From assembly GCA_044229845.1 (NCBI GenBank), contig JBGASG010000001.1, positions 640,001 to 704,000 on the forward strand: a stretch of DNA of 64,000 nucleotides, in the 5' to 3' direction. Both the position numbers and the translations under genes were made by a program. Shown piece by piece: positions 1 through 64,000 of the stretch. This DNA is from Candidatus Obscuribacteraceae bacterium (GTDB lineage: Bacteria > Cyanobacteriota > Vampirovibrionia > Obscuribacterales > Obscuribacteraceae). The notes beneath the pieces were generated by a model that did not search any database, was not told the DNA's origin, and saw nothing but the letters and a program-made list of their open reading frames with translations. Every line of letters starts with the position of its first letter. Within the stretch, counting starts at the first letter, position 1.

Positions 1-292
1 TCTTGTTGGAGCGGTCGGCATCGGTGCCTTCTATATAGCGTGCCGACTTGATGCCGGGACGTCCGTTCAGTGCTTCAATGATCAGTCCCGAGTCGTCGGC
101 GACGGAGGTCATGCCCGACGCCAGTGCGGCAGCTTTGGCTTTGATGCGGGCGTTTTCGACGAAGGTGGTGCCGGTTTCTTTCGGGTTGAAACCGTCCGGT
201 GCCAGCTGTAATTCCAACCAGGGTTCCTCGCCGGCCAGCTCGGAAAACTCGCGCAGCTTGTTCTGATTGTTGGTGGCGATGACGACTCTCAT
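1..292 (-). CDS. rdgB: Non-canonical purine NTP pyrophosphatase (RdgB/HAM1 family), 5' part; runs off the window start
   Basis: Not in the ORF track. Manual translation from ATG 292: MRVVIATNNQNKLREF...ETGTTFVENARIKA...ADDSGLIIEALNGRPGIKSARY, with HAM1 motifs AT.N..K, ENA..KA, DDSGL, G.PG..SAR. ATG overlaps the upstream stop (ATGA). Confidence 0.93.
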   Translation of the reverse strand, partial: MRVVIATNNQNKLREFSELAGEEPWLELQLAPDGFNPKETGTTFVENARIKAKAAALASGMTSVADDSGLIIEALNGRPGIKSARYIEGTDADRSNK

Positions 293-2724
293 TCGCGCGA
301 TTTTGAGTTGAACCTCTTGGCGCCGCCTTTGGGAAGCTCAGCCACATTGTTGCGTGCCGCTCTGGTGGCTGTTCGCTTGCGATGATTCTGCCGCTGCACG
401 TGCAGCACATCGCTTATTTGTCCGATCACATTCGAGATGTGGTTCAGGTGATTGATGTCTTTGACGTCGAGAATCAAATGAATGGTGGCGGTGCGCTGCT
501 GTGGATGGGTCTCCACGCGCAGGTCGCTCAAGTTGACGTTGTTGTCGGAGACTTTTTTCAAGATATCACTGGCGATACCAACGCGATCGAGGCATTCCAC
601 TTGCAGGTAAGCCGGGTAGTTGCTGCCCTGCTCTTTCGACCAGTCAAGTTCCATCTGCCGGTCTTTCTCGACCCGCAGGAGATTGACGCAGTCGTCGCGG
701 TGGACGGCGATGCCGGAGCCGCGTGTGACAACGCCGAGAATCGCTTCGCCTGGCACCGGCGAGCAGCACTGAGCCAGATGGTGCAGCAAACCGCTCAGGC
801 TGGAGACATTGCTTTGCTTGCGTTGTTCCGCCGGCAGCGGGGAGAAACTGACTTCTTTCTTCTTATCTGCCTGTTCTTGCTCGCGAATGCGGTTGGCAAT
901 TTGCGAAATGGACAGATCGCCGTAGCCGAGCGCCGCCAGAATGTCATCCGGATCGCTGATATTCAGCTTGCGGCCGGCTTCTCTGAACTTGTCGGAACGC
1001 AGCAGATCGTCAAAACCGGCTTTGCCGAATTCAGCTTCCAGCATTGACCGGCCCTGCTGAATGTGTTCTTCACGGTGGTGTTTCTTGAACCACTGACGAA
1101 TGCGACTCTTGGCTGAATGGGTCTTGGCGATGTTGAGCCAGTCCAGACGCGGGTGAGCGTTTTTGGAGGTGATGATTTCGACAATGTCGCCGTTTTTCAA
1201 AGACGTGGTCAGCGGCACGATGCGGTCGTTGACGCGGGCTCCGGTGCAATGATTGCCCACTTCGGTGTGGACGCGATAAGCGAAATCGATGGGAGTCGAT
1301 GTGGTCGGCAAATCGAATACATCGCCGGCCGGACTGAATACGAACACCTCGTCCTGGAAGAGGTCCATCTTCACCGTGTCGAGGTATTCACGCGCATCTT
1401 TGAGGTCTGCCTGCCATTCGACGAGTTGGCGCAGCCAGCCCAGTTTTCTTTCCGATTGCGAATCGGAAATCACAGAAGAGCCTGATTCTTTGTATTTCCA
1501 GTGCGCGGCGATACCGTACTCGGCCACGTGGTGCATGCGTCGCGTACGAATTTGAATTTCGATCGGTTTACCGGAAGGTCCCATGATTGCCGTGTGCAGC
1601 GATTGATAGCTGTTCGGCTTGGGCATGGCGATGTAGTCTTTGAAGCGTCCGGGAATCGGGCGGAACACAGAGTGCACCATGCCCATCACTTCGTAGCACT
1701 TCTGCGTGTCGGGATCCGACGCTAGTTCGCAGTAGTTTTTGTCCTCGTCGCTGTCGATAATGACGCGTACAGCCAGAAGATCGTAGAGTTCTTCATAGAC
1801 TTTCGCCTGCGTCTTCATCTTTTTCCAGATGCCGAACAGGTGTTTCGGGCGGCCGAAAATTTCCGCCCGGATGTTCTTCGCTTCCAGCTCGGTGTGCAGT
1901 TTCTCAACTACTTCATTGATCAATGCTTCGCGATCAGTGCGTGTGTGCGCCACCAATTCTTCGATGTTGGTGAATTCATCGGGATGCAGATAGCGCAGAC
2001 TGAGATCTTCCAGTTCCCACTTGATGCGTCCCAAACCGAATCGGTTGGCCAGCGGCGCGTAAATCTCCAGAGTCTCCTGGGCGATCTCGGCTTGCTTGGT
2101 CGGTTTCATGTAATCGAGCGTGCGCATGTTGTGCAGGCGATCGCAAAGTTTAACCAGCACGACTCTGACGTCTTCAGCGATAGCCACGATCAGCTTGCGG
2201 AAGTTTTCCGCCTGCCGCTCTTCCTTTGATGAGAAACTGAATTTGCCCAGTTTCGTCACGCCTTCGACGATCTTGCGAATCTCGGCGCCGAAGTGCTGCT
2301 CCATCTCTTTGGCCTTGACGTCGCAGTCTTCCAGAACATCGTGCAAAAGTCCGGAGGCGATGGTGGCGACGTCGGCGTTCAACTCGGCAAGCAGCGTCGC
2401 CACTTCGGTCGGGTGAATGATGTACGGATCGTCGGACTTGCGCATTTGCCCGTCGTGACATTTGAAGGCAAACTCGTAAGCACTACGGATGGTATCAATG
2501 TCTTCCTGGCTGCGATTGAGCTTGCGCAGCACTTCGAAAAGCGGTTCGCCGATAGTTTCCAGCGATTTCTGTTTTTCGGGTGAGAGAACCATTTCCCATT
2601 TCGGCGTCTTACACTGAGCGCTGTCTTTGTCGGCAGCCGTCGGATGCTCAGTAGACGAGGGCGCCAACTGGGGTGGCGTTATGGCTGGTTGTGCGGAGTC
2701 AGGTTTGGGCTTCGCTTTGGCCAT
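289..2724 (-). CDS. relA: Long bifunctional (p)ppGpp synthetase/hydrolase (RelA/SpoT homolog)
   Basis: HD hydrolase motif LLHDVLED, DRLHNMRTL, synthetase KDYIAMPKPNSYQSLHT and EIQIRT, TGS (TPIDFAYRVHTEVG), CC domain (AQCCSPVPG), C-terminal ACT. Confidence 0.97.
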   Translation of the reverse strand: MAKAKPKPDSAQPAITPPQLAPSSTEHPTAADKDSAQCKTPKWEMVLSPEKQKSLETIGEPLFEVLRKLNRSQEDIDTIRSAYEFAFKCHDGQMRKSDDPYIIHPTEVATLLAELNADVATIASGLLHDVLEDCDVKAKEMEQHFGAEIRKIVEGVTKLGKFSFSSKEERQAENFRKLIVAIAEDVRVVLVKLCDRLHNMRTLDYMKPTKQAEIAQETLEIYAPLANRFGLGRIKWELEDLSLRYLHPDEFTNIEELVAHTRTDREALINEVVEKLHTELEAKNIRAEIFGRPKHLFGIWKKMKTQAKVYEELYDLLAVRVIIDSDEDKNYCELASDPDTQKCYEVMGMVHSVFRPIPGRFKDYIAMPKPNSYQSLHTAIMGPSGKPIEIQIRTRRMHHVAEYGIAAHWKYKESGSSVISDSQSERKLGWLRQLVEWQADLKDAREYLDTVKMDLFQDEVFVFSPAGDVFDLPTTSTPIDFAYRVHTEVGNHCTGARVNDRIVPLTTSLKNGDIVEIITSKNAHPRLDWLNIAKTHSAKSRIRQWFKKHHREEHIQQGRSMLEAEFGKAGFDDLLRSDKFREAGRKLNISDPDDILAALGYGDLSISQIANRIREQEQADKKKEVSFSPLPAEQRKQSNVSSLSGLLHHLAQCCSPVPGEAILGVVTRGSGIAVHRDDCVNLLRVEKDRQMELDWSKEQGSNYPAYLQVECLDRVGIASDILKKVSDNNVNLSDLRVETHPQQRTATIHLILDVKDINHLNHISNVIGQISDVLHVQRQNHRKRTATRAARNNVAELPKGGAKRFNSKSRE

Positions 2725-2894
2725 CGACTGGCAGTGCCTTTCGGTCCTGGGAAATGCATATGTCTCAAGAAAACGCAGTACCTTCGCCCGGGTCGCTCGC
2801 TAAGCTGTCGAGAGAAGATCCACGAAATTTAATGAAGATTATACATTTGGCCCCGTCCAACTCCAATAAGAAGTTGCGGGATTGAAACACGGCG

Positions 2895-3752
2895 CTAGTG
2901 CGGCGGTTGCGTATTGAATGCGTTGCCGAACGGATTGCCCTGCGGGCCCCAGTAGTCGCGCGGTCCAGGCTCGCTCTGGGGCACGGTTACAGGCAATGTG
3001 CTGGGCGAGGTCTGGGCGTAATAGCTGCCCGAAGCGGTCGAGTCGACCGTGGAAGGGGCGTAGTAGTTGCCCGATGGCTTGCTGGGCTGTAGCTGATACA
3101 CGGCCGGGCGTCCCATGTTTCCCATGTCGTACATGTTGTTGGCAGGGCGCCAGGCATTGCCGAAACTGGCACCGCCGCCGCCTGGAAACGGGCTCCAGCC
3201 GCCATATCCACCCATGGAAGAAACGCCCGGAACGCTCGGGATGCCGCCGAAGCCGCCCAGTGGCGAGCCGCCGGTGAAACCGCGAAGCAGCGATGACAAT
3301 CCCAGGGATGGCATACCGCCGCCCAGGGCGCCCAGAGACCAACCCGGCTGTCCCAGTCCCGGCATCTGTTGCCCGGAGCCGCCGTACCAGGCGCCGGCCT
3401 GTCGGGGATTAAAACTGAAATCGCCCGGCTGGGGGTTGCTGTAAAGCTCGAGTGGGCGCTGATAAACAGGCGGCATGAAAGTCTGGGGCACCACAATCGT
3501 GCCCGACTGCCCGCCTGCCTGCCCGTAGTAGTTGCCACTGTAGTCGCCGGTCACCGCTGCTCCTGAGGGAGCCGACAAACCTCGGTCTGCGGCACCCGCT
3601 TTTTGTTCGCTCTTTACGAAACGCTCCCAGATCTGCTGGTCGCGCGCATCGGCTCCGACCGGGGCGCCGTCGTCCGCATGCACGGGGGCGACCGCCGATA
3701 ATGCGGTCAACGAAAAAAGTAGGGCGAGTGGCGATCTGACTCTCACGCTCAT
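2895..3752 (-). CDS. Hypothetical exported Gly/Pro/aromatic-rich low-complexity protein
   Basis: GTG start after GAGGAGG SD; signal peptide ending VHA-DD; Gly-rich centre; no recognisable family. Confidence 0.75.
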   Translation of the reverse strand: MSVRVRSPLALLFSLTALSAVAPVHADDGAPVGADARDQQIWERFVKSEQKAGAADRGLSAPSGAAVTGDYSGNYYGQAGGQSGTIVVPQTFMPPVYQRPLELYSNPQPGDFSFNPRQAGAWYGGSGQQMPGLGQPGWSLGALGGGMPSLGLSSLLRGFTGGSPLGGFGGIPSVPGVSSMGGYGGWSPFPGGGGASFGNAWRPANNMYDMGNMGRPAVYQLQPSKPSGNYYAPSTVDSTASGSYYAQTSPSTLPVTVPQSEPGPRDYWGPQGNPFGNAFNTQPPH

Positions 3753-3799
3753 TCCTCCTCAGACCTGCCCGGGCACTATTTTCATATGCCCGGTTTGGT

Positions 3800-4780
3800 C
3801 TATTTTGCGGTCGAGGCTTTGGCGCCTGCCTTCACTTCGGTTTGCTGGCGACTGCCCTCATAGACCGGCGTCAGCCACTTCGAGTATTTGGGCACCTTGC
3901 CTTTGCAGATATCCAGATACATGTCGGTGATCTTGGTCGAAACCTCACCGGCTTTGCCTGTGCCGACCGGGCGCTTATCGACTTCGACAATCGGTGCGAT
4001 TTGCGCGCCGGTGCCGCAGAAGAAAAGCTCATCGGCGGTGTAGAGCTCGCTGCGATCGACGGTGCGTGTCACCGTTTTCAGCCCCAACTCTGCTTCAGCA
4101 AACTCCATGATCGAAGCCCGCGTGATGCCTTCCAGAATATTCTCGGAAATGGGCGTTGTGATCAGATGTCCGCGCTTGACCATAAACAGATTCATCGCGC
4201 TGCCTTCCGAGACATGTCCGTTTTCGGACAGCACGATGCACTCGTCAAAGCCGGCGAGAATGGCATCGGTTTTGGCAAGCGCAGTGTTGGCATACGCGCC
4301 GACAATTTTTGCGCGCGCCGGAATCGCGTTGTCTTCAACGCGGCGCCAACTCGAAACCTGTACTTTCAATCCACCGGCACCATGGAAGTAATCGCCGAAA
4401 CCGACGGTGAACATGCAGAACTCAGTGGGGTTATTTTCCAGGCTGGGTCCGATGCGAACTCCCGCTTTGTAAGCCGCTGGACGTATGTAGGTGTCACCGG
4501 TGGGTGCATTCTTGCGCAGCAGTTCGACGGTCAGACGACACAACTCGTCGACCGAATATTTGACTTCCAGATGCATGATTTTCATGCTGTCCATCATGCG
4601 CTCGAAGTGTTCGCGCAGGCGGAATACGTACATCTCTTCGTGTTCTTTGTTGTAGTAACCGCGAATGCCTTCAAAGACAGCGGTGCCATACATGAACGCG
4701 CTGCACATGATGTTGACGTTCGCTTCTTCCAGGGGCACGAAGTTGCCTTTGAAAAAGGCGTAGTGTTTGGCTTGCGTCAA
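3800..4780 (-). CDS. ilvE: Branched-chain amino acid aminotransferase (PLP class IV)
   Basis: YGTAVFEGIRGY, AKIVGAY (PLP lysine), EGSAMNLF, LEGITR, FFCGTGAQI; TTG start with GAGGAG SD. Confidence 0.95.
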   Translation of the reverse strand: MTQAKHYAFFKGNFVPLEEANVNIMCSAFMYGTAVFEGIRGYYNKEHEEMYVFRLREHFERMMDSMKIMHLEVKYSVDELCRLTVELLRKNAPTGDTYIRPAAYKAGVRIGPSLENNPTEFCMFTVGFGDYFHGAGGLKVQVSSWRRVEDNAIPARAKIVGAYANTALAKTDAILAGFDECIVLSENGHVSEGSAMNLFMVKRGHLITTPISENILEGITRASIMEFAEAELGLKTVTRTVDRSELYTADELFFCGTGAQIAPIVEVDKRPVGTGKAGEVSTKITDMYLDICKGKVPKYSKWLTPVYEGSRQQTEVKAGAKASTAK

Positions 4781-4811
4781 GACCTGGTCTCCTCTGCGGG
4801 TTTAGGGGTGA

Positions 4812-5270
4812 TTAGTCGGATAGCTGTTCGCGGCAAAACTTGATGCGGTCAGAGACCGAATTGCGCTTTGTGGAGGTGGGCACAATCTGCAAATACTTTT
4901 CGAAGTTGTCTGCGGCCTGCGCATACTCCTTATCGATTTGCTGGATGGAAGCCAGCTCGTAATACGCTTCTCCACCACCTGGATCAAGTTGAATCGAGCG
5001 CTGGAATTCGCCCTTTGCTTCGCCGGTTTTGCCTTTCTTTTTGAGAGCCATGCCCAGGCAGATGTGAGGCGGACCGGCTTCTGGATTTTTGCCGATGATC
5101 TCGCTCAGAATGGCGATCGCTTTATCGGGATCACCGCGCTCGATCCAGTCGTACGAAGGCTTCAACTTGCTATCCCAGTCAATCACTTTCGATTTCTTGG
5201 CGACGGCTGTCGAAGAGGAAAGAGCGAGAATGACGAGCAGGGTAAACAGGACTCTGGCGAATTTCAGCAT
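4812..5270 (-). CDS. Exported TPR protein
   Basis: Signal peptide, about three TPR-like repeats (HICLGMAL, AYYELASI), GGAG SD. Confidence 0.85.
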   Translation of the reverse strand: MLKFARVLFTLLVILALSSSTAVAKKSKVIDWDSKLKPSYDWIERGDPDKAIAILSEIIGKNPEAGPPHICLGMALKKKGKTGEAKGEFQRSIQLDPGGGEAYYELASIQQIDKEYAQAADNFEKYLQIVPTSTKRNSVSDRIKFCREQLSD

Positions 5271-5291
5271 TGGTTCTCCTGTCTGACTTGG

Positions 5292-5323
5292 AAAAAACCG
5301 GGGCGACTTGCGCCGCCCCTTTT
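5292..5323 (-). terminator. Intrinsic terminator downstream of the CsgG-family gene
   Basis: Minus strand GGGGCGGC-GCAA-GTCGCCCC (GNRA loop) followed by GGTTTTTT. Confidence 0.8.
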
Positions 5324-5337
5324 GTTTGAGTTTCCTA

Positions 5338-6360
5338 TTACTTGGCGCCGCCGTTCAGGATGACGGCCGACACATCTGTGGTCACCTTCTTCACGGTATC
5401 ACCGACCACGGCGCTGCCTTTGGTGAGAGTGCCGGTCGACATGTCAGGCTCGGCGGAATCGATATGAATGATGGCGACAGTGTTGGTGAGCGTTTTCAAA
5501 ACGCGTCCCGAAGCAGGATCCTTGACGGTCTTGTAAGCGCGTTCGACCTGGTAGTTATCGCCGGCCACTACGCCGTTTTTCTTGCCGACGTTGAGAATGA
5601 CCGTTCTGCCAGTGACGTCGGCTATCTTGCCTTCGACGTTTTGCGCGGCCAGCGACTGGTTGTCCGGGACTTTGGTGGAAGCGGCAACGAACTGGTCGGC
5701 GATGGCTTTTACGGCTTGCATGGTAGCCTCGCCGGCGATCGACGTGGCGAAGCCCGACATGTCATCACCGCTGGAGACACCCATGAAGGAACCGCCGCCG
5801 CTGCTGCGGGTGGATTCGCCGCTGCCCTGTCCGGCAGCCAGTACTTCCATGGTGTTGACGTCGATCATGCGAGCATCGACGGTGACATGGCAGCGACCTT
5901 TCGACTTGCGGCTGCTGAAGCCGCCGCCCAAGAAGCCGCCGACATAAGGGATATAGCCGGTTGGCAGACCGCTGACGCCAACGTTTTTGCTCTGGTTTTC
6001 GAAGCCGAATTGTGTGATCGTGCCGGTAATCATGGCGTCCACGCCCAGGATTTTACCGATCTTGGCGGCGGTTGTCGGGTCGCAGCGATCGCTGGTCGAC
6101 AGATTTTGCTCCTTCAGTACGGCGTCAAGCATCTGTCTGTCCACGATCGAGTAGGTTCCGTCATTGACGAGCAAGGTCACCAGCGAGCTGGTTACACCTT
6201 TGCTGACGTCGGCGGTGCTGACTTCGGTACTGACGCTGCCCACTTCAAAGGGCATGACAGCGACGCGCCGCTTCGAACCTGCCAAAGCCGGCGAATTCAG
6301 CAAGAGTCCTGCCACCATCAGTAGCGCCATCAACAAGGCACTGCTTTTGCGCACTTTCAT
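5338..6360 (-). CDS. CsgG/HfaB-family envelope protein with C-terminal FlgT-like beta domain
   Basis: Signal peptide; RVAVMPF, IVDRQMLDAVLKEQNL, AAKIGKILGVDAMITGTITQF, VDARMIDVNT.EV (CsgG-like); C-terminal VILNVGKKNGV..GD...V.R..K..KDP.SG.VL. Confidence 0.85.
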   Translation of the reverse strand: MKVRKSSALLMALLMVAGLLLNSPALAGSKRRVAVMPFEVGSVSTEVSTADVSKGVTSSLVTLLVNDGTYSIVDRQMLDAVLKEQNLSTSDRCDPTTAAKIGKILGVDAMITGTITQFGFENQSKNVGVSGLPTGYIPYVGGFLGGGFSSRKSKGRCHVTVDARMIDVNTMEVLAAGQGSGESTRSSGGGSFMGVSSGDDMSGFATSIAGEATMQAVKAIADQFVAASTKVPDNQSLAAQNVEGKIADVTGRTVILNVGKKNGVVAGDNYQVERAYKTVKDPASGRVLKTLTNTVAIIHIDSAEPDMSTGTLTKGSAVVGDTVKKVTTDVSAVILNGGAK

Positions 6361-6447
6361 GTCTCTCTCCTCAAATATTTCTCAGCTTTAATTCAAGTCT
6401 TGAGTAGCTCATATTGTATCCACAATGCGAGCCCACCGGGCCGTTCA

Positions 6448-7221
6448 CTACTTGCCGTTAAGCAACGACTTTTCCATCTGCAGAGCCTTCTGTTCGGCGG
6501 TATTGGCTTTTTGCTTGGCTTCTATCGCCTGAATCTTCGCTTGGTTTAATGATCCCTGCGAGGTGGTCCGCGGCTTGGGAGCTGGGCGCCTGCCGCCTCC
6601 GCGGGCGCGCAGCTCGGAAATCACCCGGCGAGCGCGGCGATACTGAGGAGAATCCGGCGAAATCTCGTTGAGTATGGCAATGGCCTCCGCAACACGACCG
6701 GAGCCAGCCAATTTGTATGCATCCACGACCTTCTGTCGGGTAGCCATCTCGATTTGCACTGCCATCATAATTTTGGGTGTGGCGCGGTCGACCAGAGCCG
6801 AAATGACCTCGCGGATGGCGCGATCTATGAGCACGCGATTCACGCCCTGTCCCGGCGAGACTGCAAAGTCCTGTTTGTTGACCATTGTGGAGACCGTGTC
6901 TACTACGTGTCCGTCAGTGGTCTTGATGGTCACCGTGCCGTTGACTCGCACTGCCATTTGCTGGAAATCGGTTTTGTCGAGGATGTTGCAAATAACGTAC
7001 CAGTCCGGATTGACCGTTGAGAGGGCGATGCTGGGATCGCCGCTGAGACGACCGTTGATGCCGTCCACAACCTCTTGTTCCATGCCGCTGCCGCCACCGG
7101 GAACGACGGCGATGCGCACCGTCGGCATCTGGGCGGACACCGGGCGTGTCCATTCCCAACTCGATACCATGACAAGGGCAGCCAGCGCCAGGGCTACAAC
7201 GATTACTCTGCGCACGTTCAA
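6448..7221 (-). CDS. Hypothetical exported protein
   Basis: TTG start with GGAGG SD; N-terminal hydrophobic signal; alpha/beta domain followed by a helical, basic tail. Confidence 0.75.
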   Translation of the reverse strand: MNVRRVIVVALALAALVMVSSWEWTRPVSAQMPTVRIAVVPGGGSGMEQEVVDGINGRLSGDPSIALSTVNPDWYVICNILDKTDFQQMAVRVNGTVTIKTTDGHVVDTVSTMVNKQDFAVSPGQGVNRVLIDRAIREVISALVDRATPKIMMAVQIEMATRQKVVDAYKLAGSGRVAEAIAILNEISPDSPQYRRARRVISELRARGGGRRPAPKPRTTSQGSLNQAKIQAIEAKQKANTAEQKALQMEKSLLNGK

Positions 7222-7344
7222 AACCTCCAGGATGTGCAGTCTCCGCAGCTCTATTCGCTACGAGACAACTGAGAAACAAGGCTCCTATGCAAAGGTACAT
7301 TCTGCACCTTTTGCCGATTTCCGGCATTAGAGGGGTCTAGAAAC

Positions 7345-8265
7345 TTATTGAACTTCGCAATTGGGCAAAGCCGTCTTCAGGCGCTGCATGCCTGCCGCCG
7401 AAATCAGGGAGTTGGAGACCAAAAGTTCGGTCAGCTGTTGCATGGTGCAGAGCACCGGCACCGCCTGATCGTTGACAGGTGTGCCGGAAAGCTCGATGGT
7501 ATGCAGGTTTTGCAGTTGCCGTAAATGTCCGAGGGTGGTCCCCTGAATCTGGGTGTTGGCCGCCCGCAACCAGCGCAAGTTTTTCAGTCGTGACAGATAG
7601 ACGACCCCGGCATCAGTCACCTGGGTGCCGTCTACATCGAGCACCTGCATGGAGTCTATGCAGCACACCTGGGCCAGTGAAGCGTCACCAATGGCGGTGC
7701 CTTCCAGATCGAGAATCTTGAGGCCCTTGAGCAGGCACAGATTGGAGATGGCCGTGTCACCAATTGCGGTGCGTTCCAGATCGAGCAATTCCAGGCTGTG
7801 GGACGCTCGCAAGTGATCCAGACAGTTGTCTCCGGCGCCGCTGCCGGCCAGAATCAGGCGCGCCAATCTCGGAAACTTGCTCAAGATCGTCAAACTGGCG
7901 TCCACGTCGCCCGGTTGTCCGGGCACCCAGGCTACCTCATCGCCCTTGCCGAACTTCATGACCTTGTGTGGTTTTATCTGACCCAGATCCAGTTCGTGCA
8001 GGTTTTGCAGACTGGTCAGATACGCCAGGTCGGCTATATTGACCCGCTGTGCGTAGAGAGAGAAGGTGTGAATATTGGCGGGGTCGATCTCTTGTATCCA
8101 ACCCAGGTTGACGGCGCCGTCGGCATTAACCGAGAGCTTCACCTGGGCGTCGTCATTGATCGAAACCACCTTGGTAGCCTGCCCGATATAGGTTGGCATA
8201 CCGCCGTTCAGCGAAAAGAGTTCGCCGACCGAATAGTTCTCTGGAAACGACAGCGTGCGTGTCAT
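7345..8265 (-). CDS. Leucine-rich repeat protein
   Basis: Repeated 24-aa LxxLxLxxTxIxD units (LELLDLERTAIGD, LKILDLEGTAIGD, MQVLDVDGTQVTD) and the C-cap LKTALPNCEV. Confidence 0.9.
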   Translation of the reverse strand: MTRTLSFPENYSVGELFSLNGGMPTYIGQATKVVSINDDAQVKLSVNADGAVNLGWIQEIDPANIHTFSLYAQRVNIADLAYLTSLQNLHELDLGQIKPHKVMKFGKGDEVAWVPGQPGDVDASLTILSKFPRLARLILAGSGAGDNCLDHLRASHSLELLDLERTAIGDTAISNLCLLKGLKILDLEGTAIGDASLAQVCCIDSMQVLDVDGTQVTDAGVVYLSRLKNLRWLRAANTQIQGTTLGHLRQLQNLHTIELSGTPVNDQAVPVLCTMQQLTELLVSNSLISAAGMQRLKTALPNCEVQ

Positions 8266-8388
8266 TGCACCAGTTTAGCAGCTATCGAGTCACGAATTTT
8301 TCACAACTGATCAGTTATATTCTGCCTGCCCTACTCACTATCTACGCGTATCCTCAGACTGGCGGCAAACGGTCGGCGCGCGTCAGAT

Positions 8389-9219
8389 ATGTCTGGTTCG
8401 GGCGGAGGCGCGATGAGTTGCCAGACGAAAAGAGCACAACCCGCACACGAACCGAAGTTTGTCGAATTCGCGCCGCTGCCTGATGTGAATCTGTCACATC
8501 CCGGCCGACGAGGAGTTCATATCGAGGTCATGCAGTACCGATGGCTTGACCAGAGTCGTCCAACCATTGTCGTTTTCGATAAATTCTCCTTCCCTGTATT
8601 TGAACTGCCGGCTGAAGATGCCATCGTCAGCCATGGACGGATCAGCGCCGACGCGGCGGAACGAAACGGCTATAACGTGATCCGCGTTGCCGAACTGAGC
8701 CCAGGTCCGCTCTTGCATCTGGAACTGGCTCTGCCTGAATTGATCTCATTTATAGATGACCAGACAGTGCCAGTCGGACGTGGCGACGTAGTCAACATCA
8801 GTGCTGTGAAATCCGTTCCATTTGCCGGTGCCGGCAAATTGTTGAAGCTGAATTTGACGGCCGAAAACGTCAAGGACATGGTGCCGCAGATTCTCGAGCG
8901 TCTGGAGCAGTTGCATCAAGATACGAAACAGCCGCGTGCGGTGCGCGAGTTCGCCCGCCGGCAGCTGGCATCAAATAGAGCTGTGCAACGCCTTTGCGCC
9001 ACCCAAGTCGAAGTGGTGGTTGCCGGTGGTAATGACGGCCCGGACTGGTTCAATATCGCCCTCCTGACTGCCACCACTCAACTGTCGGCGCGCGATGCAT
9101 CCGGTGCGATCGCGCCGTGGAGTGCCAACAATTCCCTGACGACGCCGGCTGACGGCGATTTTGAAATCCTTATGGAGCCTCACTCCTCGTTGATTCAGAC
9201 GCGAGGAGTTTCGTTGTGA
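8389..9219 (+). CDS. Subtilase (peptidase S8)-like protein, copy 1; ends immediately after the Ser motif
   Basis: IVVFD (Asp), SHGRISA (His), DVVNIS, VVVAGGNDG (oxyanion Asn), terminal TRGVSL*. Paralog of the next gene. Start could be 8413. Confidence 0.65.
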   Translation: MSGSGGGAMSCQTKRAQPAHEPKFVEFAPLPDVNLSHPGRRGVHIEVMQYRWLDQSRPTIVVFDKFSFPVFELPAEDAIVSHGRISADAAERNGYNVIRVAELSPGPLLHLELALPELISFIDDQTVPVGRGDVVNISAVKSVPFAGAGKLLKLNLTAENVKDMVPQILERLEQLHQDTKQPRAVREFARRQLASNRAVQRLCATQVEVVVAGGNDGPDWFNIALLTATTQLSARDASGAIAPWSANNSLTTPADGDFEILMEPHSSLIQTRGVSL

Positions 9220-10349
9220 GTTTTCGCGGCGATGGTGGTAGTGAATCTGGTGGCGACCGGGCGGCCACATTCGATCCGCTTGTGCCGGCGCAAGCCAAAA
9301 TGGTTAACGAGTATCTGGACTTTCTGGCCGCCCAGTCCAACGCCGGCGCCTGGCAATACCAAACTCAGACTGCCGATCTCTGGGGCAGCGACTCACTCTG
9401 GCAGATTGGTGACGCTCACCAATCTCAGCAGCAAAGAGGCGTGCGAGTCGATAATTTCGATCAGGAAGAAACAGAAAAACAGCGTCATCACAACGAAAAT
9501 ACCTCACTGGCTTTCTTCGATCCGGTAACCAAAGAACTGGACGCGAAAAAACCGACTTTGTTGGTTTTCGACAACTTCGGCGGGCGCCGCCAATCCTCTG
9601 GATTGCCTCCCGCCGCTGGTGAAGCAGTTTCTGTACGCGGCGATGTCAGCGCCGAGGAAGCAGAAAAACAAGGATTCAATGTCGTTCGCGTTGGGTCTAC
9701 GCAAGACACTCCGGCTCTGGACAGGACGCTGCCTGAACTTGCAGACAAAATCGAGACGGGCGACCTGGCGCTCGGCAAGGGCGACATCGTCAACATCAAC
9801 GCCGAATCGAATATCTCGTATAAAAGCGCCGGCGACCTACTTGGTCTGAGCATAACGGCCGACAATGTCAAAGATATGGTTCCCGATATGCTGCATCGCA
9901 TGCGGGAATTGTCTGAGGATCCAAGGCAGGATGCCGCGACTCGTACCTGGCTGAAGCAGATGCTTGCCGTTAATGATGCGGCAAAACGCATCGCCGACAA
10001 AGGAATAGAGGTAGTAGCGTCAGCGGGCAGCGACGGACCGGACAAATTCAACATTGCCGCTCTGACCGCCACCACCCAGCTGGCCTCCCGCACCGAGACA
10101 GGCGAATTATCTGCCTTTAGCGCCGACAATTCACTGGTGAGCGCCGAGCAAGAAAGCCAAGGACAACGTAGACAAGAAAGCCGACAAGAAAATATTCCGA
10201 CGCGGTCCGAGTCTGTTAGTGATCCGCTGGCTCGTCCCTATATGCAGGAGCAATACGTTATGGGTTGGACACGCGGCACATCGTTTGCCAATGTCGACTA
10301 CTTCGGCAAAAATTTTGAGCGTTTGAGACTTTTGAAGAACTCTGCTTGA
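9216..10349 (+). CDS. Subtilase (peptidase S8)-like protein, copy 2; probably inactive
   Basis: LLVFD, VRGDVSA (His replaced by Arg), DIVNIN, VVASAGSDG (Asn replaced by Ser), TRGTSFA; GTG start with GAGGAG SD overlapping the upstream stop. Confidence 0.7.
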   Translation: MSFRGDGGSESGGDRAATFDPLVPAQAKMVNEYLDFLAAQSNAGAWQYQTQTADLWGSDSLWQIGDAHQSQQQRGVRVDNFDQEETEKQRHHNENTSLAFFDPVTKELDAKKPTLLVFDNFGGRRQSSGLPPAAGEAVSVRGDVSAEEAEKQGFNVVRVGSTQDTPALDRTLPELADKIETGDLALGKGDIVNINAESNISYKSAGDLLGLSITADNVKDMVPDMLHRMRELSEDPRQDAATRTWLKQMLAVNDAAKRIADKGIEVVASAGSDGPDKFNIAALTATTQLASRTETGELSAFSADNSLVSAEQESQGQRRQESRQENIPTRSESVSDPLARPYMQEQYVMGWTRGTSFANVDYFGKNFERLRLLKNSA

Positions 10350-10410
10350 TCGGCGGCTGGTCTTGTATATTGATATATGCAGCCACAGCGGAGCTATCAC
10401 ATCGAATCAG

Positions 10411-11616
10411 ATGCAAGATGAAGCCCTAGAGCGCGCAATGTCATTCTGGCAGGACCAGGACTGGTCGCATGCGGTGCGAGAATTCAGTAAAGTACTGGAG
10501 TCCGAACCACAACATGTGGAAGCTCTCCGCTATCGTGGTCTCGCTCAATATGAACTCGAACAGTACGAGAGCGCCCTTGAGGACTTCGATCGCTGGGCGG
10601 CTGTCGAGCCGGATGTAGCCGAAGTTTACTACTACAAGGCACTTGTTTATCACCAGCTTGGACGGTACGAGAAAGCGCTCACCGAGAGCGACCACGCTCT
10701 TGAGCTTGACGATCTGCTGTGCGAAGCGCAGTACAACAAAGGTCTGGCGTATTACGAACTGGGAGACTACGAGCGCGCCATCGCCTGCTACAACCGCGCT
10801 ATCGAAATGGATCCCAATTTCGGCATCGCTTTCAATACACGCGGCATGGTTTACTTCGAGTTAGGCAACGATGCCCAGGCGATTGAAAACTTTTCTACCG
10901 GCATCGAACGGTGCCCGCATCTCTACGAAAACTACCACATGCGAGGCATCGTGTTTTTGCATGCCGGCGAGTCGGAAAAGGCTCTGTCTGATTTCGATAC
11001 CGCGCTAACCTACTTGCTGCACGATTACAGCAATCCTATTTATGGCGATGTACTCCAGGACAGGGGACTGGCTTACCTGCAAATCGGAGCTTACACTGCG
11101 GCGATTGAGAATTTCACCGAAGCTCTGAAGTTCTGGCAGAAATCAGAGGACGCCACGGTCTTCAACGATCGCGGCACCGCTCATTACGGATTGCGCCAGT
11201 ACGACGAAGCCCTGGAAGATTACAGTCGGGCGATCGAATACGATGCCGAACTGACCGATGCTTTCTACAATCGCGGTGCCACCTTTGTTGAAATTTTGGA
11301 ATACGATGCGGCGGTGCAGGACCTGAGCGAAGCGATTCGGCTAGACCCTTGTTATTACGAAGCGTTCGTAAAACGAGGTGATGCACACACGCGCCTTTTC
11401 GAATTCAGTAAAGCCATTCGCGATTACAAGGAAGCAGTTCGCTTGCAGCCCGAAGATGCGCTTACAATGCATCGCCTGGGGATAGTCTACGCCAAGACCG
11501 AACAGGAAGAACGTGCCATCACGGTTCTCGAACAGGCACGCGAGCTGTATGTAAAAGCCAATCGTGATTGCGAACAGATAGATCGCGATCTGGAAAAATT
11601 GCGTTCGAGCACCTGA
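10411..11616 (+). CDS. TPR repeat protein
   Basis: About 11 canonical TPRs (AQYNKGLAYYELGDYERAIACYNRAIEMDP etc.); ATG 10411 preferred over TTG 10363. Confidence 0.9.
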   Translation: MQDEALERAMSFWQDQDWSHAVREFSKVLESEPQHVEALRYRGLAQYELEQYESALEDFDRWAAVEPDVAEVYYYKALVYHQLGRYEKALTESDHALELDDLLCEAQYNKGLAYYELGDYERAIACYNRAIEMDPNFGIAFNTRGMVYFELGNDAQAIENFSTGIERCPHLYENYHMRGIVFLHAGESEKALSDFDTALTYLLHDYSNPIYGDVLQDRGLAYLQIGAYTAAIENFTEALKFWQKSEDATVFNDRGTAHYGLRQYDEALEDYSRAIEYDAELTDAFYNRGATFVEILEYDAAVQDLSEAIRLDPCYYEAFVKRGDAHTRLFEFSKAIRDYKEAVRLQPEDALTMHRLGIVYAKTEQEERAITVLEQARELYVKANRDCEQIDRDLEKLRSST

Positions 11617-11618
11617 GC

Positions 11619-11664
11619 CTTCCTTTGTGAAAATCAACACTTCTGTTGATTTTTACAAAGGAAG
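11619..11664. repeat. 21-bp-arm inverted repeat between convergent genes (possible bidirectional terminator or protein-binding site)
   Basis: CTTCCTTTGTGAAAATCAACA-CTTC-TGTTGATTTTTACAAAGGAAG, one G-T mismatch. Confidence 0.85.
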
Positions 11665-11675
11665 ATCGGGACCAC

Positions 11676-12398
11676 TCAAGGCATGTACTCCACTTGCGCC
11701 GGTGCGAATGCGTTGCCATTGCCCTTCGCAATTTTGCGCAATGTCATGGCGAAGTGGTGCAGTTTTTCCCTTGTGTCCTTGTCATGCCAGCGCGCCTCGA
11801 ATTCCTGGACCGGAATATAGGTGTAATGTCCCAGAGTTGATGGATCCATGAAATAGATGTTGTTGGCGTCATAGCCGATTGCCACAACATAGTGGCCGTC
11901 TTCCCAGTCTTTGCTGTAATCGATTGTCGCTTTCTCTGACCAGGCCTGAATGAGTACGATCACCGGCTGTTTTTGATCTAGAAGTTCTTCCAGCTTTCTG
12001 ATGGTGGCATCTTTATAAACAGTGACCTCAAATCCTTTTTGGGTCGCAAATTTTTCGATGGCCTCGTAGCGTGTCCCAATTCTGTTGTTGCTTTTGAGCG
12101 GACCAGACAGTTGGGATTCGTTGAAGTCTTCCCCGAAAAAACCTAGTACCCCTTGCAGTGCAGCGGCACCGCAGGTGTAATCGGTTGCTTGCCGGCAGAG
12201 CGGAACCAGGACAGCCCCTGCCGGTAGACCGCTCAATGCCGCCGGTTTGCTTGCCATTGGCCGATTGTGCGCACCAGCCGCTGTGTTATCCGCCTCTGAA
12301 TGTCCGACCGAAGTAGCTGCCGTGACGGCACCAGCTATGGTGACAGTGAGGACAGTTGTGCTGAGTCCCAGAGGGATTGAACGATTGACGACGTGCAT
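11676..12398 (-). CDS. Peptidase C39-like cysteine protease, exported
   Basis: QATDYTCGAAAL (Gln/Cys), GHYVVAIGYD (His), YFMDP (Asp); N-terminal hydrophobic segment. Confidence 0.88.
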   Translation of the reverse strand: MHVVNRSIPLGLSTTVLTVTIAGAVTAATSVGHSEADNTAAGAHNRPMASKPAALSGLPAGAVLVPLCRQATDYTCGAAALQGVLGFFGEDFNESQLSGPLKSNNRIGTRYEAIEKFATQKGFEVTVYKDATIRKLEELLDQKQPVIVLIQAWSEKATIDYSKDWEDGHYVVAIGYDANNIYFMDPSTLGHYTYIPVQEFEARWHDKDTREKLHHFAMTLRKIAKGNGNAFAPAQVEYMP

Positions 12399-12410
12399 TT
12401 GCAGTTGTTC

Positions 12411-12842
12411 TCAAGTGGTAATAGCGTCCATGGCTTGATTGGCCAGCTTGTCGGCTTCCTTGTTCATCTCGCGACGAACATGAATGATCGAGAACAGGTC
12501 GAAACGTTTACTTAAGACCTGGGCCTGTTGAAACAGCGGCAACAAGCCCTCGTTCTTCACTTTGTAGAGCCCCTTCATTTGTTTGACGGCCAGTTCGGAA
12601 TCCATGCGCACCTGGATTTTTTTAAAGCCCAGTTCCAGCGCTTTCTCCAGTATGCGGATGAGGGCGGTATACTCCGCCACGTTGTTGGTGGCAACTCCAA
12701 TCGCCTCGCTGATCTCAGCGACCGTCACCCCGTCTCTTTGCAGCAAAGCGCCGATACCTGCCGGTCCGGGATTGCCGCGTGAGCCGCCGTCGGCATAAGC
12801 GACGACGACGGCATCCTCTATATTAGATGCGCTGCAGGCCAC
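12411..12842 (-). CDS. rnhA: Ribonuclease HI family protein
   Basis: ADGGSRGNPGPAGIG, TNNVAEY, MDSELAVKQM, HVRREMNKEADKLAN; GTG 12842 with GGAG SD just after the alaS stop. Confidence 0.92.
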   Translation of the reverse strand: MACSASNIEDAVVVAYADGGSRGNPGPAGIGALLQRDGVTVAEISEAIGVATNNVAEYTALIRILEKALELGFKKIQVRMDSELAVKQMKGLYKVKNEGLLPLFQQAQVLSKRFDLFSIIHVRREMNKEADKLANQAMDAITT

Positions 12843-12855
12843 GGCGCGTCTCCAG

Positions 12856-15516
<2,661 letters not shown>

Positions 15517-15549
15517 GTAAAACCCCCAGGATGCAGTCCAGATCATCAA

Positions 15550-15558
15550 AGTATAGCA
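15550..15558 (-). promoter_or_regulatory. Putative extended -10 promoter of alaS
   Basis: Minus strand TG-C-TATACT about 35 nt upstream of the alaS ATG. Confidence 0.45.
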
Positions 15559-15668
15559 GTTGCATAGCGATCTTCTGGAAACGGCAGAGCCGATCTGGTA
15601 CGCTTGCGGTCCGCCCAAGCCCCCAGAGAAATTCTCCGGATTCCGCAACAAGACTCAACAATGCGCTG

Positions 15669-16568
15669 ATGAAGCTGAGCAAAGTCCTGGTTCTCTTCAA
15701 AAAGTCCACCTTCCAGCTGCAAGCGTTGGAGCACCGCGAGCCGCATTTTTTGCGCCTGCTGGAGCAGGGGCACACGTCGGTTTCCAAAGTCCAGAAAGCT
15801 CACGACGAACACCTTGAAACGCTGGAAGCCGTCATCGGCGAACTTAACGCCCGCAACATCCAGTTTGAGCAGATGGCCAGAGCCGACCTCAAGTGGCAAG
15901 TGGACGACGTCGACCTGGTGATCTCGGTCGGCGGGGACGGTACCTTTCTCGATGCTTCGCACTCGGTGCGCAAAATCCCGCTTCTAGGCGTCAACTCGGC
16001 TCGTTCCTCAAGTTTCGGGCACTTTTGCATCGGCCATGAAGGCAACATCAAAGAGATACTCAACCGCATCGAGAGCGATGACCTGCGCCCCGAGCGTCTC
16101 TTGCGCCTGGAGCTGTCGATCAACGGTCAGCACATACCGGAGCTGGTGCTTAACGAAGTTTTGGTCGCGCACTCGTGCCCGGCGGGCACCAGTCGCTATG
16201 TGTTGGAGATTGGCGGCGAAAAAGAGGAGCAGCGATCTTCCGGAATTCTAATTGGTACACCTTCCGGTTCCACTGGTACGCTCAAGTCAGCTGGAGGCGA
16301 GATATTGGGTATCACCGAGCACCGCTATCAATACATAGTGCGCGAGCCCTGGACACGTCCCGGGCAGTCGTTCAAGTTAACCAGCGGACTTTTGCATCGG
16401 GAACAAAATATGACTGTACTCTCGATGATGCGCACCGGTGCGCTCTACATCGACGGACAGCACATCGATTACAGCTTGAGCCACGGTGATGAGCTGAAGG
16501 TGGATGCTGCCCGCGACGATCTGCTCTGTTTTGTAGATCCGCACGTCAATGATGTGTTCAAGAAATGA
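15669..16568 (+). CDS. nadK: NAD(+)/NADH kinase
   Basis: VISVGGDGTFL, LGVN, LNEVLV, SSGILIGTPSGSTG..KSAGG; start set at ATG 15669. Confidence 0.93.
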   Translation: MKLSKVLVLFKKSTFQLQALEHREPHFLRLLEQGHTSVSKVQKAHDEHLETLEAVIGELNARNIQFEQMARADLKWQVDDVDLVISVGGDGTFLDASHSVRKIPLLGVNSARSSSFGHFCIGHEGNIKEILNRIESDDLRPERLLRLELSINGQHIPELVLNEVLVAHSCPAGTSRYVLEIGGEKEEQRSSGILIGTPSGSTGTLKSAGGEILGITEHRYQYIVREPWTRPGQSFKLTSGLLHREQNMTVLSMMRTGALYIDGQHIDYSLSHGDELKVDAARDDLLCFVDPHVNDVFKK

Positions 16569-17992
16569 CCGGTCAAAATAAATCCCGTCCGAGTCTGGCA
16601 ACTAATGAATACTTTGCGGTCCTGGCCGCAAAGCTGTCCGCGACGGCGATCAAAGTCACCGGCGCTGGATTGGCATCCAATCTGCCGGGAAAAATTGCTC
16701 GCCGCATTTCGCCGGCCGTACTGCCCAGTCTCTCCGCGCAGTGCCGTCAAGGCGTGGTGGCAGTGAGCGGCACCAACGGCAAAAGCACCACTTCCGGACT
16801 GGTGTCATCTATATTGCGCCAGGCGGGATTGAAAATCGTGCATAACCGCCAGGGAGCCAATCTGGTGCCAGGTATCACCGCCAGTTTGATCGATGCTGCC
16901 AGTTGGGGCGGCGGAGTGGACGCCGACTACGGCTTATTCGAGATCGACGAAGCCGCACTGCCTGTAGTGGCGAAAGAAGTGCCGATTTTGGCCGTCGTCG
17001 TTACGAACCTGTTTCGGGATCAGTTAGATCGTTTCGGCGAACTCGACACTACCGGCAAGTTGATTGCCAGCGGCATCGCCCAGAATTCCTCGCAAGCCAT
17101 ATTGAATGCCGACGATCCTAATGTCGCGCAACTGGTACCGGAAGCCGACAAAATATTCTATGGTGTAGCCAGCCTTGCTGATGAGCCGGTCAACGGCAAA
17201 CCAAAAGCCAAAGATGGTGGCATTCCCCAGTCGGGCACCAGTGAGCTTTCCTATTGTCTGCATTGCGGCGGCGAGTTTTCCTACGATCTGATTTTTTACG
17301 GACAACTGGGACATTACACCTGTCCTCAGTGTCAGCGCCGACGGCCGCAGCCCGAGGTCTATGCGGAAAGTGTAAAGGTGGAAGCCGAGTCATCCACCTT
17401 CACGCTGGTGTACGGTTCTGAACGGATTGAAGTTTCTTTGCCGTTGCCCGGTATGTTCAATGTCTACAACGCCCTTGCCGCCAGCGCGCTGGCTTATTTC
17501 CTGAAGCTGACCCCAGCTGCGGTGAAGGAAGGACTGACGCGGTACCAGACACTTTTCGGACGGTCGGAGCGGTTGAAAGTCTTCGACAAAGATACGTTGA
17601 TTCAACTGATCAAAAATCCAGCCGGTGCATCGCAGGCTGTAAAGGCTGCGGCAAGTGATCCGAAAGGGCGAATTCTGATTGCCATCAACGACAACTATGC
17701 AGATGGTCGGGATGTGTCGTGGCTGTGGGATGCGGAGTTCGAACATCTGAGCGACCACGGCAAGACGATTGTCGTAAGCGGTCAGCGCTGTTATGACATG
17801 GCTTTGCGTCTTAAGTACGGAGGCTTTCCGGAAGAGCACATCGAAATCGTGCCGGTGTTGGAAGAAGCCCTGAATGTTTCTCTCGAAAAAACATCTACCG
17901 AAGAAACGCTGTGGATCTTGCCCACGTACACATGCCTGCTCGACTTGCAGAAAATCATGAAGAAACTGGGCTACGCGCTCTCCAGCACTTAG
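16565..17992 (+). CDS. murT: MurT-type Mur ligase (lipid II isoglutaminyl synthase subunit, DUF1727)
   Basis: SGTNGKSTT, GANL..G, FEIDEA, TNLFRDQLDRFGE, Cys4 zinc insert, LIKNPAG, INDNYADGRDVSWLWD, LPTYT. Confidence 0.92.
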   Translation: MTGQNKSRPSLATNEYFAVLAAKLSATAIKVTGAGLASNLPGKIARRISPAVLPSLSAQCRQGVVAVSGTNGKSTTSGLVSSILRQAGLKIVHNRQGANLVPGITASLIDAASWGGGVDADYGLFEIDEAALPVVAKEVPILAVVVTNLFRDQLDRFGELDTTGKLIASGIAQNSSQAILNADDPNVAQLVPEADKIFYGVASLADEPVNGKPKAKDGGIPQSGTSELSYCLHCGGEFSYDLIFYGQLGHYTCPQCQRRRPQPEVYAESVKVEAESSTFTLVYGSERIEVSLPLPGMFNVYNALAASALAYFLKLTPAAVKEGLTRYQTLFGRSERLKVFDKDTLIQLIKNPAGASQAVKAAASDPKGRILIAINDNYADGRDVSWLWDAEFEHLSDHGKTIVVSGQRCYDMALRLKYGGFPEEHIEIVPVLEEALNVSLEKTSTEETLWILPTYTCLLDLQKIMKKLGYALSST

Positions 17993-18000
17993 CAACGAAC

Positions 18001-19050
18001 TTAGAAGAAGGTTGCGCATTGCGGGCAGAACGCGAAGTCGTGATCGCGTTTGTAGCCGCAGTTGTGGCAGGTCATCTTTTCACTCTGCGGTGTGGTTGAC
18101 GCACCGCAGACGCTGTTGCCGACGCTGCTCAGCGGGTCGGTGGCGGGAGCCTGGCTTGCTGCACCAATCGGAGCTGTCGCCAGCAGTCCGGAGCCGATGG
18201 TCGGGTCGGTCAGCGACCCCAGATGATTAGTCATGCCGCTTGCTTGCAGACCGCCGATGACCTCGGTGCGCGGGGTGTCAGGCAATAGTGAACCGGTCGA
18301 CTCGATGCTGCCCAGTCCGGCGAAAGCCGAAGCATAGCCTGATACCGGCCGTGGTGCCGCCGGATCAGTCATTTGTTGCTGCCAGGGATCGTGTTCTCCG
18401 GTGACAGGCAACGCCGGATCTGTTTGTTGCTGTTGCCACGGATCGTGTTCTATGGCGGCGGGCTGCAAAATGGGTGTACCGGGATCGGTTTGGGACTGCA
18501 GGGCTTGCTCGAGCTGCGACTGCAGCCAGGATTTGCCTGCCGGTTCCTCCTCATCGACCCGTCCCCAGGATTGGCTCAAAGGTACCGTCGGGTCGAAAGC
18601 CTCATCGACTGGCGCTCGGGCGTTGGCTCGGTCCATTTCTTCTTCGATGGCGGCTTCCTGAGCCAGAATGCGTTCGACGCGTTCTTGTTTCTCTTCGAAT
18701 CTGTCGCTTGCGAAGTGTGGGTCGGCAGTGTGACCCATTGGTGCATTCGGGCGAGTGCGCTCTTCCTCGCTAAGCCCGGACAGCCTCTGAGTTTCTTCCA
18801 TGTGCAATCGCAAATTGACCGCTTGCGGCGAGCGATTGATCATCATTAGCCCGTAAGCAACGGAGCCGATCAAAAACGCGAAGTAGGGAAACGGGTTCTG
18901 CAGGACCAACTGGCAGAGCAGGAAGGCAGCCACAATGCCGAATTGCTTGCGATCGACAAAAATGCCGTTACCCAATCCGGGCATGAAGCAGTTAGCCAGG
19001 ATCAGTCCAAAGCGTTTGAGTTTGAGTCTTTCTTCTGGTGTAGCCGACAT
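18001..19050 (-). CDS. Hypothetical membrane protein with low-complexity linker and C-terminal zinc ribbon
   Basis: N-terminal hydrophobic helices (CFMPGLG), Pro/Gln-rich linker, terminal CHNC...CPQC. Confidence 0.8.
   Translation of the reverse strand: MSATPEERLKLKRFGLILANCFMPGLGNGIFVDRKQFGIVAAFLLCQLVLQNPFPYFAFLIGSVAYGLMMINRSPQAVNLRLHMEETQRLSGLSEEERTRPNAPMGHTADPHFASDRFEEKQERVERILAQEAAIEEEMDRANARAPVDEAFDPTVPLSQSWGRVDEEEPAGKSWLQSQLEQALQSQTDPGTPILQPAAIEHDPWQQQQTDPALPVTGEHDPWQQQMTDPAAPRPVSGYASAFAGLGSIESTGSLLPDTPRTEVIGGLQASGMTNHLGSLTDPTIGSGLLATAPIGAASQAPATDPLSSVGNSVCGASTTPQSEKMTCHNCGYKRDHDFAFCPQCATFF
18359..18450 (-). repeat. Two in-frame ~38-nt direct repeats 54 nt apart (EHDPWQQQxTDPA)
   Basis: Copies at 18359-18396 and 18413-18450. 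Confidence 0.75.
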
Positions 19051-19115
19051 GTACTGGTCCGTTTTCCCTTCTCGATAGTCGTTTTATACCCCGAGTGCGG
19101 TGCTACATTAAGCCC

Positions 19116-21215
19116 ATGAACAAGCCCACTGACTTTCGGGTGCCTCTGGCTGCAATGTCTCTGTTGGTTTTTCTGTCTGGGTGCGGCAGGACGGTTCCCA
19201 ATCAGGACTATTTGCAAGAGTTGAATGCCGGGCGTGACGCCTACCTGTCCGGTAACTGGGCTGCCGCCGATGAAAAGTTCGTCCGGGCTAAAGAGCGGGC
19301 AGATCGAGCACCAATCACTCCTGAAACCTTCGGTACCAGTGTGACTTTGAAAGGGGTGCGAGTGGCTGCGCCGGCACTCAGTCAGAGCATCGACGTTTGG
19401 ACGGTCGCACTCGGGCCAGAGCACCCGACGGTACTGACCGGGCTGATGCAGATGGCGTACATCTATTATTTGAACGGCAACTATAAGCTCGGCGAACAAA
19501 CAGTGGAGCGGGCGCTGAAAGCCTATAAGAAATCCGGCAAGCAACTGCCGGAAACGGCAGACACCTGGTTGGCCTTTATTCCGCAGCTTCTGGCTTCCCT
19601 GGGCGAACGTGAACGGGTGTCCAGGCTTTACAGCCGCATTATCGACATGCATACGGAAGTTCTCGGTGCAGACAGTCCCAGCACCATCAAGTATCGGATA
19701 GATCAAGCGAACTGGTTGGGACAGTGCCGCAAATACAAAGAAGCAATTGCGATCCTTGATGACTGCATAGAGACGGGCCGTCGAAAGGCTTTCGATGCCA
19801 GAACGCGGGCCTATGCGGTGAAGAAACGCGCGTGGCTGACCGCTCAGTCGGGAAAGTTCGATCGTGCTGAAAAGTTGTACAAAGAGGCAATACAGATCTT
19901 GTCGGGCGTCACTGAGGATGAGATGAAAGCGGAGGCCGATCTGGCTTCGTTCTACGAAGAATACGGTGGCTACGCAGAGGCAGTCAGTTATCGCGAGCGG
20001 TTGTATAACACACTGAAAGCGGACGGCAAACATGCGCAAAATGCTGATTTGGCTGGTCACGAGTTGGTCAGCGTCATGCAGGAAAAGGCGCCCGCGAAAG
20101 CCTTGGAAATCGCTGAACAGTTGTATGACGATTACGATCGGGACATCGGACCTGCCTCGCCGGAGGCAGCCCACATCCTGCACCATGTGGCTTTCTGTCA
20201 GGCGACGCTGGGGCGTGATGCCGCTTCTCAAACCGCCTGTAACTGGGGAATGGCGGTGCTTGCCTGGGACAGCCGGGGACACGTGCGCACCGTGATTAAC
20301 GACCTGTCTCGATTTGCCGACCGGTTGGCGGCCATCGGTAACGACAAACAAGCTTTGCAGCTGCTCGATGAAGCGCTGACTCTGGCGCGGCAGTCGCAGG
20401 AGCAGGAAGACTGGGGTGTGCAGGAAACGCCCGAAGCGCTGGCGCTGAAGCACAAGGCGGATTGGATGCGTACCAATGGTGATACTGGTGCGGCTGCAAT
20501 GAAAGCTTATGATGAAGCTATTTCTGCTATGCGCAAGGACAAGCGTCAGGACGATACAACGATCGCACTCTATCTTCTCTATCAAACAGAATGCGCGCTT
20601 GAGCGAAGAGATTACCAGGCGGCGCTGAGGGCCGGGCAGCGCGCCGAGAAAATTTACATAGACTGGATGGGCACGGATTCGGCTCGGCATGCGCGCATAT
20701 TGGCTCTGGAAGCGAGAGCTGCGGCGGGCAACGGGGATAGTCAGTCCAGTAAAAAGATGGAGGAGCAAGCGCGCGCCATCTCGCTTAGAGCTGCCGACGA
20801 CGATCCCTTCGATTGCTGTGAGGCATGGGATGAGTTAGGTGCGCTTTGTGTAGCCGCTGGGCGAGTGTCTGAGGCTCGCTCATACTTTCAGAAAGTAGTT
20901 GATACCAAACGCAAACACAAAGTGCGCGGCGACCTGGCTCTGGTTCGAGCCCTGGACGGCTTGGGGCAGACTGACTCACTGTCAGGACATCAGAAAGAAG
21001 CAATGCGGCACTGGCAGGAGGCGATCGATACTCTCGGCCAGGTTTGTTTTGTGACACCGCAAGTGGTGCCGATTGCCGGGCATTACATTGCGGCGTGCAA
21101 GCTCGCAGGCGACGACAAGCGACTGGCGGCGGCTAAAGAACTGGGACTGAAATGGTGCCGTGAACTGTATGGGCCGGACAGCGCTGAGGCTCAGCAAATG
21201 TTGCAGACGCACTGA
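19116..21215 (+). CDS. TPR-like (kinesin-light-chain type) lipoprotein
   Basis: Lipobox LVFLSGC; repeats such as ALGPEHPTV, VLGADSPST, IGPASPEAA, LYGPDSAEA. Confidence 0.85.
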   Translation: MNKPTDFRVPLAAMSLLVFLSGCGRTVPNQDYLQELNAGRDAYLSGNWAAADEKFVRAKERADRAPITPETFGTSVTLKGVRVAAPALSQSIDVWTVALGPEHPTVLTGLMQMAYIYYLNGNYKLGEQTVERALKAYKKSGKQLPETADTWLAFIPQLLASLGERERVSRLYSRIIDMHTEVLGADSPSTIKYRIDQANWLGQCRKYKEAIAILDDCIETGRRKAFDARTRAYAVKKRAWLTAQSGKFDRAEKLYKEAIQILSGVTEDEMKAEADLASFYEEYGGYAEAVSYRERLYNTLKADGKHAQNADLAGHELVSVMQEKAPAKALEIAEQLYDDYDRDIGPASPEAAHILHHVAFCQATLGRDAASQTACNWGMAVLAWDSRGHVRTVINDLSRFADRLAAIGNDKQALQLLDEALTLARQSQEQEDWGVQETPEALALKHKADWMRTNGDTGAAAMKAYDEAISAMRKDKRQDDTTIALYLLYQTECALERRDYQAALRAGQRAEKIYIDWMGTDSARHARILALEARAAAGNGDSQSSKKMEEQARAISLRAADDDPFDCCEAWDELGALCVAAGRVSEARSYFQKVVDTKRKHKVRGDLALVRALDGLGQTDSLSGHQKEAMRHWQEAIDTLGQVCFVTPQVVPIAGHYIAACKLAGDDKRLAAAKELGLKWCRELYGPDSAEAQQMLQTH

Positions 21216-21231
21216 AGAGGAATCACTCGAT

Positions 21232-22167
21232 TCAGGAGTTGGCTTTTTTCAAGTCTTCGGATAGCGAGATCTTGTCGGTCGTCTGTCCGGAGCCGGTAGT
21301 ATCGTCGGACAGGCGCTCTTCAACGTCTATTTCCGATGGGGGAAGGAACGGCATCTGGTTGGACATGGCACGAACTGTCTGGTCGAGTTGAGCGATTTCG
21401 TCGGTGCCGGCTAGCGGTCGTCCCAGTTGTTCGTTGCGCAAGGCTCTGGCGACGTTATCCGCCACAACGGACAGGCGGCGTGTGATTGCCGAGTTGAAGT
21501 AACTGAGAAAAGCAAAAGCGATCAATATGCTGCCACCCAGTGAGAGAAACATGAAAAAACGCACCGCCCATTTGGAGCGCTCGTACTGCTCCGCGCTGGC
21601 TGTCTGAACCGCGCGGCTTTCGTTCGTGATACTATCGATAGCGTTGCCCATGTCCGCGGTCACGTCTTTGAGTTCGTTATACAGATCGCGTACGCGGCGT
21701 ACACCGATGGCCTGTGAGGAGTCTTTGATGCTGGAATGGGCTCGTTTCAGCATGTCCAGACCTACCCGAGTAGATCGCTCCAGTTCGCCGAAGGCTCGCT
21801 CCTGACGATAATTGCCACGCACCAGCTCGCGCAGTTTGTCCAGCTCCAGCGGTATGCTTGCGACAATCTTTTCGGAGCGCTGGCCGTAAAAAGCATTCTT
21901 GGTGATGCTGTAGCCACCGATAGCGATACCAGCGTCGTGCACGGCTCGCTGCAAGTTTCCTGACTCAAAAATGATGGCATTGGCGCGCATTTGCTGAAAC
22001 TGTTTCGTTTCCGCGTCGTGCATGAGCGTCAGCAATGCCAAGATCAAGCTCAACTGCAGCAGCAAGGGAATACCGACAATCAGTTTCGCCTTGTCGTTGA
22101 GCTTCAGTGTGCGTCGGGTGCCGGGCGACTGATACCTATTCTTGATTTTGGAAAATGGTGATTTCAC
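21232..22167 (-). CDS. Membrane sensor protein (TM-CHASE3-like four-helix-TM-HAMP) with no output domain
   Basis: Two TM segments flank a helical domain (LDKLRELVRGNYRQ); HAMP-like RRLSVV...GTDEIAQLD; GTG 22167 with AAGGA SD. Confidence 0.72.
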   Translation of the reverse strand: MKSPFSKIKNRYQSPGTRRTLKLNDKAKLIVGIPLLLQLSLILALLTLMHDAETKQFQQMRANAIIFESGNLQRAVHDAGIAIGGYSITKNAFYGQRSEKIVASIPLELDKLRELVRGNYRQERAFGELERSTRVGLDMLKRAHSSIKDSSQAIGVRRVRDLYNELKDVTADMGNAIDSITNESRAVQTASAEQYERSKWAVRFFMFLSLGGSILIAFAFLSYFNSAITRRLSVVADNVARALRNEQLGRPLAGTDEIAQLDQTVRAMSNQMPFLPPSEIDVEERLSDDTTGSGQTTDKISLSEDLKKANS

Positions 22168-22304
22168 AGTGCAATCCTTGCCTACATAATTGTGCCCAGC
22201 TGTCTGCAAGCTCAACTTTAATAGTGCGTGTCCGGCACAAAATTCCACTGACTGCGTCGCCTATAACGCAGAGTCTGTGGCTGCGGACAGAAAATGGAGG
22301 CATC

Positions 22305-22817
22305 ATGCATAAAGTTGTAGTTGGTATCTTTTCTAACCCGGACAGCGCCGCTCTGGCTGCTCATGAGTTTTTGAGCCGCGGCTACAGCCCGCAGGAAGTG
22401 TCGGTAATCCCGGCAACCGATGAGCTCAATCCGCTGGTTCCGGAAATTATGGAAGTGACTGTCAAGCCGACGACCGCTCGTGGCTTCGGGATCATTCCGA
22501 TGGTCAGCGCCTTCGTCGGAGCTATTTTAGGTTTTCTCTTCTGGCAGGTGATGCCGGCCAGCTACGGACACCTGATCGTGCACGGCGGCGTGCTGGGGTT
22601 TCTATACGGTGCAGCGGTGGGTGTGGTGCTCGAACATCTCTTTGGCGATGCACTAATTAACTATAGGCGCCATCGGGCGCAATTGGAATTGGATCCGCAG
22701 CCGCTCGACCTGCGCACCATGGTGGCGGTGCACACGGAAGAAAAAGACCAAACCAAAGAGGCACAAAACTTGCTGGAGTTGTCCGGCGCCAGCGAAATTT
22801 CCACTAAGGCGGCTTAG
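22305..22817 (+). CDS. Hypothetical membrane protein (general-stress/YflT-like N-terminus, Gly-rich TM hairpin)
   Basis: GGAGG SD, ATG 22305; VVVGIF...A..AA..F...GY...EVSVI; two Gly-rich TM helices. Confidence 0.75.
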   Translation: MHKVVVGIFSNPDSAALAAHEFLSRGYSPQEVSVIPATDELNPLVPEIMEVTVKPTTARGFGIIPMVSAFVGAILGFLFWQVMPASYGHLIVHGGVLGFLYGAAVGVVLEHLFGDALINYRRHRAQLELDPQPLDLRTMVAVHTEEKDQTKEAQNLLELSGASEISTKAA

Positions 22818-22831
22818 TGTAGTCCGCCGGA

Positions 22832-23515
22832 CTAATAAGCGGCTTTGGCCGGCTCGGCAGCGCCACTGACGATCGCAATACCTGCGGACGTGCCCAGGCG
22901 CGTCGCGCCGGCTTCGATCATTGCTTTAGCGTGCTCGGCGTTGCGAACGCCACCACTGGCTTTGATGCCGATCTTGGCATCACCGAGGGTTTCTCTAATC
23001 AGCTTCACGTCTTCGACGGTGGCTCCCTTTCCGTCTTTGACCATGCCCGTAGAGGTTTTGACCATGCCGACCTGGGCTCTGGCACAGGCTTTGGTCACGG
23101 CGACCTTCTCGTCGTCAGTGAGCAGATCGGTTTCGATGATCACCTTCACCATGCGGTCGCCGGCCAGTTTGACGATCGCCTTGATCTCTTGCTCGACCAA
23201 CTCGATGTCACCACTTTTGAGCGCGCCGATGTTAATCACCAGGTCGAGTTCTTCCGCGCCTTCCGAGATAGCACGCTGAGCCTCGGCGATTTTGATGTCG
23301 GTCAAGTTGGCGCCCAGTGGGAACCCGATCACTGTGGCAACAGCTACGTCGGAGTTCGCCAGCTCTTTGGCCGCATGTCTCACCCAGTGCGGATTGACGC
23401 AGACAGCGAAAAATTTGTGTTTGGCTGCTTCAGCGCACAACTTGGTGATGTCGGCTTTGGTTGCCTGCGGGCTGAGCAGAGTGTGGTCGATGTATTTTGC
23501 TAAGTCTTGGGACAC
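22832..23515 (-). CDS. deoC: Deoxyribose-phosphate aldolase
   Basis: IDHTLL, VIGFPLG, ELDLVINIG, VKVIIET, VKTSTG, IKASGGVR, RLGTS. Confidence 0.97.
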   Translation of the reverse strand: MSQDLAKYIDHTLLSPQATKADITKLCAEAAKHKFFAVCVNPHWVRHAAKELANSDVAVATVIGFPLGANLTDIKIAEAQRAISEGAEELDLVINIGALKSGDIELVEQEIKAIVKLAGDRMVKVIIETDLLTDDEKVAVTKACARAQVGMVKTSTGMVKDGKGATVEDVKLIRETLGDAKIGIKASGGVRNAEHAKAMIEAGATRLGTSAGIAIVSGAAEPAKAAY

Positions 23516-23695
23516 GACGGCAATCTCCGTGGGGCCGTCAAATTATATATCGTCGGCTCCCGGTTCTGAAGCTGAGAAGCAGCCAGCTTCCCGTATGTCA
23601 AGAATCAGGGTTCGGGTTGGCGCACGCACCGTTGAGTTCGCCACGTGCGGGCGGCATGGGACAATATTCGCTCCCCTGATAGAGAGAGGCTCCGT

Positions 23696-25999
23696 ATGTC
23701 CATCAAAAATCCTGTGTCGATAATCTTGGCAACATCCTTGGTGTCGATTGCGCAGCTCTCTTTCGTCCACCCGACCTGGCAACTGTGTCCTCCCGCTTGC
23801 GCTACAGCGAAAAAGCAGGATGCGGCTTCTATCGACAAGGACAAAATCCCCGCCAGAATCGATGCTTACAGCAAAGCGATCACGTCCAAACCAAATCGCA
23901 TCGATCCATATTTGAAGCGAGCACGCCTTTATTTGCTGCAAGACGAAGCGCAAAAAGCGGGCGAGGATGCCAGCCGTGCCGTCGAATTGGATAAGACAAA
24001 TATTGAGGCGCATCGAATCCTGGGGCGAGCCTATCTCTGGCAGGACAAGTATCAATTGGCGCTGGAGAATCTCAATTTCGTCCTGGCGCAACTTCCTGAT
24101 GACACCGATGCCTTGCAAGATCGAGGACGTACTTTCCATCATCTGAACAAGTGGCAAGACGGCGTCAACGATTTCAATCGCCTGATCGAGCTGAAGCCGA
24201 CCGCAGCGGTGTATGCGATGCGTTGCGATGGATACAACGGACTCGAACAGTTCGACAAAGCGATTGCCGACGGCGAGAAAGCCATCGAACTTGATCCGCA
24301 ATATGAATATGGTTATGAAGCCCTGGCCGATGCATTGGATCTCGGCGGTAAAGAAAAACGCTCGCTGGAAGTGATTGAGAAGGCAATCGCGCTCGCTCCC
24401 AACCTAGCTCGTCCACTGGTAATTCGCGCCAGAGCGCTTCGGCATCTAGGACAAGATGAGAAATCTGTCGCTGAACTTACGAAAGTAATCGACAGGTGGC
24501 CTGATGACGAGTGGGCTTACGAAATGCGAACCAAAGCCTACATCAATTTGAAGAATTGGCAGGGAGTAATCAGCGATTGCAATAAAGGCTTGTTGCTTTC
24601 TCCCGATGCAGAATGGGCTCTTAGCATGAGAGCGGTTGGTTACAACGAAGCAGGCGAATATCAAGATGCCCTCGATGATTGCAATGCTGCGCTCAAATTG
24701 AGTCCGGACGATGCCTACGTTTTTTCGGTGCGCGGTGACGCCTGCTTCAATTTGAAGCGATATCAGGATGCGGTCGATTCGTACACTAAGGCGCTTGCTC
24801 TTGATCCGAAAGCCGCGAACAATTATGCGTCGCGAGGAGATGCTTATCTGGAGCTGAAGGACTACGAGAAAGCCCTCGCCGACCTCAACAAGGCCATCGA
24901 AGCCGATGCGAAAAATGGCTACGCTTACGATGTGCGGTCGAGAATCTTCAGCGCACAAGATCAACAAGAAAAAGCAATCGCAGACTTGAGTATGACAATT
25001 TCGATCGAGCCAACCGTGGGCAAGTACCAGCGGCTTGCCGAAACATACTGCGCCACCGGCGAATACGACAAAGCCCTGGACGTGGCGAAGAAGGGAACAG
25101 AAGCGTTTCCTAAAGATGCTGACGCCTTCAGCAATCTTGCGTATGTGCTGGTCGAGCGCAAGGAATTGCCCGCGGCTGTTGCCGCTGCTAAGCAAGCCAT
25201 CGAGCTGAATCCGCAATTGGACAATGCGTACGGGCAATTGGCTGTGGCATACAATCGATTGTCGCAGTGGGATAAAGCAATCGAAGCCTGCACCAGAGCC
25301 ATCGCCATCAATCCCGAAGATCCTTATTACCTGCTGACGCGAGCTCATTGTCAGCAAGGGAAGAAGGCTAATGGCGAGGCACTGGCTGACTATACGGCTG
25401 CAGCCAAACTGGATAGCGAGAATCCAGACGTTTTTCTGGAGAAAGCTTTTCTAGAGATGCAAATGAAGAAAAAGTCCGAAGCGCTGGCCGACATACAGAC
25501 CGCGATCAAGCTTGTGAAGGATGACAGCGCCTTGAACGCAGACACATTCGTTGACCGAGGCGACGTTTTCTTGGGCATAGAGCGCTATTCGGATGCTGTC
25601 GATCAGTACACCAAAGCTCTCGCAAGGGACGCAAAGCACTACTCGGCACTGAATAACCGAGGGTATACTTACGACGAACTCGGTAAGTATGATCTGGCAA
25701 TTGCAGACTCTACCGCTGCCATTGCTGTCGAACCGAAAAATTTCATGGCCTGGGATACGCGTGCTTGCGCCTACCTGCATAAAGGAGATCTGCAAAAGGC
25801 GCTGGCTGATGCTAACTTTGCGCTTAAGCTTGATCCCGAAAATGGCGAGATTTATTTCCACAGGGCTAAAATCTACGCCAAGTTGAAAAAGAGTGCATTG
25901 GCGGTTGCCGATCGCACCAAGTCGAAGAAACTTGGCTTTGTCGATCCCGATGCAACGGTAGCAACCAAAGCGAAGGAAACGAAGACAGCTCAGGACTAG
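23696..25999 (+). CDS. Large exported TPR repeat protein
   Basis: N-terminal hydrophobic signal, then about 20 tandem TPRs; ATG 23696 with GAGAGG SD. Confidence 0.9.
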   Translation: MSIKNPVSIILATSLVSIAQLSFVHPTWQLCPPACATAKKQDAASIDKDKIPARIDAYSKAITSKPNRIDPYLKRARLYLLQDEAQKAGEDASRAVELDKTNIEAHRILGRAYLWQDKYQLALENLNFVLAQLPDDTDALQDRGRTFHHLNKWQDGVNDFNRLIELKPTAAVYAMRCDGYNGLEQFDKAIADGEKAIELDPQYEYGYEALADALDLGGKEKRSLEVIEKAIALAPNLARPLVIRARALRHLGQDEKSVAELTKVIDRWPDDEWAYEMRTKAYINLKNWQGVISDCNKGLLLSPDAEWALSMRAVGYNEAGEYQDALDDCNAALKLSPDDAYVFSVRGDACFNLKRYQDAVDSYTKALALDPKAANNYASRGDAYLELKDYEKALADLNKAIEADAKNGYAYDVRSRIFSAQDQQEKAIADLSMTISIEPTVGKYQRLAETYCATGEYDKALDVAKKGTEAFPKDADAFSNLAYVLVERKELPAAVAAAKQAIELNPQLDNAYGQLAVAYNRLSQWDKAIEACTRAIAINPEDPYYLLTRAHCQQGKKANGEALADYTAAAKLDSENPDVFLEKAFLEMQMKKKSEALADIQTAIKLVKDDSALNADTFVDRGDVFLGIERYSDAVDQYTKALARDAKHYSALNNRGYTYDELGKYDLAIADSTAAIAVEPKNFMAWDTRACAYLHKGDLQKALADANFALKLDPENGEIYFHRAKIYAKLKKSALAVADRTKSKKLGFVDPDATVATKAKETKTAQD

Positions 26000-26003
26000 T
26001 GAG

Positions 26004-29000
26004 CTATTGGGTGCGCAGTGGAGTGCGCTGCTCCCAGTAGGCTATCTTTGAATGATATTCCTGCAGGCTGTTGACGCCCAGATGTCCCTGCTGCAGTGAA
26101 GGGATGGCTGCTGCCGTTGCCTTGGCACCGGAAAGCGTGGTGACGACTGGAATGTTGTAGTGCACCGCGGCGCGGCGGATTTCTTGGTCGTCCACGTGCG
26201 CTGTGCGTCCCGACGGAATATTGATCACCAGCTGTATTTCGCCGTTCTTAATACGGTCAATCAAGTTTGGGCGTCCTTCAGATACTTTGTTAACCACCGC
26301 GATGGGAATGCCGGCCGCTTGAACTGTGTTGGCGGTGCCACGGGTCGCTACCAGCTCAAAACCTAATTGGTATAGATTTTGAGCGATCGGCACGACTTCT
26401 TGTTTGTGGGCGTCGGTGACCGAGACGAAGACTCTTCCTTTGGTGGGCAGGTTTTGTCCGGCACCGAGTTGCGCTTTAGCGAAAGCCAATCCGAAGGTGG
26501 AAGCGATGCCCATCACTTCACCGGTGGAGCGCATCTCCGGACCGAGGGAAATTTCAGCGCCCGGAAATTTGCGAAATGGTATCACCACCGATTTTACCGA
26601 GACGTGCGGTGGCAATATGCGCTGGTCGGAGATGCCCAACTCTTTGAGTTTCTTGCCCATCATCACTTTTGTGGCTAAAACTGCCCAGGGCACGCCGGTG
26701 GCTTTGGACACAAACGGCACTGTGCGGCTGCCGCGCGGATTGACTTCCAGTATGTAGGCTTTCTCGTCTTTGTAAGCAAACTGGATGTTCATCAGTCCGA
26801 CAACTTTCAGTTCGGTTGCCAGCGCTCGCGTGGCGGATCGAATCTCTTCGATAATCTTGAGCGGTATCGTCTGCGAGGGCAGCACGCAGGTGCTGTCGCC
26901 CGAGTGAATGCCCGCCTGCTCTATGTGTTCCATGATGCCGGCAATGATCGTTTCTTGACCGTCGCAAATTGCGTCGACGTCAATTTCGACTGCGTTCTCC
27001 AGGAACTCATCGATCAAGACCGGATGATTCGGTTCGACGTTCAGACCGGAAGACAGCCAGGCATCGAGTTCTTCTTGCGTATAAATAATACGCATGGCGC
27101 GCCCGCCCAGCACATAACTGGGACGCACCAGCACCGGGAAGCCGATTTCTTCGGCGATGCGTTTGGCATCTTCTGCCTGATAAGCGGTAGAGCCCTGAGG
27201 CTGACGAAGTTCCAGCTTGCTGAGCAGTTGCCCGAAGCGAGAGCGGTCTTCTGCGATATCGATAGATTCCGGAGAAGTGCCGAGCACCTTAATCCCGCGC
27301 TTCTCCAATCCCTTGGCCAGTTTGAGTGGTGTCTGCCCGCCGAGCTGCACAATGACGCCGACCGGTTTTTCTTGATTGGCGATGTTGCTCACATCTTCGA
27401 GGGTCAAGGGTTCGAAGTAGAGGCGGTCGGAAACGTCGTAATCTGTGGATACAGTCTCCGGATTCGAATTCACCATTACTGCTTCATAACCGATCTCGCG
27501 CAGCGCTATGCTGGCTTGGACGCAGCAATAATCGAACTCGATGCCTTGTCCGATGCGATTGGGTCCGCCGCCCAAGATCATCACTTTGGGCTTGTCTGAT
27601 GCAGGCACTTCGGACTCGTCTTCATAAGTAGAGTACAGGTAGGGTGTGAAAGCTTGGAACTCCGCGGCACAGGTGTCGACCGTCTTATAGGCCGGGAAGA
27701 TGTTGTTCTTCTGACGAATCTCGAAGATATCGTCTTCAGAAACGTTCTGGTTAGTGCTGGAGGAAACCAGCTTGGCCAGTTGCAGGTCGCCGAACCCATA
27801 GCGTTTCAGTCGCTTCAGATACTTAGGATCGAGGTCTTTCAAGCTGGTGACCGCCGACGCCAACGCGCGGCTTTCCTGCCAGATCTCCAGCATGTTGTCG
27901 AGGAACCAGGGATCCATGAAAGTCAATTCGGCGATCTCATCGATCAGGACTCCGGCATCCAGAGCTCCGAAAATGTCGGTAAGGCGGTGGTGACTCGGTA
28001 CAGCCAGACGGCGTCTCCACTCGGCTCGATCGGCGCGGGTTCTGGCCGGCACTGAGCCAAATCCGGAAAGACCTAGCTCCAGTCCGCGCACGGCCTTTTG
28101 CAGTGATTCCTGGAATGTTCTGCCGACAGCCATCACTTCGCCCACCGATTTCATTTGCGTGGTGAGTGTCGTGTCGGAGCCGCGGAATTTTTCAAAATTG
28201 AAGCGCGGCACTTTAGTGACGACGTAGTCGATAGCCGGTTCGAACGATGCTGGTGTCAGCTTGGTGATGTCGTTCGGAATCTCGTCGAGCGTCAGTCCGA
28301 CGGCAAGCTTAGCGGCGATTTTGGCAATCGGGTAGCCGGTGGCTTTGCTGGCCAGGGCAGACGAGCGAGAAACGCGCGGGTTCATCTCGATGACGACGAT
28401 GCGTCCAGTCTTGGGATCCAGCCCAAACTGAATGTTGCTGCCGCCCGTATCGACGCCGATGGCGCGAATGATTTTGATCGAGGCATCGCGCAGGCTCTGA
28501 TATTCTTTGTCGGTCAAAGTCTGCACGGGGGCGACGGTAATCGAGTCCCCGGTGTGAATGCCCATCGGGTCGAGGTTCTCAATGCCGCAAACAATAACGA
28601 CGTTATCCAGACTGTCGCGCATTACCTCGAGTTCGAGTTCTTTCCAGCCCAGGACACTCTCTTCCAGCAGTATCTCGCCCACCGGACTGGCGGTCAGACC
28701 GTCGTGCGCAATCTTCTCCAGTTCTTCCTGGTTGTAGGCGATACCGCCACCGGTGCCGCCTAATGTGAACGCCGGGCGAATAATGATTGGAAAGCCGATC
28801 TCGAGTGCGATGTCGCGCACGTCGCTCTGCCGGCGCGCAATGCCCGACTTCGGAACATCCAGTCCGATCTCCAGCATTTTTTGTTTGAACAGGTCGCGGT
28901 CTTCCGCCATTTTGATCGCTTTCAGGCGAGCGCCAATCAGCTCGACGCCGAATTCTTCGAGGACGCCTGATTCAGCGAGTTCGACAGCAACATTCAGCGC

Positions 29001-29282
29001 CGTCTGTCCGCCCATGGTCGGTAACAAGGCATCCGGTCTTTCTCGCTCAATCACTTCGCGAGCGACCGGCGCTGTCACGGGCTCCAGATAGGTTCTGTCC
29101 GCCACGTTCGGGTCGGTCATGATGGTGGCGGGATTAGAGTTTATGAGGATTACTTCGAATCCCTCGTCGCGCAGCGCTTTGCAGGCTTGCGTTCCTGAGT
29201 AGTCAAATTCGCACGCCTGACCGATGGTAATTGGTCCGGCGCCCAAAATAAGAATCTTGCGGATGTCGGTTCGTTTAGGCAT
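26004..29282 (-). CDS. carB: Carbamoyl-phosphate synthase large subunit
   Basis: [33 protein letters not shown], duplicated ATP-grasp ([19 protein letters not shown]), MGS domain; start set at 29282. Confidence 0.98.
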
Positions 29283-29710
29283 TTGACTCACTTTTGAGAG
29301 CATTTTGATGTCCGGCGCACATGCATTTGCCCCTCCTGAGAGGCAACCACGCAAACCGTTCAAGAGCCGCATCATAGCTGGTTCTTGGGCGTAATTCAAT
29401 GCGCTGCCACGCCGTCTGGCGCAACACGAAGACTTTGTTCACTTTAAGCGGTTGTAAAATCCGTGCGAAATTGTGCCGCTGACAATTAATCCGAGTGTTA
29501 AAAGCGTCACCAGTATTTGTTTTCGGGAAATTGCCACCAGCTTGTCAAGAGAGCTTTTGGGTTTTAAAGTTGGAATTGTCTTGGTACATGAAAGTTACGG
29601 CTAAGACATTTCGCTCCCTGTCGCATGCGCGTGCACCGGTAGCCCCAGAGGAATAGATTCGCAGCAGCGCGCTCCCTATGCGAATCGCTCATTGAAACCC
29701 CCGAACCTCC

Positions 29711-30763
29711 ATGAAAAGATTTGTCATCCAACTGTTTAGTCTGCTTCTGCTGGCGGCCTGCATGCCTGGCGCCCTGGCGTCGGAAGTCTGTTATGAGGAA
29801 GATGGTGTCGTCGGCAAACAACTGAGCATGCCGATATACCACTGGTACACCAAAGGACGCACGCCCTGCGGATTGGTAGTCGCCGTCCACGGGGTGGCGA
29901 TGCACGGCAAGTCGTTCGATGTTTTGAGCCGGCAACTTTCGGTAATGGGCTTTGAAGTTTTTTCAACAGACTTGCGCGGTTATGGACGCACGCTCGATCA
30001 ACAGCATCGTTACTGCCAGCTGCCCGATTGCAAGCACAAAGTAGATTACGATAAGAGCTACGACGACCTGGTGGCATTGACCCAACGTTTGCGCATCGCC
30101 TACCCGGGTGTGCCGATTCACTTGATTGGTGAAAGCCTCGGTTCGTCGCTGGCGATCCGCCTGGCGGCACTGCATCCAGAACTGTGCGATGGCTTGGTAC
30201 TCTCGGCACCGGCTATCAAACGTCACTCATTTGTGCACAAGAAAATGGTGGCACAAGCCGGAGTCTTGATGTACAACTTTCGCGCTCAGCTCGATCTGAC
30301 ACCTTACGTGCAAAGTTTTGCTTCCGAAGATCCGCTGATTCTCGAGGAAATGGCCAACGATCCTTTGATGCGCACGCGCATGAGTGCTCCTGAATTGTTC
30401 AAGGCATCACAGGCCGTGAAGCGTACTCTCGGCTACGTCAAAGACATCTCGCCCGACACCCCGGTCCTGGTCATCCAGGGCAGCGACGATCGCTGCGTGA
30501 AAGCGAACGCGGTGGTGTTGATGCTCGATCGCTTGCGCTCGAAGGATCAAACTGTGCGTTGGTTCCATCAGCGCGGACACGTGCTTCTGGAGACAGCTCA
30601 CGTCAAGCCTGACACCATGCAAATTGTCTGCGGCTGGTTGCATGAACACGTGGACGGTTCGATGTACAGTCTCGCTTCGCCCAGATTTGTCGCGAAGAGC
30701 GAAAGCGCTCAATCAACCAGTCTGGATATGGACGCCAGCGTCAGACCGCAAATGCATTTCTAA
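29711..30763 (+). CDS. Exported alpha/beta hydrolase (lysophospholipase/monoglyceride lipase-like)
   Basis: Signal peptide, VHG, DLRGYG, GESLG nucleophile elbow, IQG.DD, GHVLL. Confidence 0.9.
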   Translation: MKRFVIQLFSLLLLAACMPGALASEVCYEEDGVVGKQLSMPIYHWYTKGRTPCGLVVAVHGVAMHGKSFDVLSRQLSVMGFEVFSTDLRGYGRTLDQQHRYCQLPDCKHKVDYDKSYDDLVALTQRLRIAYPGVPIHLIGESLGSSLAIRLAALHPELCDGLVLSAPAIKRHSFVHKKMVAQAGVLMYNFRAQLDLTPYVQSFASEDPLILEEMANDPLMRTRMSAPELFKASQAVKRTLGYVKDISPDTPVLVIQGSDDRCVKANAVVLMLDRLRSKDQTVRWFHQRGHVLLETAHVKPDTMQIVCGWLHEHVDGSMYSLASPRFVAKSESAQSTSLDMDASVRPQMHF

Positions 30764-30775
30764 AGTCGCACCGAT

Positions 30776-31882
30776 TCAATTGGGTTTAGCGATGAAGAAC
30801 GGATTCGTGCCGTTGCCGCCCAAGTCTATCCTCGACCGAATGTCAAACTTGACGGTTCCGTCCGCTGCCGGTTTGGGCAATGGTGTACCGGTAGTGGTGC
30901 CGCCCTGTCGCAGGAGATCGAGACCGGTCATGGGTGGAGGCAAGGTGATGTTGACGCCTTCGCCTCGAGAGGCTTTCACAGCGGCAACCAGAGCGGCGAC
31001 ATCGGCTATCGGTGTGACAATAGTGCGCCCGCCGTCATTGGACATACTCTGGACGCCGACAGCTTCTCCGGTTGCCAGGCTGATAACCAGCGAGCCGGAA
31101 CTGGCCGGTCTTGTGTCCATCATAGTCTGGTAGACGGTACGATCGGCGTTTTCATTCGGGAGATAACCACCTTTGACCTTTTCGTCCGACAGTGGCTCTG
31201 ATTTGACGAATCGTCCTGGTGAGATGTGTACTTCGCGACTGTAGTTGGGGTGACCCAGTGTGGCCAGTGACGCGCCTTCCGTCAGTTGAATCGGTTTGGT
31301 CGGCAGCGTTACCGGTTGCGTCTTCACGTCTTTGGGGAGCACCAGCTGTAATGCCGCCAGATCCGACTGCTGGTAAACCATGGCGATGTTTGCGGAATAG
31401 GTTTTGCCGTCGGACATAGTAACGAGAATGGTGTCGCCCTTCTTTGCGACATGCGATTCGGTGATCAACAGACCTTTATCGTCAACGAAGAAGCCGCTGC
31501 CGGTGCTGCCTGATTCAACACCTTTGATCGCCACTACCGCTTTCTGGTAAGCCAGGTAATTGCGTGCTTCCGGAGAGTTGATGTCGACTGTGATGCGGTC
31601 GCCGGGTTTGTCGTCTCGGTTTTCCACCGTCAGCCCGGGCAACGTCACTTTGGTTGCGTCGCCGGGCACGGGACGCATCTGGGCATTGATATCGCCGATG
31701 GTGCCTGCCGGTTTGGATACTTGTGGCGGGTTGACTACGGGCACGACGTCTAGAGTGTTCAGCTGCGTGCCGGAGGCAGGACCTTTTCCGTTCAAATATG
31801 CATCGATGTCGTCCATGCCGCCGGTGCGTTCGACAGGTCGATTGTTTTGAGGGGGATTTTCTTTCAGGTCAGCGTCGGACAT
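30776..31882 (-). CDS. Trypsin-like serine protease (S1) with disordered N-terminus and no signal peptide
   Basis: STGSGFFV, ITESHV (His), SDLAAL (Asp), LGHP, PASSGS (Ser motif, variant of PGNSGG). Alternative start GTG 31906. Confidence 0.85.
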   Translation of the reverse strand: MSDADLKENPPQNNRPVERTGGMDDIDAYLNGKGPASGTQLNTLDVVPVVNPPQVSKPAGTIGDINAQMRPVPGDATKVTLPGLTVENRDDKPGDRITVDINSPEARNYLAYQKAVVAIKGVESGSTGSGFFVDDKGLLITESHVAKKGDTILVTMSDGKTYSANIAMVYQQSDLAALQLVLPKDVKTQPVTLPTKPIQLTEGASLATLGHPNYSREVHISPGRFVKSEPLSDEKVKGGYLPNENADRTVYQTMMDTRPASSGSLVISLATGEAVGVQSMSNDGGRTIVTPIADVAALVAAVKASRGEGVNITLPPPMTGLDLLRQGGTTTGTPLPKPAADGTVKFDIRSRIDLGGNGTNPFFIAKPN

Positions 31883-32005
31883 CGAGGTGGAGGACTCCAG
31901 AGCCACTCTTGACTATATCCATCGTTCCACTATTTCTCGATACGCAAAATACGTATTTCTGCAAAAATTTCTGCCCCGCGCCAATTATGGGGTATCTGAG
32001 AAGTC

Positions 32006-32551
32006 TCAGGTGGTAGCCTGTTGGGCAGCGGCCAACCGATAGTTGGCGGCATATCCGACATAGTTTCGCCAGCCTCGCGCGATGCGCTCTCTGTCCTCGG
32101 GGCGCACGGGACGTACGACTTTGCCGGGCACACCCATGACGATGCTGTTAGCCGGAATGCGGGTGTTAGGCGCCACAACTGAGCCGGCGGCGATCAGGCA
32201 GTTTTCTTCCAGGTGAGCGCCGTCCAGAACAATGGCTCCCATGGCTATCAGGCAGTTCGGTTCGACGTGACAGCCATGCAAAATGACGCCGTGCCCGACG
32301 GTGACGTTGTCTTCGATGATTAAAGGATGGCGGTTGGTGACGTGAAGCAGGCACCCGTCTTGAATATTGCTATTCAGTCCGATCTCTATCCTATTAATGT
32401 CGGCGCGGACGACCGTATGAAACCAGACGCTGCTGTTGGTCGCCATGGTCACCTGTCCGATCAGGACAGCGGTCGGGGCGACGAAGCAAGAAGGGTCAAT
32501 CTGTGGGGTTTTCCCGTCGTAGGAGTAGACGGGGTAGCCCTGGGGAGGCAT
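32006..32551 (-). CDS. Gamma carbonic anhydrase-like hexapeptide protein
   Basis: APTAVLIGQV, VVRADINRIEIG..SNIQDG..LH, VTVGH.VILHGC, GVPGKVVR; start uncertain (32551 or 32563). Confidence 0.92.
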   Translation of the reverse strand: MPPQGYPVYSYDGKTPQIDPSCFVAPTAVLIGQVTMATNSSVWFHTVVRADINRIEIGLNSNIQDGCLLHVTNRHPLIIEDNVTVGHGVILHGCHVEPNCLIAMGAIVLDGAHLEENCLIAAGSVVAPNTRIPANSIVMGVPGKVVRPVRPEDRERIARGWRNYVGYAANYRLAAAQQATT

Positions 32552-32709
32552 TGGGTTATTCACGGGCGGTTGTAATGTTTTGAAAACCCGCGTAGTAGGG
32601 CCAGCGGGCAGATTAGAGCGAACTGAGATTTTACTCTCTTCTAAACAGGGGGCTTTGGCTTTAGTGATTGCCAAGATGTTAAAATTAACTCCCGTGGGGA
32701 GGTACTTGC

Positions 32710-33036
32710 ATGACTGCTTATTACGACCAGCCTCTACGGAAGCTGTTGGGAACCCTGTCGCCTACAATTAACTGGCTCACGGCCGAAGGGTGTGTGGATG
32801 TAAGCCGCGTACCCGCCGAACATCTTGACGCTATCAAACAGCTCGAGCGCATTGGCGTTGTCCACAAGCGCAACAATCGTCTCTACGAACTCCAGAAAGT
32901 TCGTCTCAAAAAGCTCATGGACTCTATGGGTATGGAAAAGCTGGTACCGCTTGCTGCGGCCGCCGCAACCATCGAAACTCCGGTCGCCAGCCTGGAAAAA
33001 GCAACCGCACCGGCTGACCCAACCGCCATCAATTAG
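32710..33036 (+). CDS. Hypothetical protein
   Basis: Strong GGGGAGG SD and upstream TG-T-TAAAAT; 108 aa. Confidence 0.7.
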   Translation: MTAYYDQPLRKLLGTLSPTINWLTAEGCVDVSRVPAEHLDAIKQLERIGVVHKRNNRLYELQKVRLKKLMDSMGMEKLVPLAAAAATIETPVASLEKATAPADPTAIN

Positions 33037-33139
33037 TTAGAAGACGTAGACCAGCTCGTAAAGTATGTTCGCCTGGGCACCTGATGCTGATGACGCATCA
33101 GACGCCTGTAGTCGGCGGCCAGAACAACACGAGTGGTAT

Positions 33140-35572
33140 ATGAACGTGTCTTTGTCCATCTCCATAGCTAGCCGCACCAGCAAATCTCTTGAGTGGGATC
33201 GCCTGAAAGCGTTTCTCATTCGAGAGGCTAACAGTGTTCCCAGCAAAGAACTCTGCGAACAACTGCAACTTCACGATCAGTTGGAAGTGGTCGACATCTT
33301 GCAGGCAGAAACGGCTGAAGCATTGGCCATGCTGTCGGGTGGTTTCAGTGTCGCGCAAATCGGCTTGCCCGATCTGCGCGACATCATCGCGCGTCTTGGC
33401 GCCGGTGGACAGATGTCACCGGCGGAACTGTTCGACATCGGCAAGACGCTCACACTCTCTCGCCAGACCAAAATCACCCTAAATGGCCTTTCGAAAGAAG
33501 ACTTTCCGCAGCTCACATCATACTTGCCGCGCGTGCATGTGCTCGATGAGTTGATGCAGTCCATTGCCGATGTGATTGCCGAAGACGGCACCATCCGCGA
33601 TGACGCCAGCGCCGCTCTCCACAAACTGCGCAAAGACGTGGTGCGGCTGACCAATCAAATCAAAGATGAACTGACCAAAGTCATCAATTCATCCACGCTG
33701 TCCAAGGCGCTTCAAGAGCCTATTTACACCCAGAGAAACGGGCGCTGGGTGTTGCCAGTCAATGCCAGCATGCGTCAGACCATTGGCGGCCTCGTACACG
33801 ACAGCTCCGCTTCCGGTTTGACTGTCTACGTCGAACCGTTTGCTGTGGTGGAGATCACCAACAAGATTCGTCTGCGTGAAGCTGAAATCGAGCGTGAAAT
33901 AGACCGGCTGCTGAGCGCGTTGACTTTGCAAACGCAACAAAAACTAGATCCGATTGCGCAGTCTTTCCAGACGCTCGTGGAGCTTGATTTTATTGGCGCC
34001 AGAGCATCATTGGCTCGCAAATACAGGGGAACGCGTCCGGAGCTGTCCAGCCAGCCAGTATTGAACTTGAAGGCGGCCCGTCATCCCTTGCTGATTCTTC
34101 AGGATCTCAATCGCGCATCGCAGGTAGTGCCCAACGACGTAGCGTTAGGCGGTTCCGTTCGGACTCTGGTAATCACAGGACCCAACACCGGCGGCAAGAC
34201 TGTTTACTTGAAGACGGCTGGTCTGCTTGCGTTGATGGTTCGAGGTGGTTTGCTGTTGCCGGCTGATGCAGGTTCGACAGCCGGAATCTTCAGTCAGGTT
34301 TTTGCAGATATCGGGGACGAGCAGTCACTTGAACAAAGTCTTTCTACCTTCTCCTCGCATATGACCAACATCGTCGAGGTGATCAACCGCGCCGGCCCAT
34401 CCACGTTGGTCCTTTTGGACGAAGTCGGAGCCGGCACCGATCCCCGTGAGGGATCGACGCTGGCTCGCGTGATTCTCGACCACCTTAACGAATGTGGGGC
34501 GGCAACTATTGCCACCACTCACTACGGAGAATTGAAGAGCCTTGCCTATACGGCCCCTGGTTTTATGAACGCCAGTCTGGATTTTGACGACAAGACTCTC
34601 TCACCGACCTATCGTCTGCGTCTGGGTGTGCCGGGCAGCTCGAAAGCGATGACGATCGCATCGCGCCTCGGACTCAAACAAGACCTGGTCGAACGGGCCA
34701 ATGAAATGTTGTCCTCTGAGGAAGACGACGTTGCCGAAGTGATCGGGCAATTGCAAGCCAGACTACAGGCCTTGAGTGTCGAAGAAGAGGATCTGGCTCG
34801 GCGCATCGCCGAGTCGCGTGAAATGGAAGCGAAGGCTTTGCGCGATCTGGAAGAGATTACTCAGGAAAAAGAAAAGAGCCGTCTGCGTTTTGCCAGTCAG
34901 TTAGAGACCGACTACAAGCAAGCGCGAGACCAGCTGCGGGCTTTAATTGCGGAGTTGCAGAAAAATCCCGACATGGCGCGCGCGCAGAAAGCGCGTACCG
35001 ACATAGAAAAGATTCGCAACGACTTGGGTTGGAAATCCGAGAGCGATTTGTCTTCTCTGTCCGAAGTGAAGGTCGGGCAGAGAGTGTCCATCAAATCCTT
35101 GAATCAGCGTGGCGTCGTTGAGGCGGTGCTGGAAGACGGCGGCAAAGAGCTGGTGGTGGCAGTGCGCGCCGGTAACCTGCGCATCAAAGTATCTCTGTCA
35201 GATCTGATTCTTGATTCAAATCAAGCATCTGCCGCTCCTTCTAAAAAGCATGCACAACTGCCGCCCAAAGGCAGGCAGAAAAAGACCGATCTGGCTCGCG
35301 AAGAGCGCGCTGTGGAGGTGTTTGTTCGCACAGCCGGCAATACTCTCGATCTGCGCGGGCAGCGCGTCGATGAAGCTATGGGTAAGCTGGAGCGCTTTGT
35401 CGATTCGAATTTTGCATCGCACACTTCACCTTTGATGATCATTCACGGACATGGAACCGGCGCAATCAAATCGGCTGTGCGAGCCTTTCTTAGCCGCGGA
35501 GATTATCGTTTGCAGTTTCGTCCCGGTGAGCTTTATGAGGGCGGCGACGGCGTGACTGTCGTGACATTCTGA
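33140..35572 (+). CDS. mutS2: Endonuclease MutS2
   Basis: GLVHDSSASGLTVYVEP, ITGPNTGGKT, ADIGDEQSLEQSLSTFSSHM, LLDEVGAGTDPREG, Smr domain LDLRG...IIHGHGTG; exact start uncertain. Confidence 0.96.
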   Translation: MNVSLSISIASRTSKSLEWDRLKAFLIREANSVPSKELCEQLQLHDQLEVVDILQAETAEALAMLSGGFSVAQIGLPDLRDIIARLGAGGQMSPAELFDIGKTLTLSRQTKITLNGLSKEDFPQLTSYLPRVHVLDELMQSIADVIAEDGTIRDDASAALHKLRKDVVRLTNQIKDELTKVINSSTLSKALQEPIYTQRNGRWVLPVNASMRQTIGGLVHDSSASGLTVYVEPFAVVEITNKIRLREAEIEREIDRLLSALTLQTQQKLDPIAQSFQTLVELDFIGARASLARKYRGTRPELSSQPVLNLKAARHPLLILQDLNRASQVVPNDVALGGSVRTLVITGPNTGGKTVYLKTAGLLALMVRGGLLLPADAGSTAGIFSQVFADIGDEQSLEQSLSTFSSHMTNIVEVINRAGPSTLVLLDEVGAGTDPREGSTLARVILDHLNECGAATIATTHYGELKSLAYTAPGFMNASLDFDDKTLSPTYRLRLGVPGSSKAMTIASRLGLKQDLVERANEMLSSEEDDVAEVIGQLQARLQALSVEEEDLARRIAESREMEAKALRDLEEITQEKEKSRLRFASQLETDYKQARDQLRALIAELQKNPDMARAQKARTDIEKIRNDLGWKSESDLSSLSEVKVGQRVSIKSLNQRGVVEAVLEDGGKELVVAVRAGNLRIKVSLSDLILDSNQASAAPSKKHAQLPPKGRQKKTDLAREERAVEVFVRTAGNTLDLRGQRVDEAMGKLERFVDSNFASHTSPLMIIHGHGTGAIKSAVRAFLSRGDYRLQFRPGELYEGGDGVTVVTF

Positions 35573-35726
35573 ACTGCCTTTTTTTTGACCAGGGTGCGCG
35601 GCAAGGCTCGTCCTTCAGGGCGAGGAAGAAGTAGAAAATGCCAATCAGGCTGTCCTTTCGATGCTGTCAGCCGGAATGAACAACGCCATTCTCACCGCCA
35701 CTGTCGTGTAGATGGCAGAGTCAGCC

Positions 35727-38700
35727 TTAACGTCCTGCTTGTTGCTTCAAGGCATCTTGTCCGCGGCGCATTTGAATTTCGATGGCGGCCTTGGCCTGGG
35801 CTTGTGCCTCAGACATCTTCGGATTGAGGCGGCGATAGGCGTCGGCCAGTTTTTGTGGATCCTGGGCAGCTGCTTGCGCCGCCAGCAGGTCCTGCGAGAT
35901 CGAAAATTCGGTGCCGGCTTTGATCACCTCAGATGCAGTGGTGCGACTGAAGGAATAGACGGCGGCAGCTTCCTGGCTGGACAGTATCGGGTTGAGTCCG
36001 GAGATCCTCGAGAGACCGATACGCGGACCGGCTGTCAGAGCTGGTGCCACCAGTCCGGAGACCACTGCGGATTGAGCGCCTGACGTGAATACTTTTTTGG
36101 TACCGTCTACGATACCATCGACTTTGGTTTCGCCGTCGGCAATCTTCAACGTTTCATGACCGGCGCCTACCGCAAATGCCGTTTGCACTGTGCGATAGTA
36201 CTGCATGGCTTGCAGGTTGTGTCGAATGGCGAGGATCTGCGCGGCATCGGCGGCCGCTATGTTGGCTTCCGTTACCAGTGGGTTGGTGCCCAGGAAATTG
36301 GAACGGGTAGCCAGAGCTGCGGCAGTTTCTTTGACTGTATTTTGTGCTTGCACTTTCCATGGGGCCGGCGTGGTCAGCGCTGCTTCGCCGCCGAGGGCCG
36401 CGATGCGTGCCTCCGTCGCCTTGGCTAGAGTGGCATGACTCCATTCGCCGAGCAAGCTCTTGTAAGCGGCGTGTCCGCCCAGTCCGACTCCGCCGCCGCG
36501 CGCCCAGGCGCCCGGATCTTTGAACGGTCCGTCCAGTTTTTCGTCTTCTAAGTAGTCGCTGACGCCGGCTGCCATCAGAGCAGCGGCGGCGATCTTCAAA
36601 GGCGCCGGCAATGCTTTGCCACCATACTTGAGCAGACCAAGTCCGTAGTGAGTGGCACCATATGCCGCGAGCGAACCGCCGTCGCGCAATAGCCCGTTGC
36701 CGGCCGCTTGTCCCGGCGCAGCTGCTGCTGCAACGCGCAAATGTGTCGTCGCCGGATCCAGTGCCAGGCTGTCGGCTAATTGTACGGTTGCCGCACTTTG
36801 TGCTTCCAGGCGTCCGGAGAAGACCCGGCCGTCGGTGAAGCCAGCCAATCCACGAGCTGCCAGTCCGTTGCCGACCACATAATTGCCGGCAAAACCCAGC
36901 GCCGGTAGCGGCGCCGAAGCGGTGTGCACTTGCGCGTCGGCTGCGGTCACTATTTTGTCTGCCATGCCGGCGTCGGCTGCCGAAGTCAGGTATTGAGCGG
37001 CCCCAGGATCTTGTGCGGAAGCAGAGATCAACTCTAAAGCTTTCTGATGATCCTGGGCTTTGGGCGACAGTACCAGGACACGAGCCTGATAGCCTTGCAC
37101 GATCGCGGCCGCGTGAGAGAGTTGGTCGAGATTTTTGGTGGCGGTCATGAACATGTCTACGAGACCGGCATTGCGCGCTCTTACAATGCGCTCTTGTTCG
37201 GTCTGCGTGCTTGGACCTTCTTTGCCTGCAAGGAAGTCTTGCTTGGCTTTGCGGGCAGCCATCAGGGCAGTCACCGTCGGGTCATTTGGAACGCGGGTTT
37301 CGGCTTGTGCATTGAGCGCCTGCAGCTCTTTCTGATACTGCTGGTTGCGTTCGACCTTGGGGACGTACTTGTCGTTCAGTTGCTTCAGATATGTATTGCG
37401 TTGCGCGCTGTTGGGCTGAGTGATGCTGACGACGGTTTGCAATTCACGCTGAAACTCGGGATCGGCTTTCAGATATTTGGCCTGCAACTGATCCTTGTCG
37501 CTTTGTGTTTGTCTTTCCCAGTTGGTCATGGCTTCTTTGCCAGCCGGTGTCAGGGCGGCTTCTGCTTTGGCGACCTCGGCGTTGAGCGCAGTCAGTCGCT
37601 GCGTGATGGCAGGCTGATCGGCTTTGGGCACCATTGCATCGAGACGCAGTTGATGTATCTGTCTTTGGGCATCCACAGCTTCAGCCAGTTTGTCGGGAGG
37701 AAACTTGCTGAGGATGCCGTTTGCCTGTCCAAAGAAGGCGCGCACTTGTGGTGGCACGTCTTTCAGCGGTCCTTGCTTTTGCAGGGCTTGCACTTCGGCA
37801 AAGGCATTGGCACTGCCTTGCATAGCCTTCTCAAGGTCGCTCAGTCCCTGCACCTTGGCCGCCAGTTGCGGCGGAATCTCAACCTTCACTTCGGGCGCGG
37901 TGGTCGGCACGTCGGTGCGTCGCTCGGTACCGGTGTCGGTGCCTGGATTGGGCACGATCGGTGGTTTGTCCTTGTCTGTACCTGTTACAGGAGGCGCTGC
38001 CTGTGCTCGTTCAAGTTCGGCAATTTTTCTCCTGGTCGCTTCGATCGCCTGTTGTTTCTCATAAAACATTCGAGTGGCGGGCGAGTTTTTGATTTGCTCC
38101 TGCACTGCGCCAATCTGTACTTTGGTGTTGAGCATCTGCCCGAATGCCGAGTTGATCTCAGCGAACTTCGGATGCGACTTGATCAGCTGAGCTGTCGCTG
38201 TCAGGTTAGGATCTCTGGTGGAGAGCAAGTTGCGATAATCCTGCACTGTCTGGCAGTTGTCCCACATATATCCAAGGGCGCGCTGCTGATCGGGAGTGCC
38301 GGCTCTTCCCAGGTTGGTGATCTGATCGGCGAGAGCTTTTTTCTGGTTTTCCAGTCGCTGCAAGTCGAGTGAGTACTTATTGAGCGGATTGCGCGGATCG
38401 CGTCTCGCTGCTTCCATCTGCAAGGAGACATCTTTTTCTTGTTGCGTCAGCTGCGCTTTCAGCCTGGCCAGTTCAGTCGCCGGTGCCGGAGCAGGCGGAT
38501 CGACCTTGCCGCCGCCGGGAGGCAAGATGGGATTAGGGACGTCTCTGGGAGGCAGGAAAGGACCAGGCCGTGGACCGATGACTCGGCCGTCGCGAGGCGG
38601 TGGCACCACGTCGGTGCGTGGCGGCACGACCGGATTGGTTCCATCTATATAAGGAGTGGCGTTTATCGCGCGCACGATGGCATCACGATGTTTCAAGAAA

Positions 38701-39410
38701 TTTGGATCGGCTGCTACACGCGGCGGATCGCCGAGCATCCAGGGGTCGTGAGCGGCAGCCACCTGCAGCATCTTGTTGCCCTGCTCGGTCTGCTGATCCC
38801 GCTGCTCTCTCGGCAGGTACACGGAAGTGCGAATCAGAGCCAATCCGAAGTTGGCATTGGCATAGCCGTTGGCGCGCAAAACGTCGCCGAGCATGGCGTA
38901 TTCCTGAGATAGCCTCTGGTATTCGGCTGGATTGCGCGTGCGCGTGGCCGTCATTTCTTGCTGTAGCCGCTGCCGTTCTTGTTCGGTTGCTCTATAAAAC
39001 TGATTGGGCGTCATGCGGCCGTTGGCGTCGGTGTCATAGAGCATCGTCGATGCTTGTTTGATGGCCTGGAAGTAAGCCTGCTTTGCTTGATCGAAGGTCT
39101 GATCGTATTCGCGCGTGCCTGGCCCATAGCCTTGTTTCGCCATCGCATGCAAAGCTTTCATCTGATCTCTGCCGTTTTCCAGTGACGAGATCACACCGGA
39201 GAGCCGCTGCTGTGCATGTCGGCGGAACTCCACTCTCTCTGGCTGCTCGTACTGACCTGATGTGCGTCGAACGGCGTCCTCTGCGGAGCCGGGAGTGCGG
39301 TAGCGATCGAGCCGATCGCGCGTCGCGGTCGTGGCTTGATCGTCGCCGTACGAAACTTCGTCGACGCGCTGAGGCTCGCGAGCCTCTCGCTGCGTTTTAT
39401 CCATATTCAT
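35727..39410 (-). CDS. Giant hypothetical protein A1 (1227 aa), helical, Gly/Ala-rich hydrophobic C-terminus; paralog of 39953-44872
   Basis: Long ORF with AAGGA-free but plausible ATG; shares LRANGYA.ANFGLAL.R.SVYLP, LYDTDA.GR.TPN.FY, DPNF.KHRDAI and K.DGP..DPG with A2; no signal peptide. Confidence 0.85.
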   Translation of the reverse strand: MNMDKTQREAREPQRVDEVSYGDDQATTATRDRLDRYRTPGSAEDAVRRTSGQYEQPERVEFRRHAQQRLSGVISSLENGRDQMKALHAMAKQGYGPGTREYDQTFDQAKQAYFQAIKQASTMLYDTDANGRMTPNQFYRATEQERQRLQQEMTATRTRNPAEYQRLSQEYAMLGDVLRANGYANANFGLALIRTSVYLPREQRDQQTEQGNKMLQVAAAHDPWMLGDPPRVAADPNFLKHRDAIVRAINATPYIDGTNPVVPPRTDVVPPPRDGRVIGPRPGPFLPPRDVPNPILPPGGGKVDPPAPAPATELARLKAQLTQQEKDVSLQMEAARRDPRNPLNKYSLDLQRLENQKKALADQITNLGRAGTPDQQRALGYMWDNCQTVQDYRNLLSTRDPNLTATAQLIKSHPKFAEINSAFGQMLNTKVQIGAVQEQIKNSPATRMFYEKQQAIEATRRKIAELERAQAAPPVTGTDKDKPPIVPNPGTDTGTERRTDVPTTAPEVKVEIPPQLAAKVQGLSDLEKAMQGSANAFAEVQALQKQGPLKDVPPQVRAFFGQANGILSKFPPDKLAEAVDAQRQIHQLRLDAMVPKADQPAITQRLTALNAEVAKAEAALTPAGKEAMTNWERQTQSDKDQLQAKYLKADPEFQRELQTVVSITQPNSAQRNTYLKQLNDKYVPKVERNQQYQKELQALNAQAETRVPNDPTVTALMAARKAKQDFLAGKEGPSTQTEQERIVRARNAGLVDMFMTATKNLDQLSHAAAIVQGYQARVLVLSPKAQDHQKALELISASAQDPGAAQYLTSAADAGMADKIVTAADAQVHTASAPLPALGFAGNYVVGNGLAARGLAGFTDGRVFSGRLEAQSAATVQLADSLALDPATTHLRVAAAAAPGQAAGNGLLRDGGSLAAYGATHYGLGLLKYGGKALPAPLKIAAAALMAAGVSDYLEDEKLDGPFKDPGAWARGGGVGLGGHAAYKSLLGEWSHATLAKATEARIAALGGEAALTTPAPWKVQAQNTVKETAAALATRSNFLGTNPLVTEANIAAADAAQILAIRHNLQAMQYYRTVQTAFAVGAGHETLKIADGETKVDGIVDGTKKVFTSGAQSAVVSGLVAPALTAGPRIGLSRISGLNPILSSQEAAAVYSFSRTTASEVIKAGTEFSISQDLLAAQAAAQDPQKLADAYRRLNPKMSEAQAQAKAAIEIQMRRGQDALKQQAGR

Positions 39411-39952
39411 GACCCTAAGGAAAAAGTGCCCTAATCTTTCAGTGATCTGATGTCAAGAAATGCCATCCGCCTGGCGATCATCCAAACACCGTCCTGCCTG
39501 CTGACGATTGTTGATTTGAATTGTGGAATTTGCGTGGCAATGCGATGGGAGAAATACCCCTGGCCCGGCTTTCAGGATTTAATCCGGGTGACTTCCAGCG
39601 CTGGAACGCCTCATGCCATGGGCTCGCGCAGCCTTCAAAGCGATTGAATTTCTTGCGATCCGGGCATTAATTTCTGGGGCTGAAGCCATTTTTTGCTGCA
39701 GTTAGTCGACTGGAACACGTATTTCTCCCACGAAAATTTCAAATTTCTCTGGCAGATTGTGTCCAAAATCGACCCAGTGCCGATACACCCGGTAGAAACA
39801 GCCGCAAAATCTGCTTTGAAACTGCGCTCTCGTTGATTAAAATTTGCCCGGCCCATGGGCGATCTACGTAATTTCCACACAGACGAGCACGGTCCTCATA
39901 GCTAAGCTAACAGAGCGGGAAAAGGGACACACGGAGAGGAAAGCAACAGACC

Positions 39953-42900
39953 ATGAGTGATAATCCCGAACAAGGCAAGGCAAAACCAGGTCAGGGTACG
40001 GAAGTTGAACGTACTTCCGGGACTACTGGCGATGGCGCCACCACCGACCCGCTGGATCAATATCGCTATACCGGCTCGCCTGAAGAGGTGGGACGCACAG
40101 GTGGTGCCGACGCCGCGGAGCGTCAGCAGTTTCGTCGCGAAGCGCACGACAAACTGAACCCGATCATCACCTCTCTGGAATCAGGCCGCAACAACATGCA
40201 GGCCCTGCACGAACTGGCCGCCGCCGGTCAGGGACCCGGCACCAAAGCTTACGATGACGCATTCAAGGCCGCCAAAGGCGCCTACTTCCAGGCGATCGAT
40301 CAAGCCTCGAAGATGCTTTATGACACCGATGCCGAAGGTCGTCTTACTCCCAACAAGTTTTACAAGGACGTAGAAGCCGAGCGCGTTCGCTTGCAAGCCG
40401 ACATGGCTGCTGCGAAAGACAAGAACCCGGCAGAATACCAGCGTCTGGCACAAGAAAACGCCATGCTCGGTGATGTCCTGCGCGCCAATGGGTATGCGCA
40501 TGCCAACTTCGGTCTGGCACTCGTGCGCAGCTCCGTGTACCTGCCGAAGGCAGAGCGCGACAAACAGATGGAACAGGGCAACCAGATGTTGATGCTGGCT
40601 TCCCGCTACGACAAATACATGATGGGCGATCCGCCGAACGTTCCGCCGGATCCCAACTTCATGAAACACCGCGATGCGATCATGAAGGTCGTCAACGAGA
40701 CCCCCTATAAGGATGGGGGCACCAGACCGGGCGGCGACACACCGCCACCAACTGCGACCGTTCCCGATCGTATTCAGTCGACCAATCAACAAGCCAATAC
40801 AGTGGATATCTTCACCAAGAATCCCGATGGCAGCTATACGCACACGCAATTCAAGCCGTTGCCGGCCGGACAGCAAGGTCCGCCCACACCAACGCTCAAC
40901 GAGAAAGTGACAGACGTCAAAGCCAATGCTGACGGTACCTTCTCTTATAAGAATCCGAAGGGCGAAGTGGTGTCGATGAAACCAGACCAGCCGCTCACTC
41001 CGGCACCGGGACCCGGCACGCAAACCACAGGCGAACTGCCTCAGGGTTACAAACTGCGCACCGCCGGTTCGCAATCATTTATAGACGGTCAAGACATCAG
41101 CGTTCCCACCGGCAAAACGGTGCTGAAGCTGGATGGACAGACTGCCGATCCCAACGATCCGTTGGCGATCGCCCAGACTGGTGATCTTGATAAAGCCATT
41201 GCGGCAGCCGATGCACTGGACAAAGTGCCGCTGATCACGCAAATCACAGCGTTGAAAGGACAACTCGGTCCTCTGCAAGCCTCGCTCAAGCAAGCGATGG
41301 ATGCCGCCAAAGCCGATCCGAAGAATCCACTCAACAAGTATGTCAACGACTCCGAGCGCATCAACGGCGAACAAACCGCGTTGCGCACCAAGATGGCCGA
41401 CCTGGTCAAATCAGGTTTGCCGACGGACGGCACGGCACCCACGCAACAACAGCAACAACAGCAACAAGCGCTGGCCTGGATGTGGGCGAACGTCAATACG
41501 ACTGCCGACCTGCAAAAGTTCTTGACCGCCACCACGCCTCCTGAACTGAAGGCGATGGCTGATGCAGCCAAGAGCCATGCGAAGTGGGCCGAGATCAACT
41601 CCAGCTTCGGTCAGTTCCTCAACAACAAGACCGCTCTTGGCGCTCTCGAAGACGGATTGAAGAACAATCCCGCCACCAAGGACTTCTACGACAAGAAGAT
41701 GCAGTTGATTCAGGGAACGCAACAGCTCAACTACCTGACACAACTCTACATCTCGCCGATCACACTGCGTGAAGCCAGAGTCGATCAATTGACTGCGGAT
41801 CCGGAAGTGCAAGCGCTGATCAAGGCGCAAGACAAAGCCAACTTCCCGCAGAAAGACGATCCGGAAGTGAAAGCGATTCGCCAGCGTGTCAACGAACTGA
41901 TCAACATGCAAGCGAAGCCCGAGCAGGGATTGCTCGATCTGCAAAAAGCTCTCGGCGATGCCAGTACATCGACCGTGCCACCGCAAACCGACAACACCGG
42001 CGGCGCTCAACCAGACCGCCTCGTCAGCACCTCGGCGGACAAGACTACCCAGGATGTCTTCACCAAGAATCCCGATGGCACATACACGCACCAACAACTG
42101 AAGCTGCTTCCGGCCGGACAACAGGGAGCACCACAAGTGCTTGGTACCGAAAAGGTCACCGAAGTCAAAGTCAATCCGGATGGAACCTTCAGCTTCAAGC
42201 GTCCAAGCGGCGAAGTCGGCACACTGAAGTCCGATGCACCGGCGACCGTGCCACCGACCACGACACCGGACATCGATCCGGCAACCGGCAAACCGCGCGA
42301 AGTAAATCGTACCGGTGACGTCACCAACTTGCCACCAGATGTGGCGGCAAAGATCAAAGATCTGCCGAACGTCGAAAAAGCGTTCAGCGGCGCTGCAATT
42401 GCATTCTCCGAAGTGGCGGCTCTCCAGAGATTTGCCACCGAAGTAAAACTGCTGCGTGAATTCGATGCCAAAGTGAAAGCGATGCCCGAAGCGGATCGCA
42501 CACCAGAGAACATCGCCAAGCTGCAACGCGAAGTGATGAAGCAAGACGAATTCATGTCGGTCATGTATGGACCGGATGCCGGGCCGCAAGGCAACCCGCC
42601 CGGACGCCCCGACCTGTATAAACAGATCGATCAGGCGATTGCCGAATCGCAACAACGCAACTTCAGCACCAGCCCATATCTGGCGCAGAAGTACGTGCAA
42701 GCACCGGATCCGAATGATGCCAGCAAGACTGTCAACCCGAGACCCAACCTGGCTAACGAAGTCAAACTCGATCCGACAGGCAAGTATCTGGCTGAAATCC
42801 CGGCCGATGTGCGCAAGTTCTTCGACGAAGCCAACAAAGTGCTCGCCGACAACAAGGACATTCCGGGATCGGTGGCAGCACAACGCGCTGTGTACAAACA

Positions 42901-44872
42901 GCGGTTGGATGCGGCTGTGCCTCCGGCAGAGCAAACGACGATTCAGCAAACGTTGAACACGTTGCAAACCAACTTCGATACTGCGATGGCAGCGCTGAAG
43001 CCGGAAGTAAAAGGTCCGTTGACGCAAGCTTACGCTCAATATCAGCAAGACAAAGTCACGATTGGGCAGAAGTACCTGCAAGCGATTCCGACCTTCCAGA
43101 CCGATCTGCAAGCGGTCGTCTCCGGCACTCAACCTAACTCTCAGGAACGTGCCAAGGCGCTCAACGACCTGCAAGTCAAATACATGGCTCAAGTGGAAGC
43201 CGACCAGCGCTATCAAGCTGAACTCGCCACTGCCTACACCAATCGCTTCGGTCAATTAAAGTCCATGGATCCGGGCATTGATGCAGTCATGAACGCCCAG
43301 AAGGCACTCGACGACTACACCAGCGGCAAGGATCCAACCAAACCGAATCAAACACCGCAGGAGCAACAGGCTCTGGCAAACAAGATCGGCATGATGGACG
43401 GCTATATGACCGCCACCAAAGATCTTGATGCTCTCGAGCACGCAGCCGCAGTGGTACAAAGCTACCAGGCGCGCGCCCTCTTGCTCTCAGCTAATCCGCA
43501 AGACCGTGCCAAGTCGCTCGAACTGATGCAACAGTCGACTCAAGACGCGGGCGCAGCTCAATACCTGGCGTTGCCCAACAACGAATACCAGGCTGCCGCC
43601 TACATGGGCGCAGCTGCCACGCAAGTCATGGCCGGCAACGCACCGGTTGAACTGTTTGGTTCCATGGTCCCGGGTAGCGGCGCAGTCATGCGCGGTATTG
43701 CCGGAGCCACCAATGGTTACATCGGCGGCAGCCGTCTGGAAAACCAGAACGCAGCCACCCTGGCGCTTGCCGAATCCTGGAAGTACGATCCTAAGTTCAC
43801 GCAAGCTCAAATCGCACAAGTCACCGCTCAGGGCGACGCAGCCGGCAACGGATTGCTCGGTGATGTCAGCGCGCTCGTCGGTTACGGTGGCACTTATGTA
43901 GGCTTGAGCAAGTTCACCCCATTGCCGGGTTGGGCCAAGGTCGGTATATCGGTAGTCGCTGCCGGTGGTACCAGAGACATGGTCACCGATGGCAAGTTTG
44001 ATGGACCAATCAATGATCCTGGTAACTACGCCAGAGCCGGCTTGGTTGGCTTGGGCGGACACTACGCCTACAGAACCTTGTTGGGCGATTGGGCTCTGAC
44101 TGCCGAAGGTACTGCCGCGGCGAGAATGCTGGAAGCACAAAAAGCCGGCACTCCAATTGCCTATGAAGGCAGCAAGCTCACTCAGATGTATCTGGGCACC
44201 AAGAGCACTCTCGGTGCATACCTGAATCCGAAGAACATGCTCACCGGTGCATTGCCGCTTGAGCAGGCGCCATTGATCGGGCGCTTCTTCAATCCGGTTA
44301 CCGCAGCTACACTCGATGCCGCTGCAGCCAAGGGAGCAGCTGAGTTCATAGCTGCGTCGAAGGCGGCCGGAGCGCAGTCCTACTTCCGCACAGTCGGTAC
44401 GTCGTTCGTCATTGGCGCCCAACTCGAAGGCGGCAAGCTGATCACGGGCGAAGACAAGTTCACGACCATGGGCGACGCTATGACCAAGATGCGCAACGCC
44501 GGCTTGATGTCGGGACTCACATCCGGCGTCCTGGTGCCGATGGCGACCATGATTCCGAAGTGGGGCTTCAGCAAGGTTCCAGGCATCAATACTTTGATTG
44601 CCAGCGATACCGCAGGAGCGATCTACGCCTTCGGTCGAACCTATGCCTCCGACTTCTCGCAAGCCAGCATGGATTGGTCCATGGCACGCGATATGAAGGT
44701 CGCGTCCGCTGCCGCGCAGAACCAGCAAGACCTGGCCAAAGCTCTAAAGGATGCCAACCCAGGCATGACCGACACCGAAGCTCAGGCTCGTGCATTGATG
44801 GTTCGCCAGATGCAACAAGGTGCCAAACAGCGTCAGGCAGCCGCAGCAGCTAACAAGCCTGCAGGCGGTTAA
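39953..44872 (+). CDS. Giant hypothetical protein A2 (1639 aa), paralog of A1 with inserted repeat domains
   Basis: GAGGA SD; collinear with A1; two ~75-aa beta-rich inserts, a Q8 tract, hydrophobic Gly-rich C-terminus. Confidence 0.88.
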   Translation: MSDNPEQGKAKPGQGTEVERTSGTTGDGATTDPLDQYRYTGSPEEVGRTGGADAAERQQFRREAHDKLNPIITSLESGRNNMQALHELAAAGQGPGTKAYDDAFKAAKGAYFQAIDQASKMLYDTDAEGRLTPNKFYKDVEAERVRLQADMAAAKDKNPAEYQRLAQENAMLGDVLRANGYAHANFGLALVRSSVYLPKAERDKQMEQGNQMLMLASRYDKYMMGDPPNVPPDPNFMKHRDAIMKVVNETPYKDGGTRPGGDTPPPTATVPDRIQSTNQQANTVDIFTKNPDGSYTHTQFKPLPAGQQGPPTPTLNEKVTDVKANADGTFSYKNPKGEVVSMKPDQPLTPAPGPGTQTTGELPQGYKLRTAGSQSFIDGQDISVPTGKTVLKLDGQTADPNDPLAIAQTGDLDKAIAAADALDKVPLITQITALKGQLGPLQASLKQAMDAAKADPKNPLNKYVNDSERINGEQTALRTKMADLVKSGLPTDGTAPTQQQQQQQQALAWMWANVNTTADLQKFLTATTPPELKAMADAAKSHAKWAEINSSFGQFLNNKTALGALEDGLKNNPATKDFYDKKMQLIQGTQQLNYLTQLYISPITLREARVDQLTADPEVQALIKAQDKANFPQKDDPEVKAIRQRVNELINMQAKPEQGLLDLQKALGDASTSTVPPQTDNTGGAQPDRLVSTSADKTTQDVFTKNPDGTYTHQQLKLLPAGQQGAPQVLGTEKVTEVKVNPDGTFSFKRPSGEVGTLKSDAPATVPPTTTPDIDPATGKPREVNRTGDVTNLPPDVAAKIKDLPNVEKAFSGAAIAFSEVAALQRFATEVKLLREFDAKVKAMPEADRTPENIAKLQREVMKQDEFMSVMYGPDAGPQGNPPGRPDLYKQIDQAIAESQQRNFSTSPYLAQKYVQAPDPNDASKTVNPRPNLANEVKLDPTGKYLAEIPADVRKFFDEANKVLADNKDIPGSVAAQRAVYKQRLDAAVPPAEQTTIQQTLNTLQTNFDTAMAALKPEVKGPLTQAYAQYQQDKVTIGQKYLQAIPTFQTDLQAVVSGTQPNSQERAKALNDLQVKYMAQVEADQRYQAELATAYTNRFGQLKSMDPGIDAVMNAQKALDDYTSGKDPTKPNQTPQEQQALANKIGMMDGYMTATKDLDALEHAAAVVQSYQARALLLSANPQDRAKSLELMQQSTQDAGAAQYLALPNNEYQAAAYMGAAATQVMAGNAPVELFGSMVPGSGAVMRGIAGATNGYIGGSRLENQNAATLALAESWKYDPKFTQAQIAQVTAQGDAAGNGLLGDVSALVGYGGTYVGLSKFTPLPGWAKVGISVVAAGGTRDMVTDGKFDGPINDPGNYARAGLVGLGGHYAYRTLLGDWALTAEGTAAARMLEAQKAGTPIAYEGSKLTQMYLGTKSTLGAYLNPKNMLTGALPLEQAPLIGRFFNPVTAATLDAAAAKGAAEFIAASKAAGAQSYFRTVGTSFVIGAQLEGGKLITGEDKFTTMGDAMTKMRNAGLMSGLTSGVLVPMATMIPKWGFSKVPGINTLIASDTAGAIYAFGRTYASDFSQASMDWSMARDMKVASAAAQNQQDLAKALKDANPGMTDTEAQARALMVRQMQQGAKQRQAAAAANKPAGG

Positions 44873-44885
44873 GCCGACTCCGGTC

Positions 44886-44935
44886 TGAACCGAACTGAAC
44901 TGAACTGAACTGAACTGAACTGAACTGAACTGAAC
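44886..44935 (+). repeat. Pentanucleotide microsatellite (TGAAC)x10
   Basis: TGAAC, CGAAC, then eight perfect TGAAC units (44896-44935); starts 13 nt after the A2 stop. Confidence 0.95.
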
Positions 44936-44979
44936 AGCTGAGTCTGCGCTTGCACCGTTTTGGTGTAGGAAACCAGTTT

Positions 44980-45025
44980 TTGCACTCGAAACGGCTCAAG
45001 AAGCCAGCTTCGAGTGCAATTTTTT
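44980..45025 (+). terminator. Intrinsic terminator after A2
   Basis: TTGCACTCGAA...GGCT-CAAGA-AGCC...TTCGAGTGCAA followed by TTTTTT. Confidence 0.7.
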
Positions 45026-45296
45026 GGCAGCCAGATTAATCCCGCAGAATTAAGGCGAATGTCAAGAGAATGCCGGACTGGCGAACCATACTGAGGAAGG
45101 TTTTCCAGGTTTGTGCTGTGGAGCCGGTAAGGCGCGAATGGGTTGCCTATGTCCGACATTAAAAGTGGCAGGTTCGTGAAATTAAGGTTCGTATTTTTCC
45201 CAATCGTGTCCAGGAATGCCCACGGCTGTATAGATTCAAGCACCCCGCCAAAGGGCATACATTTAATATCTCTAGAAAATAGGCTTACTAAAAGAG

Positions 45297-47906
45297 ATGA
45301 CGGACAAACCTGTTTGGATTATTGAACCGAAAGAGTCGGGCACCGGCGCTGCGAAACAGCCCGTTGAAGATCACTCCGGCAACACCCCCTCGTTGTTGTC
45401 CGTTGCCGATCAGCCGGTCGTTCGCACCGCCGGTAGTGACGCTGGTGACAAGCCTGCGCCTGCTGTCCAGACAGCCGGACGCGATCCGCAGCAGTTTCTT
45501 GACGAGATCAAACAACAGAAAGCCACATTGGCGAGCCTCTATGACACCAATGGCAATCTCGTAGACAAAACCTATAAAGTCGAAGGTCACGAAGTTCCCG
45601 CCGCGGCTTATCGCGATTACCTGGTCACCAAGATCAGCACCAATTATCAAGGCGCCATCGATGCGGCCAAAGCCAATCAGTATGCCGGCAACGATGCGCG
45701 TCTGGCTAATACCCAGGCATCGGCCGTTCAGCTCATGCAACAACTGAAAGATCAGTATGGTATCGAACTGCCCACCGGATATGGTGGCAAGCTCACCACC
45801 TACACGGTCGAGCAGCAAATGGCCGCCACGACTAATCCTGGCGCCAAGCAAGTGTTGCAGCAATTGCACGACGCCATCACCGGACATACTGATGCGGCGC
45901 GCAATCAGAACATGCCGGACCACACCACCATGGAATACGCGGACTTTCTGCGCAGCGTCGGTCTGACCAAGCAAGCCGATAACCTGCTGAAAGGCATCGA
46001 TACCAATACCGTTACTCGCAACTCGATGCAGTACGAGCAACTCTCCGATCAAATCAAGAACGATTTTGCCAATCAGCGCGAACAGCTGGTTCCCAAAGAC
46101 CAAGATCCGCTGGTCACGCTTGATGATGCCGTGAAGAAACTCCAGGCTGGCGACACTGCCGGAGCCGAAGCGGCTTTCGCAAAAGCTTACCAACAATACG
46201 ATCAACTTCCGAAGGACAAGATTCAAGCTGAGATCAAACGCTTGACCGATGCTCAAGATGCAATCGACAAGCAAGTGAAAGAAATGAGCGACGCCGGCAC
46301 TTTGTACCCGCCGCAAGCCGCTGCTTTCGAACAACAGAAAAATCAGTTGACCGTCATTCAAGCTAACTGGGAACAGCTTAAAGCCTCCAAGCAGACTATC
46401 GAATTGGAACACGCCCACTACCTCTTGAATCAGAGCCCCAACAAAGGCACGATCGAAACCCGTCACAAAGCACTGGAAATGCTCGACGACGTTCGCTATT
46501 CGGAAAACGGCAAGATTGCCATGATGTTCGAGTTTTCGATGCGCGGTGAACAGCGTTTCTCGCAAGATCTGATGCTGGCTGCCGAAGGTAAGCCGCAATC
46601 AGCTCAAGCCATGCAGCAATGGGGCGGATCGATGGCAGAAGCCGCCAAGCTTTTGCAAGAAGCTGATGCCCTCAAAGACAAAGATGAGAAGGCAGCCAGC
46701 ATCAAATATCAACAGGCGCGCATGAATGCCGAGAACGCGCTCGGCTTTGCCGAACACATCGACGTCAACGAAGCGAAGTACACTGAAGAGCAGACCAAGA
46801 AAAACATTCAACGAATTCGCGACGAAGAAAAGGCCAAGCCGGCCGGAGAGCGCAACGAACAGAAGATTGCTCTTCTCGACCACATGTTGAAGCCGAAGAA
46901 AGACCAGGACCCAGCCACCATGGCTCTTCTGGACAACCTTTTGCAGCCGGCCGAAAAAATCGATCAGTCCAAACTGAAGCAGCTCAAAGATATTCTCAAA
47001 GATGATTACAGCATGATGGAAGTGGCGCAACTGCATGCCACGCTCGCCGATTCGCAAGCGCGCGAGTTCGCGGCGAACAGCGCCCGAATGCTGATGCTCC
47101 AGGTCGACTGTAATACCGGCAAAGCTGAGAACAACCCCCTTACTAAAGAAATTGAAGACCACGATCCGGACGGCAGCTTCCGCGCTCAGATGGACTGGGG
47201 ACAAGTCAAAGAAGCGACGCGGGATATTGCATGGTATGAGCACCTCTGGAACGGCATCAAAGACATCGGTATCGGCATTATCTCCGGTCTGGTGGCTGTC
47301 GGCACATTTGTTGTCGTCACCGGCGCCTCGGTCGGTTGGGGCGCACCCGCCGGCGTAGCCCTGGGTCTGGCTGCCGGCACCGCGACTTACACAGCATTGC
47401 ATGCCGCCGCGGGGGACAAGATAACCTGGTGGACTCCGGTCGAGGGTGTAGTCACCTCTGCGGCCGCATTGGCCACTATGGGCACCGGTAGTGCCATTGC
47501 CGGCTCTTTCGGCAAATCTGCTGTCGGCCGCATAGGCACGTACTTCGTAGCCGGTATGGCCGGCGATGCCACTTATAACTTCGGTATGGGCGGCGTCCGC
47601 TACGGACAAGGTGTGTACGCCGACTTCGGCACCGCCATGAAGTCGTCGGCTCTGCAAACGGCCGCCGATGCACCGATGGTGCTTCTGACCGCTGGTATTG
47701 CTGGAAAAGTTGGCGCCAAACCTTACCAGTCACAATTCGCCAGCCAACTCGGATTGGATGTAAATCCCTCGGTGGCCCGCCAGGTCTTCAGTCAGTGGGG
47801 CGCGCTCAGTGTCGCTTACTTGCCGGCAGTGGCTCCGAAATTCAAAACCGATGCCCAACTCGATCGCATGATCGATGCCCGCAATCAACGCAATCAGCCT
47901 AAGTAA
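45297..47906 (+). CDS. Large hypothetical protein B1 (869 aa), helical with C-terminal Gly-rich TM hairpins; tandem paralog of B2
   Basis: Shares ANQY.GNDAR.AN, YGIEL.TG.GGKLT.YTVEQQ, TMEYADFLR..GLTKQA, EIEHAHYLLN.SPNK, MLDDVRYS and FSQWG with B2; hydrophobic GxxxG segments near 47256-47400. Confidence 0.88.
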   Translation: MTDKPVWIIEPKESGTGAAKQPVEDHSGNTPSLLSVADQPVVRTAGSDAGDKPAPAVQTAGRDPQQFLDEIKQQKATLASLYDTNGNLVDKTYKVEGHEVPAAAYRDYLVTKISTNYQGAIDAAKANQYAGNDARLANTQASAVQLMQQLKDQYGIELPTGYGGKLTTYTVEQQMAATTNPGAKQVLQQLHDAITGHTDAARNQNMPDHTTMEYADFLRSVGLTKQADNLLKGIDTNTVTRNSMQYEQLSDQIKNDFANQREQLVPKDQDPLVTLDDAVKKLQAGDTAGAEAAFAKAYQQYDQLPKDKIQAEIKRLTDAQDAIDKQVKEMSDAGTLYPPQAAAFEQQKNQLTVIQANWEQLKASKQTIELEHAHYLLNQSPNKGTIETRHKALEMLDDVRYSENGKIAMMFEFSMRGEQRFSQDLMLAAEGKPQSAQAMQQWGGSMAEAAKLLQEADALKDKDEKAASIKYQQARMNAENALGFAEHIDVNEAKYTEEQTKKNIQRIRDEEKAKPAGERNEQKIALLDHMLKPKKDQDPATMALLDNLLQPAEKIDQSKLKQLKDILKDDYSMMEVAQLHATLADSQAREFAANSARMLMLQVDCNTGKAENNPLTKEIEDHDPDGSFRAQMDWGQVKEATRDIAWYEHLWNGIKDIGIGIISGLVAVGTFVVVTGASVGWGAPAGVALGLAAGTATYTALHAAAGDKITWWTPVEGVVTSAAALATMGTGSAIAGSFGKSAVGRIGTYFVAGMAGDATYNFGMGGVRYGQGVYADFGTAMKSSALQTAADAPMVLLTAGIAGKVGAKPYQSQFASQLGLDVNPSVARQVFSQWGALSVAYLPAVAPKFKTDAQLDRMIDARNQRNQPK

Positions 47907-48087
47907 GCAGCCGGTACAGCTTCGAGCGTATTACGCTATACCGGGACTTTTTCCCAGGCAGCATTCGAGCGAACGCCATCACTTAATTCCACATTGTCCA
48001 GAAACTGTCGGCAATGGTATAGATTAGGACGGGGCTTGCTATCGGGAATGAACGACCCATTCACCGATAATAATAAGGCTTGCCCAC

Positions 48088-50709
48088 ATGACAGAAACAT
48101 CATGGATGCTTGCGCCTGAAAAAGCATCCGGCGTTGACAAAGACAAACCCCTGCCGACTTCGCTTCTGGCACTGGCTGACGCACCGGTGACGCGCACCGG
48201 CGGAGATGCCCTTCAACTGCCTGGCACTCCAGGCACCGAAGCCAAACCTGTCATCGACGTCAATCAGCTGCGTGAAGCGATTGCCATCGAGAAAGCCAAT
48301 CTGGCTCGTCTGTTCGATGAGAAGGGCGACCTCAAGCCCGGCACGATCACCGAGAACGAACAGAAACTTACTACCGAGCAGTATCGCGACATGATTCTGT
48401 CCAGAATCAGTCTCATGTACGAAACCGGCATCGACAACGCCAGAGCGAATCAGTATCCAGGCAACGATGCGCGCATTGCTAACGGATTTCGCAATGCCGA
48501 TGTCATCCAGAAAGAACTGAAGGAAAAATATGGAATCGAGCTGCAAACCGGCTTCGGCGGCAAACTGACTTCCTACACCGTCGAACAACAGATCAATGTG
48601 ACTACCAATGCCGAAGCCCGCAAGCTTTTAGGTGAATTGCAGTCCAGCATTCGCGGCATCAATCAGGCTGCCGTAAATCAGAATGCACCGGACAGACTGA
48701 CTATGGAGTATGCAGATTTTCTGCGCACCATCGGTTTGACCAAACAAGCCGAGACTTTGCTCAGTGATGTCGGACGAAATAGTGCCACTCGATACTCAAA
48801 ACAGTTTGAAGACCTGAACGAGAAGATTCTCAAAGACTTCGCTACCGCGCGCAGTAAAGTTGTTCCGCGCGAGCAGGATCCCTTCGATAGTCTGGGACAA
48901 GCACGGGCTGCCATCGCCCGCGGTGATAGCAAAGGTGCGGAGGCGGCGTATGCGCAAGCTTACGACCGCATCGCCAAATTGCCCAAGGACAAAATCGAAG
49001 CCGAAGCTAAGCGCTTGATAGAAGCGCAAGACTCTGTCGATAAGCAAATGGCGGAAATGAAGGAACAAGGCCTATTGACCCCGGCCAAGCAGGCCCAGCT
49101 GCAGTTTCAAAAGCAAAATCTTATGATGTTGCAGTCGGTCTGGGAAGAGTTTCTTCTCGCGAAGCAGTTCGTCGAGATCGAACATGCGCATTACCTGCTC
49201 AACAACAGTCCCAACAAGGATAAGACTGAAACCAAGCGTGCCGCGCTCGACATGCTCGACGATGTGCGTTATTCGGACAAAGGCAAGATTGCTTTGCTGC
49301 GCCACATGCAGCTGCGCGGCGAAGGCGACTTTTCGCGCGACATTGTCCTGGCATCTCAAGGCAAGCCTGATCAAATGACGGCATTTACTCAATACAACGA
49401 TTCCATGGCCAAGTCGGCAAAGTTGATGGCCGAGGCGCACGCGATCATGGAAAAGAACGAAGAGGAAGCGTCTAAGAAACTGCAGCAGGCCAGAATGAAT
49501 GCTGAAAACGCTGAGTCGTTCGCCTCGCACATCGACGTCAATGAAGCGCGGCAGATGGGCGAGCAGACCAGAAAAAACATTCGCCGCCTGATCGATGAAG
49601 AGAAAGCCAAGCCCGATGCCAGCCGTAACCAGAGCAAAGTGGCATTGCTGGAGCACCTTCTCAAACCGATGAAGGATCGAGATTCTGCCACCATGGCATT
49701 GCTCGATAACGCTCTTCTGGGCGAGAAAGGAGACAAGGCAAAAGCCAAGCAATTGCGTGACATGCTCAAAGATGATCTGTCCATGATGGATGTTCTGCAA
49801 TTGCACGCAGCTCTGGTCGATGCGCACGGCATGGAACATGCAGCCAATAGCGCTCGTTTTGCCATGTTGCAAGTCGATGCCGAAACCGGAAAAGGGGAAG
49901 ACAATCCGCTCGTCAAAACGATTGAGGACAACGACCCGAACGGCACCTTCCGTGAGATGCTCAATTGGGCAGACGTCAAAGAGAAAACTCGTCATATCGA
50001 GTGGTACGAACGCCTCTGGCGCGGCACCAAAGATATATTCATCGGATTGGCATCCAGTCTGGTCGCCGCCGGCACGTTCGTGGTCTTGACCGGTTCGACC
50101 CTCGGTTTTGGTGCCCCCGTGGGCGTTGCCGGCGGCATCGCCACAGGGACTGCTACCTACTGCGGGCTGAAGAAACTATGCGGCGACGACTTGACCCTGG
50201 GCGATGTCGGCATGGGGGTTGTCAACTCTATTCCTGGAGTGGCGTTTGTCGGCGCTGGTCGGGCTTTACAGGGCGCGTCCATCATGCTCAAGATTCCGGG
50301 ATTTGCGCGCCCGGCGGCGACGCTGTTCCTGCAAGGCATGGCTGCCAACGCCAGTTACCATACGTCTTATGCCGGCTTGCAGTATGCGGAGGGCATACAT
50401 CCGGACATGCTCACTGCCCTTAAATCTGCCGGTTCGCGGACATTGAAGGACGTGCCGCAAGTAGCGTTATTCTCAGTTATCGGCGGCTTCGGCGGCGGAC
50501 AGGCAAGCAACGCCGCCAGTCGCGAGTTGGGCGTAAACATTTCCAGATCAGTTGCCAAAGACGTTTTCTCTCAGTGGGGACGCATGGGTTTGGCGTCCGA
50601 GCCGGCGCTGGCCATTCAACGCGCCAAAGACGCCAACGAAATAAACAGATACACGCGCATGATGCTCGAACAGCAGCGTAAACTCGATGAATTGTCAGGG
50701 CATCGGTAA
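48088..50709 (+). CDS. Large hypothetical protein B2 (873 aa), tandem paralog of B1
   Basis: Collinear with B1 along its whole length; hydrophobic Gly-rich segments near 50035-50500. Confidence 0.88.
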   Translation: MTETSWMLAPEKASGVDKDKPLPTSLLALADAPVTRTGGDALQLPGTPGTEAKPVIDVNQLREAIAIEKANLARLFDEKGDLKPGTITENEQKLTTEQYRDMILSRISLMYETGIDNARANQYPGNDARIANGFRNADVIQKELKEKYGIELQTGFGGKLTSYTVEQQINVTTNAEARKLLGELQSSIRGINQAAVNQNAPDRLTMEYADFLRTIGLTKQAETLLSDVGRNSATRYSKQFEDLNEKILKDFATARSKVVPREQDPFDSLGQARAAIARGDSKGAEAAYAQAYDRIAKLPKDKIEAEAKRLIEAQDSVDKQMAEMKEQGLLTPAKQAQLQFQKQNLMMLQSVWEEFLLAKQFVEIEHAHYLLNNSPNKDKTETKRAALDMLDDVRYSDKGKIALLRHMQLRGEGDFSRDIVLASQGKPDQMTAFTQYNDSMAKSAKLMAEAHAIMEKNEEEASKKLQQARMNAENAESFASHIDVNEARQMGEQTRKNIRRLIDEEKAKPDASRNQSKVALLEHLLKPMKDRDSATMALLDNALLGEKGDKAKAKQLRDMLKDDLSMMDVLQLHAALVDAHGMEHAANSARFAMLQVDAETGKGEDNPLVKTIEDNDPNGTFREMLNWADVKEKTRHIEWYERLWRGTKDIFIGLASSLVAAGTFVVLTGSTLGFGAPVGVAGGIATGTATYCGLKKLCGDDLTLGDVGMGVVNSIPGVAFVGAGRALQGASIMLKIPGFARPAATLFLQGMAANASYHTSYAGLQYAEGIHPDMLTALKSAGSRTLKDVPQVALFSVIGGFGGGQASNAASRELGVNISRSVAKDVFSQWGRMGLASEPALAIQRAKDANEINRYTRMMLEQQRKLDELSGHR

Positions 50710-50784
50710 CCATTTCGCCAGCTGAAGCGCTACCTTAAGCCGTTAGACGGCAAGAGCGCCAGTCAGGACGGTATACTTGACCAC

Positions 50785-51579
50785 ATGCCTGAATTGTCGG
50801 TGGTCATCCCCGCTTACAACGAAGAACACCGCCTGCCGACGACCCTGGAATCGGTACATGACTTCTTAAAGCAAACTGGTCATAGCTTTGAGGTCCTCGT
50901 TGTCGATGACGGCAGTCTCGACGGAACAACTCAGGTGGTAGAGAGCTTTGCGGAAAGTCATCCGGCTGTCCGCCTGGTCTCGTATCAGCCTAACCGGGGC
51001 AAGGGGCATGCGGTCCGTGTCGGCATGTTGGCGGCAGACGGCGATTTGGTGCTCATGAACGATGCCGACGGTGCATCGCCAATTGAAGAAGTGCAGCGAC
51101 TGATGAATGCCATCGCAGGTGGTGCAGATGTGGCAATCGGCTCGCGCGCTAAGCCGGATGAGACACGGGAAGTGAAAGCACTGGTGCACCGCAAATTTAT
51201 CGGCAACACCTTCAATCGCATCGTGCAGGCGTTGCTGCTGCCGGGCATTCAAGACACGCAGTGTGGTTTCAAGATATTCAAGCGCGAAGCCGCTCGCGAC
51301 ATCTTCTCGGTTCAGCGTACCAACGGTTATGGCTTTGACGTCGAGATTCTCTACATCGCCAAGCTGCATGGCTATCGCATCGCTGAAGTTCCGATAAACT
51401 GGGCGAACGTCGATGGGTCAAAGGTCAACGTACTGCTCGACTCTCCCAAGATGTTCGTGGAAGTGGTCCGTATCGCGTTTTCAGCCCTGTTTGGGCAGTA
51501 TAAACGTTTGCCAACCAACGTCCGTAACGGCGTTTCAAATCGCGACGCAGTTGGCAAAGAAATGGATAATGGAAGCTAG
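50785..51579 (+). CDS. Family 2 glycosyltransferase, polyprenyl-phosphate sugar synthase type (ALG5/DPM-like)
   Basis: LSVVIPAYNE, VVDDGS.D, NRGKG.AVR.G, DADG, DTQCGFK.F, FDVEIL, EVPI.W. Confidence 0.92.
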   Translation: MPELSVVIPAYNEEHRLPTTLESVHDFLKQTGHSFEVLVVDDGSLDGTTQVVESFAESHPAVRLVSYQPNRGKGHAVRVGMLAADGDLVLMNDADGASPIEEVQRLMNAIAGGADVAIGSRAKPDETREVKALVHRKFIGNTFNRIVQALLLPGIQDTQCGFKIFKREAARDIFSVQRTNGYGFDVEILYIAKLHGYRIAEVPINWANVDGSKVNVLLDSPKMFVEVVRIAFSALFGQYKRLPTNVRNGVSNRDAVGKEMDNGS

Positions 51580-53251
51580 TTCAACGCCGACTCCAGAACC
51601 TGTCGAGCAACCGTCGAGTGGGGAAAGTGCGCCGCCACAGCGCAATCCACTGCCCAACGTCGGTGATATCCTTTTCGTCTTGATGCTCTACTTGATGCTG
51701 TTCACTCTGCCCAATTTCCTTTTGGGTGACGGGTCGACCGGCTGGCATATCGTCACCGGCAACTGGATCATCGATAACCATCAGATACCGCGCACGGACA
51801 TCATGTCGTACACCTTTCCCGATAAGCCCTGGGTGGCGTACGAATGGTTGTTCGATGTGATTCTCGCCGGCTTCGAGCGCATTGGTGGGTTGCCACTTGT
51901 GGCGGTGGCAATCGCCACATGCATCGCCGGACTGTTCACCTTGCTCTATCAGAGTTGCCGCAAGGCTGGATGTTATTTTCTAACCGCCATGTGGTTGTGC
52001 CTGATCGGCTCCATAGTTTCTTCCATACACTGGCTCGCTCGCCCGCACATCGTCACCTTCTTCGGTCTCTATGTCTATGCGACGTTGCTGGAAGACTATT
52101 ATCGCGGCTTAGCATCGACCAGGAAACTCTTGCTCGTTCTCGGGCTGTTTATGATCTTCTGGGTCAACTGTCACCCGGCTTTTTTGGCAGGTTTTGTTCT
52201 AATTGGAATTTATTGGTTCTCAGCCCTGATTGTGCGTTTCGTCAATAGCAACCCGGAGAGCCGGGCTCGTTCGCAGAAGCAACTCAAAGATTTCTCGCTG
52301 GCGTTGGCTGTTGCGGTTGCCGCCAGTTTCGTCAATCCGTACGGCATCGAACTCTACAAGTATGTCTGGGAGTACTTGCATCAAGGTGTCGTCCTGGCGG
52401 CAAATACCGAGTTCATGTCGCCTACGTTTCACGGTGGTCTTCAGCCGACATGTCTGGAGTTTCTCTACTTCCTGCTCTGCCTGGGGCTGGCGACTTCAAC
52501 TAAAAAGCCGACGCTGCCTCAGTTTCTTGCCGTGCTGGCGTTTGCCCACCTGTCATTGTCGAGTGTTCGCAGCGGGCCTTTCTTCGTGATTGTTGCGCTG
52601 CCCTTCATTGGTGAACAACTGGGCAACAGCAGACTGAGAGACCTGGTGCCTGGAGTGTTCGAGCCGACGAACATCTTGGCCAAACTGAATGCCTTTTTGA
52701 AGCGCATTGGAGATACTTTTGACGAGCAAGAGTTTTCGTGCACCATGCACATCTTGCCTATCGTAGTGGTGCTGTTTCTCTCAGTGTCTTGTCTGAATGG
52801 CGGCAAGCTATTCGGTGTGCAGATCGTCAAATCTACTTTCGATGCCAAAACCAAGCCGTATGCCACTCTCGATTATCTCGAGAAAAACAAGATGTGGGAT
52901 CAACGCGGCGTCAACTACGACAACTGGGGCGGCTACTTGAGATACAAGACCGGACACCGCGTCTTTATCGACGATCGATCCGACTTTTATGGAGAGAAAT
53001 TCTATCTCGACTATGGTGCCATGTCTGTGCTGGAACCAGGCTGGCAGAACGTCCTCGACAAGTACAAGATCGATTGGGTGATCTATCCCAAGGGCGGCGC
53101 TCTAGCGGAAGGTCTGAAAGAAACAGGCAAATGGCGCGTAGCGGCCGAGGATCAAGCTTCGGAAGTGTTTGTTCGCGTAGTGCCTCTGGGCGCTGCGCCC
53201 GACAAGCAACAGGAACAGAAGCAGGAACAAGGGACACCCCCTCAGAAGTGA
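51569..53251 (+). CDS. Polytopic membrane protein, putative GT-C-fold glycosyltransferase
   Basis: About 10 TM helices; first-loop DGSTGWHIVTG.WI...IP..D..SYT...WVAYEWL, ARPH, WVNCH, NPYG, C-terminal FIDDRSDFYG; ATG 51569 overlaps the end of the GT2 gene. Confidence 0.7.
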   Translation: MEASSTPTPEPVEQPSSGESAPPQRNPLPNVGDILFVLMLYLMLFTLPNFLLGDGSTGWHIVTGNWIIDNHQIPRTDIMSYTFPDKPWVAYEWLFDVILAGFERIGGLPLVAVAIATCIAGLFTLLYQSCRKAGCYFLTAMWLCLIGSIVSSIHWLARPHIVTFFGLYVYATLLEDYYRGLASTRKLLLVLGLFMIFWVNCHPAFLAGFVLIGIYWFSALIVRFVNSNPESRARSQKQLKDFSLALAVAVAASFVNPYGIELYKYVWEYLHQGVVLAANTEFMSPTFHGGLQPTCLEFLYFLLCLGLATSTKKPTLPQFLAVLAFAHLSLSSVRSGPFFVIVALPFIGEQLGNSRLRDLVPGVFEPTNILAKLNAFLKRIGDTFDEQEFSCTMHILPIVVVLFLSVSCLNGGKLFGVQIVKSTFDAKTKPYATLDYLEKNKMWDQRGVNYDNWGGYLRYKTGHRVFIDDRSDFYGEKFYLDYGAMSVLEPGWQNVLDKYKIDWVIYPKGGALAEGLKETGKWRVAAEDQASEVFVRVVPLGAAPDKQQEQKQEQGTPPQK

Positions 53252-53276
53252 CCCCTGCTCCAGGCGTGTGATGTTG

Positions 53277-54344
53277 TTACTGAACCGGTTGAATGCCAGG
53301 TTTATCGACAATCGGTCGATGATACTTCTGTTCCTTGAGCTTGATCATCTCCGACGCCGTGACCACAGGCGAGTTATCAGAGTACTTGTCGATCCAGCTG
53401 ACGACGGTATCTAATGTGGTATCGTCGAACTGACCTTCTTCAAGAACCAGGTGACTCGACTGTCCTTGCAGGACGAGTCCCTTCTTGTCTGTCTTCACTT
53501 TATTGAAGACTTTGATGATCGACTTCGGGCTGACCAGTCTGTCTTTGTAGCCCTGTACGATCAGAATCGGCGTGTGGTCGATCTGCGTCGCGGCTTTCTT
53601 GTTGCCCATTGCCAGTTTGCGGAACGCCATCAAATCGCGCACGCGCAGGCGGCGACGCTGCTTTGGATCATTCAGGAGTTTCTGTTTCACGTTTTCGCTT
53701 TCGGTAGCGTTTTCAATCACGAGCTTGCCGATATCGATTTGAGCATCGGCACCACCGACCAGTCCGGCTGCCACCATCTTCGCCACTGTCGGTAATGTGT
53801 ATCGCGAGTTGCCCGCCGGCACCGATGCGATGACGCCGTCCATCAGTTCAGGGTTCTTCGCTGCTACGTGCAGTGCGATTGAACCGCCCATCGATTCGCC
53901 CATGAGGAACACCGGCAGTCCTTTGTTTCTTTCCCGGATGACTTGCAGACCCTCTTTGATGTCTTCGAAGGTAAGGTCGAAATTGACCTTCGGGTCGGAC
54001 GCATACTGCCAGACGCCGAAACCGCGCACGTCAATCGCGTAGACAACGATGCCCAGTCGAGCCAGCTTGCGAGCCAACTTTCCATAAGTCTCCTTGTGGA
54101 ATCCGAGACCGTGCACGGCAAGTACCGTTGCCCAGGGTTTGACGCTCGGATCAGCCCATGTGCAGAAGGCTGCCTTGTTGGGTAGTTCAACATCAACAGG
54201 ATTGATTTCCTGAATCGCCACCGCCACAGGCGCCGGCGCATCCGTACCGACTATCGTTTCTTCTGCTTTGACGGACCCCACGTTACCGACCAAAAATGCT
54301 GCTGCTGCCGCTGCGCATAGCACTTGTTTCCTCATCTCGCTCAT
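53277..54344 (-). CDS. Exported alpha/beta hydrolase (lysophospholipase-like); paralog of 29711-30763
   Basis: Signal peptide, VHGLG, DVRGFG, GESMGG, VQG.KD, SHLVLE. Confidence 0.9.
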   Translation of the reverse strand: MSEMRKQVLCAAAAAAFLVGNVGSVKAEETIVGTDAPAPVAVAIQEINPVDVELPNKAAFCTWADPSVKPWATVLAVHGLGFHKETYGKLARKLARLGIVVYAIDVRGFGVWQYASDPKVNFDLTFEDIKEGLQVIRERNKGLPVFLMGESMGGSIALHVAAKNPELMDGVIASVPAGNSRYTLPTVAKMVAAGLVGGADAQIDIGKLVIENATESENVKQKLLNDPKQRRRLRVRDLMAFRKLAMGNKKAATQIDHTPILIVQGYKDRLVSPKSIIKVFNKVKTDKKGLVLQGQSSHLVLEEGQFDDTTLDTVVSWIDKYSDNSPVVTASEMIKLKEQKYHRPIVDKPGIQPVQ

Positions 54345-54490
54345 ATGCTTTCACTTACTCCCGTGGGGTGTTTTCGGAAGTCCTGACGCAAATGCAGCGG
54401 TTGAGGTTTCCACCTGGCAACAATAATTTTTGTTGTCGGCTATGGGGCTGATTGTGCTTTCTCCCTAAAGAGTTGTCCATGACGGTTACC

Positions 54491-55099
54491 TCACTGGATC
54501 TTGCCTGTCTTGGCTCCCGGCACCATCGATGTATAGCCAATACGTTTGCTCGCTGCTGTTTCCAGGTCAGATATGGAGGCGCCCGATTCGCTCGATTGCA
54601 CTTGCTCCATGTTGTTGTACAACACGTTGAATATTTGCTCCCCTCCGCTGCGAACGCAATCTTGAAAGAGTTCCGCTTTGGAGATAAATCCGTCTTTGTC
54701 CGAGTCGATATCGTTGAAGAGTAAGCTGACTCGGTATGCATCGCCGAAAACACTCTCTTGCACGTCTGAAACGCGATGTGCTTCATTGAGGATTTCGAGA
54801 TCACCGAATTCGACGACGTCCGGATCGCCTGCCGTGGAGGCAATGGACTAGTACTTGGAGTAAAGCGCGCGCACGGTGCTGGGCGGGTCTATTCTCATAA
54901 GCCGAAATGCCGCCAGCGTGTCTCCGGTTTCCTGGCGCGAAAGCGTGCCATCGTCATTGGTGTCAACTGCCGACGCGTGCCTGAGATCGTAAAGTTGAGG
55001 CGGGTACTGGTAAGGGAGCAGCTTCTGGGTGCACTTATCTTAATCCGAGACAGGCGGTGCGAATTCAGACGGAATAAGTAGATTGCGGGTCAGCCTCAC
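54491..55099 (-). pseudogene. EF-hand protein pseudogene with two in-frame stops
   Basis: One frame reads VRLTRNLLIPSEFAPPVSD*DKCTQ...AVDTNDDGTLSRQE...LYSKY*SIAS...NDIDSDKDGFISKAEL...KIQ*; stops at 55040-55042 (TAA) and 54848-54850 (TAG); two canonical EF-hand loops. Confidence 0.65.
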
Positions 55100-55733
55100 C
55101 GAGATCCCACGGCGCAAGTTTCATTTCCCAGAAGCCGTCCAGGCGGCCGCAGGCGACGAACGAGAGATCCAGAGCCGCCGATGCATCCCGGCGCACGCCG
55201 TGAGAAGCGTCGGTTACGCGGACGAACTGCTCGAAGTTGTTATATTTGGCGTTCTGGCTGTCTGGAGGAAACCCGGTCGCCAACAGCGATACAGCCAGCG
55301 ATTTGCTTTGAGAAACCTTGATCTGTTTTTCGTTCAGATAAGCTCCCTTGCCCCGCTCCGCCCAAAACACTTCATCGGAGATCGGATTGTAGACCACGCC
55401 GAAACGCGCCTGACCTTCGACTTCAAAGCCGATGGAAACGCTGAAGAATGGATAGCTGTGGGCGAAATTGGTGGTTCCATCGAGCGGATCTATAAGCCAG
55501 CGCCGCTTTGCGTCCTTGCTCTCCAGTAAGCCGCTCTCCTCAGCCAGGATGTAGTCGTCCGGAAAAGCTTCGCGAATAATCGAGATGACGAGCGCTTCCG
55601 AGGCTTTGTCGACGTCGGTGACCACGTTGAAGGCGCTTTTGTAGTCGATGTTCTTGATGTTGCCGACACCCTTGCGCAGTACTTCGCCAGCCTCCTGGGC
55701 GGCGCGCAACGCGACTTCCTTGACTTTCTCCAC
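55065..55733 (-). CDS. suhB: Inositol monophosphatase (SuhB family), C-terminally truncated; possible pseudogene
   Basis: VTDVD, AEES, WLIDPLDGTTNFAH, ATGFP, RRDASAALDLSFVACGRLDGFWE..LAPWD; the expected continuation (xAAG.LIV.EAGG.V) is missing and replaced by GEADPQSTYSV*. GTG 55733 with AAGGAG SD. Confidence 0.88.
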   Translation of the reverse strand: MEKVKEVALRAAQEAGEVLRKGVGNIKNIDYKSAFNVVTDVDKASEALVISIIREAFPDDYILAEESGLLESKDAKRRWLIDPLDGTTNFAHSYPFFSVSIGFEVEGQARFGVVYNPISDEVFWAERGKGAYLNEKQIKVSQSKSLAVSLLATGFPPDSQNAKYNNFEQFVRVTDASHGVRRDASAALDLSFVACGRLDGFWEMKLAPWDLGEADPQSTYSV

Positions 55734-55812
55734 TGCGGTCTCCTTTTCTTTCGGCCCGGCTATTGTAGCTAAGAGGGGCAATAACAATCGTTTACCAAGC
55801 GCTGCTGCCCGA

Positions 55813-55841
55813 TTGACGGGTCTTGGCCTTGAAAGTAGTGT
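55813..55841 (+). promoter_or_regulatory. Putative sigma70 promoter of the ileS leader
   Basis: TTGACG (55813-55818)-N17-TAGTGT (55836-55841). Confidence 0.6.
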
Positions 55842-55871
55842 TAACCTATTAAAGTGAGCGTCCCCTCTCCG

Positions 55872-55976
55872 ATGAAAACCGTGTCACCAGCAACCCAACC
55901 GAAAGTCCCAAATGTGGGCGCCTCTGGCGCTTTCAGTTTGTTGCTGGGTTCTCAGATAATCATTATTGGCGGCTAA
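55872..55976 (+). CDS. ileS attenuator leader peptide (34 aa, Ile4)
   Basis: MKTVSPATQPKVPNVGASGAFSLLLGSQIIIIGG*; ATA ATC ATT ATT at 55956-55967; below the ORF-track length cut-off; SD weak. Confidence 0.82.
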   Translation: MKTVSPATQPKVPNVGASGAFSLLLGSQIIIIGG

Positions 55977-56004
55977 TCGGCTGGGGCAGCAAGGTTTTTC
56001 CTGC

Positions 56005-56038
56005 ACCAGCGCCTCAGGTCGCTGGTTTTTTGTTTTTT
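56005..56038 (+). terminator. Attenuator terminator upstream of ileS
   Basis: ACCAGCG-cctcaggt-CGCTGGT followed by TTTTTGTTTTTT; its 5' arm also pairs with 55980-55989 (antiterminator). Confidence 0.85.
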
Positions 56039-56061
56039 AGAGCACATGTGGAGTTACCGTA

Positions 56062-58893
56062 ATGAGTGAGAAGCAGTACAGCGTCAATTTGCCGCAGACA
56101 GGCTTTCCAATGAAGGCCAACAGCGCGGTGCGCGAAGTGGAACTGCAAAAGATGTGGGATCACGAGCGCGTCTACGAGAAAGCGCTGGATAACCGCAAAA
56201 AGGGCGACAAGTTCGTGTTGCACGACGGTCCGCCTTACCTGAGCTCGGCGAAGATCCACATCGGCACGGCGCTCAACAAAATATTGAAGGACATCGTCAC
56301 CAAGTACAAGGCCGTCAAGGGCTTTTACGCTCCTTATGTGCCCGGCTATGACAGCCACGGGCTGCCGATCGAAACCGCCGTCTTGAAGGATGTGAAAGGC
56401 GGTCGCCATGCTTTGACTCCGGTCGAACTGCGTAAGCGCTGTCGTGAGTTTGCGCTCAGCAATTTGAAAGGACAGGAAGCCAACTTTAAACGCCTTGGTG
56501 TCTGGGGAGATTGGGAGCACCCGTACATCACGCTCGACCAAAAGTTCGAGGCGACTCAAATCCGTGTGTTCGGCAAAATGGCAGAGCGTGGGTATCTCTA
56601 CAAAGGATTGAAGTCTGTTCAGTGGTGCCCGACCTGCGAAACAGCATTGGCTGAAGCCGAAGTCGAGTACGCAGACCACGTGTCTGATTCGATCTACGTC
56701 AAGTTTTCGGTCGCCGATGACTCGCGGGATAAGCTGCCGCCGGAGGTGAAAAACGAAAAGGATGTGTCGTTCGTGATCTGGACGACTACTCCGTGGACAC
56801 TGCCGGCTAATCTAGGCGTGGCATTGCATCCTGATTTTGTCTACGAGTTTTTGAAAGCTCCGACCGGCGAAGTCGTGGTGGTGACTGAGGCTTTGAAAGA
56901 AGCCTTCCTCAAGGAAGTCGGTTGGGATGCCGCGCAGACAAAGGTTCTTGCCACTCGCAAAGGCAAAGAACTCGAACTTATGAACACACGGCATCCATTT
57001 ATAGACCGCAACAGCCTGGTCATGGTTGGTGAACACGTAACCGCCGAGACCGGTACCGGTGTTGTGCACACCGCTCCCGGCCACGGTCCTGAGGACTTTG
57101 AGTTGGGCGCGAAGTACAAGGTCGGCGTTCTCAATCCGCTCGATGGACGTGGTGTCTTCACCGAAGAAGGCGGCAAGTTCCAGGGGTTGCGGTACGACAA
57201 GGCCAACCCGGAAGTTGTGGCGCACTTGAAAGAACTAGGAAAGCTGCTCAAGCACTCAACCTACTCGCACAGCTATCCGCACTGCTGGCGGTGCAAGAAA
57301 CCGCTCGTCTTTCGCGCGACGGAACAATGGTTTGCGTCGGTCGACGGATTTAGAGATAATGCGTTGCGCGCAATCGATGCTGTGCAATGGTTGCCGGCGT
57401 CTGGTCGCAACCGCATATTCGCCATGGTCGAAAATCGCTCCGACTGGTGCATCAGCCGCCAGCGCGCCTGGGGCGTACCGATACCGGTGTTCTACTGCAA
57501 TCAGTGCAATAAACCGGTCTACACGCCGGAGACGGTCGAACGCATCGCCTCAGTCTTCGAAAAAGAAGGCTCCGACAGTTGGTGGGAGCGCGAACCCGAG
57601 CACTTCCTCGGCAAAGGATTCAAGTGTCCGCACGATGGCGGCACCGAATTCACGCGCGAGACGGACATCATGGATGTCTGGTTCGACTCGGGAACCACGT
57701 GGGCATCCGTCATCGACGGACGTCCGGAGTTGCTCGGCTCTCCCTGCGAGATGTATCTCGAAGGCAGCGACCAGCACCGCGGATGGTTCCAGTCATCCCT
57801 TCTGACCAGCGTCGCCGTACATGAGCGGGCACCATACAAGACCGTGCTCACGCATGGTTTCGTCGTGGATGAAACCGGACGCAAGATGTCCAAATCAATG
57901 GGCAATGTCGTCGAGCCTGATGAAGTGATCAAGCAGTACGGCGCCGATGTACTGCGTCTCTGGGTGGCTTCTGTCAACTACACCGATGACATACCGATCG
58001 GCAAAAACATGCTGGCTCAGCTGGCCGAGGTATATCGCAAATTACGCAACACTGCACGCTATCTTCTGGGTAACCTGCACGACTTCGACCATGCAACCGA
58101 TGCGGTCCCTTTGGAGAAACTGAAAGGGCTGGACGCGTACATATTGCATCGCCTGCAAGAGGTCGTGAAAGAAGTCACTGAAGACTTCGACCGCTACGAG
58201 TTCTTCAAGTACTACCAGCTGTTACAAAACTTCTGCGTAGTCGATCTGTCCAGCTTTTACTTCGACATCGTCAAAGACAGACTCTACACCTCAGGCAAGA
58301 AAGACGAGAACCGTCGCGCTGTCCAAACAGTATTGAACGAGATACTGCAAGTGTTGGTGCGTCTGCTGGTGCCGGTAACGCCACACCTTGCGGAAGACAT
58401 CTGGCAGCACATACCGTCGCAATTGCGCGGCGTGGAAGCGAGCGTGCTTCTCACAGATTTTCCGAAACCACGAGCGGATCTGATGACTCAAGATCCAGTC
58501 TTCTGGGATGAGTTGATCAAGGTGCGTTTCGTCGTCAACAAAGCGCTGGAGCAAGCCCGCGCCAGCCGGAAGATCGGCAGTTCGCTGGAAGCTCAGGTCA
58601 AACTGAAAGTCGACCAGCCCGATCTGGCGACCAAAGTTTCGTCGCTGGGCGCTGAGTTGCCCGGATTCTTCATCACTTCGCAAGTAGAAGTGTTGCCGGA
58701 GAAGGAACAGCTGCATACCGAAAATGGGCACCTTTCGCACGTCAGCGAAGGCGGTGTCAGTGTACTTGTGCTGCCGGCGACGGGAGCCAAGTGCGCACGG
58801 TGCTGGAAGTTCTCCGACAAGGTCGGCGACGACAAATCCTTCGCCGATCTCTGCGATGTCTGCGCAGCCGTAGTCGGTGCTGAGAAAAAGTAG
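56062..58893 (+). CDS. ileS: Isoleucine--tRNA ligase (type 1)
   Basis: LHDGPPY, HIGT signature variant, WTTTPWTLPAN, GTGVVHTAPGHG, WCISRQR.WG, EGSDQHRGWF, KMSKS, C-terminal CARCW...LCDVC zinc finger. Confidence 0.98.
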   Translation: MSEKQYSVNLPQTGFPMKANSAVREVELQKMWDHERVYEKALDNRKKGDKFVLHDGPPYLSSAKIHIGTALNKILKDIVTKYKAVKGFYAPYVPGYDSHGLPIETAVLKDVKGGRHALTPVELRKRCREFALSNLKGQEANFKRLGVWGDWEHPYITLDQKFEATQIRVFGKMAERGYLYKGLKSVQWCPTCETALAEAEVEYADHVSDSIYVKFSVADDSRDKLPPEVKNEKDVSFVIWTTTPWTLPANLGVALHPDFVYEFLKAPTGEVVVVTEALKEAFLKEVGWDAAQTKVLATRKGKELELMNTRHPFIDRNSLVMVGEHVTAETGTGVVHTAPGHGPEDFELGAKYKVGVLNPLDGRGVFTEEGGKFQGLRYDKANPEVVAHLKELGKLLKHSTYSHSYPHCWRCKKPLVFRATEQWFASVDGFRDNALRAIDAVQWLPASGRNRIFAMVENRSDWCISRQRAWGVPIPVFYCNQCNKPVYTPETVERIASVFEKEGSDSWWEREPEHFLGKGFKCPHDGGTEFTRETDIMDVWFDSGTTWASVIDGRPELLGSPCEMYLEGSDQHRGWFQSSLLTSVAVHERAPYKTVLTHGFVVDETGRKMSKSMGNVVEPDEVIKQYGADVLRLWVASVNYTDDIPIGKNMLAQLAEVYRKLRNTARYLLGNLHDFDHATDAVPLEKLKGLDAYILHRLQEVVKEVTEDFDRYEFFKYYQLLQNFCVVDLSSFYFDIVKDRLYTSGKKDENRRAVQTVLNEILQVLVRLLVPVTPHLAEDIWQHIPSQLRGVEASVLLTDFPKPRADLMTQDPVFWDELIKVRFVVNKALEQARASRKIGSSLEAQVKLKVDQPDLATKVSSLGAELPGFFITSQVEVLPEKEQLHTENGHLSHVSEGGVSVLVLPATGAKCARCWKFSDKVGDDKSFADLCDVCAAVVGAEKK

Positions 58894-58917
58894 CGCAGCG
58901 AGAAACAAGGAGTCAAA

Positions 58918-59184
58918 ATGAGTCCAGAGCAGATGGCCGGGCGGGTTTGGATATACGCCGTTGCTGCACTGGTGCTAGTACTTACTGCACTTCTCTTGCC
59001 CGATCTGATTGCCAAAGTGCGCAAGGTGGAGCTGACGAAGCCGGCGGATCACCCGTTATTCCGCAATGGTGGAGTCATTGAGGTGGTGGTGATGCTGATC
59101 TTGTTTCCATCCCGCCTGGTTGAGGCATGTTCGAAGACTCCGGCAATTAAAGCGAAATCCGACGAAGAACAGAAACTTGAATAG
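58918..59184 (+). CDS. Small hypothetical membrane protein
   Basis: AAGGAG SD; two hydrophobic segments. Confidence 0.65.
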   Translation: MSPEQMAGRVWIYAVAALVLVLTALLLPDLIAKVRKVELTKPADHPLFRNGGVIEVVVMLILFPSRLVEACSKTPAIKAKSDEEQKLE

Positions 59185-59198
59185 CACGTGGTCGTAAT

Positions 59199-60119
59199 CT
59201 ACTGATTTAAGACCACGGCTGTGTTTTCCCAGTCGGCCCAGGAAGCCCGACGCATGTGCGGAGGGCTGTCGGCGAGAGTGGGGTCACCGGAGCCGATGGT
59301 GTCTCTGATGCGGTTTCCGCTGTGGATGCGAATGGTGTAGTTGTTAGGTCCGCCGGGGATCCACTCGCGAGTGCCTTGCCCGTCCTTCAGCGGCTCCACC
59401 ATGCGTCCATCCGGGTACTTCGTAAACCAGCCGCCGTCTGCGTAAGTTCGCTTGATGCCACCGTCCGGGGTGGGTGTCTCGTCATAATTGTCATTCGGAG
59501 TCGGTCCCCACACGTGTCGGCTGCCGTCTGGCTTCACGACGAAGCCTTTGTCGTCATCGCCCAACATGGATACTTCACGGACCGTGCCATCCGGCCAGGT
59601 TGTTACGGTGCGAAGTGTCTCCCAGTTGATTCGCTCGATGCCACCATCGGCGGTGGTTTCGTAGTTGTCGGCCGGGGTCGGACCCCAATGTTTTCCAGAC
59701 CCGTCGGAACTGACCACGAATCCCCGCCCATCCGGGTATTCCACGCGGACGGTATTGTCCGGCCAAACGGTTTTCAGACCTCCCTTTTCCCAGTACTGGG
59801 TGCCGCCATCCTCGGTCTGCCAGCAAACGCCCTCCGGCGGTTTGCCGGTGGCGGTAGGTGCTTTCGTGGTGTCGGCTGCGGATCCGTCCTTGCCGCCGCC
59901 GACCTGGGCTTGCAAGTCTATTTCCACGGCCCCGGGAAAGCCGCCGGGCAGATCTGCAGCTGCTCTCATCAGCAACGCACTATTGGATCTGGAACTCAAA
60001 TCGGTCGCCAGCGCCAGCTCTGTAGTGCCGGCGTTGCCGCCGACCGGCAGTTCGCCAACTATTATCTCCGGTGTCGGTCCAGACACCTTCTTGAAAGTAG
60101 CTTCGGGTTCGGGGCTCAT
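59199..60119 (-). CDS. Hypothetical protein with PDG-type beta-hairpin repeats
   Basis: Two ~50-aa repeats (WPD.TVR...GFVV..DGS...WGPTP.DNY....DGGI.R); disordered N-terminus; no signal peptide. Confidence 0.75.
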   Translation of the reverse strand: MSPEPEATFKKVSGPTPEIIVGELPVGGNAGTTELALATDLSSRSNSALLMRAAADLPGGFPGAVEIDLQAQVGGGKDGSAADTTKAPTATGKPPEGVCWQTEDGGTQYWEKGGLKTVWPDNTVRVEYPDGRGFVVSSDGSGKHWGPTPADNYETTADGGIERINWETLRTVTTWPDGTVREVSMLGDDDKGFVVKPDGSRHVWGPTPNDNYDETPTPDGGIKRTYADGGWFTKYPDGRMVEPLKDGQGTREWIPGGPNNYTIRIHSGNRIRDTIGSGDPTLADSPPHMRRASWADWENTAVVLNQ

Positions 60120-60261
60120 GCGGGAAGAGTCCTATCTCGGTGGTAATGAGGCGGGGTGGTGGACCGGTCGGGTGTACTTGAGTGGGGTTTTTGGGTGGAC
60201 TTGATTGTTTTGGATGGCGAGTCGGTAACCTACCGCTCTACGGGCACATGCCCCGTCTTTG

Positions 60262-60717
60262 TCACGCACTGCCGGTCGACATCGTCGAAACCGGCGGAAT
60301 CACTGCTGATGGTTTGTAGATGGGTGGTGCGCCGGACCGGTATGCAAAGCAGTTGCCTTGTCCCTCGTAGGCGCGATGCGCGCTCCAGCGGTCGATATTG
60401 CTCAAGGCGACCCAGGCGTTGTACTGCATCCGCTTGTCGGAGCTGTGGTTGTATACCCACATGTATTCGGTTTGAGCCATTTTGATCTGGGTGAGTGCCT
60501 GGTAACACAGTCCCATGTAATAGTGCGCCCGGGCATCTTTCGGGTTCTTTTTCACGAGAGCCTGGAACTTCGTCAGAGCCTTGCCGTACTGGCGCTGGTT
60601 GTATAGGTTGATGGGGTCTTCGGCATTGGTCAGATTGCCCGCGCCGACGGGCTGCCCCAGTCCCGCCAGGGAGACCAGCAGCATCAATGTCGCAATGCCG
60701 TGACTGATTAGTCGCAT
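60262..60717 (-). CDS. Exported TPR protein
   Basis: Signal peptide; YNQRQYGKAL, AHYYMGLCY. Confidence 0.82.
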   Translation of the reverse strand: MRLISHGIATLMLLVSLAGLGQPVGAGNLTNAEDPINLYNQRQYGKALTKFQALVKKNPKDARAHYYMGLCYQALTQIKMAQTEYMWVYNHSSDKRMQYNAWVALSNIDRWSAHRAYEGQGNCFAYRSGAPPIYKPSAVIPPVSTMSTGSA

Positions 60718-60738
60718 CTGCTTGATATCTTACACCAG

Positions 60739-61515
60739 CTAAGCCGTTTTTGAGCGCCCGCGCACAATTTCGGCAATTAGCGTCACGCCAATAGTACTGG
60801 CGATCATTAGGGTGCTGAGCGCATTAATTTCCGGGCTCACTCCAAATTTAACCGAGGCGTAGATCCAGAGAGGTAGTGTTGTGTCGCCCACCCCAGCCGT
60901 GAACTGGGTGATGATGAAGTCATCCAGCGACAGCACAAAGGTGAGCAGGCAACCGGCCAGAATGCCTGGCGTCAACAGCGGCAGCGTGACTTTCATGAAT
61001 GCCATTAATGGCGGTGCGCCGAGATCGCGGGCCGCTTCCTCGAGTCTTGGATCCAACCCTTCTAATCGACCCATCACCACCAACGTCATGTAGGCAACGC
61101 AGAAAACGATGTGCGAAACGATCACCGTTGCCAGCGAAAGCTGCAGGCCGAGAGCGATGAACAGCGTCAACGCCGCGACCGCCATAGCGATCTCTGGAAT
61201 GATAATCGGTAACATGGTCAGCGCCCTGTACAGACTTTCGCCGCGGAAGCGCAGGCGCGAGAGCCCGACTGCCGACATGGTTCCCATCACCGCTGAGATG
61301 CCGACAGCAATCGATGCCACTACCAGGCTGTTCTTCAACGCACCCAGGAGGTTTTCATCGTGGAAGAGCAGGTCATACCACTTGAAAGTGAAGCCGGTCC
61401 ATGTGACTGCCAACCGCGAGTCATCGAAGCTGAAGAAAATCAGCACCGCAATTGGTGCGTAGAGAAACATATACACGCACACCGCCAGAAGTGTCAGCCA
61501 GATTGAACCCTTCAT
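60739..61515 (-). CDS. potC: Spermidine/putrescine ABC transporter permease (PotC-like)
   Basis: FLYAPI..LIFFSF, GFT.KWY, EAA loop LEEAARDLGA, LSLDDF, TTLPL.IY, SPEINALST; ATG 61515 overlaps the upstream stop. Confidence 0.9.
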   Translation of the reverse strand: MKGSIWLTLLAVCVYMFLYAPIAVLIFFSFDDSRLAVTWTGFTFKWYDLLFHDENLLGALKNSLVVASIAVGISAVMGTMSAVGLSRLRFRGESLYRALTMLPIIIPEIAMAVAALTLFIALGLQLSLATVIVSHIVFCVAYMTLVVMGRLEGLDPRLEEAARDLGAPPLMAFMKVTLPLLTPGILAGCLLTFVLSLDDFIITQFTAGVGDTTLPLWIYASVKFGVSPEINALSTLMIASTIGVTLIAEIVRGRSKTA

Positions 61516-63470
61516 AAAGCGGGCACCAAACGAAATCGCACACCCCAGGCTTTGATTCCTTCCAGTTCGGACGTGATGTACTCGTCGAAGTCGTTCATCT
61601 CGATTTCCATTCGAGTGGTGCCGTCGTATCTGTGCTGGAGACCGGCACCGGACTTGTCCGGCGCTCCTTCCTTCGGGCTTAGTTTCTTGATCAGCTGGCG
61701 GCAAGTCATAGAGACTTGCATTGGGCTCTTGCCGTAAGTCGCGGTGCTACCAATGGTGGAAATTGAGGCGCCGGAAAATTTCACCTCTGTGTCGTGGTAC
61801 ACGTTCGGCGATTTGAGCAAGTATTCCATTGCTTTGTTGTACCAGTCGACAGCTTCGCTGAATTTGCCTTGTTCTTGTTTTACACGGGCGATGTCGGTCA
61901 TGACTGCAGGCACTTCACCGTTAGGCTGATGCAGAGCCTGGGCTTCGGCAAGCTCTTTGGTCAGAATTACCAGCGCCTGATCGAGGTTTTTGTTGCGCGC
62001 GGCTTGCAGAGCCGATACCCGCTTTTGCATACAGGTCCACTGAGCCTTGCGGCGGTCCTGGCGGGTTGCCAGAATTTTGTCACGCTCGCTTCTGTATTGG
62101 GCCGCCTTATCCTTGTCGGGTGTCGGGCAGTGCTCAAAAATGCGAGCCATGTCCTCATAGACCTGAGCCAGCGAGTGCGAGTCTTCACCATACTGGGCGG
62201 TGAGTTCCTTGAGTCGAGTCTTCTGTAGCTCCAAGGCCTGGTCGACTTTTCCTTGCCTGGTCAAGACGTGTCCCAGCATCTGCCGAGCCTGCTCGCGTTC
62301 GAGTATGCTTCCCGATGATGTGGCCAGGAAATTCTTCAATATGTTTTCTGCTTCCGGTAAGTTACCGTTCGGTCCCAGCCCCATCATGCTGCGCGCCTTG
62401 GTCAATCGCGGGTCTTCCCGATGCTGGAAATCCATGGACCCAGTGGTGAGGGAAGGGTTATGCGGCGTGGTTGTGAATCCGAAGGAAGTGTTGGTTGCCT
62501 GGGTTCGGAATACAGAAATTGCTGCGAGTTCTATTTTCGTGAACGCATTCAAATCGTTGTAGGTTCTTTCGAATGAGTCTTGCCGTAACGCTGCTGATAC
62601 GGTCTTCGTAGCCGCTCTGGAAGCAAGCAGAGCCGGGTCGATCTGAGGCAGTTTGTCGAGCTGTCCAGTGTCCGTCAGGAGCTTTTTGCAGATCGGATAC
62701 AGATTATCGATTTTGAAAACTTGACGATTACCTCCACTTGAAGATTCACCACTCTCGGTGACGCGAAATCGGAAATATGGATACTGACCATCATTGTGTT
62801 TCGCCAGAATCGAGATCGCTTCCGCCAGCAACAGACCTGCATCGGCAAAATGTTTTAATTCTTGTTGCGTACGGGCGAGGTCAATCAGAGCCATCGGTAG
62901 TTCGGGGCTGCTGTCGGGGAGTTGTCTGCGTGCTCTTTGTATTTCTGCCTTGAGTACTATGGCCGCCTCCGCGGAGTTACCTGTCTGTAAGAGAGTGAGA
63001 GCTTTCTCTCGCTCTCCCATGAGTGCCAGCTCGCCAGCCGTTTGCTTCTTATCTGCTTCGATAACCTGGTCGCGCATTTGCCGCAGGTACTTCGCTAGTG
63101 CTGGAGAATTTTTTTGCGCGCCCGTGGCCGATTGGTGGTACTTCTGTGCGAGATGCAAATCATTAGCGCCGTAATAGTCATTGAGGTGACTCATTTCTTT
63201 CGCGATCAGTTTAAGAGCCTTCGCGTCTTCTCCTTCTCGTGAATAGACCTCCACCAGTTGCTCATAACCGACATGGTGAAACTGACCAAAGGTCGGATCT
63301 TGATAGATAGAAAGCCATATTTTTTCAGCCTTCTTTAGATCGCCGGCCTTCATAGCCGCCCAACCAGCCAACAAGGTCGGCTCGTCGTTGGATTCACCGG
63401 TGGCTGAAGATTGTCTGGTGGCAGCTGCTAGACAGAGAAGAAGCATCAACAATATTGATGCTCGTCTCAT
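61512..63470 (-). CDS. Exported TPR-like protein with an internal duplication
   Basis: Signal peptide; two similar helical modules (YYGANDLHLA / QYGEDSHSLA; ELPMALIDLARTQQE / EVPAVMTDIARVKQE). Confidence 0.8.
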   Translation of the reverse strand: MRRASILLMLLLCLAAATRQSSATGESNDEPTLLAGWAAMKAGDLKKAEKIWLSIYQDPTFGQFHHVGYEQLVEVYSREGEDAKALKLIAKEMSHLNDYYGANDLHLAQKYHQSATGAQKNSPALAKYLRQMRDQVIEADKKQTAGELALMGEREKALTLLQTGNSAEAAIVLKAEIQRARRQLPDSSPELPMALIDLARTQQELKHFADAGLLLAEAISILAKHNDGQYPYFRFRVTESGESSSGGNRQVFKIDNLYPICKKLLTDTGQLDKLPQIDPALLASRAATKTVSAALRQDSFERTYNDLNAFTKIELAAISVFRTQATNTSFGFTTTPHNPSLTTGSMDFQHREDPRLTKARSMMGLGPNGNLPEAENILKNFLATSSGSILEREQARQMLGHVLTRQGKVDQALELQKTRLKELTAQYGEDSHSLAQVYEDMARIFEHCPTPDKDKAAQYRSERDKILATRQDRRKAQWTCMQKRVSALQAARNKNLDQALVILTKELAEAQALHQPNGEVPAVMTDIARVKQEQGKFSEAVDWYNKAMEYLLKSPNVYHDTEVKFSGASISTIGSTATYGKSPMQVSMTCRQLIKKLSPKEGAPDKSGAGLQHRYDGTTRMEIEMNDFDEYITSELEGIKAWGVRFRLVPAL

Positions 63471-64000
63471 TCGTTAGCTTTGACCAGCTGATTGAGATTG
63501 ATCGCTCTGATTTCCTCGGCACGCTTCCTGGCAGCCGCGGCTTCAGTTGGCTGTTTGAGCATTTCCAGCAGCGGTGCGTATTCTCGCAGGGTGAGGGCGA
63601 TGTCCGGATGAGTAGGATCGAGAGGTTGTTGCAGTGCGAGCGCTTTCTGGAAGCAGGTTTGAGCTTCTACAAACCTATCCATGGCCATCAGCAACTTGCC
63701 AAGATTGACGTGGTTGTATGCCAATTGCGGATCGTCGGGTGCATTCAAACGATTAGCCGACTCCAAGGCTTTGAGAAGAAACTCTTTGGAGCCCGCTAGA
63801 TTTCCCTGCGCGCGCAGACAGTCGCCGATATTGTTTTGCACCGCAGACAGTATCAAGTCAAGATCACGATTTTTGGGGTCGGCTGCGATCGTATTGGCCT
63901 TTTCCAGAAATCCTTGAGCTTCTCTGAATTCGCCTTTGCGGATGTGCATAAGGGCCATCGTGTTCAGGAGAGAGGCAATCCAGACCGGATCATCGGTGCC
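63467..64000 (-). CDS. TPR (kinesin-light-chain type) protein, 3' part; 5' end outside the window
   Basis: NNIGDCLRAQG, DDPQLAYNHVNLG, THPDIALTLREYA; frame stays open to the window end. Confidence 0.85.
   Translation of the reverse strand, partial: GTDDPVWIASLLNTMALMHIRKGEFREAQGFLEKANTIAADPKNRDLDLILSAVQNNIGDCLRAQGNLAGSKEFLLKALESANRLNAPDDPQLAYNHVNLGKLLMAMDRFVEAQTCFQKALALQQPLDPTHPDIALTLREYAPLLEMLKQPTEAAAARKRAEEIRAINLNQLVKANE

Follow-up and report, generated by a model that had tools for sequence, protein, structure and literature searches.

The window analysed here is a 64,000-nt stretch of contig JBGASG010000001.1 from Candidatus Obscuribacteraceae bacterium, an uncultured sludge bacterium, and it includes ileS preceded by a short leader region (Table 1). 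The ileS product contains the Pfam tRNA-synt_1 and Anticodon_1 domains, scores 967.5 bits against the NCBIfam model TIGR00392 (ileS; cut-off 621.4) and is the sole IleRS-grade match in the genome. An earlier sequence-only reading had placed upstream of ileS a promoter with a 17-nt spacer, a 34-codon ORF whose only Ile codons form a run of four, an antiterminator with nine of ten positions paired, and a terminator with a U tract just before the Shine–Dalgarno (SD) motif of ileS. Each of these can be read in the sequence at the positions given for it, and the terminator was recovered independently by a consensus scan. The one unpaired position between segments 2 and 3 is a G/A mismatch, and the antiterminator occupies six of the seven bases of the terminator 5' arm. 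The base pairings of a further stem, 1:2 (TTGCTG/CAGCAA and TCTCAG/CTGGGG), also exist as that reading wrote them.

Table 1. Features of the ileS leader region, in window coordinates
Feature	Position	Strand	Remarks
-35 hexamer TTGACG	55813..55818	+	Predicted ileS-leader promoter, read from sequence
-10-like hexamer TAGTGT	55836..55841	+	17-nt spacer from -35; 30 nt 5' of leader ATG
Leader ORF MKTVSPATQPKVPNVGASGAFSLLLGSQIIIIGG	55872..55976	+	ATG 55872, TAA 55974-55976, 34 sense codons
Putative sensing codons ATA ATC ATT ATT	55956..55967	+	Sole Ile codons of the ORF
Segment 2, antiterminator 5' arm GCTGGGGCAG	55980..55989	+	Conserved core GCTGG
Segment 3, antiterminator 3' arm CTGCACCAGC	56001..56010	+	Overlaps 5' arm of terminator
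Intrinsic terminator ACCAGCG-loop8-CGCTGGT	56005..56026	+	Arms 56005-56011 / 56020-56026; 7 pairs, 5 G-C
Terminator T tract TTTTTGTTTTTT	56027..56038	+	Conserved in relatives' alignment
GGAG, SD-like motif of ileS	56050..56053	+	Read from sequence
ileS, isoleucine--tRNA ligase, 943 aa	56062..58893	+	ATG at 56062; regulated gene in the proposal

Signals and transcripts at the locus

The consensus scan of the 2-kb region found three terminator-like sites where 2.5 were expected, and on its own the window is thus little proof. The whole-leader fold (z −0.75) is not unusually stable and is uninformative. The terminator of the window folds at −13.1 kcal/mol, and the isolated antiterminator hairpin (55978–56012) at −14.1 kcal/mol, with a z of −2.24 against shuffled upstream sequence.

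No promoter was called at the ileS leader by the same scan, because TAGTGT matches TATAAT at just three of six positions. Upstream of the leader ATG, the pattern TTGAC(G)-N17/18-TAnnnT is present in 23 of 34 related loci, and TAGTGT fits it. The −35 TTGACG shows zero substitutions between the two species of the genus. An SD-like motif was not found before the leader ORF of the window; among the related loci, such motifs precede 6/34 leaders vs 30/34 ileS starts. In L009, L032, L042 and L044 the −10 lies only 5–10 nt from the leader ATG, and these leaders may be near-leaderless. Leader translation is predicted only from the frame, start, stop and codon pattern, and the frame, start and stop are conserved among the relatives.

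One metatranscriptome contig covers 55893–56046; it is assembled, of low depth and from a library that may hold DNA, and is weak evidence. Pieces of ileS were present in six metatranscriptome runs, with 55400–55892 without cover; the lack of cover says nothing either way, and such contigs cannot show ends or strand. A search of 55600–56200 against Rfam at E values up to 10 gave five matches, each to an unrelated sRNA or snoRNA model and none reaching the gathering threshold. The best match at the leader (E 0.12) was to an unrelated sRNA, and the matches were driven by the terminator. The T-box leader (Rfam RF00230) had no match in 55600–56200 at E up to 10.

Conservation among the Obscuribacterales

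Related loci were compared by means of a strict detector, which required at least two Ile codons in the last eight codons of an ORF with a start, a terminator 8–50 nt past the stop codon, and 5 bp or more of antiterminator helix. It was positive upstream of ileS in 28 of 46 distinct Obscuribacterales loci. In seven further loci the leader and terminator are accompanied by an antiterminator that is interrupted, which brings the total to 35/46; related loci are kin and not independent, and these counts overstate the number of independent events. The unit of Ile-run leader, antiterminator arm and terminator was found in none of 55 other Vampirovibrionia ileS loci and in none of 60 ileS loci from other Cyanobacteriota classes. 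When applied to random 400-nt windows of the same genome the detector was positive in 15 of 4000 (none of 4000 with at least three Ile codons), and among dinucleotide shuffles in 14 of 1840. The excess over chance therefore comes from the comparison between relatives and not from the window alone. The terminators that precede ileS in other classes of Cyanobacteriota were rejected as candidates; in the 11 loci read, a coding region, ftsZ-like by its C-terminal motif, ends just upstream. No T-box match was obtained in 20 Vampirovibrionia ileS loci in which an Ile leader was not observed.

In the genome of the window, covariance model R1 has a single full-length match, at 55950–56037. It matches 70 of 104 family genomes, representing 22 of 37 genera, once per genome except in two genomes with a second match. 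All 16 matches for which the position of ileS is known lie directly upstream of that gene. The element is dispensable, since 34 of the 104 family genomes are without it by R1, including whole genera (0/8 and 0/3). Weak R1 matches in four genomes of other families (E 0.001–0.01) were attributed to chance; in the three of these with a known ileS position, the match is off the ileS contig.

A short leader ORF with a start and a stop is present in 35 of the 46 distinct loci. The start codon is ATG in 31 of 34 tabulated loci and GTG in L045, L049 and L060. The ORFs of the relatives vary from 9 to 34 codons, and their only common feature is an Ile run 0–5 codons before the stop. Two species of the genus, with a 99 % identical IleRS N-terminal region (379 aa), differ at three residues of the leader peptide, and their Ile run, stop codon, arm cores and T tract are free of substitutions. 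A leader motif found in one subclade, KLGNxISxEIIxSK, is the only local exception to free variation of the peptide.

Ile codons alone are enriched in the leader runs. The detector scores 28 loci for Ile, 22 of these with at least three codons, and seven or fewer for every other amino acid; the next best, Ala and Ser, score seven loci each, with one or two having at least three codons. The run prefers ATT, a less used codon; codon use was judged from counts over 34 loci and over the whole genome. In the leaders of 34 loci the Ile codons are ATT (79), ATC (21) and ATA (6), as compared with ATC (625), ATA (200) and ATT (192) in the ileS coding parts.

Spacing is also conserved. In the window the distance to the antiterminator arm, counted from the first base of the codon, is 15 nt for the last Ile codon (family median 15, range 7–19) and 6 nt for the stop codon (family median 6, range 3–13). 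A ribosome footprint extends about 12–13 nt 3' of the A-site codon. The spacing fits such a footprint, by which the arm would be masked with a ribosome at the stop and free with a ribosome at the Ile codons.

The terminator covaries. In an alignment of 34 sequences, 90.4 % of its cells are paired, against 78.3 % in shuffles and 31–50 % in slid controls, and seven of its ten pairs change on both sides, which none of 500 shuffles reaches. For the antiterminator, 89 % of cells are paired against 24–62 % when slid, and the RNA from the stop to segment 3 folds as the 2:3 hairpin in all 34 sequences. Median energies are −15.6 kcal/mol for the 2:3 hairpins vs −15.9 for the terminators. Against shuffled upstream sequence the antiterminator has a median z of −3.4, and z is below −2 in 30 of 34. 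One locus, L007, shows a clean U–A to C–G exchange in this helix. The covariation of the antiterminator is not significant, as two pairs change on both sides and 67 of 500 shuffles reach the score; its support is conserved complementarity. The sequence-only reading had proposed an alignment of this kind as its check: the Ile run and the covarying terminator agree with what it expected, and stem 1:2, considered below, does not.

Predicted mechanism and alternatives

The leader ORF, antiterminator and terminator at 55872–56038 form a conserved unit that is, with good probability, an Ile-sensing, ribosome-mediated transcription attenuator of ileS. The observation is real and is well supported as a classical leader-peptide attenuator, with its function predicted from sequence. 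Transcription and translation of the leader would be coupled. When Ile-tRNA(Ile) is ample, the lead ribosome would reach the stop and its footprint would cover the GCTGG arm 6 nt beyond; segment 3 would then pair with segment 4, and RNA polymerase would terminate at the T tract. When charged tRNA(Ile) is scarce, the ribosome would stall with an Ile codon in its A site, 15–24 nt before the arm. The arm, left free, would pair with segment 3 as the latter is synthesized, so that no terminator forms and ileS is transcribed. More IleRS would then restore charging. Equilibrium folding with ribosome footprints masked, run on the full transcript and on the part that lies 3' of the ribosome, gave the terminator whichever position was masked. 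Such folding cannot display the switch, and is a sign only that the choice between terminator and antiterminator would have to be kinetic.

The sequence-only reading had proposed an Ile leader that selects between antiterminator and terminator, and conservation strongly supports this part. It had also seen three overlapping stems with the geometry of the trp and his attenuators, and this part does not hold. Segment 2 of the window pairs upstream with a probability of 0.80, the same as for shuffled leaders (0.80; 29 of 60 shuffles equal or exceed it). In the relatives the median is 0.75 vs 0.69 for shuffles, with 4 of 34 loci standing out, such that stem 1:2 does not rise above shuffles in the window or in 30 of the 34 relatives. 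In addition, the leaders of many genera, at 9–13 codons, have no room for segment 1. These results make it unlikely that the locus is a full four-segment attenuator of the trp/his type, in which stem 1:2 (55941–55955/55981–55992) would be a functional protector and pause hairpin and an untranslated leader would terminate (superattenuation). The pairings do exist in the window, RNAfold of 55939–55993 gives TTGCTG/CAGCAA at −11.2 kcal/mol, and a T–A to C–G exchange (55945, 55988) in the stem distinguishes the two species of the genus, but the sister species disrupts the adjacent base of the stem (55946). The ileS element is a two-helix design with no conserved protector stem 1:2; the protector/pause hairpin belongs to the enterobacterial type and not to the mechanism as such. 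As this stem is not conserved, an untranslated leader is predicted to read through, unlike that of trp. With its fixed spacing over 22 genera and no stem 1, the element would represent a minimal design, from which it can be predicted that removal of the leader start codon raises read-through.

A signal other than Ile, namely general translation or ribosome availability, with the Ile run incidental or a slow patch, has a low probability. Such sensing would be in keeping with a design that reads the position of the ribosome and not the amino acid as such, with leaders that lack SD motifs, so that initiation efficiency could be the signal, and with a run that favours a less used codon. Against it, the enrichment is confined to Ile codons, before the one gene that charges tRNA(Ile), and sister leaders (see below) carry cognate Leu or Phe/Tyr/Trp codons, the signature of amino-acid-specific sensing. 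Another suggestion is that the hairpin stabilizes the mRNA or terminates partially and constitutively, and that the ORF is an untranslated coincidence or a peptide with its own role. Coincidence would not maintain the start codon, the reading frame, the Ile codons, the place of the stop and the distance to the arm over 22 genera while the rest of the peptide varies freely, and a functional peptide would keep its sequence and length, neither of which the leader peptide keeps. This explanation is very improbable, even though a leader SD is absent in 28 of 34 loci and the 2-kb region has no fewer terminator-like sites than chance would give. The lowest probability of all falls to a leader bound by tRNA or protein, either T-box-like or through autoregulatory binding of IleRS, in which the AUU/AUC run would be read by an anticodon or by the protein. 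Control of ileS by T-boxes in Firmicutes and Actinobacteria (PMC1262725) and the UGG within the conserved arm would favour this; however, Rfam gave no T-box match at any E value up to 10, conservation extends over about 90 nt and shows neither Stem I nor specifier-loop architecture, and every Ile triplet lies in the frame of an ORF that has a start and, close by, a stop.

Comparison with known and sister leaders

Leader peptides before synthetase genes are already in print for cysS, trpS, leuS, hisS and pheST, and as an 'ileS leader CDS' in Caulobacter. The pheM leader of E. coli pheST has the full set of 1:2, 2:3 and 3:4 stems; in the ileS element stem 1:2 is not conserved. In both, a short leader ORF with many cognate codons is followed by a terminator and the antiterminator that competes with it, ahead of a synthetase gene. 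They also share the logic by which stalling raises transcription of the synthetase, which is a prediction for ileS. They differ in amino acid, gene and lineage, they have no sequence relation, and the leaders of the ileS element are mostly without an SD motif. In the enterobacterial ilvGMEDA, ilvBN, leu, trp, his and thr leaders, the position of the ribosome on regulatory codons likewise selects between antiterminator and terminator; these leaders differ in controlling biosynthetic operons and in having a protector/pause hairpin. The leu leader run uses a less-favoured codon, and the run of the ileS element prefers ATT. The Rfam models for the enterobacterial leaders (Leu_leader, Trp_leader, His_leader and Thr_leader) gave no match in the search of 55600–56200, which extended to an E value of 10.

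Leader-peptide attenuation of a synthetase operon has a proteobacterial example in pheST (PMC1262725). The uORFC-8-2 motif before cysS in Rhodobacterales (PMC8632094) and the leaderless leader peptides that Deinococcus deserti has ahead of cysS and further synthetase genes (PMC4007540) are, like the ileS element, computationally found and lineage-restricted, with cognate codons and a terminator before a synthetase gene. They are concerned with Cys and not Ile, and their sequences and phyla are unrelated. In the alphaproteobacterium Caulobacter crescentus, an 'ileS leader CDS (CCNA_03934)' appears in a figure legend as a negative control (PMC4117421). This is a translated short ORF in an ileS leader, similar to the present one by name; an ileS leader peptide as such is thus not unprecedented. 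The ileS genes of Firmicutes and Actinobacteria are under T-box leaders, as the sequence-only reading had stated (PMC1262725). These share the gene and, as predicted for the ileS element, the signal (uncharged tRNA-Ile) and the terminator/antiterminator or sequestor logic, but a T-box reads uncharged tRNA directly and without translation, and has no match at the locus.

That reading took the lineage to be Vampirovibrionia, which is right. It also knew of no such description in a cyanobacteria-related lineage, and a literature search found no description of ileS attenuation of this kind for the lineage. The ileS attenuator would be no new principle of regulation. It would extend classical leader-peptide attenuation to ileS, the textbook T-box gene of Gram-positive bacteria, and to the non-photosynthetic sister lineage of cyanobacteria. 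Another lineage would then use another RNA device for the same problem, that of matching IleRS supply to tRNA-Ile charging.

Other leaders were sought in the genome of the window. A relaxed scan of the whole genome, which looked for short ORFs with an amino-acid bias ahead of terminators, gave 313 matches, and these are mostly noise. Among 50 filtered matches, a trp-leader-like WWWW ORF (contig 1:4153–4224) was rejected, as a 637-codon frame encloses it and the ORF that follows is without a family match. A scan for an uninterrupted antiterminator of at least 6 bp, which is not an inventory, recovered among cognate cases the leader of a leuA-like gene only. It misses the ileS leader because the ileS helix consists of 5+4 bp.

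The leuA-like gene is preceded by a Leu-run leader in the genome of the window and at 10 of 13 family loci. The stop of this leader abuts ACAGAGCC / GGCTCTGT / ACAGAGCC, followed by a T tract. In addition, tandem aromatic leaders with Phe, Tyr and Trp codons precede the DAHP synthase gene in the genome of the window. Like the ileS leader, the Leu and aromatic leaders have a cognate run, a stop, an antiterminator arm right after the stop, and a terminator. The Leu leader differs from that of ileS in its arms (ACAGAGCC/GGCTCTGT vs GCTGG/CCAGC), its codons and its gene, and the aromatic leaders likewise have other codons and another gene.

Taken with the ileS element, these leaders suggest, at slightly better than even chances, an attenuation regulon of the Obscuribacteraceae comprising ileS, the leuA-like gene and DAHP synthase. 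It would be of a two-helix type with no protector stem, with leaders mostly without SD motifs and sometimes near-leaderless, sensing codons biased to ATT, an arm about 15 nt past the last sensing codon, and read-through from an untranslated leader. The ileS element would have arisen within this one family. For the Cyanobacteriota/Melainabacteria lineage, it would be the first case on record of a synthetase gene under amino-acid leader-peptide attenuation. In annotation, the 34-codon ORF and its relatives should be labelled leader peptides and not hypothetical proteins. Covariance model R1 provides a marker that applies to some two thirds of the genomes of Obscuribacteraceae.

The ileS leader region in the window

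The region upstream of ileS is quite likely to act as a leader-peptide attenuator sensing isoleucine, a prediction built on a short ORF ending in Ile codons, an antiterminator and a terminator. The core of this interpretation is well supported, and the finding itself is real. Direct reading of 55500–56400 locates every feature that the sequence-only reading had listed, each at its coordinates (see table). The ileS ORF scores 967.5 bits against NCBIfam TIGR00392 (cut-off 621.4), and is the sole IleRS-grade match in the genome.

Evidence from the window by itself is weak. A consensus scan of 2 kb recovers the terminator, but terminator-like sites are not commoner than in shuffled sequence (3 versus 2.5), and the scan calls no promoter here. 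Folding of the whole leader is not better than that of shuffles (z −0.75), and an Rfam search of the region with E up to 10 returns no family and no T-box.

Features of the ileS leader region and of two further leader loci (L112, L113) in the same genome (G000)
Feature	Position	Strand	Remarks
−35 hexamer TTGACG	55813–55818		sequence reading (55500–56400)
TAGTGT hexamer	55836–55841		17-nt spacer from TTGACG; sequence reading
Leader ORF, 34 codons	ATG 55872 to TAA 55974–55976		peptide MKTVSPATQPKVPNVGASGAFSLLLGSQIIIIGG
Ile codons ATA ATC ATT ATT	55956–55967		sole Ile codons in leader ORF
Segment 2 (antiterminator 5' arm), GCTGGGGCAG	55980–55989		complementary to segment 3 at 9 of 10 positions
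Segment 3 (antiterminator 3' arm), CTGCACCAGC	56001–56010		partner of 55980–55989
Terminator hairpin	56005–56011 with 56020–56026		ACCAGCG with CGCTGGT, then TTTTTGTTTTTT
GGAG	56050–56053		before ileS ATG
ileS, 943-codon ORF	ATG 56062		isoleucine–tRNA ligase; Pfam tRNA-synt_1 and Anticodon_1
Inositol monophosphatase family gene	55065–55787	opposite to ileS	upstream neighbour
Leu-rich leader MQSMTQFQLLLGALSLLLNGGALLLSLEN and terminator	L113:1783–1926 = G000 contig 3:192182–192325	−
2-Isopropylmalate-synthase-like gene	L113:63–1733	−	NCBIfam matches below equivalog cut-offs
Two tandem Phe/Tyr/Trp-rich leaders, MTTAYFYFWFPEVHLA and MTTQRNWFYGYFFFARGFPG	L112:1014–1332 = G000 contig 1:160813–161131	−	a terminator each
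DAHP synthase gene	L112:105–1013	−	downstream of tandem aromatic leaders

Recurrence within one family

The placement of this DNA in a cyanobacteria-related lineage of the Vampirovibrionia type is correct: the closest public entries carry the names Candidatus Obscuribacterales or Candidatus Melainabacteria, and those farther off are Gastranaerophilales and Vampirovibrionales. DNA runs containing the stretch are labelled as sludge, bioreactor and similar metagenomes.

The comparison drew on ileS upstream regions from 40 relatives and 80 public loci, and left 46 distinct Obscuribacterales loci once nine duplicates had been taken out. A detector was set to require three parts: an ORF with a start codon and at least two Ile codons among its last eight, a terminator 8–50 nt past the stop, and an antiterminator of 5 bp or more with no interruption. 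It is positive at 28 of the 46. In seven further loci (L006, L044, L054, L055, L060, L062 and L050) the leader and terminator are accompanied by an antiterminator that is interrupted. No leader is found in the remaining 11 of the 46 (L005, L010, L012, L020, L021, L047, L052, L074, L078, L082 and L109), of which L021 retains the terminator alone.

Run on 4000 pieces of 400 nt taken at random from the window's genome, the same detector is positive in 15 (in none of the 4000 if three Ile codons are demanded); of 1840 dinucleotide shuffles made from the 46 regions, 14 are positive. With any other amino acid substituted for Ile, at most seven of the 46 loci are positive (Ala and Ser highest), and at three codons Ile scores 22 loci versus one or two for Ala and Ser. 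The reading frame of the run matters, since Leu and Tyr, the residues read from ATTATT in its two alternative frames, score three loci each.

Most genera of the family have a short ATG-started ORF before ileS, the only common trait of these ORFs being an Ile-codon run 0–5 codons ahead of the stop; examples are MLVRIIIISS, MPSAPSSSIIIIS, MYTSIIIPT, MFSRAAIIITS, MKDAPRLLGGIIIICL and MSTLLVSAIII. GCTGG(C) lies within a few bases past the leader stop, and 15–25 bases beyond it is (G)CCAGCG-loop-CGTTGG(C) with a T tract. The loci L006, L044, L054, L055, L060 and L062 form one subclade with a conserved leader peptide, (M/V)KLGNxISxEII(R/T)SK; outside it, leader peptides vary freely.

Among the genomes searched, the predicted ileS attenuator is confined to this one Obscuribacterales family. 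The detector is positive at none of 55 ileS loci of Gastranaerophilales, Vampirovibrionales and other Vampirovibrionia, and a looser scan for an Ile-rich short ORF plus terminator finds none in 60 ileS upstream regions of the phylum's other families. A covariance model built on an alignment of 34 elements, its structure being that of the terminator, has a single full-length match in the window's genome (55950–56037), the next being a terminator-only fragment (E 0.05). Matches, in part the model's own training sequences, occur in 70 of 104 family genomes (25 of the 38 high-quality ones) and in 22 of 37 genera, one per genome except for two genomes with a second. All 16 matches for which the position of ileS is on record sit immediately upstream of it. 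In a class-wide sample, strong matches are confined to the family (20 of 30); there are four weak matches outside (E 0.001–0.01), and the three with an ileS position on record lie off the ileS contig.

At 11 loci read from the phylum's other classes (L115, L118, L119, L122–L124, L133, L157 and L168–L170), ileS lies directly 3' of a coding region ending in ...PDIPEFL..., with a terminator and no leader ORF between them. This coding region was taken for ftsZ by its C-terminal motif.

Structure, spacing and expression of the element

The terminator helix is well supported. In the 34-sequence alignment, 90.4% of cells are paired, a value that none of 500 shuffles attains (78.3% in shuffles); slid controls give 31–50%, and seven of ten pairs change on both sides. 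The antiterminator helix pairs GCTGGCG with CGCCAGC; its share of paired cells is 89%, falling to 24–62% when slid. Its covariation is not significant (two pairs change on both sides; 67 of 500 shuffles reach the score) because the helix is mostly invariant. Conserved complementarity and individual exchanges support the putative antiterminator: L007 has GCCGGC on both arms, and pairing is retained through G-U in L019, L036 and L045. In the KLGNxISxEII subclade the register is shifted to GGCGxGGG with CCACCGCC.

In all 34 sequences, RNA running from the stop codon through segment 3 is predicted to adopt the antiterminator hairpin, with a median energy of −15.6 kcal/mol versus −15.9 kcal/mol for the terminators (−14.1 and −13.1 kcal/mol, respectively, in the window). 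The hairpin is more stable than with shuffled upstream sequence: the median z is −3.4, with 30 of 34 below −2 and the window at −2.24; the antiterminator sequesters 81% of the terminator arm versus 52% in shuffles. When the ribosome footprint is masked, equilibrium folding predicts the terminator in every state, and hence the choice must be kinetic. A kinetic decision is the accepted view for trp attenuation.

The spacing is consistent with ribosome-mediated control. Counted from first base to first base, the antiterminator arm begins a median of 15 nt after the last Ile codon (range 7–19; window 15), 22 nt after the first Ile codon (window 24) and 6 nt after the stop codon (range 3–13; window 6). 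A ribosome shields roughly 12–13 nt past the first base of the A-site codon. On this figure, a ribosome waiting at an Ile codon would leave the antiterminator arm free, and one at the stop codon would bury it.

The sequence-only reading had proposed three overlapping stems, of which stem 1:2 pairs segment 2 with the leader. Its core, the conserved leader, antiterminator and terminator, stands; the three-stem architecture does not. The window does contain the stem 1:2 pairings, but its leader has no advantage over shuffled leaders in pairing with segment 2 (window 0.80 versus 0.80; median 0.75 versus 0.69), and just 4 of 34 loci stand out. Since many family leaders are also too short to contain segment 1, the predicted ileS attenuator is a two-helix device, simpler than that proposal. 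On this plan an untranslated leader would be expected to read through.

We infer that the leader ORF is translated. An SD-like motif precedes six of 34 leaders versus 30 of 34 ileS starts. In 23 of 34 loci, TTGAC(G)-N17/18-TAnnnT lies upstream of the leader, with 5–175 nt from −10 to leader ATG. In L009, L032, L042 and L044 a −10-like hexamer is merely 5–10 nt before the ATG, and these ORFs may lie on leaderless or near-leaderless transcripts. The 106 leader Ile codons comprise 79 ATT, 21 ATC and six ATA, versus 625 ATC, 200 ATA and 192 ATT in the coding parts of ileS at these loci; the long ORFs of the window's genome use 58% ATC. The third position varies, as codons should, with a preference for the less used ATT that may adjust the sensitivity or prevent structure within the run. 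Between two species of the window's genus, eight substitutions in the first 25 leader codons change three residues, one substitution falls in the terminator loop and one makes an antiterminator A-U into G-U; there are none in the Ile run, stop, arm cores, T tract or promoter hexamers.

Among sludge or bioreactor metatranscriptomes, six runs contain pieces of ileS, and in run X17 a 154-nt contig (55893–56046) covers the leader along with its terminator and T tract. Transcription of the leader and occasional read-through are only weakly indicated by this, because the contigs are assembled at depth 2–5 from libraries that can contain DNA.

A 15-mer at 55781–55795 (family form ATAAGAATCATTAAC, window form ATAACAATCGTTTAC) sits a fixed 16–17 nt upstream of the −35 TTGAC. 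With up to three mismatches it occurs in 20 of 46 loci versus 9 of 2300 shuffles, including loci without an Ile leader. It may be a candidate regulator binding site, for ileS or for the divergent inositol-monophosphatase-family gene, and may resemble a Fur-type box.

Precedents and other leaders in the genome

Among the papers listed by a literature search (20 of 60 matches), none describes a leader peptide or attenuator for Melainabacteria, Vampirovibrionia or Obscuribacter, and a further listing shows no amino-acid leader-peptide attenuation in cyanobacteria; the sequence-only reading likewise knew of none in a cyanobacteria-related lineage. Comparative papers treat attenuation of synthetase operons in other phyla and may bear on priority. 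The predicted ileS attenuator adds a case to known leader-peptide regulation and no new principle. Leader peptides are reported for Streptomyces trpS and leuS, with pheST cited as the proteobacterial case and actinobacterial ileS placed under T-boxes (PMC1262725), for hisS paralogues of bacilli (PMC2965389) and for Rhodobacterales cysS (PMC8632094). Deinococcus deserti has 14 ahead of synthetase or biosynthesis genes (PMC4007540), and a figure legend names a Caulobacter 'ileS leader CDS (CCNA_03934)' (PMC4117421).

A strict scan of the window's genome for short ATG ORFs with a run of at least three identical residues near the stop, 5–50 nt before any of 894 terminators, yields eight ORFs, two of which precede a cognate gene, ileS and the 2-isopropylmalate-synthase-like gene. 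Of 13 family loci, 10 have the Leu leader of the latter; its stop directly adjoins ACAGAGCC, and then come GGCTCTGT, ACAGAGCC and a T tract. The layout is that of the ileS leader, whereas the sequences differ. A short ORF, MTPPVVVKGAS, is found near position 402127 on the + strand of G000 contig 1, together with a hairpin and T tract. This unit is 40 nt upstream of a 570-residue ORF whose N-terminus resembles polynucleotide phosphorylase, and it probably represents the terminator or leader region of the latter.
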